DNA of 64,000 bases, from NCBI RefSeq assembly GCF_006345805.1, contig NC_043002.1, positions 6,758,001-6,822,000 on the forward strand, written 5' to 3'. This stretch comes from Octopus sinensis (Eukaryota). Positions 1-64,000 of this stretch are shown here, one piece after another; the first letter of the stretch is position 1; each line of letters starts with the position of its first letter. The notes beneath the pieces are model-generated. The model ran no database searches. It was given only the letters and a program-made list of their open reading frames with translations, and was not told the DNA's origin. A program made the translations under genes and the position numbers.

Positions 1-1624
1 GGTTCATCGTAGGGTTCATTCGAAACGTAAAAGTTAAAGCTAAATGCGACTTAGTATTTCTTCTGACGCTGTATTGATCCATCGCGCTCGTACCGCTAAT
101 CATTTAAACATGATGAGCATCAATTTAAGACAGCAAAGAGAGGTAGATCCGGATTTTTTCAGTCTGGCCGACAATTTTCTACAGTTCAAACATTAGTGAA
201 AATTTTAAAATTTGGTACATTAGTGTAGTTTTCCAAGCTGAATTTCTGGGGATATTTCACTTTTTCCAGAAGAATTTTTTAAAAAGTTAGAGGCTTAAAG
301 TTTGATATTTTTCACCCAGTCAGATAACAGAATTTGGAAGCTGTCATTTTGTGCGTGACAGCACGTGTTGTCTACTGAAAAAGAAATGAAATTCTGTTTT
401 ATGCACGCCATATAATCACTCGTAAATTTTTGGAATTTTTAGAAAATTTTTGCAAATTTGTATTCTACACATGTGAATTCATACGATTATCCAAAAATAT
501 AACAAAAGATTTTGTGCGTGATTTAAGGCCTATTTAACTGCTATTTTTAGCACACCTGATGACCACCCCAATGAGTGGAATATACTTGTCAATATATGCT
601 TTCTCGCAGACAAAAGAATTATCATGCCTGGTTTGTTACTATAGAAACAAGTATGAATGTGTCTATGGCTTACGATTGCCTAAAATTACCCAAACTCCGC
701 AAACTTTAAAAGCTAATATGTATTAATCGATTTATTGCGAAAATGAATTTCAAAGCAATGACTAGCGTATAAAAGCATATCCCTACACCGAATATGAAAT
801 CAATTCAATCAGGAAGTAAAGAGATTGAACACTGGCAGCCAAAAAGAAAAAGATCCGCAGACCCTACTAGGATTAAAACTACGTGTCTTTTATTACAAGA
901 AGTGACAATGCTACCGATTATATTACACAGCACCAGCCATTCCAACAACTCGAATGAAAAACCATAAATTCTTTTATTTTGTTTGCACTAATTTTCAGAT
1001 TCGCAAATCATTTAGCACTAGTTGGATAGGCTATTATACTTATATGCGTCTTCGCGTATTTGGTTTCTTTCTCTTATCTATTTCAAAGAGATATTATGAT
1101 ATCTAATATTATTCACGTTATGAGCCTTGGTAGTTCATTTATTCACCAATGATATATTGGATTAGAATTAATTCGTCCATTTCCTTCGTCAAACAAACAT
1201 TTACTCAGCAATTCATTGAAAAAACAAATCGTTATTGCTGTTTACCTCAATCTCAACAGACACATCTCACATTGAAAAAAAAAATTCTGAGACACTGTTA
1301 TACAGAATTGCATTTATCCATTGTCCTTTAAATTCTAAAAACATAAACGCTAGATTTCGTTAGTTTTTTTTTTTTTTATAGGTCGGGTGACTGCTTAAGG
1401 CTTAGATGTTTCTTTACTTCCATGAAATATGGCATAGATGCCCAGTGAGTAGCGAGGTGAGAGTGTGTCTCGTTACTTATAGAAATGGTGCCTTACACTA
1501 AAACTTTGAAAAATACAAGTGTTCTTATCGATCCCTCTGATCGAGTAGACTTACGATCAAAGAAATTCCAGCCCTGACTATCCAGTGTGAGTTTTTTTAA
1601 TATAATGTCTAATATTTCATTATT

Positions 1625-2365
1625 ATTTTGTTACTTGTTTCAATCATTAGACTGCGGCCATGCTGGAGCTACGCCCTGAAGGGTTTTACTTGAACAAATC
1701 GGCCCCAGGACTTATTCTTTGTAAGCCTACGACTTATTCTATCGGTATCTTTTGCCGAACCGATAAGTTAGGAGGACGAAAACAGACCAACATCGGCTGT
1801 CAAGCGATGATGGGGGGAACAAACACAGACAGAAGCACACATCAGGCATGGCTGTGTGGTAGGAAGCTTGCTTTCCAACCATATGGTTCTAGGTTCAGTC
1901 CTATGCATGGCACTTTGGGCAAGTGTCAACCAAAGCCTTGTGAGTGGATTTGGTAGATGGAAACTGCAAGAAGCCCATCGCATATATATGTATATATTTG
2001 TGTGTCTGCGTTTGTCCACAACCATCGCTTAACAACCGATACTGGTGTGTTTACCACCCCGTCACTTAGCGGTTCAGCAAAAGAAAGCGATAGAATAAGT
2101 ACTAGGTTACAGAGAAAAAGTCATGGGGTCAACTTGCTCGACTAAAGGTGGCGCTCCAATGAGTTAAACAAGTAAGAGAATATAAGAAGATATATATATA
2201 TACGACGGTCTTCTTTCAGCTTCCGTCTACCAATTCCACTCGGACTTTGGTCGGCCCGAGGATATAGTAGAAGATACTAAACTGAGGCTTCACGCAGTAG
2301 GACTGAACCCTGAAACATGTGGCTTGGAAGCATGCTGCTTACCACACAGCCACGCCTGCGCCTAT
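1625..2365. mobile_element. Nested SINE family B: a minus-strand copy (3' half 1625-1830, 5' half 2200-2365) interrupted by a plus-strand copy (~1845-2175)
   Basis: Matches the ~400-bp family also seen at 50412, 54618, 58731 and 62055 (GGCGCAGGAGTGGCTGTGTGGTAAG...CACCTTGGGCAAGTGTC...GGAAACTGAAAGAAGCCCGTCG...GACTGAAACAAGTAAAAG). Confidence 0.85.
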
Positions 2366-2394
2366 GTGTCCCTATTTTCTTTAAGATAGAAAGT

Positions 2395-3570
2395 TGTGAT
2401 TTTAAAAATATTTGACTGCTATATCTAGCAGATCGAACGACTACCTTTAGAATGCCTACTCTTTGTGATTTTAAAAATATTTGACTGCTATGTCTAGCAG
2501 ATCGAACGACTACCTTTAGAATACCTACTCTTTGTGATTTTAAAAATATTTGACTGCTATGTCTAGCAGATCGAACGACTACCTTTAGAATACCTACTCT
2601 TTGTGATTTTAAAAATATTTGACTGCTATGTCTAGCAGATCGAACGACTACCTTTAGAATGCCTACTCTTTGTGATTTTAAAAATATTTGACTGCTATAT
2701 CTAGCAGATCGAACGACTACTTTTAGAATATCTACCCTTTGTGATTTTAAAAATATTTGACTGCTATATCTAGCAGATCGAACGACTACCTTTAGAATAC
2801 CTACCCTTTGTGATTTTAAAAATATTTGACTGCTATGTCTAGCAGATCGAACGACTACCTTTGGAATACCTACTCTTTGTGATTCTAAAAATATTTGACT
2901 GCTATGTCTAGCAGATCGAACGACTACCTTTAGAATACCCACTCTTTGTGATTTTAAAAATATTTGACTGCTATATCTAGCAGATCGAACGACTACCTTT
3001 AGAATACCCACTTTTTGTGATTTTAAAAATATTTGACTGCTATATCTAGCAGATCGAACGACTACTTTTAGAATACCTACTCTTTGTGATTTTAAAAGTA
3101 TTTGACTGCTATATCTAGCAGATCGAACGACTACCTTTAGAATACCCACTCTTTGTGATTTTAAAAATATTTGACTGCTATATCTAGCAGATCGAACGAC
3201 TACCTTTAGAATACCCACTCTTTGTGATTTTAAAAGTATTTGACTGCTATATCTAGCAGATTGAACGACTACCTTTAGAATACCCACTTTTTGTGATTTT
3301 AAAAATATTTGACTGCTATATCTAGCAGATCGAACGACTACCTTTAGAATACCCACTCTTTGTGATTTTAAAAGTATTTGACTGCTATATCTAGCAGATT
3401 GAACGACTACCTTTAGAATACCTACTCTTTGTGATTTTAAAAGTATTTGACTGCTATATCTAGCAGATCGAACGACTACCTTTAGAATACTTACCCTTTG
3501 TGATTTTAAAAATATTTGACTGCTATGTCTAGCAGATCGAACGATTACCTTTGGAATACCTACTCTTTGT
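2395..3570. repeat. Tandem minisatellite, 69-bp unit, about 17 copies
   Basis: Unit TGTGATTTTAAAAATATTTGACTGCTATATCTAGCAGATCGAACGACTACCTTTAGAATACCTACTCTT; tgtgat recurs at 2395 and 2464, and the ORF track shows 23-aa periodicity. Confidence 0.97.
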
Positions 3571-4145
3571 TGTTATTATTGTTGACTTTTGTTCCGCAGC
3601 TGCTTCCCTTGTTGTTATGTTGCTTACGTTATGTATGGACATGCATAGCTGGACTCGTCTTTATTTCACACACGTTTATTACTTCTCTGGCGTCACAGTA
3701 TAAAGTTGATAATGAAGTGCAAACATACTTAATGTGGCGAACACGACAACTTTAATAAGCAAAGATGACTACTAAAAATCAAAAACTAATAACAAAATTA
3801 CGTCTGTGCCAGCGTGTGTAAATGTGCGTGCGAATGTGTGTGTGTATGCGCATGTGCGTGAGGTGTGCGTGTGTGCCTGTGCGTGTGTTCATACATACAT
3901 GCACACACATATCCACATTAATGAGTTGAGAAGATAGTTGGGGATGACAGTAAAGTCTGATCACGAATATGGCGGATAGTGTATAAGAGAGCAACTTTTC
4001 CTATATAATTTTGGAAGTGAAGGATCTATCCAGAAACAAAAGTCGTACGCTTAGTGAGACCAATTAAGTGAGGGTAGGTGGGGGGGGGTCGAATAAAATT
4101 TAGGGTGGTGTTTCTTGTAGAGCAGCTGTTGTTATTGCTAATGCT

Positions 4146-4529
4146 GTTTGTTTGTTTGTTGAGCGAAGCGGTCTTCGTCCCAGAGCTCGCAAGGTGGGAG
4201 AAGTCCGAAACGTGGTCCTTTGCTATTCGTAAGACCCGCAGAAGAGAAAGCAGGTCAACCCCCGACACCGAGAGCATCGACGGATGGATGAATGCGCATC
4301 CAGGCTCAGCGGTTGCATAGGAAGTCGGGGACAAGAAACAGGAAGAAAGAGTGAGAGAAAGTTGGAGCGAAAGAGTACAACAGGGGTCGCCACTATCCCC
4401 TGCTGGAGCCTCGTGGAGCTTTAGGTGTTTTCGTTCAATAAACACACATAACGCCCAGTCTGGGAATCGAAGCCGCGATCCTCCGACCGCGAGTTTGCTG
4501 CCCTAACCTCTGTGCCATTGAGCCTCCAC
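4146..4529 (-). mobile_element. tRNA-derived SINE family C, tail variant 2
   Basis: Minus-strand tRNA-like head GGAGGCTCAATGGCACAGAGGTTAGGGCAGC...GCTTCGATTCCC; closely similar to 49355-49740; ends in an (AAAC/AAC)n tail. Confidence 0.85.
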
Positions 4530-5609
4530 TCAAATGCTGTCGTTGTTTAGCCCAATATCAAACTTGATCGGAAATAATCGTTAATAAAATCTTTCCAAAC
4601 ATAATCAACTCTTTCTTTTTGTATATCTATAATTTTCCAATCTGACCTTACTTAAAAAAAAAGACAATATGGTTTAATTTGAAAGAATTTGACTGCTATT
4701 TCTAATGATTCATCCGACTACGTAAAGGCTCACTTGTGAGGCATGAGCGTATAAATGAACTCTATAAGCAGTTAGCGCTATTTATGTTTCTAATCTCATC
4801 CATGGGGTTATACCCCAACATTATTAAACTAATACAAGTACCGTTAATGCGTTGACAGTATCAGTATAGAACAAAACACCATGCTAGTATTTATTCCGTA
4901 CTTTTACAATTTCAGTTCAAATTCCACTGAGATATCAGGGTCAATAAAATACCAGTTAAGTGTTAAGGTCAGGCTCAAAGTTAATTGACCGACACTGGTC
5001 TCCCACGAGTTTCTTGATGCTAATGACTGCAGCTAAACAAACTGGGGCGAAATCTTCTTCGAATTACTTCCAAATTGAGGTCGAAGAAGAATGAAAACTC
5101 AAACAGTTGCAGTGAGAGACAGCGGCTTACTGGAATGATTAACTTTAAAAGGCATTGTATCCAATATATTTAGATAGAACACTTGACTGCTTTTTTTAGC
5201 AGGTCGACTGACCACGGAATAGATCGAACGTGCGATATCGTAGTGAGCATGACATCTTAGAGTTAATAGAAGCGTTCATTATAAACATCGCATGAGTGGC
5301 AACAGTTTTCCAGAGACTAATCCTCCTGGGGGTCAGCTGTGAGGTTTGGAAAAGTATACAGTTCCTTCGGGAGGTTTTTATTTCACATCTGGACATTCTT
5401 TGGATCTATAATATTTGACAATGGTTCTTGGTAAAATAACAAAGAGAAAATTCTATGCAGATTACAAATGTTTGAAATTAGATAACTTCGGTTAATGAAT
5501 TTTGATGCATTTGTGAGTTTGTTGTAATGTCCGTCTATTTAAATGGTTAGCTATCTAGATGTACAATTGACATTTTGTCTATTTATTTCACTTTCGACGT
5601 ATTTGCATA

Positions 5610-5610
<1 letters not shown>

Positions 5611-5666
<56 letters not shown>

Positions 5667-5790
5667 ACACACACACACACCACACACACACACATACATA
5701 AACGCACAAACACACACATACATACAAATACACACATACATACATGCATACACACAAATACATGCATACATATGAATATATAAATATATA
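5611..5790. repeat. (CA)n/(CATA)n microsatellite
   Basis: Direct reading. Confidence 0.95.
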
Positions 5791-6024
5791 TTATGAAAAA
5801 ACGTTTGGATAAAACTATTTATTTCGCGCTTTCGTTCGTTTGACGGTTTCATCAATTATTTATGAATAAACCTAACAATCTATTTTTTTATTATATAAAA
5901 CCTGTACACCACTTCAAATAATCTATAAATGCACATACATATGCGTCTGTGTGTATGTGTGTGTTTGGGCGTAAATAAATTGGTAGATAGATAGATATAG
6001 ATATAAATATATGGATATATAATA

Positions 6025-6062
<38 letters not shown>

Positions 6063-6114
6063 TGTATTTATATATTTATGTATATATATACGAATGTATG
6101 TATATAGTAGTATG

Positions 6115-6266
6115 TTCCGCCGAGGTCGACTTTGACTTTCATCCTTTCGGGGTCGATTAAATAAGTACCAGTTACGCACTGGGATCGATATAATCGACTT
6201 AATCCGTTTGTCTGTCCTTGTTTGTGCCCTCTGTGTGTAGCCCCTTGTGGGCAGTAAAGAAATAAG
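6115..6266 (+). mobile_element. SINE family A, 5'-truncated
   Basis: CCGAGGTCGACTTTG.CTTTCATCCTTTCGGGGTCGATTAAATAAGTACCAG...GCCCCTTGTGGGCAGTAAAGAAATA. Confidence 0.9.
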
Positions 6267-6856
6267 TATGTATGTCCAAATACACACACACACATATTTA
6301 TTTAAGTGCGAAGTGTGTGTCTGTGTGCGTGAACAAATCACATGCAATATGCTTAATAGATTTGGTGCCACTGAGCATATATATGCAAAAGATAAAAAAC
6401 CAGAGCTGCAGCAGTCAAAAGTACTGATGGTCCAACTTGCTTCGTCTTCCTTAAAATCCATCATTTCCTTGTCTTTCAATCTCCTACCAGAATTGTAAAA
6501 ATTTTAATGCTAGTAATTGTACTTTCTTATATTATTTACAGGTGGTATTTTTCTGAAACTCGACATTCGAAGATTGTCCTACTCTCACTACCATCAAGGG
6601 GGAGTGCAGGATGACAATAAGCCAAAACCGTCGCTATGCTGTCTGTCTTTTTTCCTCTGTCTGTGGGGTTAATAATCGTAATCTTTAGTTACAGTTTGTC
6701 ATTAAAACTACATAATAAGCAAAATTGTCGGATTAAGAAAGAGGAAACTATTCAGACAAGCTTCTCTTATAACCGCCCACGCTCCTATGGCTTATCCAAT
6801 TATCTAATGTTCCAAAGCGAAGTTGAATATAAATTTACTCAACGTGGTAACTATTG

Positions 6857-7075
6857 AGGTGGCGAGCTGGCAGAAAGGATAGCACGCCGGGCGAAATGCG
6901 TAGCCGTATTTCGTCTGCCGTTACATTCTGGGTTCAAATTCCGTCGAGGTCGATTTTGCCTTTCATCGTTTCGGGGTCGATAAATCAAGTACCAGTTACG
7001 CACAGGGGTCGACTTAATCCGTTTGTCTGTCCTCGTTTGTCCCCTCTATGTTTAGCCCCTTGTGGGTAGTAAAAA
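6857..7075 (+). mobile_element. SINE family A, near full length
   Basis: GGCGAGCTGGCAGAA head, GTTCAAATTCC B-box-like motif, conserved CCTTTCATC.TTTCGGGGTCGATAAA core. Confidence 0.9.
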
Positions 7076-8457
7076 AATCTATCTATTTATCCGTGTTGTA
7101 GTTTTATCAAGCCTCTCATCTTGTACATGTGTATTTGTGTGAGTATGAGAGAGAGAAAGAGAGAGGAGGGTGTGTGTGTGCGTGTACGTGTATGTATATA
7201 CACATAAACACGCACGCACACGCACGCACGAATACACACAGACACACACACACACACACGCATATATATATATATATACATATATATAATATATATCTGT
7301 TTGTATATGTATTCATAAATATATATGCATGTATATAAACTTATGTACGTATATATATATATAAAAAATAGAGAGAGAGAGAGACATGCATATAGATACT
7401 TACATACATACGTACATACATACATACATACATACATACATAAAACGCATACACTATTTTTTTTCTGAAACCATGGTAGCTGTGAATACATTCCTCTTCT
7501 TCTCTGATGAACTCTAATGAGCCCCAAACATGTTCAGGCCGCCAGAAGTTAGACTCGCTCTCTATTTCTTAAATAACTCTATCTTCATTGCTGGTCAATT
7601 GAAATTTCTTAAGTTTTTCCCTTGCTCCTTGTCATAATAATTTTCCTGAATGTTAATAACGATTTCTATTGATTAAAAATTATTTTCGTCTCAGCACGTT
7701 GTTTATGGTAGTCTGCACTTAACTATCTGCTCGTATATTATGTTAACTGGCTGAAATGACAAATGGCTTCAGGTAGATTATATGTCTGCCTAGATGTTTC
7801 ACTCTGTTTGATCGTCGACTAATCTCTCTCTTTCTCTTTGTTACATATGCGTGTGTCTGCGTGTGTGTATGTGTGCGTGTGCATTTTGCGTATATAGTTA
7901 GTTGTGGTGTTATATATATGTATAACCATAACTAACCATTCGCATCCACAAATATATACCTTATAATCACACCGTTGATGAATCATTTCACATGTATTTA
8001 CGCATGTGTGATTGGCAACGAAACTGTTGTTGCGTGTGTTTCTTATTTTACCATTCATCAAATTTAAGTTGTAAATATTTAACTATATATTAAAGTGTCT
8101 AAAGGTATCTTGTATGGTTATGTGTAAGTGTGTGTGTCCGTTCACATTTATGTGATTGAGTCAAGTCGCCATCGACGAATTCTGAGTTCGGTGCAGATTC
8201 CAACTCATTATTTTGAACATGATGGACAAAAGTCTCGACAAATAATTTTCTTAGGGAAATATTATTCTGTTTTCTGTATAATAGTATAGTCCTAATGTCT
8301 GTGGATTATTGTTTGCATGCAAGGACTCCATCATCTTCGAAACTGATCATATATCTGTACCAGAATATGTTCTCCAGAATGCAGGCATGGACAAAGACTT
8401 TATAAGAAAACAGGTTTACTCATGAAGCAAATCTATTTTTCTATATCACCAATGTTG

Positions 8458-9071
8458 ATTTCTTTATTCACCATACGGTTTTATATAGAGGGGACATTAC
8501 AACACATTGGGGACACAAAATATCAAAGAAATAGTCTTATGATAGGATGGGAAAAAGGGTGATAAATGAGAGGTGAAAGTGATGTTAACTGCCCCATCAG
8601 TCAACATCACTTACTTGTCCTTTTTCTATTTCACTGGAAAATCCCCAAAATCCCCAAAATTTAACCCGTATATTTTCCGGTGTTCATCTCTCTTTTCCTG
8701 TACTAATCTTCCCCTAATCTGCGCGTATACATCACCAAGTTCATTTTTTAAGTTCTTTCACTTGCTCTTCCGACAATACTAATTCCATTTTCTGATGCCA
8801 TTCATCTAGCATTTCTATCTTTCCCCATATTTTTAATCTTTCATGTAAATATTCGCTGTCAATAATACCTATACAATATTCTTCAGAGTGGGAGTTTTGT
8901 GTAATCATTTGTTTGCATGTTTTCTGTTTTCTTGTTGGTGGGGAGTGGGTGGGTTTGGTTTCTGCGGGGACAGGGTGGGCCACAATGGGTAAGGGTGGTG
9001 CTGGCGTGGGTTGGGGTTCACATTCACTTGCCTTTTTTCTTTTCCGCTGTTTTATTTTTCCTTGGGTTTCC
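8458..9071 (-). mobile_element. ~614-bp retroposed insertion with a 14-bp TSD and a SINE-A-like 3' tail
   Basis: TATCACCAATGTTG occurs at 8444-8457 and 9072-9085; the minus-strand end reads TGTCCCCTCTATATAAAACCGTATGGTGAATAAAGAAAT. Confidence 0.7.
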
Positions 9072-9936
9072 TATCACCAATGTTGTTGAAGGAAAAAGTA
9101 GGCAGACACAGCTTCGTACCAATGACGTCAGAGGCAAACTAATGACGTAAAAACCAGTAACAAATCTTGCAAGATAATTTTATATTGTCACGTATTCTAC
9201 ACTTTTATTCTAACAATTCTTTTGTTCAATTCTTTTGAACATTTCACAAATATTTCAATGATTAAAGAGCTTTACTTAATGACCCCTTCCGAATTATGCC
9301 GTGACTGTTGTTGTAGGTAGCAACGCTCAAGTTAAGAAGATCTGATACAAAGCCTCTAAGTACTCTGGTTTGAATGTAAATCCCACTTTTGTGGAGGAGT
9401 AAAGGCGGCATCTTGGAAACTTATAAATGCAGTTAATAAGGTTCGTATGAACAGTCTAGTGTTTTCTTTTTTAATAAAATAGAAACATAGATGAAAGAAA
9501 AGAGAAAAAAGTTCAACAAGACTTCAGAGAATCTGTGAACATTGGATCATTAATCTAAATGAGGTCGATTCGATCAGGATATACATTAATTATTGGTATC
9601 AAGGTATAAATATGATATAACAAATATGTTTGTATAGTTTTCTAACAGGTAAAGATCAATCATCAAGTAAATGTAATAAGCATAGTTTTTCTGTGACGTT
9701 ACCTTACATATAATGAAGCGCAATATGTCCCATTGATCACGCTATGTAAAGAAGAGTAAAACAACAAACGGAGTGTGAGTGGGTGAGAGTCAGAGAGGCG
9801 AAAGCAGGCGAACAGCGTGCAAAGGTTTTGCGCTGAAGACGCTGATATTTTGATAAAAATAAAACTGCAAATTTATATCGTAAATTGTATTTACTTTATC
9901 AGTTCCACACACACGCACAGATACACATATACACAA

Positions 9937-9947
9937 TATGCATGTGA

Positions 9948-9981
<34 letters not shown>

Positions 9982-10004
9982 GCATAAATATATATATGTA
10001 TATA

Positions 10005-10096
<92 letters not shown>

Positions 10097-10125
10097 TGTG
10101 TGTGTGTATATATATATATATATAA
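9937..10125. repeat. (TA)n/(TG)n microsatellite
   Basis: Direct reading. Confidence 0.95.
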
Positions 10126-10774
10126 CTCAAGAAATACACCAAGACAAGGAATATATCAATATATTATTAAGAATAGAAATAACAAATACATTAGATAAAA
10201 ATATACGAGAAAATGATAAATAAATAAAGAGTGATACATCGATTAAAAATCATATTAAATTTAGGATTAAAACTGTTGAATTAAGAATTAAAAGTTGTAA
10301 GATACATCAACGGCAGAGAGAAATCTTAATGGTGGTTTTGAAAGTCAGAGAAATAATGAGGATAAATTTGTTGTTTTAAGAGTTCTAAAGAAATATTTAG
10401 AGAGGGTTACAGTACCATGCGGCCGTTTCTGGGGTCCATTTGTCTACAAGGTATGCATCCTTTAGTTTCACTCTTTCTCCCTCTTTTTCTCTCTCTCTAG
10501 AGAGAGAAAGACAGAGACAGACAAACAGACAGAGACAGACAAAAAGAGTGATAGAGGAAAAGATATCTAGGTATATGAATGTATATGTATATATAAACGT
10601 GTATATATATATATATATATATAAATGAAAAATACATTTCAAAGTTCGTTTCAGCATTTTTTATTTCTGCCGACTGAAACTGCGCATGCGTGGTGGATTT
10701 TGAAAAAATTATAACATATAAAGATGGGACACGTGCTATTGGTCTCATATTTATAGGTTAGTCTTGGATGGCTC

Positions 10775-10845
10775 GGTTACTGATGAGAATTTGCCTAGTA
10801 AATTATTTTATTTACTAAAAAAATTCGAAACCTATAGGTATAACC
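10775..10845 (+). ncRNA. Type I hammerhead ribozyme (Penelope-like-element type, palindromic stem III)
   Basis: GGTTA CTGATGA GAATTT gcc TAGTAAAT tatttt ATTTACTA aaa AAATTC GAAA CCTATAGG TA TAACC. The core is intact, stem I is 5 bp, stem II is 6+8 bp, and the GUA cleavage site falls after 10840. Confidence 0.85.
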
Positions 10846-12037
10846 TTAAGAACAAGGTAAAGGTTTTTATTTTTTCATTCCCTTTGAAATTGCTTAAATT
10901 GTGTGGTTTTCGGTCGTTTTGACTGTCTCCTAGCATGTAGAAATTGCCCGTTACAGGTAATTTCTCTTTGTGTTTAAATGTACACTATTTTATTTTGAAT
11001 AATATGCCGTCTATTGACTTTTTATACATGCTAAACCACTGGTAGTGAAATTTGTAAAAATTTGCTGTCTGATAATAATAACTGGAGTATTGTTCATCTG
11101 AAATTTTAAACATGGATACATGAGAGAGCAAAGCGTTCCGTAATCTAAAAAGAGTTTCAAAATCGTTAGTTTCAAAGTGAGAATAGCTATTTTTGGAATC
11201 TTTAATGTACTGTTTGTTCGGCCATTAAAACAACCAGTTGCTTAGACAACCGCCATTTCGCTACCAACAAGGGGGAATCACTGTTTTAATGATTAGACGG
11301 CGGTCCAAAAGAATAGCTCTCAGAAACAGACTACGTACAAATTGGTTCTTTACAACTTCTGAAGCTGTTTTCAGATATTATCCATCCCATTCTTATAAAA
11401 ATAATAACTCTGTCCAAATTGGTGAGCTAAGCAGAAATTATCTTTTCTGTAGAGCTTTAAAGCTTTCAAATGAAACAAATATTATGTGCTACTCATGCGG
11501 TTAGGTAACATTGCCAGCACTACCAGCTACTTCTCAACCTCTCATGGATCTTCTAGAAGGCATTTCCATCCAGTCAAAGGAAACAATGTAACTCTGCAAA
11601 TGACATTGTTAGGTGCATCTAAGAAGATTGATCAACATGAACTTATGACGACGTCAAAGTTCAAGGGCAAGTCTATCACCTCATTGGTTCCCTGTTACCC
11701 ACAAATGAACAGCCACAGTTCTTCCAAATTTACTTTATGAGTGATGTAGGACAAGAAACCCGAAGGAAGGGTCAATATTTCAGATGAAGGGTCGTGTTAG
11801 ACACAGCGCCGACTGCTGCGAAAGAGAGTATATCCACTGATAGCTTTTCGTTGCGTTCAAAAATCACATAGCCCCCACAGGTTAGGGCCTGAAATACTCC
11901 AGACGATCGCATAGAATGTTGCTTAGTCGAATTAGCGCACCATTTACTCCACAAATAACTTGTCAATGCTGCACTTACCCACATCACCTGTTTCAACATA
12001 ACTGTAATGTATTATATACAAACTATGGCATTTTAAT

Positions 12038-12065
12038 CCCGAGCAACGCCGGGTGTCTCTGCTAG
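12038..12065 (+). mobile_element. Helitron-type 3' end (hairpin + CTAG)
   Basis: CCCGAGCAACGCCGGG hairpin, 8 nt, then CTAG|T; the 5' end was not located. Confidence 0.55.
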
Positions 12066-12231
12066 TATATATATATATATACATGTATGCATGCATATAT
12101 ACATACATTGTCTGTCTTTCGCCCCTTTGTGCACTCAATATACATTTTCTGTTCGCCTGTGCATTCATTATTCGTTTTTTCTTACTTTTCGTTTGTGTAT
12201 TTACTATATATTTTTTCACTTATATATAAAG

Positions 12232-12525
12232 GCGGGGCTGTGTGGTAAGAAGCTTGCTCCCCAACCACATGTTTCCGGGTTCTGTTCCACTGCATGACAC
12301 CGCAGGCCAACCAAAGCCTTGTGAGTGGATTTAGCAGATGGAAACTAAAAGAAGCCCGTCGTATATCTATCTATCTATATATATATATATATTTGTGTGC
12401 ATGTCTGTTTATCCCTCTACCTTCGCTTGACAACCGATGTTGGTGTGTTTACGTCCCCGTAACCTGGCGGTTCGGCATGGCCGCAGTCAAATGACTGAAA
12501 CAAGCAAAATAATAAAAGAATAAAA
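12232..12525 (+). mobile_element. SINE family B, internally deleted
   Basis: Family B head and tail motifs. Confidence 0.85.
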
Positions 12526-12531
12526 GAATAT

Positions 12532-12624
<93 letters not shown>

Positions 12625-12626
<2 letters not shown>

Positions 12627-12910
12627 GAGGAGAAATGGCCTAGTGGTTAGGGCAGCGGACTCGCGGTTGCAGGATCACGGTTTTCATTCCCAGACCGGGC
12701 GTTGTGAGTGTTTATTAAGCGAAGACACCTAAAGCTCCACGAGGCTCCGGCAAGGGGTGATGGCGATCCCTGCTGTACTCTTTCGCCACTACTTTCTCTC
12801 ACTCTTTTTCTGTTGGCCTGCTCACTTAGCCAGCGGGGTGGCGTCATTTGAAGGCCAAAACAATGCGTAGCGCATTGTGACCAGCGATGTGTAGCAACAT
12901 CTGATAGCCT
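12625..12910 (+). mobile_element. tRNA-derived SINE family C, tail variant 1
   Basis: TGGCCTAGTGGTTAGGGCAGCGGACTCGCGG...TTCCCAGACCGGGCG; same as 32123 and 52768. Confidence 0.9.
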
Positions 12911-13042
12911 ATATATATATATATATATATAGTAAATCCCCCAGAAAAATACGAAGAACAAAGACAACTAGAAAAAAGCAACAACGCTAGGACGTGGTAT
13001 AGGCAAAGTATTAGCAGGCGTTCAGGGTAGGAAAGAAAGGTA

Positions 13043-13080
13043 GCTTTTACGTTTCGAGCAAAGCTCTTCATCAGAGGAAA
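13043..13080 (-). ncRNA. Degenerate hammerhead-like motif in a small (TA)n-adjacent repeat (12931-13110)
   Basis: Minus strand reads CTGATGA A GAGC TTT GCTC GAAA CG TA AAAG; stem I pairs poorly; related copy at 43953-43994. Confidence 0.45.
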
Positions 13081-13274
13081 AAAAAAGAAGAATCGACAGT
13101 GATCCACATGTGGTATACATACATATACATACATGCATATACATGCACACATACACACATACACAGACATAGTGAGAAAAAGATACAGAAAATAGTTACT
13201 ACATACCACTATCATAAAAGAATCTTTAAGATGGTGTGTTAGCGCGCAATATGTTGTGTGTGCGCGCATATGTT

Positions 13275-13311
<37 letters not shown>

Positions 13312-13897
13312 GTTTGTATGTATGTTTATATGCAAATGTACGTCATGTGTAAGTGCGTGTTTATGTGAGAGGGTTTGTGTGTGCGTGGGTTTCTTTGTGT
13401 GTATGTATTTTCACATTCACAAATGCATGATCATTTGTATTTTTCTGTATTCCTTTTACCGTCTTTCTTTTTCCTTCTTTCTTCTCTTTCCTCCGCATTG
13501 TCCCCAACCTCTACACCTCTTCCTGCCGCCTTCTCTCTCTTTCATTTATATCACTGCTTTCTTTGACAATCTGTCAATCAATTGATCCTAATTACTGCCA
13601 CGTCAGTTTTATTTATCCTGCTCTGATGTCTACACAACACTGCACTGCTGACATCCCATCCTATCCGCCGCTCCATTGTCGGCAGCAACTTGTTCTTAGA
13701 TGTGAAAACGCATCAGTAACCATCAACAAGCTATTACCGATGCCGCCTCCACCTCCACCTCCTCCTCCTCCTCAGCACTAAACCACTTCTCACGTCACCA
13801 TTACGACAAAGAAAAGAAAAGAAAATAAACAAAAAAAAAGAAAATAGCTGACGGCAACAGCAGCAACAGCAACAAATTGTAACCATGGTATCAGCAA

Positions 13898-14172
13898 AAT
13901 CATCATCAGCAACAACATTATCATCACCGTCGTCATCGTCAACGTCTTCATCATCATCATCATCATCATCATCATCGTCATCACCATCGTCATCACCATC
14001 ATCATCATCTTCATTATCATGATCATCATGATCATCATGATCATCATCATCATCACCATCATCAACATCACGATCACCATCATCATCTTCATCATCATCA
14101 TCACCATCATCACCCTCATCATCATCATCATAATCATCACCCTCATCATCATCGACATCATCATCATCATCG

Positions 14173-14214
<42 letters not shown>

Positions 14215-14338
14215 ACATCATCATCACCATCATGATCATCATGATCATGATCATCATCCTCATCATCACCATCATCATCACCATCATCACCCTCATCATC
14301 ATCACCATCAACATAATCATCACCCTCATCATCATCAA

Positions 14339-14385
<47 letters not shown>

Positions 14386-14397
14386 CCATCATCATCA
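13898..14397. repeat. Degenerate (CAT)n trinucleotide repeat, ~500 bp
   Basis: Direct reading; source of the poly-D/M/I ORFs. Confidence 0.95.
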
Positions 14398-14552
14398 GAC
14401 GTGGTAGTCGCCATCGCCGTCGCCACGTGCCTCTTCCAACTCATCCGTCGTTGTCATCATCACCAATAGAGTAAAAAAAATGCCGAATCAACTCGGAGTA
14501 AGCCACGCGGTTGTCGGTGTTTAGCCCAGTGTCAAACTTGAACGATTAAATA

Positions 14553-15802
14553 TTAGGTATTCTGACGTGAAATGTCGCATTTGAAAAAAGGAAACATTAA
14601 AATTGTTTTTTAAATTTTATAATATTTATTTATTTAATGAAAATATGATCCTTGTTCATTTATGACTTCCATCCAACGTTCCTCTAAGACATATATTCCA
14701 TCTTCAATGAATTTGTCATCTTTTACACTGATTAACTGTTCGAATGCTTCAATTACCTCTTCTTTATTTAAGGATGTTTTATTGCGTATAGCAAGCTCGT
14801 AGTGTTTAAATATGTGATAAGCAGTAGGAGAGATAAGGGGGATATGCCAAAATTTCATAATTCAGGCTTTGCAACTTGTGGACCGTAGCTTGAGAAGTGT
14901 GAGGCCGGGCATTATAATGAAGCAAAACTGGGCCATTTCTATTCACTAATCTGGGGTACTTCTTTTTCTAATTTTTCATGCATACAATCAATTTCCTGAC
15001 AATAGAATGTTGCTGTTACAGTTTTTCCTTGTTGCAAAAATGAATAATGAATAACCCCGTTTGTTGACCACAATACAGTGACCATCAACCTTTTAGGGTA
15101 CGATGTTGGCTTTGGGTTATGTTTTGGGGACTCTCCTGCATCTAACCACTGTCCTGTCTTCCTGCTGTTATCAAAGAGTACCCATTTCTCACCACACGTA
15201 ATGAGTCGATACAAAAATGCTTCTCTTTCCAATCGAGAAATCAACACGGAACGTAAGGCGTCTGTTTCTTTGAATCTCATTAAGTTGATGGAGGAAAAAA
15301 CCTATCCATCTTTTTGACTTTTCCAATTTTCTTCAAATGCCGAGAGTTGCGGGAGATGTCTGGATCTCTGATCCGATTTTTCGGATCGTTGTTCTCGGAT
15401 TTCGTTTAACCAAAGCATTCAATTCATCATGCCGAATAACTGATTTTGGTCTCCCTCTGGGTTCATTTTTAAGGGTTTCATTTCCTGAACGAAATCTTTG
15501 GAACCATCTCTGAACAGTTCTAATATCAACAGAATCGTTGCCAAAAGTCTGCTTGATGTTTCGTAGAGCTTCAGTGGCCGAGTGACCCAACTTGTATTCG
15601 TAGAAGAAAATCACTCGGTATTGTTCGGTTGTCAACATTGTCTTAAGAACTGTGGGTAGCAATTTTGAATAATAGTATTGTCTAGAAAGAAAACAAGAGT
15701 TAAGAGTAAACACAAGCATATAGATAGAAACTCATTAAAAATCCATTTATAGATGACTCATAAGAAACCCATTTAAAATACATTTCATGTGAGACAACCT
15801 AA
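14553..15802 (-). mobile_element. Full-length (~1.25 kb) defective mariner transposon
   Basis: Imperfect TIRs TTAGGTATTCTGACGTGAAATGT and (reverse complement) TTAGGTTGTCTCACATGAAATGT, with a TA TSD at 14551-14552 and 15803-15804; contains transposase remnants. Confidence 0.92.
14634..15638 (-). pseudogene. Mariner (D,D34D) transposase pseudogene, Hsmar1/cecropia-like, frameshifted
   Basis: HTH YEYKLGHSATEALRNIKQTFG..RTVQRWFQRFRSG; ITCGEKWVLFDN; LMVTVLWSTNGVIHYSFL; LLHYNARPH; SPTAYHIF; split over several frames. Confidence 0.92.
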
Positions 15803-15804
15803 TA

Positions 15805-16128
15805 TAATAATCAAGCGTATCCTAGGTGTTGCCAGGGTCACATTTTTAGCAAATGGATTATTTTCTTTAAACTGTAAGGTGTGATGTGCGCGAGACTTAG
15901 CTACTATTTCTAGCATCTCGAATGACCACGAATAGGATCACCTGCTGGTTCGCCGCTACGTGGTCGCTCGTTCTGCTAAGTATAGCTGCCAAATCACCTT
16001 GAGATTTCACCCTAGGAAAATTATTAGAGAAAAGATCCAGGATCCATTGTAACCCAGGAAAGTGGAAATGGTCTTAGCTGGAACGCTTTTCTTCAGAGTT
16101 AACCAACGGCTACACAAAGCAACAACAA
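15805..16128. mobile_element. Palindromic (foldback) non-autonomous element hosting the mariner; its left end is ~14508-14550
   Basis: TAGCTACTATTTCTAGCA..GACCACG faces CGTGGTC..TGCTAAGTATAGCTG; dispersed arms of the same family lie at ~4540-4735, 35935-36010, 45850-46030, 48370-48630 and 50090-50165. Confidence 0.6.
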
Positions 16129-16157
16129 TGGAGCTATATATATGTGGTTGCTTATAA

Positions 16158-16499
16158 GGCGGCGAGCTGGCAGAAACGTTAGTATGCCGGGCGAAATGCT
16201 TAGCGGTATTATCGAATCCTAAAGTATGAAAGGTAAAGTCGACCCAGGCGGAATTTGAACTCAGAACGTAGCGACGGGCGAAATGCCTATTTCTTTACTA
16301 CCCACAAGGGGACAAACAAGGACAGACAAATGGATTAAGTCGATTATATCGACCCCAGTGCGTAACTGGTACTTATTTATCGACCCCGAAAGGATGAAAG
16401 GCAAAGTCGACTTCGGCGGAATTTGAACTCAGAACGTAACGGCAGACGAAATACCGCGAAGCATTTCACCCGGCGTGCTAACGTCTCTGCCAGCTCACC
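16158..16499. mobile_element. Composite SINE A cluster (plus-strand head fragment, then a minus-strand tandem dimer)
   Basis: Family A motifs in both orientations; dimer junction at ~16286. Confidence 0.85.
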
Positions 16500-16905
16500 T
16501 GTTCTTCGAAGAATACCTTGTGGTATTTGTTGTAGCTCTATACGTTTGGAATTCATATCCCTCCAAGGTCAACCTTGCAATACAGCCTCATCGGAGTCGA
16601 TAAAATCTGTATCAGACATGTACTGGAATCGGTAACATCGAATAAAATTCTCCCCTCATAAGTTGCTGGCCTTGTGCCTAAATCACAGACCTTTATTATT
16701 AGCAAAGGTTGTGGGAGGAAGAAACTATGTGGTGTTCAGGACCCAAAAGGACAAGAACAGCAGCAACAACAACAAAGTCATCCTAAAATAAAAACAAAGA
16801 TGACGAAAATAGTGTTTCTCTGACCTTTCCAAAGATCCGCTCCGTTTCACTCAACAAACTCTTCCTTATCCATCTCCCCCCTACTCTTACCTCTAACGTA
16901 CCAGT

Positions 16906-16993
16906 TTGCTGCTGCCTCTCCTCCTCCTCCTCCTCCTCCTACTACTACTACTACTACTACTACTTGTTCTTCTTCTTCTTCTTGTTCTTCTTC

Positions 16994-17025
<32 letters not shown>

Positions 17026-17037
17026 CTTCTTCTTCTT

Positions 17038-17080
<43 letters not shown>

Positions 17081-17110
17081 GCCCAATGCTACTGCTGTTG
17101 CTGCTGCTGG
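16906..17110. repeat. Compound (CCT)(CTA)(CTT)(CTG) trinucleotide repeat
   Basis: Direct reading. Confidence 0.95.
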
Positions 17111-17355
17111 TTCTACTTTATAGCCGCATAATCGCATCACACGATTGTATATGCACACGTACAGACATGCACACATATGTATATATACACAAGCCTACAT
17201 ACACGTAGAAATTGATATTATTTTTTCGTTCTCAGCCTCCTGTGCCACACACTCTATTCACCAGCTTTCAACCATATTTGTTTTTATAGTTCTCTCTCTC
17301 TCTCTCTCTCTTTCTCTCCCATACATAATATAAATATCTGTGTGTGTATATATAC

Positions 17356-17655
17356 AGTGGTCCTCCGTCGCTTACGACGACGCAGTTTCCAGTTGACCCG
17401 ATCAACAGAACAGCTGCTCGTGAAATTAACGTGCAAGTGGCTGAGCACTCCACAGACATGCGTACCCTGAACGTAATTCTCGGGGAACTTCAGCGTAACA
17501 CAGAATGTGACAAGGATGGCTCTTTGAAATACAGGTACAACCTCATTTTTGCCAGCTGAATGAACTGGACCAAGGTAAAATAAAGTCTCTTGCCACCGTG
17601 AATAAAACTCGCGATCTTACGAGCATGAGCCGATACCCTAATCCACGCGCTTTCA
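17356..17655 (-). mobile_element. SINE family D (tRNA head + CORE-like segment), degenerate
   Basis: Shares CAGCTGA.TGAACTGGA.CAA.GT.AAATAAAGT.TCTTGC with 22288-22448 and 52335-52665. Confidence 0.7.
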
Positions 17656-17680
17656 TCTGTGCATATAGAAATATATATGT

Positions 17681-17748
<68 letters not shown>

Positions 17749-17788
17749 GTGTGTGTGTGTGGTGTGTGTGTATGTGTGTGTGTGTGTG

Positions 17789-17827
<39 letters not shown>

Positions 17828-18858
17828 GAGGGGGAGTTAGTGCATGCGTGTGCGTGTACCTTTTTGTGGGGTACTGGATCGATCTAATATCGGGTTGGTT
17901 TCATTAAAATACAATATCTCCTCAGTAAACACATTGCGTTCTCCTTTTCTTCATAGAAAATTCTTCATAGAAATTTCTTCATAGAAAATTCTAGGAGTAT
18001 ATAGAAATTTGTACATTTTTGCGATTATACCTATTCATCTTGGCGCTTGGAGCTATTTTAAATTTTATATATATAAAAAATGTATTATTTTTGAAAGTCT
18101 TTGTTCTAACTTAGTATTTCATGTAGATTTCAGAAGCACGCAAGTACAATGAATATCAAAAACGAGGCTGTTTGAAGATTGGCGGATTTATCTGCTTCGA
18201 AAGATATAAAGGGACTTTTCCTTTATATCCCTGTCGGAAAATACAATTAGTTCAGAAAATGTAATTTCATTATTTTCTATAAAAAAACAGTCTTTTGTCA
18301 TAAATTTTAAGTGAAGTTGGGTCTTCAAAATTTGTCAATGTTACATCTCATGTGCTTTTGAATTCTAATATAATGAAATCTAGAGTACAAACAACTTGAG
18401 CGTAGAAATGTGTCTTATTAATAATCCTTTCTACTAAAGGCAAAAGGCCTGAGAGTTTGTAGGAAGTGACCTGTCGATTACTTCGACCCCAGTGCTCAAG
18501 TCGTACTTATTTTATCGAACCCGAAAGGACGAACAGCAAAGCCGACCTCAACGGAATTTTAACTCTAAAGGTGAAGGCGGACGAAATACTGCAAATCATT
18601 TTGTCCGACGATGATTCACGCTTATATACGAAAAGAAATTTCTAGTGTAGGACGATGGGAGAATTATATATAAATATATATAAATTTCATTTAGGTTCAC
18701 CTTGGAGTTTCCTCTGTTGAGTGCCCACAACAAATAGATTTTATGCATGAATGTTAGAAATCTATCTTCATGTATCACTGGTTGTTTGTTGCAATGAACA
18801 TGGTATCGATTTTTCGATGAAACAATTACACTACAATGTTACTCTTGGACATACTAGG

Positions 18859-18916
<58 letters not shown>

Positions 18917-18930
18917 TATATATATACGTT

Positions 18931-19236
18931 TAAAATTTGTTGTGCAAGATTTTATGTGAAGTCGTGTGTTGAAACAGATATTGTTGTATTTAGGAATGGT
19001 CATTTTGCCAGTTTAGCCAATAAAAACACACGCACTATATATTTGGTGTTACTTTGAAAATAAGTAAGAAGAAAACAAAGGACCACTGATGCGGTCACAG
19101 GAGTATGACGAAAGAACTCTGGCCGAAATAAAATTAAGATTAATGTAAAAAATAAATAACACTGAAGCAAAGTAACACCAAATATATAGTGCGTGTGTTT
19201 TTATTGGCTAAACTGGCAAAATGACCATTCCTAAAT

Positions 19237-19246
<10 letters not shown>
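18931..19246 (+). mobile_element. Penelope-like non-autonomous remnant: inverted partial LTR + tail, with a hammerhead-like motif at 19080-19124
   Basis: Perfect 79-bp inverted repeat 18978-19056/19168-19246, a ~45-nt unpaired extension, and (TA)n on both sides; second copy at 38880-39270. Confidence 0.7.
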
Positions 19247-19306
<60 letters not shown>

Positions 19307-19314
19307 CATATATA

Positions 19315-19475
19315 TACGACGGGCTTCTTTCAGTTTCCGTCTACCAAATCCACTCACAATGCTTTGGTCGGCCCGAGGCTATAGTAGAAGACCCAAAGTG
19401 CCACGCAATGGGACCGAGCCTGAACCATGTGGTTGGTAAGCAAGCTATTCACCACACAGCTACTCCTGCGCCTAT
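19315..19475 (-). mobile_element. SINE family B, 5' half
   Basis: Family B motifs. Confidence 0.85.
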
Positions 19476-19841
19476 ATGTACACAAAATGTGACCGTTACG
19501 CAGTCAGACAACCCATGAGAAATATCAAACTATTCATGTTAAAGTCATAGCGTACTCTCAGAATGTAAAAAAATTTATGGGACACCTACTTGATTTGGAG
19601 TCAAAACTGACGGCAACGCCATGTCATATTGGCCTTGTGAAAAATTTTACTGCATTGAGATTGCATATAAATCTGCATGGATCAGAAGCACGCTATGTGC
19701 TAGGTACATATGTGATTAGCTTAATTGAATATCCTGCATATGCATATAAAATTTGGCACTAGGCCAGAAATTGCAGGTGAGGGGTAAGACTATTACATCG
19801 GCTCCGATGTACAACTGGGGCCAATATTAGCTGTTTGATTA

Positions 19842-20390
19842 AGGCGGCGTGCTGGCAGAATCATTAATGCGCTGAGCAAAAGGCTTAACAACATTTCGTC
19901 TGTTTTGCGTTCTCAGTTCAAATTCCGCAGAGGTTGACTTCACGTTTTATACTTTCGGGGTCGATAAAATAAGTACCAGTTAACTACTGGGGTTGATGTA
20001 ATCGACTTAGCCTCCCCCCCCCCCAAATGCAGGTTTTGTGCCAATAGTAGAAAGGACTATTAGTTGCTTGGTTAAGGCGCGGTGAGCTGGCAGAATCGTG
20101 TTAGCATACCCGACAAAATGCTTAGCAGCATTTTGTCCGTCCTTACATTCTGAGTTCAAATTCAGCGGTGACAGACTTTGCGTTACATCTTTTCCGGGCC
20201 GATAAAATAAGTACCAGTTAAGCACTGGGGATTGATATAATTGACTTACTTTCTCACTGCTGGGGTCGACTTTGTTTTTCATCCCTTTCGGGATTGATAA
20301 AGTAAGTACTAGTCGAGCACTGGGATCGATGTAATCGACTTAGCCACTTCCCCGAAAATGCTGGCCTTGTGCCGAAATTTGAAACTAGCA
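19842..20390 (+). mobile_element. Older SINE A-related copies in tandem
   Basis: GGCGGCGTGCTGGCAGAA and GCGGTGAGCTGGCAGAA heads, TTTCGGGGTCGATAAAATAAGTACCAG core, alternative tail GGCCTTGTGCCGAAATTTGAAAC. Confidence 0.8.
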
Positions 20391-21019
20391 AAAATCGAAA
20401 CTGAGTAGTCAGATTTGTAAGTTTGAATCACGGTATAACAACACTTTGTTCATATGAGAGGCTATACCTCACATGACGAATCCCTCTAGAAGGCTCTAGA
20501 ACATTTCCCATAATAAGGGTAATAACTGGCCATGTTTTTAGCGCCGGTTTCGCAGAGAGTCGGAGACGTCCGGGCGGAATGATGTCTCTACTCTTGTCAA
20601 GCCTGTCTGCTCATAGACCGACCGATTCATTCCCTCGCTGTTTTAAATATTCGTTCTTAAAGCTATTACTCAACCTAGTAAACCGCAACCACAGATATAC
20701 GACATGAACCGAGTGTACCTTTTTTTTTCTCGCCTGTCTTGGCAAGCTTAATTACAGAGTCTTTATGATCATATAATATTTCTGAAAAGCTTTATAATAT
20801 TTCTGTAAAGCTACAGAAATATTCTTTCTATTGTGTCAACTTAGTTGTGGCAATTTCTAATTCATGACCAACATAAAAATGTATTTGTGCGGTGAAGTAA
20901 AAGTTACGATTAATTGTTCGCGAGGTGTTGTTGCACAATTTACGCGCAGCCACACGCAAACCCACTCTTGACAAAACCAATATCAGTTGCTTGGTTACCG
21001 TTAAATTTGGTGGAAATAA

Positions 21020-21053
<34 letters not shown>

Positions 21054-22287
21054 ATACACATACACGCACACACACGCACAGACACACAAATATATACACA
21101 AATACATATATATAAATACAACCCACATGTATTTATATACACATATACATACCCCCACCAAATATATACACACACACCGTGTATGTATGTATATTATACA
21201 TATTCCAAAATATATGCATTTTGAATAATTTTGAGTACCTTTGAACGTGCCTGCGCGTTTGTGTGTGTGTTTATGCGTTGTGTGTGTGTGTGTGTGTGTG
21301 TGTGTGTCTAAGAGAGAGAGAGGTAGAGGGAGAGAAACAGAGAGACAGAGAAGCAGAGAAACAGACAGACAGACAGAGAGAGAGATAGAAATATATTTCA
21401 TAGAGTCCAAAGAAGTTTCAATTTTTCCATATAGGAATTATGACGTCATAATGTCTGTGACGTTTCTCCGACGCTTTTCTCTAAAAAACTTTCAGTTGAA
21501 AGACTAGTGCAAAATATAAGTCGTATTCGCTTTGTTTTGTTTTTTTTTCGGAGTTTTTTGGGGTTGGTTTATGTATCTGTGAGTTCTTAAGCACCCTCTG
21601 TAACATGTGGTTTTGTACCATAACATAGATGCAATCTGTACAGTGGGGTTACGGTAACCGTATGAAATTTGAAGCAGACAATTTCATTGCAGGAACCTCG
21701 GGATTTCAACAAGAAAGATATACTTCACTCATTCATGCAGTATAACTTGTTGTAATTCAATGACCATAAAAATTATGAATACAGGATAACGGCTACAATA
21801 TATTAGCAGATTATAGCTACAAACATGGTAAGTGTTTTAATTATAAGTACATTTCTTTCTATTAAAATGTTCAAGATTCTTTAGAAAATATTTCTATAAT
21901 AAAGCCAAACAGATTCTTCTTTTGATGTTCGATATACTGTACCTATCACTCGTCTCGAAAAGACAATGACCACGTACAACTTTAGCTTCACGTATGTGTG
22001 TTTAGGATTCTGTATATGTATGCAACTGTGCGTGTATGTATGTGTGTGGGTATTTATTTGTCTACGTGCGCTTGTATAACACATGCACACACACACACAC
22101 ACACACACAAATCTTATTTATCTGCAAAAGGCGCTTAAGAATCTTCCGGAGTGAACTCCCAAAATTTCTTAAGTTAGAAGATTCTTTAGTTAGATATCGG
22201 AAGAGTAATCGTTCAATCCCACTTAAATCGCAACCCAATACATCGATGCACATGAGACATCCGTCTCGGGCGATGATCTTATGGATA

Positions 22288-22448
22288 CGCCAAAGCCGAT
22301 ACTGCTTGGCACCAATCACTCATTTCAACAGCTGAGTGAACTGGAGCAACGTGAAATAAAATGTCCTGCTCAAGAACACATTATACAGTCCGGTCCGGGA
22401 ATCGAACTCACTGTCTCATGATTGTGAGCCCAGCACCCTACCCACTAA
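22288..22448 (-). mobile_element. SINE family D, partial
   Basis: GGGAATCGAACTCAC tRNA-like end; CORE-like segment. Confidence 0.7.
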
Positions 22449-22479
22449 ACAATATATATATATATATGCACACACACAC

Positions 22480-22596
<117 letters not shown>

Positions 22597-22601
22597 AACA
22601 T

Positions 22602-22935
22602 ATGGCATCTTGGGCAAGTGTCTTCTGCTATAGCCCCAGGCCGACCAATGCCTTGTGAGTGGATTTGGTAGACGGAAACTGAAAGAAGCCTGTCGTATAT
22701 ATGTATATATATATGTGTGTTTGTGTGTCTGTGTTTGTCCCCCTAGCATTGCTTGACAACCAATGCTGGTGTGTTTACGTCCCCCGTCACTTAGCGGTTC
22801 GGCAAAAGAGACCGATAGAATAAGTACTGGGCTTACAATGAATAAGTCCCGGGGTCGATTTGCTCGACTAAAGGCGGTCTCCAGCATGCCGCAGTCAAAT
22901 GACTGAAACAAGTAAAAGATAAAAGAAAAAAGAAA
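22602..22935 (+). mobile_element. SINE family B, 5'-truncated, embedded in (TA)n
   Basis: Family B motifs. Confidence 0.88.
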
Positions 22936-22939
22936 AAAA

Positions 22940-23144
22940 GATATATATATATATATATAATATATATATATATACATATATATATATATTTATATATATA
23001 TATATATGTATATAATACACACATATATATATAATATATATATATATATATACATACATATATATATATATATTTATATATATATATGTATATATACATA
23101 TACATATATAAATATATATATATATATACACACACGCACATATA

Positions 23145-23192
<48 letters not shown>

Positions 23193-23260
23193 ATAGATAT
23201 ATATATATATACATATATATGCATATATATATACATGTATAATATTTATATACATACATT

Positions 23261-23295
<35 letters not shown>
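22940..23295. repeat. Long degenerate (TA)n/(TG)n microsatellite
   Basis: Direct reading. Confidence 0.95.
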
Positions 23296-24158
23296 ACATG
23301 AAAGCGAGAGATGACGGGGATTGATAGAGTAAACGGGGTGGGGAGAGCCAGTGTGGATGGGGGTAGAAATGAAATAAAATATATAATGTATTGTTGGACT
23401 GAGACAATAAAAAATATCTTCCCCTTCCCACAAATTTATTTATTTCTTATGTATTTATTTATTTATTTATCAATTTATTTATCTATTTATTTATTACTTC
23501 TGTCTGAAATCTGATAGAACACAGGATTCACAATTCCTGGTGGGTGGTGGTGGCCCCTCCCCTGGTTTCATATTTGTTTTCACCCGTACCCCGCACCAAC
23601 GCATCAATGAACCGGGATCTAAGTGTCCGTAAAAGTTCAAAGACACGCGTCCAAAGACACTTTTGTGCACTGTAAACCCCGCCTAAGACCGAGAGTGGCA
23701 GGAAGAGAATATAAAAGCGACACACAGCATTATAACACATGCGCACTCAAAACAGAATGACTTGTTGGGTTCAGCACCTGACGCCTTCCTCCCTCCTTCC
23801 CTCTCTCTCACTCTCTCTATTACCTCTCTGTTCCCTCTCCCTCACTCTCTCTATCACCTCTCTGTTTTCCTCTCCCTCTCTCCCTCTCTCCCCCTCTTTT
23901 ACACGCGCACGGCTCTTGTCTTTTCTATATACACTATTCTGGCTCTGTTCTTCATTTTTCTGTATCTCTCTCTCTGTATCTCTCTCTCTCACTCTTTTTT
24001 TTTATCTTATCTTTTATATGTTGACATTATTGCCAAGTTTCTTATGGTTTGTCCCTTTCTTTCTCTCTGTTCCTCTCTCTAACCCTCTCTAAACACCTCT
24101 AGCACAGATACACATATAGATATATATGCATAGATGATATATATATATATATAATATT

Positions 24159-24202
<44 letters not shown>

Positions 24203-24302
24203 CTACATATATATATATATATGTGTGTATACATATATATAAGTGTGTGTGTGTGTGTGTATACATATATATATATGTATACATACACACACACGCACGC
24301 AC

Positions 24303-24341
<39 letters not shown>

Positions 24342-24603
24342 GTTACATATATAAAAATATGAGTGTGTGTGTTTATGTATGTATATATGTATTTACATAT
24401 GTATATTTCGATATGCATTTGCTGTTTCAGACCTGTTGAGACATATAATATGCTTGTACGCAGGCAACGACGGTAACTAAATAGATTTCTGCCCGGACTC
24501 CATCACCCCAGAAAACACTCCACATTATAGTCGCCCTCCATCCCCATCTCAGCAGCATTAACACCTCACTCATATATATATAATGTGTGTGTGTGTGTGT
24601 GTG

Positions 24604-24703
24604 NNNNNNNNNNNNNNNNNNNNNNNNNNNNNNNNNNNNNNNNNNNNNNNNNNNNNNNNNNNNNNNNNNNNNNNNNNNNNNNNNNNNNNNNNNNNNNNNN
24701 NNN
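24604..24703. other. Assembly gap (100 N)
   Basis: N run of a standard placeholder size. Confidence 0.99.
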
Positions 24704-24737
24704 AGTAGTTTAATAGTATTAATTATAAAAACGACTC

Positions 24738-24840
24738 TGAGTTTAAATTCGATATTGTCGAATTTTCTTATTGTCTTCAAATTACTCTTGAGTTTAAATT
24801 CGATATTGTCGAATTTTCTTATTGTCTTCAAATTACTCTT
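24738..24840. repeat. Perfect 51-bp tandem duplication
   Basis: TGAGTTTAAATTCGATATTGTCGAATTTTCTTATTGTCTTCAAATTACTCT at 24738 and 24789. Confidence 0.9.
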
Positions 24841-25534
24841 AATCAAAGACTGAAATTCTCTAAGACATAAAACAATATAGATATGAAGGATCTACTCGTC
24901 CTTTGAGAGAACAGACTCAGAGTTGTAATTGTTGTCAGCACGGAGTTATTTGACAGCTCAGAGAAATGCGATGATGAGTAATCTAAATGTATACTCGACA
25001 TATACTGAGTAAAAAATTATCACTACAAACTTCGGTTTATTTGGAGATAATAATTTGGCTGTATTCCAACAAGTCGGTGAACATTTTTGTCTATTTCTTG
25101 GAAATGCCTCATTAATAACTTCAGATATATCGACCTAAGTCATTGTCACTGTCTAAATTTCTTTAATGTTACCCCTAACTTTCCAACAAATGAACAGGAA
25201 CTTATAGCAAACCTAATTCAAAACTCATATGAAATATAGACATCCTTAGTTTTCAAAAATACTGATAGTGGTAGAAATAACTTCAAACTGTAGTAAGATA
25301 AAATGAGAAGTTTCTGCTTGTGGGTATTATTGTGTTGCCTCCATGGGAGGCTATAGCATGCATGGTGTAGCTGACCTTGTAATCCGTTTATCTCGTTTAC
25401 CACGACACTGTCAGAATGTCAGTTACCTACTCACATCTCATGTTTTTTACAGGGGTTTGGCCTTGGCAGTCTCACGTATTATGAACGGCCACACCAAGGA
25501 TAGATTCATAAATGATCTGATATGCTTTTCTTTT

Positions 25535-25737
25535 AGTCTTTTATTCTTTTACTTGTTTCAGTAAATTGACTGCGGCCATGCTGGAGCACCGCCTTTACGC
25601 GAACAAATCGACCCCATGACTTATTCTTTGTTAGCCTAGTACTTATTCTATCGGTCTCTTTTGCCGAACCGCTAAGTTAAGGAGACGTGAACACACCAGC
25701 ATCGGTTGTTTATGCTGGTGTGTTTACAAACAAACAA

Positions 25738-25810
<73 letters not shown>

Positions 25811-26164
25811 TTATGATGGGCTTCTTTCAGTTTCCGTCTACCAAATCCACTCACAAGGCTTTGGTCGGCTCGAGGCTATAGTAGAAGACACTTACCCAAG
25901 GTGCCACGCTATGGAACTGAACCCGGAACTGTGTGGTTTGTAAGCAAGCTACTTTATTTCATTTAATTGGCTATAAAAGCCGTACATAGAGGTCGTAGCT
26001 GCGGGCTGGACAAGGACACAATGATGATGGAATGAAAGAAATTGTTGGTGGAAGAAACAAACAACGCCCGCCAATTGTTGCATTCTCGAAAACATTGTTC
26101 TCTTTTTTTTTCTAAACAACAATACAAAATGAGGTATTAATCCTCACACAGCCACTCCTGCGCT
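25535..26164 (-). mobile_element. SINE family B split by a ~190-bp insertion (25954-26143)
   Basis: ...AAGCAAGCTACTT resumes as CACACAGCCACTCCTGCGC at ~26144. Confidence 0.8.
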
Positions 26165-26275
26165 TAACTTATTCAAGGTGTCTACATTAAATATAATGAT
26201 TTCGGCCAACCTAACAATGCCTAATTCTTTGATATTGCATTAGATCGTAGTACACGTAAACACATACTTTAAAAG

Positions 26276-26517
26276 GAGACGAAATACCTATTTCTTTACT
26301 ACCCACAAGGGGTTAAACACAGAGGAGACAAACAAGGACAGAGAAATGGATTAAGTCGATTATATCGACCCCAGTGCGTAACTGGTACTTAATTTATCGA
26401 CCCCGAAAGGATGAAAGGCAAAGTCAACCTGGGCGGAATTTGAACTCAGAACGTAGCGGCAGACGAAATATGACTACGCATTTCACCAGGCGTGCTAACG
26501 TTTTTGCCAGCTCGCCG
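26276..26517 (-). mobile_element. SINE family A
   Basis: Family A motifs. Confidence 0.9.
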
Positions 26518-26780
26518 AGACGAATACCAATAAGAACTTCAACTATCATCATCTTCAGCTATAATCAGGAACCTAGTTGCAGGCACAAACACAGACAACT
26601 TTTATTCCCCGAGAGAAAAAATTTCGATTGTATCCTATTATTAACCACAATAGAGAGGTTTCAATGAGATGAGACATTCGCCCACTCAGCACCCAGAAGA
26701 GTGGTGAAAGAAATCTTGTTTAATCTGCCCCATAATTCAGGTTTCTCATATTGCTGGGAACGTTCAGTCTCTTGTATAGT

Positions 26781-27013
26781 ACCTATTTCTTTACTACCCA
26801 CAAGGGGCTAAACACAGAGAGGACAAACAAGGACAGACAAACGTATTAAGTCGATTATATCGACCCCTGTGCGTAATTGGTACTTATTTAATCGACTCCG
26901 AAAGAATGAAAGGCAAAGTCGACCTCGGCGGAATTTGAACTCAGAACGTAGCGGCAGACGAAATACTACCAAGCATTTCGCCCGGCGTGCTAACATTTCT
27001 GCCAGCTCGCTGC
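26781..27013 (-). mobile_element. SINE family A with a 17-bp TSD
   Basis: CTTGTATAGTACCTATT at 26771-26787 and 27014-27030. Confidence 0.92.
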
Positions 27014-27417
27014 CTTGTATAGTACCTATTCCGGGCCAAAAACATTTGTCACAGGCGTTTCGATGCACTTAGTGTTAAATTTAGATATTTTTACCCTCAT
27101 TGTGTTGCTCCGAGCATTACTTTCTTCAGCGTAGAGCAGAAATTGGGACTGTTCTCACTCCATCAACCCACTCACATTTTCCGAAATCGAGCCATTGGAT
27201 TTTTTGAGAGGATTTTGCTCTTCCAATGCCATGATATATGGAGTGACATTTATCCAACTAGCTCCTATCCATAAAATCTATATAGGAACTTCTAACGTCT
27301 ACAAAGGATTAGTGTAACTAAAATCGGATCTCCTTCAGGTCCAAGGACATAATAAACTCCATTTCACTCTCCCATTTCATTTGAGACGAAGAACACTATA
27401 ATCTGGAGCCTCTCCGA

Positions 27418-27635
27418 AGGCGGTGAGCTGGGAGAAACGTTAGCACACCGGGCGAGATGCCCAGCCGTATTTCGTCTGCCGTTACGTTCTGAGTTCAAAT
27501 TCCGCCGAGGTCGACTTTGCCTTTCATCCTTTCGGGGTCGATATATTAAGTACCAGTTACGCACTGGGGTTCATGCAATCGACTTAATCCGTTTGTCTGT
27601 CCTTGTTTGTCGTCTTTATGGGCAGTAAAGAAAAA
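27418..27635 (+). mobile_element. SINE family A with TSD
   Basis: TATAATCTGGA(G/A)CCTCTCC flanks both sides. Confidence 0.9.
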
Positions 27636-28688
27636 TATATAATCTGGAACCTCTCCATACTTCAATTGATTGTTATTGAAGGTTCTCTTTTTCCAAGAAA
27701 ACTCGTATCACATATCAGAAAAATCTAAGTGATTTTCAAATTTTTTCCTGGGTCTAGTCGACTGGCTCGGAAAATAATGTTGCGAAAATCGAACAATTAA
27801 TTTCTTTATGAACAAAATTTGATCACACGCGAGTTGCTTCTCTTTATACTAGTAGCGGTTCTAGAATTTAAAAGCACATCGCTGGTTTTTTATGCAATAT
27901 TCAGCAACACTTTCCATCATGTCTCCCGGTAACTCCAAACGGGACAGTGTAACAACAAGGATCCATCTTTCAAGCCGGATGCAATTAAAGCTCCAGTTTT
28001 TGAAAATATTGGCTCGATCACACACGTACTTTTGTTCCTATAAAATTCTGAGTAATGGTTAGCCAAATCTTCAAATTCCTTCCTACAAATATATATGTAA
28101 ACTACATGATGTATAGAAAGGTAATCTGGTTTGCTTCTATACATATACGAGTAGAAGCACATATACACACATATAAACACGCACATACACGCATGGGCAC
28201 ATAAATATCTATTTATCTTGTAAAGGTGATGTCGGACACTGTTTTCGGATAAGTACTTCATCGTGTTGTGTAAAAACTTACATTCTTAACTCATTTTATA
28301 GTCTAATCAAAATACCTGCACATAGAGTTATTATAGTTTTAAGCCACAGCCGTACATAGACTTTACACCGCAGACATACAAATTTCCCACTTGATGATTG
28401 AACTAAATGTGACAGGTGGTGAGTAGGGAAAACATTTCAGTGATGTACTACTTAGAGACCGCACACAAGCGCACACATACGCACATACACGCACGCACAC
28501 ACACACACAAATATATACACACACACACAGACACACACACCACACACACACACACATACACACATGCACACACAACACATACAAGTTATAGCTGTTAACA
28601 CACATATACAAATGCTTCATATCAAATTCGCAATTCGAGCTAATGATATTCTCTTGCTATATATGAATCACACACACACAGACACACA

Positions 28689-28738
<50 letters not shown>

Positions 28739-29224
28739 TACAAATACACACACATACATCTTAAAAGCGCTTATTAGTTAGGTGTATATGAGTACATACA
28801 TAGTATGACTGGAAGGAAATCTCCCCTCGAACCAGCGAGGAAAGGAAGTTCGTACATTAAGTTATTATTGAAAACTGTAATATAAGGAATGGATTAATTG
28901 TCAGTTATTGCCAAAAAATTCACACTGAAATATCTGCGTAAAATTAGAACAAATGTATTTGTAAGCGACGCCATATCTGATCCCGTTTCGTAAGTAACTC
29001 AGGGTAACGTAATTACGTGAAACTGAGAGAGAAAGAGAGAGAGAAAAAAAGAGAGAGAGAAGGACAGACAGACAGAGATTGAGGGAGAGGAGGGGGAGAG
29101 ATGGATAGATAGAAAGGAAAAGAAAGAAAAGATTCGACGAAGTACAGGAAGAAAGAGTACTTTTAGAGTAAGAGAGCAACGACAGGAACGAATAACGCGA
29201 ATCAATCTCGGCGAAACGTACGAT

Positions 29225-29300
29225 ACGTATGTATGTATGTATGTATGTATGTATGTATGTATGTATGTATGTATGTATGTATTTATGAATGTATGTATGA

Positions 29301-29340
<40 letters not shown>

Positions 29341-29412
29341 TGTATGTATGTATGTATGTATGAATGTTATGTATGTATGTATGTAATGTATGTATGTATG
29401 TATGTATGTATG

Positions 29413-29443
<31 letters not shown>

Positions 29444-29516
29444 TGGAATGTATTTTGTATGTATGAATGTATGTATGTAGTATGAATGTATGTATGTATG
29501 TATGAATGTATGTATG

Positions 29517-29548
<32 letters not shown>

Positions 29549-29830
29549 TGTATGTATGTATGTATGTATGTATGTATGAATGTATGTATGAATGTATGTA
29601 TGAATGTATGTATGTATGTATGTATGAATGTATGTATGTATGTATGTATGTATGTATGTATGTATGTATGTATGTATGTATGAATGTATGTATGTATCTA
29701 TGTATGAATGTATGTTTGTATGTATCTATGCATGTATGTGTGTATGTGTGTATGTGTGTATGTATGTATGTATGTATGTATGTATGTATGTGTGTATGTG
29801 TGTATGTATGTATGTGTGTATGTAAATGTA
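29225..29830. repeat. (TATG)n microsatellite, ~600 bp
   Basis: Direct reading. Confidence 0.97.
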
Positions 29831-30761
29831 TGCCGGTAAATTCAAACTGATTGTACCTAAACACCGCACCCTACACTTAATGCCTGTATTTGTTTCTCTT
29901 TCTTCCTGTCTCTATTTCTTTTTCCTTTTCGCATCTGATTTGAAATTTGGACTCATGCACCAGTGTATTCTTTTCGAAGTGGAACAGTCCCAGCATTCAT
30001 TGAGGCAATCATTAACCATCCACATTCTCTCAAAAACATGAACACACCCTCCTCTATCGGTGTCCTATTCAAAGTCACTCTTCTGTAGGTCGCTGTGTTT
30101 CTTTATTTAGTGAAAAGTGTTGTTGCACTCTATATTAGGAAAAATGGTCTTGTTTTGCGTGCAAATCTAAACTGCATGCTTGTGGATTCCAACCGTCTCT
30201 CAGCTCTGGTATTGGAAATTTCCTGTCAGATTGCCCGCATGTGAGGATAGGACCGCCTCTAACCCGCACTAGATCTATTCTGCTTTAAACCTCTAATTAA
30301 ATCTTGTTCTTTATATTATCCTTCTTTTTATCAAATTTATCTATTTGCTATCTCTTCCAACAACTGTTACTACGCAAATCATATAATTTTCTCCTATCTA
30401 TGCATGTACGTATAATAAAACAAAAAGACAAACGGTCAGGCAACAAGTGTCGAGTCAGATGCATAAAGAAGTATAATTCTAAGGAGGTCAATAAAAGTTC
30501 CGACTGTAAGACGTCTTCAGCGTTTGCCATGTAAACAGTAGTCTTCAGAAAGATGCAGAAGGTGAGACTGTAGTACTGATATGACGTAGTTTTCCACGTA
30601 AATAAAAGTTATCATAGGTAAAATCCATTCAAACCGAAACTAAAACAAAAAAAAACCCGTTTGTCCCTTAGAGCTGCTTCAAGAACAGGTGCGTAATTAG
30701 AGCAGTTCTCTGCATGTAGCATGCAACCACTACTTTTGGGCAGCTTGCTCGAGATGCAGAA

Positions 30762-30762
30762 A

Positions 30763-30800
<38 letters not shown>

Positions 30801-31055
30801 TGTGTGTTTGTGTGTGTGTGTGTTTGTGCTTGTGTGTGTGTGTGTGAATGTGTGTGTTTGTGTGTGTGTGTCTGTGCTTGTGTGTGTGTGTGAATGTGTG
30901 TGTGTGTCTGTGTGTGAGTGTGTGTGAATGTGTGTTTGAGTGTTTGTGTTTTTGTGTGTGTGTTTGTGTGTGAATGAGTGAGTGTGTGTATGTGTGTGTG
31001 TGAATGTGTGTGTGTGTGTGTGTTGTGTGTGTGTGTGGTGTGTGTGTGTGTGTGT
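30762..31055. repeat. Degenerate (TG)n microsatellite
   Basis: Direct reading. Confidence 0.95.
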
Positions 31056-31649
31056 AAATAAGAAATTACGACCGACTTGCTGGCATGAAGTCGCCCGCCA
31101 AAACTTCTCTACCCCCTTCCAACAGATGTTCTGTCGTCTCCTTACTCTTTTCACAAAACCTGCAGTGGCCTCTGGTCATCGGTGCCGGATGGTCTCGTGC
31201 CACATCCGTTCAGCTTCTCCCTATATACACACCCTTCTTTCTCTCGTCACCAGTATCTTTTCTCCACAGTCGATGCACTTGCCACTACAAACATCCCTTT
31301 TATCCCAGGAACGTCTCTTCATTGGAATTTAATTCTTGAGCGCGTCAGTTCCATCATTCTCATCAACCCTTTGATACAGACCCCACCTTACTACTACACT
31401 AAAGTTCACACGTAAACACATACACACATAGACACACACACATGCACACACACAGACACACACATATATATTCATTTATATGCATACAGTCACACATATA
31501 TATAAACATGTGTACATATATATGTATATATATATTACATGTGTACATGTATGTATGTAGACATATGCATATATATATGTATGTATGTACATACGTGCAT
31601 ATATATGTATGTTTGGACGTTCGTATATGTAAATATAACGTGTGTTCCG

Positions 31650-31684
<35 letters not shown>

Positions 31685-31712
31685 TATATGTATTTATGTC
31701 CTAATGTGGTAT

Positions 31713-31769
31713 ATTCAACTGACGAAAGCAGAGCTTATTGAAGCAAGCTAGAAATCCAGGATCTTGAAT
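31713..31769 (+). ncRNA. Type I hammerhead ribozyme in a ~300-bp insert between (TA)n tracts
   Basis: ATTCAA CTGACGA a AGC..(AGCTT..AAGCT)..GCT a GAAA TCC A GGA TC TTGAAT. Stem I is 6 bp, the CUGANGA/GAAA core is intact, and the AUC site falls after 31763. Confidence 0.75.
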
Positions 31770-31990
31770 TATCCAGTAATATCTTTTTGCTAGTTTATTT
31801 TCTCTCTCTGTCTTATCTCGTCGTGCGATATGAACATTTAAGGTGGTTTTAGAGTCAGGGTTTTGGAGCTATTCGGCACGGTGGTGTCTCTCAGATACCC
31901 TTATTTATAGTTGTGAAAAATTGTACCTTTGTATGGTATTTATTCCCATGCTGGCCACTTGATAATATCGATATTATCTTATTTATAAAT

Positions 31991-32082
<92 letters not shown>

Positions 32083-32122
32083 TATGATGTATATAACATA
32101 TATCATATATATATACATATAT

Positions 32123-32429
32123 GTGGAGGCGCAATGGACCAGTGGTTAGGGCAGCGGACTCGCGGTCGTAGGATCGCGGTTTCGATTCCCAGACCGAGCG
32201 TTGTGAGTGTTTATTGAGCGAAAACACCTACAAGCTCCACGTGGCTCCAGCATGGGGTGGTGGCGATCCCTGCTGTACTCTTTCGCCCCAAACTTTCTCT
32301 AACTCTTTCTTCTGTTGACCTGCTCGTTTAGCCAGCGGGGTGGTGTCATTTGAAGGCTAAAACAATGCGAAGCGCATTGTGACCAGCGATGTGTAGCATA
32401 ATCTGATAGCCTGGTCGGTGACGGTGATA
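32123..32429 (+). mobile_element. SINE family C, tail variant 1
   Basis: tRNA-like head GGAGGCGCAATGGACCAGTGGTTAGGGCAGCGG...GGTTTCGATTCCC. Confidence 0.9.
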
Positions 32430-33348
32430 ATATACATATATACGTGGCTACATGCATATACACTCATCAGGAATGCGCTGCATCTAATCACGTACACTCA
32501 TTTATTGAAACATTCAAAAGCAAAATGTGTGTGTGTGTGCATGAAGGGGCGGGGAAGGGTGTATAAAAGTGTTTGGCAGCCTCTGATCATTCTGTGCGTA
32601 CGTATTTGTGTCTGGAAGGAAATCTGTAGTAATGAACGGAAATATGAATACTGAGCTGTTATTATTGAAATGTTAATGTAAGCAACAGATTAATTGTCAG
32701 CCATTACTGAAATACATACGGAAATATCTAGAAATATGAGATGATATGTATATTGGCGCAAAACCCGAGACTTTCGCATATTTGATCATATAATCAAGAA
32801 ATAGGAACGAAATCTCCCTCAAATCAAACCCTATAAACATGAGCCATCGTTCTAATTCTACTTTCGATACATATTATGGCATATTCTTCGCAGAGGTATT
32901 TCAGGAAAAAAAAAACTAAAAACAAAAAAAATCAAAACAAAAATGGAGGCAATGACCATGAATGAAAACTCATGTGGTCATATTTATGTTCAGAGCAGGT
33001 TAACGTTCGTTTGATAGATTAAGTGCGGTATTTTTTGCCAACGTCGTGAATAACATCGCCATCATTGTTGCTAACGCAGCCGTAGTCGTCGTTGTCGTCG
33101 TCGTCATAGTCATCGTCATCATCACCATCATCATAATCATCTTGGCAATGCTTAGTTGTTTGTTTTTCAAGCTATAAATGGGTTTGGCTTCCGTTTTTTG
33201 CTGAGGTTTTTTTTTCTTTTTACAGTTGTCCTAAGAGAAAGAATGTTGTTTAATGAGTTTGATAAAGAATATAATGAGAAATTAGGAAATTCAGTCTGGC
33301 ATTCATAGACTCGCACACATATATACACACGTTTAAGTTAAATACACG

Positions 33349-33416
<68 letters not shown>

Positions 33417-33621
33417 CTGTATGTATGTATGTATATGTGTGTGTGAATGTATATATATATACATGTGTGTGTGTGTGTGTTGCATGCGTGCGTGTATGTC
33501 TATATGCATGTGTGTGCGTGAGATTCATATATGGGAGGTCGTATTGGTTCAGCGTGCATATGTATATATTTATATATCTACATATATGTATGTATGTATT
33601 TATATCTATCTATCCATCTAC

Positions 33622-33685
<64 letters not shown>

Positions 33686-34189
33686 ATGTATGTGTATAGA
33701 TATGCGTATACACATGTATTACTGGCCGGGCATCTCGTACGTGCGCATATTTGTGTATTTGTGTTTCTAAGTATACAGCACCGTCTCATTACAATTAAAC
33801 CTATATTCTTCGCATGAGTCTAAATTTATAACTTATCATCGCAAACACTGTGTTATTGTGGCCAAGTGCATTTTAATGAGTCTGTGTATCTTGTTATCAT
33901 AAGTTTGTCAGAGGACGAGGTGCGAGAGTACACATGGCCTTTCCAGATCCTCCCAAACTGCTAAGGTTAATACGGTTGAAATATTGAGCAGGGAAATCTG
34001 CAGGTCAATGTCTTAATGAGAAATAAGGGCAAGGAGAAAACCGGAGAAGTGTGATACGTTACGAATGCTTACAGAATGTCTTAAACACCGTCAAATGCGA
34101 TCATAGACTGTGTGGAGCGTTAAATAGGAGTGACGTCCTAAACTCAATCACTCTAAATTTTAAACACACACACACACAGTTATATATAT

Positions 34190-34605
34190 ATATTCTTTAC
34201 TGCCACAAGGGGCTAAATATAGAGGGGACAAACAAGGACAGACAAAGGGATTAAGTCGATTACATTGATATCAGTGCGAAACTGGTACTTTATTTATCGA
34301 CCCCGAAAGGATGAAAGGCAAAGTCGACCTGGGCAGAATTTGAACTCAGAACCTAACTACAGACAAACTACCTATTTCTTTACTACTCACAAGGGGCTAA
34401 ACACAGAGAGGACAAACAAGGACAGACAAACGGATTAAGTTGTTTATATCGACCTCAGTGCGTAACTGGTACTTATTTAATCGACTCCGAAAGGATGAAA
34501 GGCAAAGTCGACCTCGGTGGAATTTGAACTCAGAACGTAACGGCAGACGAAATACCGCAAAGCATTTTGCCCGGCGCGCTAACGTTTCTGCCAGCTCGCC
34601 GCCAT
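34190..34605 (-). mobile_element. SINE A head-to-tail dimer
   Basis: Full copy 34370-34605 joined to a headless copy 34190-34370. Confidence 0.9.
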
Positions 34606-34826
34606 TGTTATATATACTTATCACACAGATAATGAATTATATACATTTAATGAGGGCTAACAATTGCTTTCGGGGTCGATAAATAAAGTACCAGTTTCGG
34701 ACTGGGGCCGATGTAATCGACTTAATCCCTTTGTCTGTCTTTGTTTGTCCCCTCTGTGTTTGCGATAAGTTATAAATTTAGACTCGTGCGAAGAATATAG
34801 GTTTAATTTAATGAGGACGGTTTATT

Positions 34827-35045
34827 TATTGAGGACTAACAATTGCTCCGGATAAAGTTTGACGGGGTCTAATTTCCATAGAACAATTTCAGGGAAGTGA
34901 ATCAATTCACTTTGGCCCTGAAGAGGATAACACGTTTGTTTTTCTATTTTCACTCGATAGACCAAGGATTGATCGATTAATGACATCGGTCTATCGAACT
35001 AAATTCCTCCATATACTTGTCCAAAACAATCATTAGTCCTCAATA
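34827..35045. mobile_element. Small MITE with ~30-bp TIRs and TA ends (Tc1/mariner-like)
   Basis: TATTGAGGACTAACAATTGCTCCGGATAA versus (reverse complement) TATTGAGGACTAATGATTGTTTTGGACAA; internal hairpin TCGATAGACC/GGTCTATCGA. Confidence 0.6.
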
Positions 35046-35493
35046 GACGTATACAACCCCATACTTGTTTGTATTTTCCAGTGACATTACAAAATTGCAG
35101 GTTTTGAATTCGGATTACTGAATACCCAGAATACCCAACATCAATCTCAAGACCAATTTGTTAGCCTGGTGTATTTTTATTTTCAGAGAGTTCATGAGTT
35201 ATTTTGTCTAGATTACTAATATTTCGGTCAGGAAGTCTGACTAGCTGTATTTCATAAGGCTTTTAGTGGTTTCTCTCATGAGATCTTTTCTCTCCAAAAT
35301 GATCGAATGTCACACTACTTATTGAAAATCTTACCACAAATAAATAAGTATATATGTGCGTGTGTGTATACACACACACACACCACACACACACACACAC
35401 ACACATATACTTATTTATTTATATATATTCACATACACACATATATACAAACATACACATCCATACATTCGTGTGTGTGTGTGTGTGTGTGTA

Positions 35494-35530
<37 letters not shown>

Positions 35531-36044
35531 ATACATACGTGTCGGTTTTGGTGATCCACGTATTCGATCACTTAAATTCCTACTTTTGAAATTAGAATAT
35601 AAGTGACTGACTATTCCTCAAGCACCTGCACTCTTAACGTAATAACCAGACGGAATATAAGAATTATATAAAGTTTTGACTTCTGAATTGTACGTAAAAT
35701 CAACATTAAAAAAGTACGAAGAAAGACGAAGAATCTACTTTAATACCGAAAAGATAAAAATGAATTTTGACCTCTGCGGGATTTGAACACAGAAATCCAG
35801 AATGGATATTCCCATGCAGGCCTTCTAGCTAAAGATGGCCCAACATTTCAGCTAATACACCGACTTCAAATAATGTATCAAAAAGGGACAGAATTCAGAA
35901 TGGTGACGTGCCTAGAAACATTAGATGGATCAAAGGAGCCTCTATGTGAATCTGCGACAGAGTATATGCATGTTCACACAATCAGTTAGAAATAACAGCC
36001 AAATCACTTTCTTATCCCATTTTGCTATTCTGGATTAAAATTTT

Positions 36045-36245
36045 TTGCAGAAGGCCAGCAAGTTTGGGGGAAGAGATAAGTCGATTACATCGACCCCAGT
36101 GTTCAACTGGTACTTATTTTATCGACCCCGGAAAGATGAAAAGTAAAGTTGACCTCGGAGACATTTGAACTCAGAACGTAATGCTGGAAGAAATACCACA
36201 TTGTATTTTCTTCCGGCGCGGTAATGCATCTGCCAGTTTGCAGCC
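36045..36245 (-). mobile_element. Old SINE A-related copy
   Basis: Degenerate family A core. Confidence 0.75.
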
Positions 36246-37031
36246 GAACAGTTTGTTATATAAATTAAAGAAAGTCTTAGATACTGCTAAAAATACACGA
36301 CATTCACGAGTGATATTTTATTGAACATGAATCTGCCTGGGTAGAATTTACCTTCAGTTAAACAACACCCGCAACATCAACAACCACTTTAGGTACCTTT
36401 CACTGGGAAGGGTCAAAAACTCGAAACATCGATGTCTGGGCTTCCTGATAGATAGCAACACTGCACAAACCGGATGTTTTCACACCTTTTACCAAAAAAG
36501 AAATGCTTTCCTCACAGTAACTACAACATATTTGCCTTTTAGCAGTTGAAATATTTCACAAAGATATTTTAACTAACTCACATTTTGCCCAAACACTGCT
36601 TGGCGATAACATTTCGTTAATTTCGATAATTTTTTTTAGTCTGGAGATCACAAGTCACTAATAGAATTAACAGAATTTATCCTGACGAATTATAAAGAGT
36701 TAAACTTTACAATGAACAACACACATCAAATAAACCAACGGTTTCTGGAACATTTTCATTGGTTATATAGAATCTTCATTGATACCATATGAATATGTTC
36801 CATTATTTCAAAAATAAAATAAAACAGGTGTCAATAACATAGTATTGAATATTCCCTACCCCTATCATTTGATTTTTAAATAGAAGGGTTTTATAATCGA
36901 TTAAATAAACTTCTATGGAATGAAACCTATGAAGCTGTCAGATGAGCTGTCTTTGGCGGTCCTCAGTTCTGTCAAACGCCACATTTCCAACAAAATCCTT
37001 CCAATGTTAATACAGAGCTTATATATATATA

Positions 37032-37445
37032 TACTCTTTTATTTGTTTCAGTCATTTGACTGCGGCCATGCTGGAGCACCACCTTTAGTCGAGCAAAATC
37101 GACCACAGGACTTATTCTTTGGAAGCCTAGTACTTACTCTATCGGTAGCATTTGCCGAGCCGCTAAATAACGGGGACATAAACACACCACCATCGGTTGT
37201 CAAACGATGTTGTGGGGACAACCACAGACACACAAACATATACACACAAACATATACACATATATTTATATACATATATATGACGGGCTTCTTTCAGTTT
37301 CCGTCTACCAAATCCACTCACAAGGCTTTGGTCGGGCCGAGGCTATAGTGGAAGACACTTGCCCAAGGTGCCACGCAGTGGATCTCAACCAAGAACCATG
37401 TGATTGGTAAACAAGCTACTTACCACGCAGCCACTCCTGCGCCTA
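37032..37445 (-). mobile_element. SINE family B, full length
   Basis: Family B motifs. Confidence 0.9.
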
Positions 37446-38139
37446 TATATATATAGAGAGAGAGAGACCTGTTTTGTTTTTCTTTTCTTTATATTCTAGA
37501 GAAACATAATCGTTGGCATGATTTTTAAATGTGGTACTTTCTTAGCAATAAACAGCTGATGGCTTCCATGGAAGCAGTATGTTTCGAAATTTCTAAACCG
37601 CGAATGTATCGAATTATATCAGTTCCCCGAATGAAACGAAACTAAAACTCCCAGTAGTATTATGCTGATAGTTGTGCAGAGGGAATTTAGAGTTCTTTCC
37701 TTTAAACGAACTATGCTAGTTAATAGCAGAAAACATAGACACTAATATATAAAATGACTGATGCAAAACTACGAATCTTGCCGTAAAAGTCGATTACAAA
37801 TTTGACACTAATCACCATGTGTTTTACACTGATTAATTTTAGTGTCATCCAATATAGGCAGAGGAATTGCAGGATAATTCTTCATAGTTCCTATGAGTTC
37901 AGAATTACGACATAATTCATAAATCTACAATTCGTAAATTGTTTCTTTTTGCGCGAGATGATATTTACTTGCGTGTGTGTATGTGTGTGTGTTTATGTAT
38001 TATGTATGAATATATATATGTATAAACGTGTGTGTTTACATACATTTACATAAATATATACATACGTCATAATTACACCATCGTTTCACAAACAATCCAA
38101 AAGATCAGATGATACAACCGGCATATGAGTAGAGCCGTC

Positions 38140-38548
38140 GGATCTTTTCGGTTAGAACGGCAGTTTTTCTAGCGGTGTCATATGAAATTTTCACCCATAA
38201 TTATGACCCTAGTATCGATCTATTGCATTTCAATCTATTTTAGGGTTAGGGGTAGGGGTTAGGGTATCTATTTTTCTTCAGAAATATAAATAAACCCTAT
38301 CTGTTTCTTAAACGAGGTACATTTTCATACGGCACAGAATGTTTTCACCTCAATAGACGGTCATTGATTGGTTGAAATTGCAGAAATTGAAGAAAAAAAC
38401 AACAAATATCTTACAAACTATAGAATTTTCTCAATAAAGCCAAGAGAAGAAGATGTTTTATAAACACATTCTACCAGTATACGAAGTTTAAAAGTGTTTA
38501 GTTACGTGGAAATTATTTTTAAAAACTGCCATTCAAACCGAAAAGATC
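38140..38548. mobile_element. MITE with ~28-bp TIRs and an 8-9-bp TSD (Mutator- or hAT-like)
   Basis: GGATCTTTTCGGTTAGAACGGCAGTTTT / AAAACTGCCATTCAAACCGAAAAGATC; AGAGCCGTC at 38131-38139 and 38549-38557; internal TTAGGG-like repeats. Confidence 0.88.
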
Positions 38549-38879
38549 AGAGCCGTCTCTTTTTTTGCGTAATATACTTTTAGTTTGAATAATTACGCCA
38601 GTGGCGAAATTTGCTATCAAGTAACAGATTTTGGCCGTGTCTTGTTCACTGTGATTGCAAGACATTTTTCTTTCTATCACGAATCACGTTTCAAAAACTA
38701 TATAAATAGCTTCCCGCACACCATAAACAATTCCACACAAATTTGTAATAATTTCTGCAACCTGAAGTAATAACTTTGTACTTTATTCGAAACAGTTATG
38801 ACTTTTAGAAATGTGACTTTTCTTTGGAACCCATTGAAACTGTCCCGATTATTATTTTCCAGGTTGCATTTTCGAAATA

Positions 38880-39270
38880 TATTTGTTTTGCAAGATTTTT
38901 GATGTGAAATCGTGTGTTGAAACAGATATTGTTGTATTTAGGAACGTTCATTTTGCCAGTTTAGCCAATAAACACAGTAACTAAACATAGACACACATAG
39001 AGGTATATGCATGCGCAAATGAAGACACGTACAATAGAACTACAAAATACAAAATGGCTGACCGTTAGTAAGGAGAGACAAACAAATAAGAAAGAAGAAA
39101 GCAAAGGACCACTGATGCAGTCACAAGAGTGTGACGAATGAACTCTGGCTGAAAGAAGATAAAAATTAATGTAAAAAATGAATTACGCTGAAGCAAAGTA
39201 ACACCAAATATATAGTGCGTGTGTTTTTATTGGCTAAACTGGCAAAATAACCATTCCTAAATACAACAAT
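38880..39270 (+). mobile_element. Second copy of the Penelope-like remnant, 12-bp TSD, hammerhead-like motif at 39106-39150
   Basis: ATTTTCGAAATA at 38868-38879 and 39271-39282; inverted arm and tail as at 18931. Confidence 0.72.
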
Positions 39271-39733
39271 ATTTTCGAAATACTAAACAATTTATTTGGA
39301 ATTAAGCAAATATTTTCGAGATTTTCAAAACAAAGCGTTAACGTATTGAATTCTTTGAGTATTAAAATGTTAACTAAAAATAAATATGCAGTGAGGAAAA
39401 ACTGACATATGATAGAAAGATCCAATTACATATTTTAGAAAGTTAATTTGGATTTTTCTCTCCTGAGTAAATAAACCAAAACATGAATGACTAACGGAAC
39501 TGATATTAAGAAATTTTATTTGGCAGTAAGGTGACCTCGTTCGAAGCCATGCCTTCTCGCCGGATTACTAGCCTCTTAATACAGCTAATGTCGTTTCATT
39601 TGCTATTACAGTTTCCTGAAATAAATTTATAGAATGTTGCTGAATTAGTGTCTCTGTTATTCCAATCGGAAAAGGCAGCTGACACTGAACTGGTGAGAGC
39701 ACATTTTACAAACTGCTTCTAACAAACATCAGT

Positions 39734-39829
39734 CACTGAACCTAAAACGAAGTCCAGCAAGTCCATTTATGTACATGTACCGATTCCATTTGCATTCACT
39801 TGTTTGGCTGCGTCTCATAATACAGTTTT

Positions 39830-39908
<79 letters not shown>

Positions 39909-41205
39909 CAAAATAAGCAACAAGTAAATCCGAGCTAATGTGGTACAATCGTTTCATGCTACTTCATTTTATTAAACATTGTAAGTATTACATCAGTTTT
40001 AAAATGTTGAGCAATCTTCAGCCATTTATAGAAATCTTCCATCAAACGGTCAATACATATTCTTATCTCCATTTCGTTTGCCAACATTATAAAGAGGGTA
40101 TATATACAGACAGAGAGGTTAATTCCATTCTTAAGAACATGATAGTATTAAAATTTACTCTCTGACTCTCTTTATATATATATATATAAAGTAACTGAAA
40201 TCAAAATGTTATTTATTTATAAAAGAATGTTTTCTGTAGATTAAATACGTTTTAAATATTTACAGCATACAGTGATATTTTAGACTGGTTCTGAAAATTT
40301 TCATTTATTGTAAAGAATTGTTTAGTTGTACATGTTTTTACATCAGAGTTTATGCGCGATAAACTTTGTCATTTCAATAAAATTTGATGCTACCGACAAC
40401 GTACAATCTTTAGTGGTTCACTCTTATGAGCCCCTACATTTACTACAGCTTCTTCTATACACTGTGCTTTCTATCATTATTTGCAGCAGCACCTTTCACT
40501 TTTCATCAAAGCATTATTTTCCTAACTCTTAATGTTAAATTCGTTAAACTATTTTATCATTTATTTGCAAGACCATTGACTTTGTACAGAGACAACTCAA
40601 TCTCAAAGATATCTTACGAATTTTCGATTCTTCATCCGGTCCAAGAAGCAGGACACCTGTCGACTGAGCAATCTTTCCCTTGGTTATCTACCTTAGAGAC
40701 AAAATTTCAGGGGAGAACTGAGCAGCCAGTTATATAGATTTGAATTCTGACTGATATTTACCACGGAAGGAAAAATAATGCGTAATGGATATCGACAGAT
40801 CTCGGAAACAGAACGTAAAGATTTGCGGTTTAAACATCATGCCGCATTTTCTTCAATGACCTGGGAGATTTTGTCGATATCCTGCATTCATTATACATTG
40901 TAAGACAGTGAAATGTTAAAGATAATCATGATATTTTTATAAACAATCTACTGAATTATATTCAGATGAATTCATCCACAGTACATTATCAACTAATCAA
41001 AAATTATTTATAAATAAATAACATTTTGGTTTCAGTTACTTTATATATATATATAATTATTATTTGAGGGAATAAAATCCAAACTTACAAGGAAAAAAAT
41101 TCAATTTAGAAATACTAAATCAAATTTATGTAATATGTAATTTTCTAGATGGTGTAATTTAATTGTCCATTTTGAATTGATAAAAGGTGTTTTCTTTTCT
41201 AATTT

Positions 41206-41245
<40 letters not shown>

Positions 41246-41389
41246 TATATATAATATATATATATATAATATATATATATATACGCATATAAAACTGTAT
41301 TATGAGACGCAGCCAAACAAGTGAATACAAATGGAATCGGTACATGTACATAAATGGTGCCATTGCTGGACTTCGTTTTACGTTCAGTG
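39734..41389. repeat. ~100-bp imperfect inverted repeat pair (39734-39832 / 41288-41389)
   Basis: CACTTGTTTGGCTGCGTCTCATAATACAGTTTTATA versus TATAAAACTGTATTATGAGACGCAGCCAAACAAGTG. Confidence 0.85.
39941..40024 (-). ncRNA. Type I hammerhead ribozyme adjacent to a (TA)n tract
   Basis: Minus strand reads TGG CTGAAGA t TGCT (cAACATT...AATGTT...) AGCA t GAAA CGATTG TA CCA; near-palindromic stem III and a GUA site. Confidence 0.68.
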
Positions 41390-42426
41390 GTGACACTGGA
41401 GATCCACTAATTAAAAATTACTTTTTAGTCTGATTGAGAAAGGTAATTTCAGAAGGTGATGTATTTAATGTGCAGCTGAAGGTGATGCGTTAATTCAGTC
41501 GTTAGAGGGTTTGATAGAATACCTTATGACTCAGGCTCTCTATACTCAAAAGTTAATTCAGACGAGGTCAGCTGTGTCTTTATTCCTTTTGGAGTTAGTA
41601 TATAAATTACCTGTCCCGCACTGAGGCCGATTATCCTTCAGTTTCAATTTCTCTATTTTTTTTCTCTCTAAATAAATAAAAAAAATGATTGCGTTCTGAC
41701 CCGAAGAATAATAGGTACCATCAAGTTTAAAATGCCCTAAACACTCCGCATATAGAAACAACACAACGACTCCATCAAAAGTTGTGGGATCAATGAGAGA
41801 AGTGAGGTTATGCATCCAAGAAGCCAGAGGGTTATTTTTTGTTTGATTTTTACGAAGGAGGTTGTAGTCAAAGAAACCATGGCAACCAGTAGTAAATTTA
41901 TGGAGGAAGGATTTGAAAAATCTTAACAAGGGTACGTGTATGGAATGAAATCGGGAGGAGAGAAAACGAATTGCTTAGGTTGACGTTACGGTGGCATAAA
42001 TTGACGTTTATAGTCGAGATTGGATCACAAAATACTGAGTCACAGAGCAGGATGTCATACTGTATTTGGTTAGGTCCCCATCTCTCCCATTGAGAAACTG
42101 CCACTAGACCCAGCGTCTCCGAAAGTTAGTATTTCACCATTAACTTGATATTGAGGGCAACGTATGAAATGAAATTATACATCTTGATAGGTAGTTAACA
42201 AATCTGGAGCAAAGAACGGTGGAAGTAGAGAGATGACAAAACTTTTCCTGGCAAATTACTATTTTAAATGAATTTGGAAATATGAATAATTAAATTACCG
42301 GTTCTCATTTACATGGATCATAAATGTATGTGTGCGCGTATATACGTGCAAGTAAGAGAATGTGTATCCGTGTTTCTCTTCGTCTTTATGCGTTCTTGTA
42401 AAATAACCATTATGGCATATATCATA

Positions 42427-42549
<123 letters not shown>

Positions 42550-43689
42550 TGTGTGTGTCGGTGTGTGTGTCTGTGTGTGTGTGTCTGTGTGTCTGTGTGT
42601 ATGTAAGCACAAATATGTATAAGTGTGTGTATGTGTTTGTGTAGTTATATAGACTCATGCATGTACATATACAAAAATACATACATGTGTGCGCACACGA
42701 TATGTATGCACACACATGCACACAAAGAAACACACACACACACACACACACATACACACACATGCAACAGCGGTGAGAGAAGGAGAGAAAGAGTGGGTTA
42801 GAAACATGAGACACTGAAGAGAAACCAACAGAGAAATTGTAAATATAAGAGGGAGGGAATAATAAATACAATTGCTGGCAAGCATTACCATAAAAACTGA
42901 GCAGTTGATTACCTAATTGTATCATATAATCTCATAAATACTCGAACGCAAATTATTTTTGCATTGGAAACAAACTTAAATGAAAAAAATTACGTACATA
43001 CAGATTCATAGAGAGACCTTGTAGAGGAACAAACATACAAATATACACGAATCAGTTTAAAGAGATCATTTTCATAGTGTAATTTCCAATGGTTAGAAAA
43101 CTGCTTTATATGCTTGTGTATATATTTTTTTTACCCTAACATTCAATTATATTTGCATTATTATAACCAAAACTGTAAAATTACCGAACGTATTTTTTAT
43201 GCGACTAATGTTTAAAATTTCTCTCATAGCCATTTTCGAGGGATTTGTATGGTAAATGTATCGTCTATTAAAAATTTAATGTTTAAAAGATGTTAACTAG
43301 GAGGCAAATGATGCGACCAGTATAATAACTATATGAATGTGTTATTACATCGTTATGTGGCAGTATATGTATGTCAGTACAATATTTTATTGCTATTTTC
43401 TATCGTATGATCGCTCGTGTGGCTGGTCGAACACCCACTGAGCTGAGAGGGAGACGGTTTAGATTTTCTAGAAAATAATGTGATTTAAACGCGACCGCTA
43501 CATTTCATTCGCTAAATGAGTAGATTAAAATTTGAACCATCAGCTAAATGGATGACCATTCATTCTCTTCTTGTGCTGCATCCCTTTTCTTTTGCTAGCT
43601 ACGCTCCGAACGAAAATCTTCGAAATGGGATGAAAATACTAAGGCACACTGAAGCATTAAACATGCATTACTCAGTCTTCATATTTGCT

Positions 43690-43692
43690 TTA

Positions 43693-43723
<31 letters not shown>

Positions 43724-43746
43724 ATATATATATGTATATATATATA

Positions 43747-43804
<58 letters not shown>

Positions 43805-43832
43805 TATATATATATATATATATTATATATAT

Positions 43833-43882
<50 letters not shown>

Positions 43883-44285
43883 GGGAGAGTTTACCTAAGA
43901 CAGGTGGTGTACAAAAACAAATGTATTAGTATAACGCTCAGGAATAGAAAAAGTCTTTTACATTTCGAGCCTACGCTCTTCTACGGAAAGGGACACAGAA
44001 AAAACAAGGAGAGAAAAAAAGGAAAGACAAAAAGGAGAGAATATATATATATATGCATCTATGTATGTATGTATGTATGCATGTATGTATGTATGTATGT
44101 ATGTATGTATGTATGTATGTATGTATGTATGTATGTATGTATGTATGTATGTATGTATGTATGTATGTGCGTATGTATGTATGTATGTATGTATGTATGT
44201 ATGTATGTATGTATGTATGTATGTATGTATGTATGTATGTATATATGTATGTATTATATCTATATCTATCCATATACATATATAG
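43690..44285. repeat. (TA)n and (TATG)n microsatellites with a ~160-bp insert (43880-44040) related to 12931-13110
   Basis: Direct reading; the insert carries degenerate GAA GAGC GTAG GCTC GAAA TG TA on the minus strand. Confidence 0.85.
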
Positions 44286-44413
44286 TGAGAGAGAGAGTAG
44301 TTGTATACTATCAACTTAACGCGACAGTCCCATGAAAGGAATCACACCACTGATATTTAGCCCTAGGAAGCTGCAACGCTTCCTGTCGACCTTGGCACAT
44401 TTCCTGTGTCCTT

Positions 44414-44550
44414 ATGTTTACAAGGGGTAGATAAGCACCCCCACCCAGCTAAACCTGCAACCAGAGATTAGTTTCTGAGTCTTTGCTCGTCATCAGTTTG
44501 GAGTAGCATGGCCTGCTAGTTGGAGATGCCTATCTAGCCCTTGTAAACAT
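44414..44550 (-). ncRNA. Hammerhead ribozyme (core 44461-44501) at the tip of a 36-bp RNA stem
   Basis: Minus strand reads CCAAA CTGATGA c GAG caaaga CTC a GAAA CTAA TC TCTGG. The flanks pair over 36 positions with 4 G.U wobbles and 2 mismatches. Confidence 0.7.
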
Positions 44551-44555
44551 ATAAG

Positions 44556-44623
<68 letters not shown>

Positions 44624-46185
44624 ATATTTGTAATGCTATGGACGTGGGCACTGCTATTCCTCTCGTAACTAATTCATACTTTACGCTAGCAGTTTTCGTT
44701 CCTCAAATGAGGAGTCACCAAAACTAAGTCGTTGTGCCTCAGATTTTTAACTTTACCCTTCAAAGCTTTACAAATCTTCAAAGTTTTACAAAGCTTTACT
44801 AGCCTTCATATGTTAAGGCTTGTAACAGATGTTTGAAAAAGACGTGCGAGTAACGATTTTGTTATAGACAAGTATTATTCTTGAAATAAAGTTAACGATA
44901 ATTTGCTACATTTTTCCCTAAATGTTTATCTTTAAAAGCATTTCTCTTTAAATCTCTGCGAAGTATGCAAATACGTCTTTCATTTATTCTTCAGTGTATC
45001 GCAAAACCAAAAAGTGTGTGGACCATTCCCGTTTTAAGGTCATAAAAATGTCGACATAGATAACGTAGCGCTATACACATCCTTCCTGTAGAAAAAAAAA
45101 GAAAGGAAAAGAAACCCCGTAACGCCGTCGTTTACAGGTTTGGTTAGAAAAGCAGCAACTCATAAAGTATTTAGGTGTTATTATGATGCAGAGTTCACGG
45201 CCCGAAGTATCAAACTCCCATTTTTCCTACTGTATACGAGCTTACACAAACTCATGGACTTCACCGTATAATTTTTTTCGGCGCTGAAAGTCAGTCACTA
45301 GTTTCCTTTTCAGGATTGTCATAAGTATAATAGTTATATATTTCGTTATGACTTTTGCGTGAAGAATAAATGTATAGCTAAGTGTGAACTAACATCACGT
45401 AATGAACTAAATTTAATGTTTTTAATCAATTAAAAGTTTCACTAACAAGTGTTTATGTTTGATGATAATTCTTGCCGGGAAATGTAAGGGAAACAACTGT
45501 GAAATCCAAATTGGTTAATAATTGTATAGTTGTATCCAGCGGGGGATTATCAACTACAGTAAACAAGCCATATTTTTTTTTCGGTCTTTAAACGGGCGCC
45601 CTATTGAGCCAGCTTGCTGCGACAGACTCTTAAATGTATTTTTTTTTATCGAAAAATTATATTTCCATGACGTAGACGGTTATTGACAGCAGGTATCAAG
45701 TTTCTATATTAAATGATATTGATGATTTTAAAAATTTCACTCTAAGCCACAGCTGTTCCTGGAAATTATCCTTCTTTGTTATGTTGTTAACTAGCTGAAG
45801 TAACTCTATCATTCAAACTCTCGTGAGTTTTAGTTAACGTGTTAAGGGTGGGTCTGTGTGGCAATTGCTCAGCTAGAAATAGCAACCACATATCCCTTAA
45901 GGCACATCATATCGTTTTAAATTGACAGCACATAAGAATGTGCAGTCCTACATGTGTTATTTATAATCGAAAGATTTGACGTAATTGGATTTGTTCCTAG
46001 GTGTTCCTATCTATGTTGGCCTAAGCAACAATTAAAGGAAGTCACCAAAGGGATTTGTTCCTTCTTTCATCTTTTGTTGCGAGGTCATCAAAACTGATGG
46101 AGAATTCATAAATTTATACCTGAAATCTCTAACACAATGGGTTGAACTTTTACATGGTATGAGTGAGTATAAAATACTTTTGTTG

Positions 46186-46322
46186 AGACTTTGCCTTTCA
46201 TCCTTTCGTGGTCGATAAATAAAGTACCAGTTTCGCAATGGGGTCGATGTAATCGACTTAATCCCTTTGCCTGTCCTTGTTTGTCCCCTCTATGTTTAGC
46301 CCCTTGCGAGCAGTAAAGAAAT
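46186..46322 (+). mobile_element. SINE family A, 5'-truncated
   Basis: Family A motifs. Confidence 0.88.
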
Positions 46323-46825
46323 ATATATTATTAGGTCAGCGAAATGGTAAAGTTGTTAGAGCATCGGACTGAATGCCTTGTTATACTTGCTCTGGATCTC
46401 TCTGTGTTGTAAGTTTAAATTCTCTCTTGGTGCTGGTGGTCATGGTTAACCACGTGACCTCGAGAATATCCTTTCTAACACGCATGGCCATTTAGGACTG
46501 TTAGACCTACAACCAGCATAGACAATTTGGCAGTGGACTTTAAACCAGCAACGGATGAAAAGTAGAAGAGGAATGAATGCTAATATCATTGGGTGAATTT
46601 ATAATTCTTGTTGATTACACTATTGCTTTAGAGATAAAGGTCAACCCTGATTATGGATATATATGCTCAAAGACGTTTCAATCAAGCTCGTCCCATTACC
46701 CAAGTACTACATTGTGCACGATATTCATTTTTTTATTCAAGAAAGAGGATGGTCGGCTGTGGTTTAAGAGCGTTTGGGATACTATCACCAAAGGATCAAG
46801 CCTAGATGGCTAACTGAGTGTGCCT

Positions 46826-47198
46826 CTCTCTCCACTGAGGTGCGGCTATGTTTGAAGCGGCTGTACCGTTCCTTGATCTGAAATTTGGCCATAGCGTCAT
46901 TGCCAAACGTCTGTTGAATCTTCTCGATAGTCTGAGCTTGAGTATCACCAAACTTTTGACAAAATTTTGATTCAATGTCTCTACTCGATACGTTAAGTGA
47001 AAACGAAACTGTGACGAGAGCCTACTACACTTTTGTACTCTAGGCGTAACAGCCGGAAACTAAATCGGCCTACCTGTGCAAGAATGTTCGGGCATGAGTA
47101 GAAAAGGTTGCGTCACCTCCTACCTAAACGATTTTTCCCACGCAGCATTAGTTTTGGCGGGAAAAATAACGTCTGATACTTTTCGAACGCACCTCGTA
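46826..47198 (-). mobile_element. 5' fragment of a second mariner family (TIR + N-terminal HTH)
   Basis: TIR TA-CGAGGTGCGTTCGAAAAGTATCAG; manual translation IK(F)CQKFGDTQAQTIEKIQQTFGNDAMAKFQIKERYSRFKHSRTSVE. Confidence 0.8.
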
Positions 47199-47399
47199 TA
47201 ATAACAGCTCCGTCTTTCTTTGTGTGCACAATAAATAAAGAACTCATTCTTCCAATGATTGCATATTTTTGTATGGTAGTGTCGCATGATGATTTGAGAG
47301 ACATTCGACAGCTATTTCTTGTTAGCCTTTCGACTGTGTAGAAGCCCTAACGTAGCTCATATTTTTGGTAAAATGTCCAAGCGAAATATTTGCAGTAAA

Positions 47400-47769
47400 T
47401 CTCTCTATATATAAATGGCAAAATGTCTGTCTGTGTGTCCTTTATACAAATCCACAATTTTTCAGTTAGAGGGCTCACACTTTCTATGGTCATGCAAAAC
47501 CGTCCAAGGGTGGTCGTGCACATCTTTACATTTCCCCAGTCACCCCGCAAAGCTATTTAAAAAATCAATAGAAGTGATTTTTTTTTTTGTGAATTTTCTA
47601 TCCAAAACCCAAATCAAAATGCCCGAAACTTGATACGCCAATTGAATGCCAGCTAGCTGTATGTGATTGGTCGGAGATTTGGACAGTACTCGCGTGTATG
47701 TGCGCACGCACGCAGCTGTATATGCATGCACTAGCAGTATGACCCAGCGTTGCCGGGTCATACTGCTAG
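47400..47769 (+). mobile_element. Non-autonomous Helitron (~370 bp)
   Basis: A|TC 5' end (TCTCTCTATATATAAA), subterminal hairpin GACCCAGCGTTGCCGGGTC, CTAG|T 3' end, no TSD. Confidence 0.8.
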
Positions 47770-49354
47770 TATTATCTAAAACCCTTTCAATTTGTGTTGC
47801 AGTGCTTTATCTACTTGAACATCTCTATATCTATTGATATTTATGTACTGGGATAGTCATTCTTTCGGGGTCGGTAAAGTAACAGCATCCCAGGATGGGG
47901 GATTCACAGAACTGTTAGACTGCCGGGTGGTTTACTTTGCTGTGTCTACACATAAAAATATCTGACCTGAAAAAGTAAAGGGTTTGTCCGCATGTTATCT
48001 TAAAGACACAAAAGTACATTTCGACACATTTAATATTTATAAATAACAAATTCCATTTTCTATTTTGGAAATTTAATCGAATATTCATATTATACTTTTT
48101 AAATTTTGGTGCTGCAAAAATCACATTATCTTCCAAATTTTTGCTCTGTTTCGTTCAATCTAATAACGAAGAAAATGATTTCAGCGAAAGAAAAAAGAAA
48201 ATTGAATATTGATTTTAAAATGAATTTGAGGTAATACTGTATTAGTATATGAAAAGATTCTCATAAAGGATGTGTGACAGTTCTCTATATCTTGAACTAG
48301 TCATATTTACAACAGACTCCTGGGCGAATAACTACTCAGTACACCACAATGTAACAAAATATTGGAGCTAGCGAGAACCCTCTATGTGGTCGCAAGGTAT
48401 GGTAGAAACAACAACCGATTTTCCCTCAAAATACCCTCTCAGCCGCCTTAAAAAGAGAGACAAGAATGCATTGGGACATTATGATCCTGAAACACACTGC
48501 CTGAAAAATGCCTGCCACGCACGAACAATGCACACACACATACATACACACTCACACACACACAATATAACAATGATTTAATACATTTGAACCTAGGCGC
48601 GCTGAATCAGATCTTACCTGAAAGCAAACAACAAAATATTTGTAGTTTCATTTTGTTGTTATATTTTCCTTGCACAAAAATACTTCTCTATTTCACAGCG
48701 AATTGAGCAGTTTTGTTTCATACTATGTCATCCATAATTTCACAACCATACTTATCATTTCAAAGGACACACTACTAAAATTCTTCTTAATTAATCTTTA
48801 ATCATAGCAAGCGTTTATTTTTAAGTATAATTTACTTGCAGGTTTAAATTTACAATTTATTCATAATATCAGGTCTCTTCGGATGCGGAAACAAGAAGAT
48901 AGTGGAAAGTGTGCAACACGTACAGCTTGCATTGTGTACCACTTGCTGTTAACTGTTACATGCTTGAATATGTAGTATGATCTTAACTAAACAATGGTAG
49001 AGTATATCGGGGGCTACGGAAACTTAGAGAGGATCGAGTGGTCTGACCGATGTAAGAAGTGATACAGGGTGCTAAACTGCAAAAGGTTTTTCGCAAAGGC
49101 ACTAATGGCACGATACTCCACATCGAATCTATTAAAATATAAATGCGCTTGAAAGAAAACAAAACAGGTTGTTGCTGAGCGTGATCATTGTAGTAGACTT
49201 CTGTAGAATGATATATTTCATCTTGATTTGATCATTATCCGGCAGCATAGTGACAGATAACGACCACCAGTATATGCTTAAAAATTTCCATTGAAGGAAT
49301 ATAATAATTTGTCTAAGAATCATCTCATATAATATGTGCTACAATGAGGATATG

Positions 49355-49740
49355 TTGTTGTTGCCGTTGCTGTTGCTGTTGAGCGAAGCGGTCTTAGTCC
49401 CTGAAGTGGGAGAAGTCCGAAACGTGCTCCTTTGCTATTCGTAAGACCCGCAGAAGAGAAAGCCAGTCAACCCCCGACACCGAGAGCATCGACGGATGGA
49501 TGAATGCGCATCCAGGCTCAGCGGTTGCTTAGGAAGTCGGGGACAAGAAACAGGAAGAAAGAGTGAGAGAAAGTTGGGGCGAAAGAGTATAACAGGGGTC
49601 GCCTACACCCCCTGCCGGAGCCTCGTGGAGCTTTAGGTGTTTTCGCTCGATAAACACACACAACGCCCGGTCTGGGAATCGAAACAGCGATCCTCCGACC
49701 GCGTGTCCGCTGCCTTAACCACTGGGCCATTGCGCCTCCT
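49355..49740 (-). mobile_element. SINE family C, tail variant 2
   Basis: Closely similar to 4146-4529; TGTTGTTGCCGTTG flanks both sides. Confidence 0.88.
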
Positions 49741-50411
49741 GTTGTTGCCGTTGTTAATTAGTCTCAAGTGAGACCTGGATTGCTTAGATCTAAGGCCACA
49801 AGAGCTTCAACGGTGGCAATATCACTTTTCTGTATATTGAGGGGTATATATTACTCGGTGGCATTTGTGATATATTTTTAACTTCTGTAAAATAGTTGAA
49901 TGTGTTTTGTAGGAAATTTAACTGCAGTTTCGAGCACCTCTTAGTCGTGTTGTTTTTGTTAATATTGTTTAGTCCCAGCTCGACATAATGAAGCAAGTCT
50001 ACGATTAAAGGTATTCCAGCTCCATCTCGTCTTTTCCTTACACCCAAAGGACCCAAGACCATTGTAACCGATTATCCGAATGTGTTATTTTCTTAAGACA
50101 GTAGGGTGTGATTGAAGAATATATGACTGCTGTTTCTTGCAGATCAAGTGACCACATAAAGCAGTCATGGAGAAACTCGCGGAACTTTCCGAATAGCACG
50201 CCTAATGAAAAATTACCTTGATTTTTTTTGAGTAGCGTAGCCTGTCTGATACTCATGCCCGACATTGAATGTCGTTTACTGGATCGTATTTTGTTATGAA
50301 GTCAACCAGGGCAGAATTTTACTGAAGAGAATTTTCTTTACCGCTCCTGACTCGTGAGATTTCACATTCAGCACTAAAAAAAAAAAAACGCAGTAAAAAG
50401 CATTACATATA

Positions 50412-50582
50412 GGAGCAGGAGTGGCTGTGTGGTAAGTAGCTTGCTTACGAACCACTCGGTTCCGGGTTCAGTCTCACTGCGTGGCACCTTGAGCAAGTGT
50501 CTTCTACTATAGCCTCGGGCTGACCAAAGCCTTGTGAGTGGATTTGGTAGACGGAAACTGAAAGAAGCCAGTCGTATATATG

Positions 50583-50613
<31 letters not shown>

Positions 50614-50815
50614 ATGTTTGTCCCCCCCAACATTACTTGATAACCGATGCTGGTGTGTTTACGTCTCCGTCACTTAGCGGTTCGACAAGGGAGACCGATA
50701 GAATAAGTACTAGGCTTACAAAGAATAAGTCCTGGGGTCGATTTGGTCGACTAAAGGCGGTGCTCCAGCATGGCCACAGTCAAATTACTGAAACAAATAA
50801 AAGGAAAAAGGAAAG
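50412..50815 (+). mobile_element. SINE family B, full length
   Basis: Family B motifs with an internal (TG)n tract. Confidence 0.92.
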
Positions 50816-51377
50816 GATATATTGATAATTAAAATATCACCATTACTGCATTAAACAGGGTTCTAAAATACGTGAATGTCAAATTCTAAAAAAAACTTGG
50901 ACAAAATTTGCTTAATCCCACTGAAAAAGAATAGAGAAAACTTAGTAATAAAGAGAACAGGTTAGGTCACCCCTGTAACAGCAGAATATGGGGATGAGAG
51001 GTAGGGCTGGAATGGTATGGTGAAATAGGGGGGGGTCATGTGGTTTATGACATGTCATATGATTCGGTATGAAATATTTAAAATTAACTAGGTAACAGGT
51101 TTATTCAATCATAAAAAAAGAAACTATCGATTTCTTGTTCACAAATGATAAATTTTTTTGACTGCATTTTCTAGCTGCTATAAAGAGGTGATAGCTGGAA
51201 TAAGCTGTAGAAAAAATAGAAAAAGAGGAGAACAGGGAGAACAGTGTGTATAGTTCAGGGTTGGACTGGGGATTGGCAGAGTTAGTAGAGCACCGGGCAA
51301 AATGTTCTGCGGTGTGAAATTTAAATATATGGTAATAAGTTCAAATTCAGCTAGGAGCAGTTTAATATTTTATGTTT

Positions 51378-51795
51378 CTTATTTCCTTACTACCCACAAG
51401 GAGCTAAACACAGAGGGGACAAACAAGGACAGACAAACGGATTAAGTCGATTACACCGACCCCAGTGCGTAACTGGTACTTAATTTATCGACCCCGAAAG
51501 GATGAAAGGCATAGTCGACCTCGGCGGAATTTGAACTCAGAACGTAATGGCTGACGAAATACAGATTTCTTTACTACCCACAAGGGGCTAAACACCGAGG
51601 ACCAAACAAGGACAGACAAACAGATTAAGTCGATTACACCGACCCTAGTGCGAAACTGGTACTTAATTTATCGACCCCGAAAGGATGAAAGGCGAAGTCG
51701 ACCTCGTCGGAATTTGAACTCAGAATGTAATGGCAGACGAAATACAGCTAAACATTTCGCCCGGCGTGCTAACGTTTCTGCCAGCTTGCCACCTT
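51378..51795 (-). mobile_element. SINE A head-to-tail dimer within one TSD
   Basis: TTTAATATTTT(T)ATGTTTCT at ~51361 and ~51800; junction at ~51563. Confidence 0.9.
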
Positions 51796-52097
51796 ATATT
51801 TTAATATTTTATGTTTCTGGTTTCATTAGAATGAAAAACAGTCAAACACCGAGATTGATGTGATCGACTGTGCCGTTCCCTATAGTGTGACTATGTGTTT
51901 TTGTTCATATGGCAATGAAGATGGGTGGCAGAGATCGAATTGCCGAAGATCCTACAAGAGATGGAATTTAGCAACGCTTTTTAACGTTCAGAATTAGCTT
52001 AGCTTAGCTTTGCATCTTTCTGAGGCTCGATAAAATGAGTGCCAACCAAGAACTTGGGTTGATTTAATCTACTGATGCTATTCCATAATATATAACA

Positions 52098-52215
52098 TTG
52101 TCCCCAAAGTCCATCCCCTCCTCATCGTGGTTGGGACGCTGGCAACGGGTAGTGTCAGAGCTATGCCGTCGGGAACTTCGGTTCCTGGTAGGGCCACCCA
52201 AGGCGGATTGACCTT
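52098..52215 (+). mobile_element. RTE-clade LINE 5'UTR-like fragment
   Basis: CCTCATCGTGG...GAGCTATGCCGTCGGGAACTTCGGTTCCTGGTAGGGCCACCCAAGGCGGA resembles the conserved 5' UTR motif I recall from BovB/Expander RTEs. Confidence 0.55.
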
Positions 52216-52334
52216 ACATCGAGTAGTATTAGGGCCACAACCTGGTGAAAATCCTCGGTGTGTCTGTTTCAGCAACCGGCGGCTCCTCGGTCGTCTGTCC
52301 CTGCGTCTGCAGACAATCTGCGGCAAACAGGATG

Positions 52335-52665
52335 TCTCTACATGCGGAATTGTATTGCGCTTAGAAAGTTACCCTCCCAGGCACAAGTCATGGCAATGCT
52401 GTTTATGGAAGACAAGCAGTCGCCCATGCATACCGGCCTCTCCTATCCATACCACCGTTGTTATCCGAGGGAAAGGCAAAGGGGCCGATACAGCTTGGCA
52501 CCAGTGAGTAACGTCGCAACTCATTTCTACAACTGAGTGAAACTGGAGCAACGTGACAGAAAGAGTCTTGCTCAAGAACACAACACGCTGCTCGGTCTGG
52601 AAATCGAACTCACAACCTCACGGTCGTAAGTTCGACGTTCTAACCACTGAGTCATGCGCCTTCAC
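52335..52665 (-). mobile_element. SINE family D, near full length
   Basis: Minus-strand head GTGAAGGCGCATGACTCAGTGGTTAGAACG...GAGTTCGATTTCC followed by TGTTGTGTTCTTGAGCAAGAC. Confidence 0.85.
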
Positions 52666-52767
52666 GTGTATGTACGTATGCATATACATACATAGATATA
52701 TATATACACACACACATACACACACACACATATGCATATATGTAGATATGTATGCATACATATTACA

Positions 52768-53072
52768 TGTGGAGGCGCAATGGCCCCGTGGTTAGGTCAG
52801 CGGACTCGCGGTCATAGGATCGCGGTTTCGATTCCCAGACCGGGCGTTGTGAGTGTTTATTGAGTAAAAACACCTAAAGCTCCACGAGGCTCCGACAGGG
52901 GGTGGTGGTGATCCCTGCTGTACTCTTTCGCCACAACTTTCTCTCACTCTTTCTTCTATTGGCCTGCTCGCTTAGCCAGCGGGGTGGCGTCATTTGAAGG
53001 CTAAAACAATGCAAAGCGCATTGTGACCAGCGATGTGTAGCAACATCTGATAGCCTGGTGGTCACGGTGGTC
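52768..53072 (+). mobile_element. SINE family C, tail variant 1
   Basis: As at 12625 and 32123. Confidence 0.9.
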
Positions 53073-53162
53073 ACATATAACATACAATATCATCTGCGTG
53101 TTTATAGCATACCATATATATTTTTTTATTATACCATGTAAGAGTCATTACAGACATTTACT

Positions 53163-53445
53163 TAAGTTCTGGACGGTAGGGTAGAGCGAGTGACAGTTTT
53201 GATAGCCGTCTCTGTCAAGTAGTTGGTTACCAGGATGGAATTGTAGACCAGTGCACCCTCCTGGTATTGGTACTCAGGCCTTTGGCGAGAAAATCTCTTC
53301 CTGAGCTCCCTCAAAACCTCCACAAAGTACTCTTAGTTAACCGTCTGGCCAGAGGGAATACAGTGGATGCTGACGACGCCTTTTATCGAAAAAAAGGGAT
53401 CAACATGGGGCTTCCCGGTGGATTCGCTTTGCTTGGCCTCTTGTA
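53163..53445 (-). pseudogene. Degenerate mariner transposase catalytic-domain fragment
   Basis: Manual translation ...MLIPFF..GVVSIHCIPSGQTVN*EYFVEVLRELRKRFSRQRPE...YNSILVTNYLTETAIKTV...PEL. Confidence 0.75.
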
Positions 53446-53482
53446 CCAGTGAAAAACAAGTGCTCACCTTATACAAGTTAAT

Positions 53483-53710
53483 CCTATTTCTTTACTACCC
53501 ACAAGGGGCTATAACACAGAAGGAAAAAAAAACAAGGACAGACAAACGGATTAAGTTAATTACATCGACCCCAGTGCGTAACTGGTACTTAATTTATCGA
53601 CCCCGAAAGGATGAAAGGCAAAGTCGACCTCGGCGGAATTTGAACTGAGAACGTAGCGACAGGCAAAATACGGCTACGCATTTCGCCTGGCGTGATAACG
53701 TTTCTGATCT
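53483..53710 (-). mobile_element. SINE family A
   Basis: Family A motifs. Confidence 0.88.
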
Positions 53711-54617
53711 GTCGGGCACGTTTCATAAGTTTTATGAACATTTTTTGCCCAGTATAATAGAAAATTTTATTGCAGAACGAGTTTTCCAAATGTTCTTCAA
53801 GTCATGATTGCATTCTGAAAACTAGACAGCTGTGACCAAGAGTGTTTACCAGGGTGTTTTCAAAATGCTGTTACAGCTGTCTCCTTCAATCTGGAATAAC
53901 AAAATTTTGCAGTTCAGCTCATTAGATGTATAGTAGTGATATAATAAAATTACAATAACCGAAAACAATTATAACTCCTAAAAAGGACTCAAAACATCTG
54001 GAATGCATTTCATACAAATGCATAGTTATGTGTTCAGTCATTGACCCATACGTAAATACGAAAATACTTCCCTTCAGAATAACGTGTGTCAATGACAACT
54101 GATGGTCTGTAGTTATTGTTATCATTTCAAGATGTCGTGGTAAGTGATCAATCATAAAGGTAACATGTTAAGCTCTGCCCCTGATTAAAAAGAATTTCTG
54201 GACTGGTTTGTTCAGTATAGTAAGCACCAAAGTGCTACTTTGTATACCTTACAAGAGATATACGGGACTGTGACGAAATCGTTTGAGTACTGTTACGATT
54301 TATCTAAATAGAATAATGTTTGTACATCTACCCTATCACTTTACCTCTCACGTTACTTTTTTCTAGGATTTTATTTGAATGATTTCTAGTCATGTTATAA
54401 AACAACGCTTTGTAGATTCTCGGAAAAAAGCCATTATTGGGTATCAGAAACTCGATCCTTTTATACGTTCAACAGACTCCGTATAGAATGATATAACCTT
54501 ATCAAACTTGAATGTAGTGATATCTTTGTAGTGTGTGGTGTTGGGTATTATAGATGAAGACATAGGCATTGTGGTATCTCCGAACTAGCATATGTTTTTG
54601 TAATTAACTTTACACTA

Positions 54618-54878
54618 TTACTCTCTTTTACTCTCTTTTACTTGTTTCAGTCATTTGATTGCGGCCATGCTGGAGCAGCGCCTTTTTAATCGAGCAACTC
54701 GACCCTGGGACTTATTCTTTTGTAAGCCCAGTACTTATTCTATGGGTCTCTTTTGCCGAACCGCTAAGCAACGGGGACATAAACACACCAGCATCGGTTG
54801 TCAAGCAATGCTAGGGGGACAAACACAGACACACAAACACACACACGCATATATATATATATATATAATATATATATA

Positions 54879-54911
<33 letters not shown>

Positions 54912-55075
54912 CGACGGGCTTCTTTCAGTTTCCGTCTGCCAAATCCACTCACAAGGCTTTGGTCGGCCCGAAGCTATAATAGAAAACACTTGCCAAGGTG
55001 CCACGCAGTGGGACTGAACCCGGAACCATGTGGTTGGTAAACAAGCTACTTACCACACAGCCACTCCTGCGCCTA
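54618..55075 (-). mobile_element. SINE family B, full length
   Basis: Family B motifs with an internal (TA)n tract. Confidence 0.92.
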
Positions 55076-55329
55076 TACGCACAAATATACACATATGATT
55101 GCATTTATATACATTTACACAAGCACACTCAAACTCACACACAACTAAAACACAGACGCGTGCACACACATGAATATACCAGCATCATCATTAGGGACAT
55201 TGGATTTATCTTTGTGTTTTAAAATGGCTACTGATAACATAAACAAGAGAATGAGCGTATAGCTATATCTAAGGTTCATCATTACATATCGATTTCATTG
55301 CTTAGTCTTCTACCCGTTTTCTACTTCAG

Positions 55330-55900
55330 TTACTTTTAAAGAAATTGTGTCCAGTGTGATATATTGTCCTCCAGAGCGGACGACAAGTCGGATCAACTGC
55401 CCACAAAGTAATCTCAATATTCAAGTTTTCAATGTCCACTTTAATTGATTCTTGTACCGTTGCCTCAGACCATTCACTGGACGAGTTCCTTCTTGCAGTT
55501 CTTAGTACATAATCATCTTCGGTATTCACTTATCTGGCAGAAACGTTAGCACGCCGGGCGAAATGCTTAGCGGTATTTCGTCTGCCGTTACGTTCTGAGT
55601 TCAAATTCCGACGAGGTCGACTTTGCCTTTCATCCTTTCGGAGTCGATTAAATAGGTACCAGTTACGCATTGGGGTCGATATAATCGACTTAATCTGTTT
55701 GTCTGTCCCTTTTTGTCCCCTCTGTGTTATAGCCCCTTGTGGGTAGTAAAGAAATAGGTATTCACTTATCCAACATACTTTGGCAGTGGCCAAGACAACG
55801 TAGGTAGTGATACGACTCCCAGCTTTGATCCTGTTGAGTTTGGTCCGATGACGGATTTAGTTATTTGTATCATCGTCTTGCCAACGTTTGCGAAAGGTGA
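55330..55900 (-). pseudogene. RTE-clade LINE ORF2 C-terminal remnant, interrupted by a SINE A (55535-55756, + strand)
   Basis: Removing the SINE (TSD GGTATTCACTTATC at 55521-55534 and 55757-55770) gives LRCLGH..MLDK*IPKMIMY*ELQEGTRPVNGLRQRYKNQLK...RPLWRTIYHTG, typical of RTE C-termini. Confidence 0.72.
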
Positions 55901-57156
55901 TGTATCATCCTTCCTGTGTCCTATCAGTAAAGCATTCCTGTTTCACTAATTTGTACCAAGGGCCGCAGTAACAACCAGTTCGTAAATTATGAACTTGTCT
56001 TTATCCTGATTCTGTTGCAACAAACTCTTTTGCATACTTTCCCAAAAGCAGCCTATAAAAGCCGAAGAGATTTAAGATTTCATAGGATACACTGCTATAG
56101 ATACTGTAGTTACTTGTTAGAAAACAGAATTGGTTCACTTGTTTTTGAATCTGAAAAGGCGAAGATTCTATTCTAGAAGATTAGATATTCAAACAACTCT
56201 ATACGGGTTAGATAACTGTAGAATATAAAATTGTAAATAACTGATTTACTGTTTTAGTAAAGGAACGTATTTTTCTCTAATTCAAAAGTGCATCAGGGAG
56301 AAACCAACGGCCAGCTACAGCTTCAGAATAATCGGACGCTTCTAAGATATCCGAATATAGAAAGACACTGGTGCTCACAAGCAGCTTCCGTAAATGATGA
56401 ATTTGGATGGAATATAGGAAATAAATGTAATTCTATTTCTCTATGTCCTGTCTTACTTCCCCATGTATTCTATATAATTATAAATTAAGTATTAGTAGTA
56501 TAATAGCATGTAACTTTTACATACAGAATTTAGTCTTCTTGCAAACAACTAGTGAAAGAAACGGGACAAAATAGGTACAACACAGAGTTTATTGGGAAGA
56601 ACAATAAAGTTGCTTTATTTCATGGAGCGTCGACCAAAATACTTTCTCTTTACTTCCCTTTCCGTTCCAATTTCGATCTCTCCAATTATCATTCCCAATG
56701 AAGAGATGAGCGATAAAATAAATACCAGTAAAATATTAGGGTTAAATGAAGCGGCCGTTCCCAACTCCAGCATTTGTGGCCCTCGGGTTCTGTCAGAAAT
56801 ATTTATTCTGATATGGTCCTTGTATCGAAAGAGTCTTTTAAAAGTGAAAATACTTTGAAACACCAATCATAAATCATCGGAAGATATTCCGAAATCTTTT
56901 TATTCTTTTATGACTGATTTCAGTCATTAGGGTGTGGCCCATACTAAGTCTCCACAAATTCAATTACATGACTACAGTATTTTTTTATTTTTTTGGAATG
57001 CAAAACGGACCTTTATACAAAATCTTAGACTACTGATTCGGTTGCGCAACATTCTGAGGTATTTGTGTAATATCGATGTCAAATTTTGACACAAGGCCAT
57101 CAAGTTCAGGGAAAGGTTTAAGTGTATAACATCAAGTCCAGTGCCCAACTGATACT

Positions 57157-57432
57157 TAAACGTTAGCACGCCGGGCGAAAAGCGTAGCCGTATTTCGTCT
57201 GTCTTTGCGTTCTGAGTTCAAATTCCGCCGAGGTCGACTTTGCCTTTCATCCTTTCAGGGTCGATAAATTAAGTACCAGCTACGCACTGGGGTCGATGTA
57301 ATCGACTTAATCCGTGTGTCTGTCCTTGTTTGTCCCCTCTGTGTTCAGCCCCTTGTTGGTAGTAAAGAAATAGGTACTTATTTTATCGACTCCGATAGGA
57401 TGAAAGGCTAAATCGACCTTGGCGGAATTTGA
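57157..57432. mobile_element. SINE A (+, 57157-57375) inserted into an older minus-strand SINE A-like copy
   Basis: The older copy continues as GGTACTTATTTTATCGACTCCG at ~57373. Confidence 0.8.
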
Positions 57433-57726
57433 AAAAGGTATTCCTGTCATTTCAATTCTTCTCTTTAGTTTATTGAGGGAATTTATCTAGAGCACCGTCC
57501 ATTCTGCACGCATTGTGAGTCACACAACTGTCTTCAGGGAAAGTAAATTCAATATGCGGTCTTTAAAGAGATGCCTATTGGAGCATACAGCTTCAACACG
57601 AATACAAATAAACATTACCTGTTAAAATTATTCAATACTATATTGATTTATGATCCTCTTAATTCTTCTGTCGAACTGACTACATGGATATGAGTGTCAG
57701 TGTGAGAGTATGTGCTTGTGTGTGTA

Positions 57727-57796
<70 letters not shown>

Positions 57797-57934
57797 CGTG
57801 TATTTGTAGTGAATGTAGTAAAAGTGATAAGCACAAAACCGAAGTAAGCACCAAGGCTTCGAGATGCTTTTGCTTATGGCAACTGCTACTCCATATTTCG
57901 ATGTTCGAATTTCACATTTCCGGAACCTCGTATA

Positions 57935-58168
57935 CTTATTTCTTTACTACCCACAAGGGGCTAAACACAGAGAAGACAAACAAGGACAGACAAAGGGATT
58001 AAGTCGATTATATCGACCCCAGTGCATAACTGGTACTTATTTAATCGACTCCGAAAGGATAAAAGGCAAAGTCGACCTCGACGGAATTTGAACTCACAAC
58101 GTAACGGCAGACGAAATACGGCTACGCATTTCGCCCGGCGTGCTAACGGTTCTGCCAGCTCGCCGCCT
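57935..58168 (-). mobile_element. SINE family A with TSD TCGTATACT
   Basis: Family A motifs; duplicated flank. Confidence 0.9.
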
Positions 58169-58730
58169 TCGTATACTGTCTGATGACCGGGAACATGCAA
58201 TTCGAATAACTAGATGTGAAATGCCGACTACAATAACTATGCAATAAAGACGGGCTTCCACAGAGTCTCCATCAATCACATCAAACAAATTCCCTCATAA
58301 GTCGCTCCGGAGATGTTGTAGAAGGCAGTTGCCGAATGTGCTACACAGTGGGACAGAACTCGAAACCATGTGATTGCAAAACGAACTTCATAACCACGCA
58401 GCAGCCAAGCTAGTGTGTCGAGTTTATCACCATGTGATTTTCCAGGACACGGTTGAACTATCACATGATACAAAGCGCGAGAAAATGAAGCCAATTTCAA
58501 AAATGCATACAACAGTACATATGTTTGTATATAAATATACACGCGCATACACAACCACACACAAACGAACTAGCGCACACGCACACGTACGTACACACAA
58601 ACACGCAACACACTTATCAATATTTATTGTTATGTCAATTTATGGATTAAAAACAACTAACATTAAACTGAAGTAGTACTCAATAACTTTAGTAGATAGC
58701 ATAATTATAAAAGTACCAGGAAAATGTTGA

Positions 58731-59138
58731 CAGGAGTGGCTGTATGGTAAGTAGCTTGCTTACAAACCACATGGTTCCGGGTTCAGTCCCACTGCGTGGC
58801 ACCTTGGGCAAATGCCTTCTTCTATAGCCTCGGGCCGTCCAAAGCCTTGTGAGTGGATCTGGTAGAGGAAACTGAAAGAAGCCCGTCGTATATATGTATA
58901 TATATGTGTGTATGTGTATATGTTTGTGTATCTGTGTTTGTCCCCCCAATATCGCTTGATAACCGATGCTGGTGTGTTTACGTCCCCGTAACTTAGTGAT
59001 TCGGCAAAGAGACAGATAGAATAAGTACTAGGTTTACAAAGAATAAGTCCTGGGGTCGATTTGCTCGACTAAAGGCAGTGCTCCAGCATGACCGCAGTCA
59101 AATGACTGAAACAAGTAAAAGAGAGTAAAAGAGAGTGA
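58731..59138 (+). mobile_element. SINE family B, full length
   Basis: Family B motifs. Confidence 0.92.
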
Positions 59139-59274
59139 GTACGTAGTTTGTTGGCTTTCGTCATACAGTCAAATGAAGACGAGCAAGTACATACTTCAAA
59201 GTTATTGTTAACCTTCTTCGTGTAAAATCTTTATATACATACATACATACATCCTCACGCGCGCGCACACGCAG

Positions 59275-59324
<50 letters not shown>

Positions 59325-59394
59325 TTCGTATCACCAATTAGCTGAAATTTTCTAAATTAATTTTTTTTTAGTATCTCCTTATCAACATCAGGAT

Positions 59395-59615
59395 ATGGCA
59401 GCGAGCTGCCAGAATAGTTAATAGGCCGTGCAAAAAAAACTTAAGCATTTCGTCCGTCGTAACATTATGAGTTCAAATTCCGCTGAGGTCCACTTTGCCC
59501 TTCATCTTTTCAGGGTCGGTAAAATAAGTACCAATTTGAACACTGGAGTCGATGTAATCAACTTACCTCCTCCCCCGAACTTGCTGACATTCTGCAGACA
59601 TTTGAAACCAATATT
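59395..59615 (+). mobile_element. Old SINE A-related copy
   Basis: Degenerate family A head and core. Confidence 0.75.
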
Positions 59616-60142
59616 AATTTCAGGAAATAGTAGGAATAAACAACATGCAGTACAGTCGAGGGAATGAAACTCAGTGAGACCCGGAGCACAATGTTCTCAC
59701 TGTAGATAGAATATATTTCATTCGGCTTTAAATAGTTACCCAAGTGATACACAGTTTAAAGTTACCGCTCACGCCTTAGTTTTGATTTATAGCGAAGTGG
59801 ACCGGGAAAACGAGGTGTTAAATATCTTTACGTTGGACACAGCTCGGTATTGACGAGAGGTTATGAAACCATGGGGCCTTTGGCCTGTAAAAGGACTTCC
59901 CATGGTTACGACCAACAGCAACTGTCGTCTGTCAGTATTCTTCTTATAAGACTTTGTGTGATTTGATGCCATAGTTGATCTTAGTCAGGTTAAAGTTATG
60001 ATCAAAGGAAGCTATTTCAAATGAATATGTGTTGTGGATATCGTATTTCTCTCAATTGGGTGTCGACTATTTGTTACAAAAATTGTAACGCCCTATAGAA
60101 TTAATCATTCCAGCTCTTTAGTCTCGTAATATGAAACCCTAG

Positions 60143-60411
60143 CATACATACATACGAATATACATACATACATACATACATACATACATACATACATACA
60201 TACATACATACATACATACATACATAAATACATACAAATACATGAATATATACACACGCATACATAAATATACACGCGTGAGCTCGGTTGTATCCATATG
60301 TCCGTTTCGGCAAATATATGTGAATATTGTCTATATAACTATATGAGGAAATATGCACATTTTGATTGTACAAATGCCTATATATATATATATGTGTGTG
60401 TGTATGTGTGC

Positions 60412-60454
<43 letters not shown>

Positions 60455-60474
60455 CGTATATATATATATATATA

Positions 60475-60536
<62 letters not shown>

Positions 60537-60557
60537 TATAATATATATATATATATG

Positions 60558-60593
<36 letters not shown>

Positions 60594-60922
60594 CATACAT
60601 ATGTATATGTACATACATATATATACATATATGTCTATACGTACACGCACATACATGGATGTATGCATGTATATGCGTTACGCATATCTATTCATATATA
60701 CATGTGTGTCTATGTATAACATTTACGCATAAATATAAAATCATATGCATGTATGTATATATGTATATACGTACATATCTCTACATACCTGATCACACAT
60801 AGGGTGAGTATGGATTTATATATTCATGCATACTATATCAGTGTGTGTACCCATCTGTTTTCGTATCTGTCTATCCAACTATATGCACACCTTCACTCAT
60901 ACATACAGAAATACATACATAA

Positions 60923-60953
<31 letters not shown>

Positions 60954-60990
60954 GTGTGTGTGTGTGTGTGTTGTGTGTGTGTGTGTGTGT
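60143..60990. repeat. Compound (CATA)n/(TA)n/(TG)n microsatellite region
   Basis: Direct reading. Confidence 0.92.
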
Positions 60991-62054
60991 AATCAATTAT
61001 GCTGATGGAAGAGCTAGAAAAATCACGCAATCTCCAGAGACATTATGATCGTTACAAGGCAATAAATCAAACACCCCAGCTTACTGCTGTTTAGCTGTCC
61101 ACCAAGTATTTTGCTTTCTATCTCCCACCTCTCCTCTCAATCGCTGTCATAGAACTGGGATACTGTATTAATGTATGATCAGTTAGCGGTTGTCGAATGC
61201 AGGTTTAATGATAGCGGATCGTCACTTGATTTCCCTAATGTGTTTTGCGTCTTTATTGCCTTCTCTATAATTCCAGAACAGAGATTAAAACGTACATAAA
61301 CTGCGATTTGTAATCTTCCTTAAATGAATAACACCTAGAATTTGTTTGTTTTATTGTGTATTTCGTTTAGTTTAATATTCCTCTCGTAGCAAAATTTTGG
61401 TTCCAAATTTTCAAAACGTATTATTTTAAAATATTTTCTAATTCTTTTTTTAAAATTTAAAATATTATATGTAGTTTGATATTTATCATACAATAACTAT
61501 TTTTGATTTCTTTTTTCTTTTAATGAATTAAAATAAATGTATTTGAATGAATTATGTGAATGAATTGTGTGCAGTTTTAATACATTTTTCTCAATGAATT
61601 TGATTGATGCACTCTATTCCAGCTGTGGTAGGTTCTTGGTGAGCCAAGTTATAGACGTGTTCTTATTTCAATTCCGGGATGGAAACAAGTTCACTTCAAT
61701 TATGTTGCCGTATAAACTAATTCAATACATACCTTCGGAAAAGGCATGAATATCACCTTTTCTCCCACTTTTAAAAATATGGCACCTTGTGCTTAATCAA
61801 AAGAAACCAATACATATTTCACATTTTTATCCCTGGTTTATGTTGCCCATTTGACAACCACCCAATTGTATTTCCATTCGTTTTCCTATATATTTATTAT
61901 TAGACTATAAAAATCATCGAAACGGAATTACGACAGGAAATAATATTTTCATAAACAATAAAGGTTCATAAAAAAAATCTATGCCACGCCATTAAATCGA
62001 AAAGAAACAAACATGCAAAGCTGACAAGAAAAGATATAATTTAAATAAAATTCA

Positions 62055-62455
62055 TGAGTGGCCGTGTGGTAAGTAGCTTACTAACCAACCACATGCTTCT
62101 GGGTTCATTCACACTGCGTGGCACCTTGGGCAAGTGTCTTCTACTATAGCCTCGGGCCGACCAAAGCATTGTGAGTGGATTTGGTAGACGGAAACTGAAA
62201 GAAGCCCGTCGTATATATGTATATATATGTGTGTGTGTGTGTGTCTGTGTTTGTCCTCCTAGCATTGCTTGACAACCGATGCTGGTGTGTTTACGTCCCC
62301 GTCACTTAGCGGTTCGGCAAAAGACACCGATAGAATAAGTACTGGGCTTACAAAAGAATAAGTCCCGGGGTCGAGTTGCTCGATTAAAGGCGGTGCTCCA
62401 GCATGGCCGCAGTCAACTGACTGAAACAAGTAAAAGAGTAAAAGAGTAAAGAGAG
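62055..62455 (+). mobile_element. SINE family B
   Basis: Family B motifs. Confidence 0.92.
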
Positions 62456-62736
62456 TATCCACACAAAACCACGAGCAACAAAATGTAAAAAAATACAAAA
62501 GAAAACAAATAAACTGAATGCAAAACATAAAATACAAACAAGTGAATTTTTTACTTAGACATACATGAAACATTCCGTTGGAATATATACCCGGAGTTAG
62601 AGACATTGCGCTTTTTTATGTTGCTGAAAACTATCTTATTAATATTAATTCAGTCACTAATTAGACTAATTCATTTTTCCAAACATTTTTAAAATACAAG
62701 AAGAACTGGAAACATCTACTAATATTAATGACTGGT

Positions 62737-63136
62737 AGGGACGCGGTATTTCTTTATGCAACCATAATATACTATAAAGTATAGTTAAACATTTTTGTAA
62801 GTCAGTACTTTGTCCTATTGTGATAGGCAGAGCACTTTGCATCACTTGTTAAATTTATCTCTACAGAAATTATAGCTAGCACTGATTTCTGTTCCGAAGT
62901 TTCGTATCTGAAACGTCAGACGTAAACAAACAATGAAATCAAAGAAAACGTTTAATATACTTTATATTGTCGTTACGTTCTGAGTTCAAATTCCGCCGAG
63001 GTCGACTTTGCCTTTCATCCTCTCGGGGTCGATAAATTAAGTACCAGTTTCGCACTGGGTCGATGTAATCGACTTAAACCCTTTGTCTGTCCTTGTTTGT
63101 CCCCTCTATGTTTAGCCCCTTGTGGGCAATAAAGAA

Positions 63137-63200
<64 letters not shown>

Positions 63201-63897
63201 AGGGCGGCGAGCTGTCAGACACGTTAGCACGCCGGGCGAAATGCTTAGCAGTATTTCGTCTGTCCGCTACGTTCTGAGTTCAAATTCCGTCGAGGTCGAC
63301 TATGCCTTTCATCCTCTCGGGGTCGATAAATACAGTACCAGTTTCGCACTGGGTTGATGTAATCCACTTAATCCGTTTGTCTGTCCTTGTTTGTCCCCTC
63401 TATGTTTAGCCCCTTGTGGGTAGTAAAGAAATATATACTTTATATTATATTATGGTAACATAACGAAGTACTGCATCCCTGCAAGTCTTTAGTATTTACG
63501 TGCCAACTTCCAGGAATGTGTTTAATGTGTAAAGTTGGTGTATCCAATAATGATGTTACACTGCTGTATCTAGTGGCTATCCAAGCAATGTTTTCTTGGA
63601 TGATTAAGGGGTTAGATGGGTGCTGATGAAGGAAAAGAACACCCGAAGTAAGGTATATATGCTCATTAACCTTTTTTCATCTTCGATTTCATTGTTTGTT
63701 TACATCTGACGTTTCATTTCCGAAACGTCGTTACAATACCCATCACTGGTTATAATTTCTATAGAACTTCTGTAGAGATAACCTGAACAAGCGATGTGAA
63801 TCGCACTGCTAACACAGTAGAACATGGTATTGACTTATAAAAACGCTTAATATATTTTATAGTATATCATGGTTGCATAACGGTATACCGCGTCCCT
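62737..63897. mobile_element. Foldback/MITE with ~210-bp imperfect TIRs (62737-62945 / 63680-63897)
   Basis: GGGACGCGGTAT..TTATGCAACCAT.ATATACTATAAA...GAAACGTCAGA.GTAAACAAACAATGAAATC matches the reverse complement of the right arm. Confidence 0.8.
62969..63432 (+). mobile_element. Two SINE A copies separated by (TG)n, inside one 14-bp TSD
   Basis: ATATACTTTATATT at 62955-62968 and 63433-63446. Confidence 0.88.
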
Positions 63898-64000
63898 TCT
63901 CGTCATTACCATTTCATTACAATTTCCATTCAGTTTAATATTTGTCTATGTGTCAATCTGAGTGTGCGTATGTATGTGTTTATTTCTCTGTGTGTGTATG

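What the first reader, a model, noticed from the sequence alone, without database searches (positions are those of the whole stretch)
44414..44550. Hammerhead at the tip of a strand-asymmetric RNA rod (retrozyme-like)
On the minus strand ATGTTTACAAGGGCTAGATAGGCATCTCCAACTAGC pairs with GCTGGGTGGGGGTGCTTATCTACCCCTTGTAAACAT: 30 Watson-Crick pairs, 4 G.U and 2 mismatches. The four wobbles work only on the strand that carries the CUGAUGA/GAAA/UC core. That points to selection on RNA structure rather than a DNA palindrome. This copy has point defects in stems I-III and ends at a (TA)n tract.
Basis: partly seen in the sequence, partly recalled or inferred. Interest (0 to 1): 0.75.

Follow-up and report, generated by a model that had tools for sequence, protein, structure and literature searches.

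The report
Penelope-spread hammerhead retrozyme, worn copy
This is a worn, partial copy of a 351-base non-coding repeat with hundreds of copies in this genome; it carries a hammerhead RNA motif predicted to cut itself when two copies pair, and its insertions bear the marks of Penelope-type retrotransposons, which likely spread it, so it is a new member of a known kind of RNA parasite (a retrozyme).

Summary
The rod and hammerhead motif are real (30 Watson-Crick, 4 G.U, 2 mismatches; z -7.5 versus -4.8 on the other strand). They are the inside of a 266-base, 5'-truncated copy of a 351-base non-coding unit with at least 330-406 copies. It is not a MITE: the inverted repeat is internal; arms end at two fixed points about 54 bases apart (the Penelope 'tail'); 81 of 186 loci are head-to-head; 14 of 34 have 8-14 base target duplications. 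The hammerhead is type I with a palindromic stem III; modelled tandem units fold into a double hammerhead. Four sister families (three compared, 48-55% identical) keep rod, core and a palindrome with different letters, which is the real evidence for RNA-level selection; four wobbles alone are not significant (p 0.125). This copy has private defects in stems I and III; the C.A at stem II is family-wide. Cleavage, expression, circles and the partner enzyme are not shown; no per-copy A-to-I signature. The scan found the same kind of element before on other DNA of this genome. Verdict: new member of a known kind (non-LTR retrozyme).

The parts
44294..44559 (-). 5'-truncated single copy of the 351-base unit (unit positions 84-349), 17 differences in 266 bases from the family majority
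44515..44550 (-). 5' arm of the rod (unit 93-128)
44414..44449 (-). 3' arm of the rod (unit 194-229); private C>A at 44428
44502..44514 (-). bulged extension of stem I, 5' side, with a UAC bulge (predicted contact with loop II)
   Evidence: tertiary role inferred
44497..44501 (-). hammerhead stem I, 5' strand (family CCAGA; this copy has G>A at 44498)
44490..44496 (-). catalytic core CUGAUGA
44476..44489 (-). stem II (3 bp, 6-base loop) with a family-wide C.A apposition at its base (mostly U-A in the older subfamily)
44472..44475 (-). core GAAA
44467..44472 (-). palindromic stem III (family ACUAGU; broken here by G>A at 44468)
44465..44466 (-). predicted cleavage site, after C at 44466
   Evidence: hammerhead rule applied; not assayed
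44450..44465 (-). stem I 3' strand (44465-44461) and 3' side of its extension
44294..44300 (-). 3' end at the first of the family's two fixed end points (E1), likely a reverse-transcription start
44560..44627 (.). (TA)n tract at the truncated 5' side (target site)
44041..44293 (.). CT/TA/TACA microsatellite after the 3' end (target site)

Best explanation
This is a decayed, 5'-truncated copy of a 351-base non-coding repeat with a type I hammerhead motif, a non-LTR retrozyme that was likely pasted around the genome by the enzyme of a Penelope-like retrotransposon. Shown: unit length, copy number, short tandem arrays, two fixed 3' ends about 54 bases apart, head-to-head arms from one subfamily, long target duplications, microsatellite targets, conserved core and palindrome. 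Predicted: in a tandem transcript the rod arms swap partners, the palindromes of two units pair, both hammerheads form and cut; the same arms then hold the monomer's ends together for ligation into a circle, in which a lone 6-base stem III cannot close, so the circle is stable. Inferred: a Penelope RT/GIY-YIG protein nicks AT-rich DNA on both strands, starts copying at the two internal sites and reads across the cut site, which needs a circle or an uncut multimer. This copy is likely dead: under one unit long, one hammerhead, stems I and III damaged.
For: Period 351; 330 and 406 exact motif hits, controls 0. 136 of 295 arms end at unit 341-10 and 97 at 41-70; 81 of 186 loci two-armed, one end of each kind in 48 of the 52 with both ends classed. 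Arms share subfamily alleles 383 of 457 (84%) versus 56+-3% shuffled; microsatellite after 110 of 211 ends versus 12%. Non-simple 8-14 base duplications in 14 of 34 versus 0.19 shuffled; CUGA-GA 20 changes in 944 versus 39 expected, P 6e-4. Palindrome ACUAGU 108 and ACAUGU 7 of 134; covarying rod pairs 99-223, 103-219, 111-211; G.U 527 versus A.C 161 cells; double hammerhead is the MFE of the majority-base dimer. Palindromes pair in the MFE of 5 of 6 natural family pairs; longest stop-free frame 52 codons. Sister families with other palindromes and compensated stems. RT+GIY-YIG elements present. Matches tail and two-start mechanism in PMC11167929 and PMC8557442.
Against: No cleavage, expression or circle shown. 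No Rfam hammerhead match. No autonomous partner sharing the unit among 46 GIY-YIG loci. Arrays are short (at most 3 cores). In aged natural pairs the fully open double hammerhead lies 7.5-17 kcal/mol above the MFE. C.A is common at 111-211 (19 of 134) and A.C at 103-219 (25), so pairing is not strict; covariation counts cells of related copies, not events. Family D shows no strand asymmetry by z (-6.08 versus -6.15). L033's two turns agree at only 10 of 29 polymorphic sites, not one circle copied twice. In the Anolis element the hammerhead is dispensable for insertion in vitro (PMC11167929), and 8 of 9 Xenopus dimers did not cleave (bioRxiv 10.64898/2026.07.22.740005).
Confidence: 0.8

Rival explanations
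1. The copies are only truncated terminal repeats (pLTRs) of an autonomous Penelope-like element, not a self-standing retrozyme; the template is an uncut read-through transcript.
For: Tail, inverted arms and hammerhead are all pLTR features (PMC8557442, PMC11167929). Most arms are shorter than one unit. 50 of 98 arms chosen without regard to the hammerhead cross the cut site, as uncut RNA would also give.
Against: The unit is circularly permuted and head-to-tail with itself up to 2.6 turns with no ORF between; I saw no shared extension beyond the unit in the loci read (not tested systematically); no match in 46 GIY-YIG loci; sister families form longer pure arrays.
Confidence: 0.1
2. A retrozyme by descent whose hammerhead no longer mattered for spread: uncut multimers were copied and the rod serves protein binding, stability or export.
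For: C.A replaces a U-A pair at the base of stem II in the younger subfamilies; no clean pile-up of arm starts at the cut site; hammerhead mutants still insert in vitro (PMC11167929).
Against: Core diverges half as fast as background; palindrome kept through letter changes in five families; the C.A recurs in families B and E, so it is a kept feature.
Confidence: 0.07
3. An ordinary MITE or DNA palindrome with a chance hammerhead-like loop.
For: Long inverted repeat near (TA)n; both strands fold better than shuffles.
Against: The inverted repeat is internal (unit 93-229 of 351); ends do not coincide with it; 5' ends are scattered and 3' ends fixed; long duplications; tandem units; conserved core.
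Confidence: 0.01
4. The strand-asymmetric wobbles are A-to-I edits of the RNA written back into DNA, not selection.
For: Shared polymorphisms in the rod arms are mostly A/G on the hammerhead strand (about 8 sites versus 3 C/T).
Against: Rare changes show no A>G excess in the rod (27 of 1767 versus T>C 35 of 2705, p 0.52); G at the stem II A.C site in 1 of 147 rows; two wobbles are nearly invariant across subfamilies.
Confidence: 0.05

Closest known systems
Metazoan non-LTR retrozymes (coral, mussel 350-390 bp, axolotl 330/350 bp; PMC7229834, parts 2-4 of 6 read; vertebrate survey bioRxiv 10.64898/2026.07.22.740005, parts 1-3 of 5 read)
   Same: Non-coding unit of about 350 bases, one type I hammerhead per unit, tandem copies, GC below 50%, long target duplications, highly self-paired predicted circle, weak palindromic stem III needing a dimer, mismatch at the base of stem II (U.U in axolotl HHR_Amex2).
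   Different: Mostly sub-unit arms and short arrays; hammerhead at the tip of a 36-bp rod; two-armed insertions with two fixed ends; cleavage and circles not shown here.
Endonuclease-bearing Penelope-like elements (Poseidon PAc, PMC11167929, parts 1-2 of 4 read; PMC8557442, passages; PMC4209133, parts 1-2 of 4 read)
   Same: Hammerhead upstream of two internal 3' end points, one-sided tail, inverted 5'-truncated partner, AT-rich and microsatellite targets.
   Different: No ORF; tail about 54 bases rather than 30-40; hammerhead has an extended, bulged stem I rather than the minimal form; no sequence-related autonomous element found.
Plant LTR retrozymes and viroid-like rods (as described in PMC7229834)
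   Same: Rod-like self-pairing around a hammerhead.
   Different: Type I not type III; no LTR structure or 4-bp duplication; genomic repeat, no sign of an infectious RNA.

Membership tests
Type I hammerhead ribozyme | CUGANGA, GAAA and UH core in type I order | tested here: met
   108 of 134 pieces intact; core conserved beyond background; no Rfam model match
Type I hammerhead ribozyme | Stems I, II and III able to form | tested here: met
   Family: 5 bp, 3 bp plus C.A, palindrome for a dimer; compensated in sister families. Window copy: stem I 4 of 5 pairs, palindrome broken
Type I hammerhead ribozyme | Self-cleavage | not testable with these tools
   Indirect footprint inconclusive: 6 arms start one base after the predicted site, 4 of them with ambiguous joints by eye
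Non-LTR retrozyme | 150-450 base non-coding unit in head-to-tail copies with a hammerhead in each | tested here: met
   351-base period; 2-3 cores in L033, L038, L039, L054, L055; longest stop-free frame 52 codons. The window copy itself is under one unit
Non-LTR retrozyme | GC under 50%, target duplications longer than 4 bp, no LTRs | tested here: met
   8-14 base duplications in 14 of 34 versus 0.19; AT-rich unit; no tRNA in 4 loci; PBS/PPT not searched
Non-LTR retrozyme | Highly self-paired monomer | tested here: met
   Natural monomer as a circle -117 versus -103 kcal/mol antisense, 68% paired; no shuffle control for the circle
Non-LTR retrozyme | Expressed as linear and circular RNA | not testable with these tools
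   Only assembled contigs available, none on record as RNA
Penelope-like insertion | Two fixed 3' ends (tail), inverted 5'-truncated partner, AT-rich targets | tested here: met
Autonomous Penelope-like element | RT plus GIY-YIG ORF flanked by the repeat | tested here: not met
   No ORF in arrays; unit absent from 46 GIY-YIG loci of 5029 first-look candidates, so a partner is not excluded
MITE | Terminal inverted repeats defining both ends, uniform length | tested here: not met
   Inverted repeat internal, 5' ends scattered

The most novel reading that the evidence does not exclude
The rod is a strand-swap switch: closed on itself it leaves the ribozyme silent, in a tandem transcript it swaps arms to build the double hammerhead, and after cutting it clamps the ends for ligation; a dimeric Penelope enzyme then copies that one circle from two fixed starts at both broken DNA ends. 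At least five sister families that changed their palindrome (ACUAGU/ACAUGU, ACUGCAGU, ACGCGU, ACUCGAGU, ACCCGGGU) would each pair best with their own kind, like a self-recognition code, and the conserved C.A at stem II would tune the cutting rate.
Probability: 0.3. Interest if true: 0.6.

Novelty: new member of a known kind. Interest (0 to 1): 0.3.

Why it matters
Retrozymes are known and their mobilisation by Penelope-like elements is proposed but not shown. This family adds genomic footprints for that step (two fixed ends, one subfamily per insertion, long duplications, copying across the cut site) and a natural series of compensated hammerheads for testing dimer cleavage. I found no cephalopod retrozyme in print in five searches (listings seen, supplements and Repbase/Dfam not seen), but the class and its parts are described, the window copy is likely a dead fragment, and younger sister families are better experimental material.

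Tried and rejected
Rfam scans: no hammerhead match; only microsatellite and generic hairpin hits. Autonomous partner: none by BLAST or profile in 46 GIY-YIG loci; the four strong profile hits were read for three and are separate sister-family insertions in (TA)n; L253 not read. Per-copy A-to-I signature: absent. Pile-up of arm starts at the cut site: 4 of 56 at risk versus 0.95 expected in three positions (P 0.016), but most joints have microhomology, so not claimed. Expression: no RNA holder listed; contigs of four coded runs hold the repeat but cannot show strand, level or circles. Metagenome scan: 0 hits. tRNA head: none. Two folds of L296 were of the non-rod part of family B by my coordinate slip (z about 0). 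Six of 140 aligned pieces (other families or misaligned) were dropped before the counts. Loci were chosen by BLAST score or exact motif, so array lengths and two-arm fractions are not unbiased. Gene context of the window copy was not examined.

Full report
Observation. The arms pair as described: 30 Watson-Crick, 4 G.U, 2 mismatches on the minus strand, 30 plus 6 non-pairs on the plus strand. Minus folds at -64.6 kcal/mol (z -7.52), plus at -51.8 (z -4.82). The core lies at 44496-44466. Rfam gave no hammerhead match here or in intact copies, so the assignment rests on core, stems and comparison.

What it belongs to. The stretch is part of a repeat: 2178-2991 first-look candidates in G000, and 330 and 406 exact hits of two motifs with reversed controls at 0; about a thousand arms is my inference. 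The unit is 351 bases and circularly permuted. The window copy covers unit 84-349 (44559-44294) with 17 differences in 266 bases, one hammerhead only, in microsatellites on both sides. The host looks octopus-like; this is inferred and also worded so in earlier scan notes.

Insertion anatomy. In 186 unique loci with 295 arms, 136 arms end at unit 341-10 and 97 at 41-70, while 5' ends are spread over the unit; 81 loci have two arms head to head, and 48 of the 52 with both ends classed have one end of each kind (29 had an unclassed end). In 74 arm pairs, subfamily alleles agree at 383 of 457 sites against 56+-3% for shuffled pairs, while rare variants are shared at only 29 of 608 sites; 110 of 211 ends are followed by a simple repeat against 12% background. 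Of 34 strict two-armed loci, 14 have non-simple 8-14 base flanking duplications against 0.19 shuffled. So each two-armed locus is one event from one subfamily template. This is the tail and inverted-partner signature of Penelope-like elements (PMC8557442, passages), where the tail lies between two internal reverse-transcription starts and both DNA strands are cut and extended (PMC11167929, parts 1-2 of 4). A MITE is excluded because the inverted repeat is internal.

The hammerhead. Family stem I is CCAGA/UCUGG with a bulged extension, stem II has 3 pairs, and stem III is the palindrome ACUAGU (108 of 134) or ACAUGU (7). CUGA-GA shows 20 changes in 944 against 39 expected, and 2 of 142 control windows are as low. 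The base of stem II is C.A in 90 and U-A in 25 of 134 rows; U-A is the majority in the most diverged subfamily. A mismatch there is described for an axolotl ribozyme (PMC7229834). The window copy has private changes in stem I, stem III and the rod. Palindromic stem III implies dimer action (PMC4209133). Same-strand cores 351 apart occur in L033, L038 (three), L054 and L055, and 336 apart in L039. The double hammerhead is the minimum-energy fold of a majority-base dimer; in natural pairs the palindromes pair in 5 of 6 folds, though the fully open form is 7.5-17 kcal/mol higher; it is the MFE in 4 of 4 family C pairs and 1.5-3.8 higher in 4 family B pairs. In an excised monomer the rod brings stem I together next to the two ends. 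That the UAC bulge contacts loop II as in canonical type I ribozymes is recalled, not tested.

Is the rod selected as RNA? Four wobbles alone give p 0.125. In the family, two are nearly fixed (U.G 116 and 124 of 134) and two alternate with Watson-Crick pairs; pairs 99-223, 103-219 and 111-211 covary (p 3e-8, 1e-5, 5e-8), G.U cells outnumber A.C 527 to 161, but these count related copies and A.C is common at three positions (6 of 140 pieces dropped). Stronger is that sister families B (352 bases) and C (362 bases, U3-A8 core), 48-55% identical to this unit, keep the rod, stems and a palindrome with other letters; D and E were read from single loci. The hammerhead strand folds lower in 121 of 134, 19 of 19 and 19 of 22 copies, with z -9.2/-4.8, -5.7/-2.6 and -7.9/-6.2 for the majority models; family D is lower in energy but equal in z. 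Rare changes show no A>G excess, so per-copy editing is not supported; the A/G bias among shared variants remains unpolarised.

Template. Of 98 arms picked by a 3' motif, 50 cross the predicted cut site, 4 stop one base after it and 44 are shorter. A cut linear monomer cannot be the main template; a circle or an uncut multimer can. Successive turns agree at 297 of 367 polymorphic sites, but L033 at only 10 of 29. The data do not separate circle from multimer.

Partner and expression. The genome holds RT plus GIY-YIG elements with open frames of about 780 codons, some with their own palindromic type I hammerhead motifs, but none of 46 loci shares the unit. Expression could not be tested (see Tried and rejected).

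Comparison and verdict. It meets every testable feature of metazoan non-LTR retrozymes (PMC7229834, parts 2-4 of 6) and fits their proposed Penelope origin (bioRxiv 10.64898/2026.07.22.740005, parts 1-3 of 5). PMC6155905 was seen as passages only. Supplements were not read and may list related families. Earlier scan notes describe the same kind of element in this genome; a look-up by sequence found none for this stretch. New member of a known kind; interest 0.3.

Noticed in passing
window 13052-13074 (-): A second, unrelated minimal hammerhead-like motif (CUGAUGA, extra A, short stem II, GAAA, ACGU palindrome) in another common repeat; similar motifs seen in L023, L136, L217.
   Followed up: partly
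window 43959-43986 (-): Apparently a relative of that repeat with the core replaced by CCGUAGA while stem II and GAAA remain; decayed or non-canonical.
   Followed up: no
L292-L316 (array L299): Sister family B: 352-base unit, five-unit array, 8-base palindrome, same C.A at stem II, two 3' ends.
   Followed up: partly
L239:960-1365, L317-L336: Sister family C: 362-base unit, U3-A8 core, young (94-97% identical), arrays of about nine units, ends 60 bases apart; the best material for bench tests.
   Followed up: partly
L250:7452-7804; L087:168-442: Sister families D and E with palindromes ACUCGAGU and ACCCGGGU, inserted in (TA)n beside Penelope elements.
   Followed up: partly
L246:1174-4874, L249: Young, abundant Penelope-like element with an upstream 479-codon frame before the 781-codon RT/GIY-YIG frame, a 1.16-kb direct repeat and a U3-A8 hammerhead-like motif.
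   Followed up: partly
L229:3769-5051: Three near-identical copies of one two-armed insertion about 560 bases apart, probably a later local tandem duplication.
   Followed up: no
window 14939-15731 (-): Broken frames resembling a Tc1/mariner transposase (judged by eye).
   Followed up: no
window 2277-3572 (-): Tandem repeat with a 66-base unit giving a 431-codon repetitive open frame.
   Followed up: no
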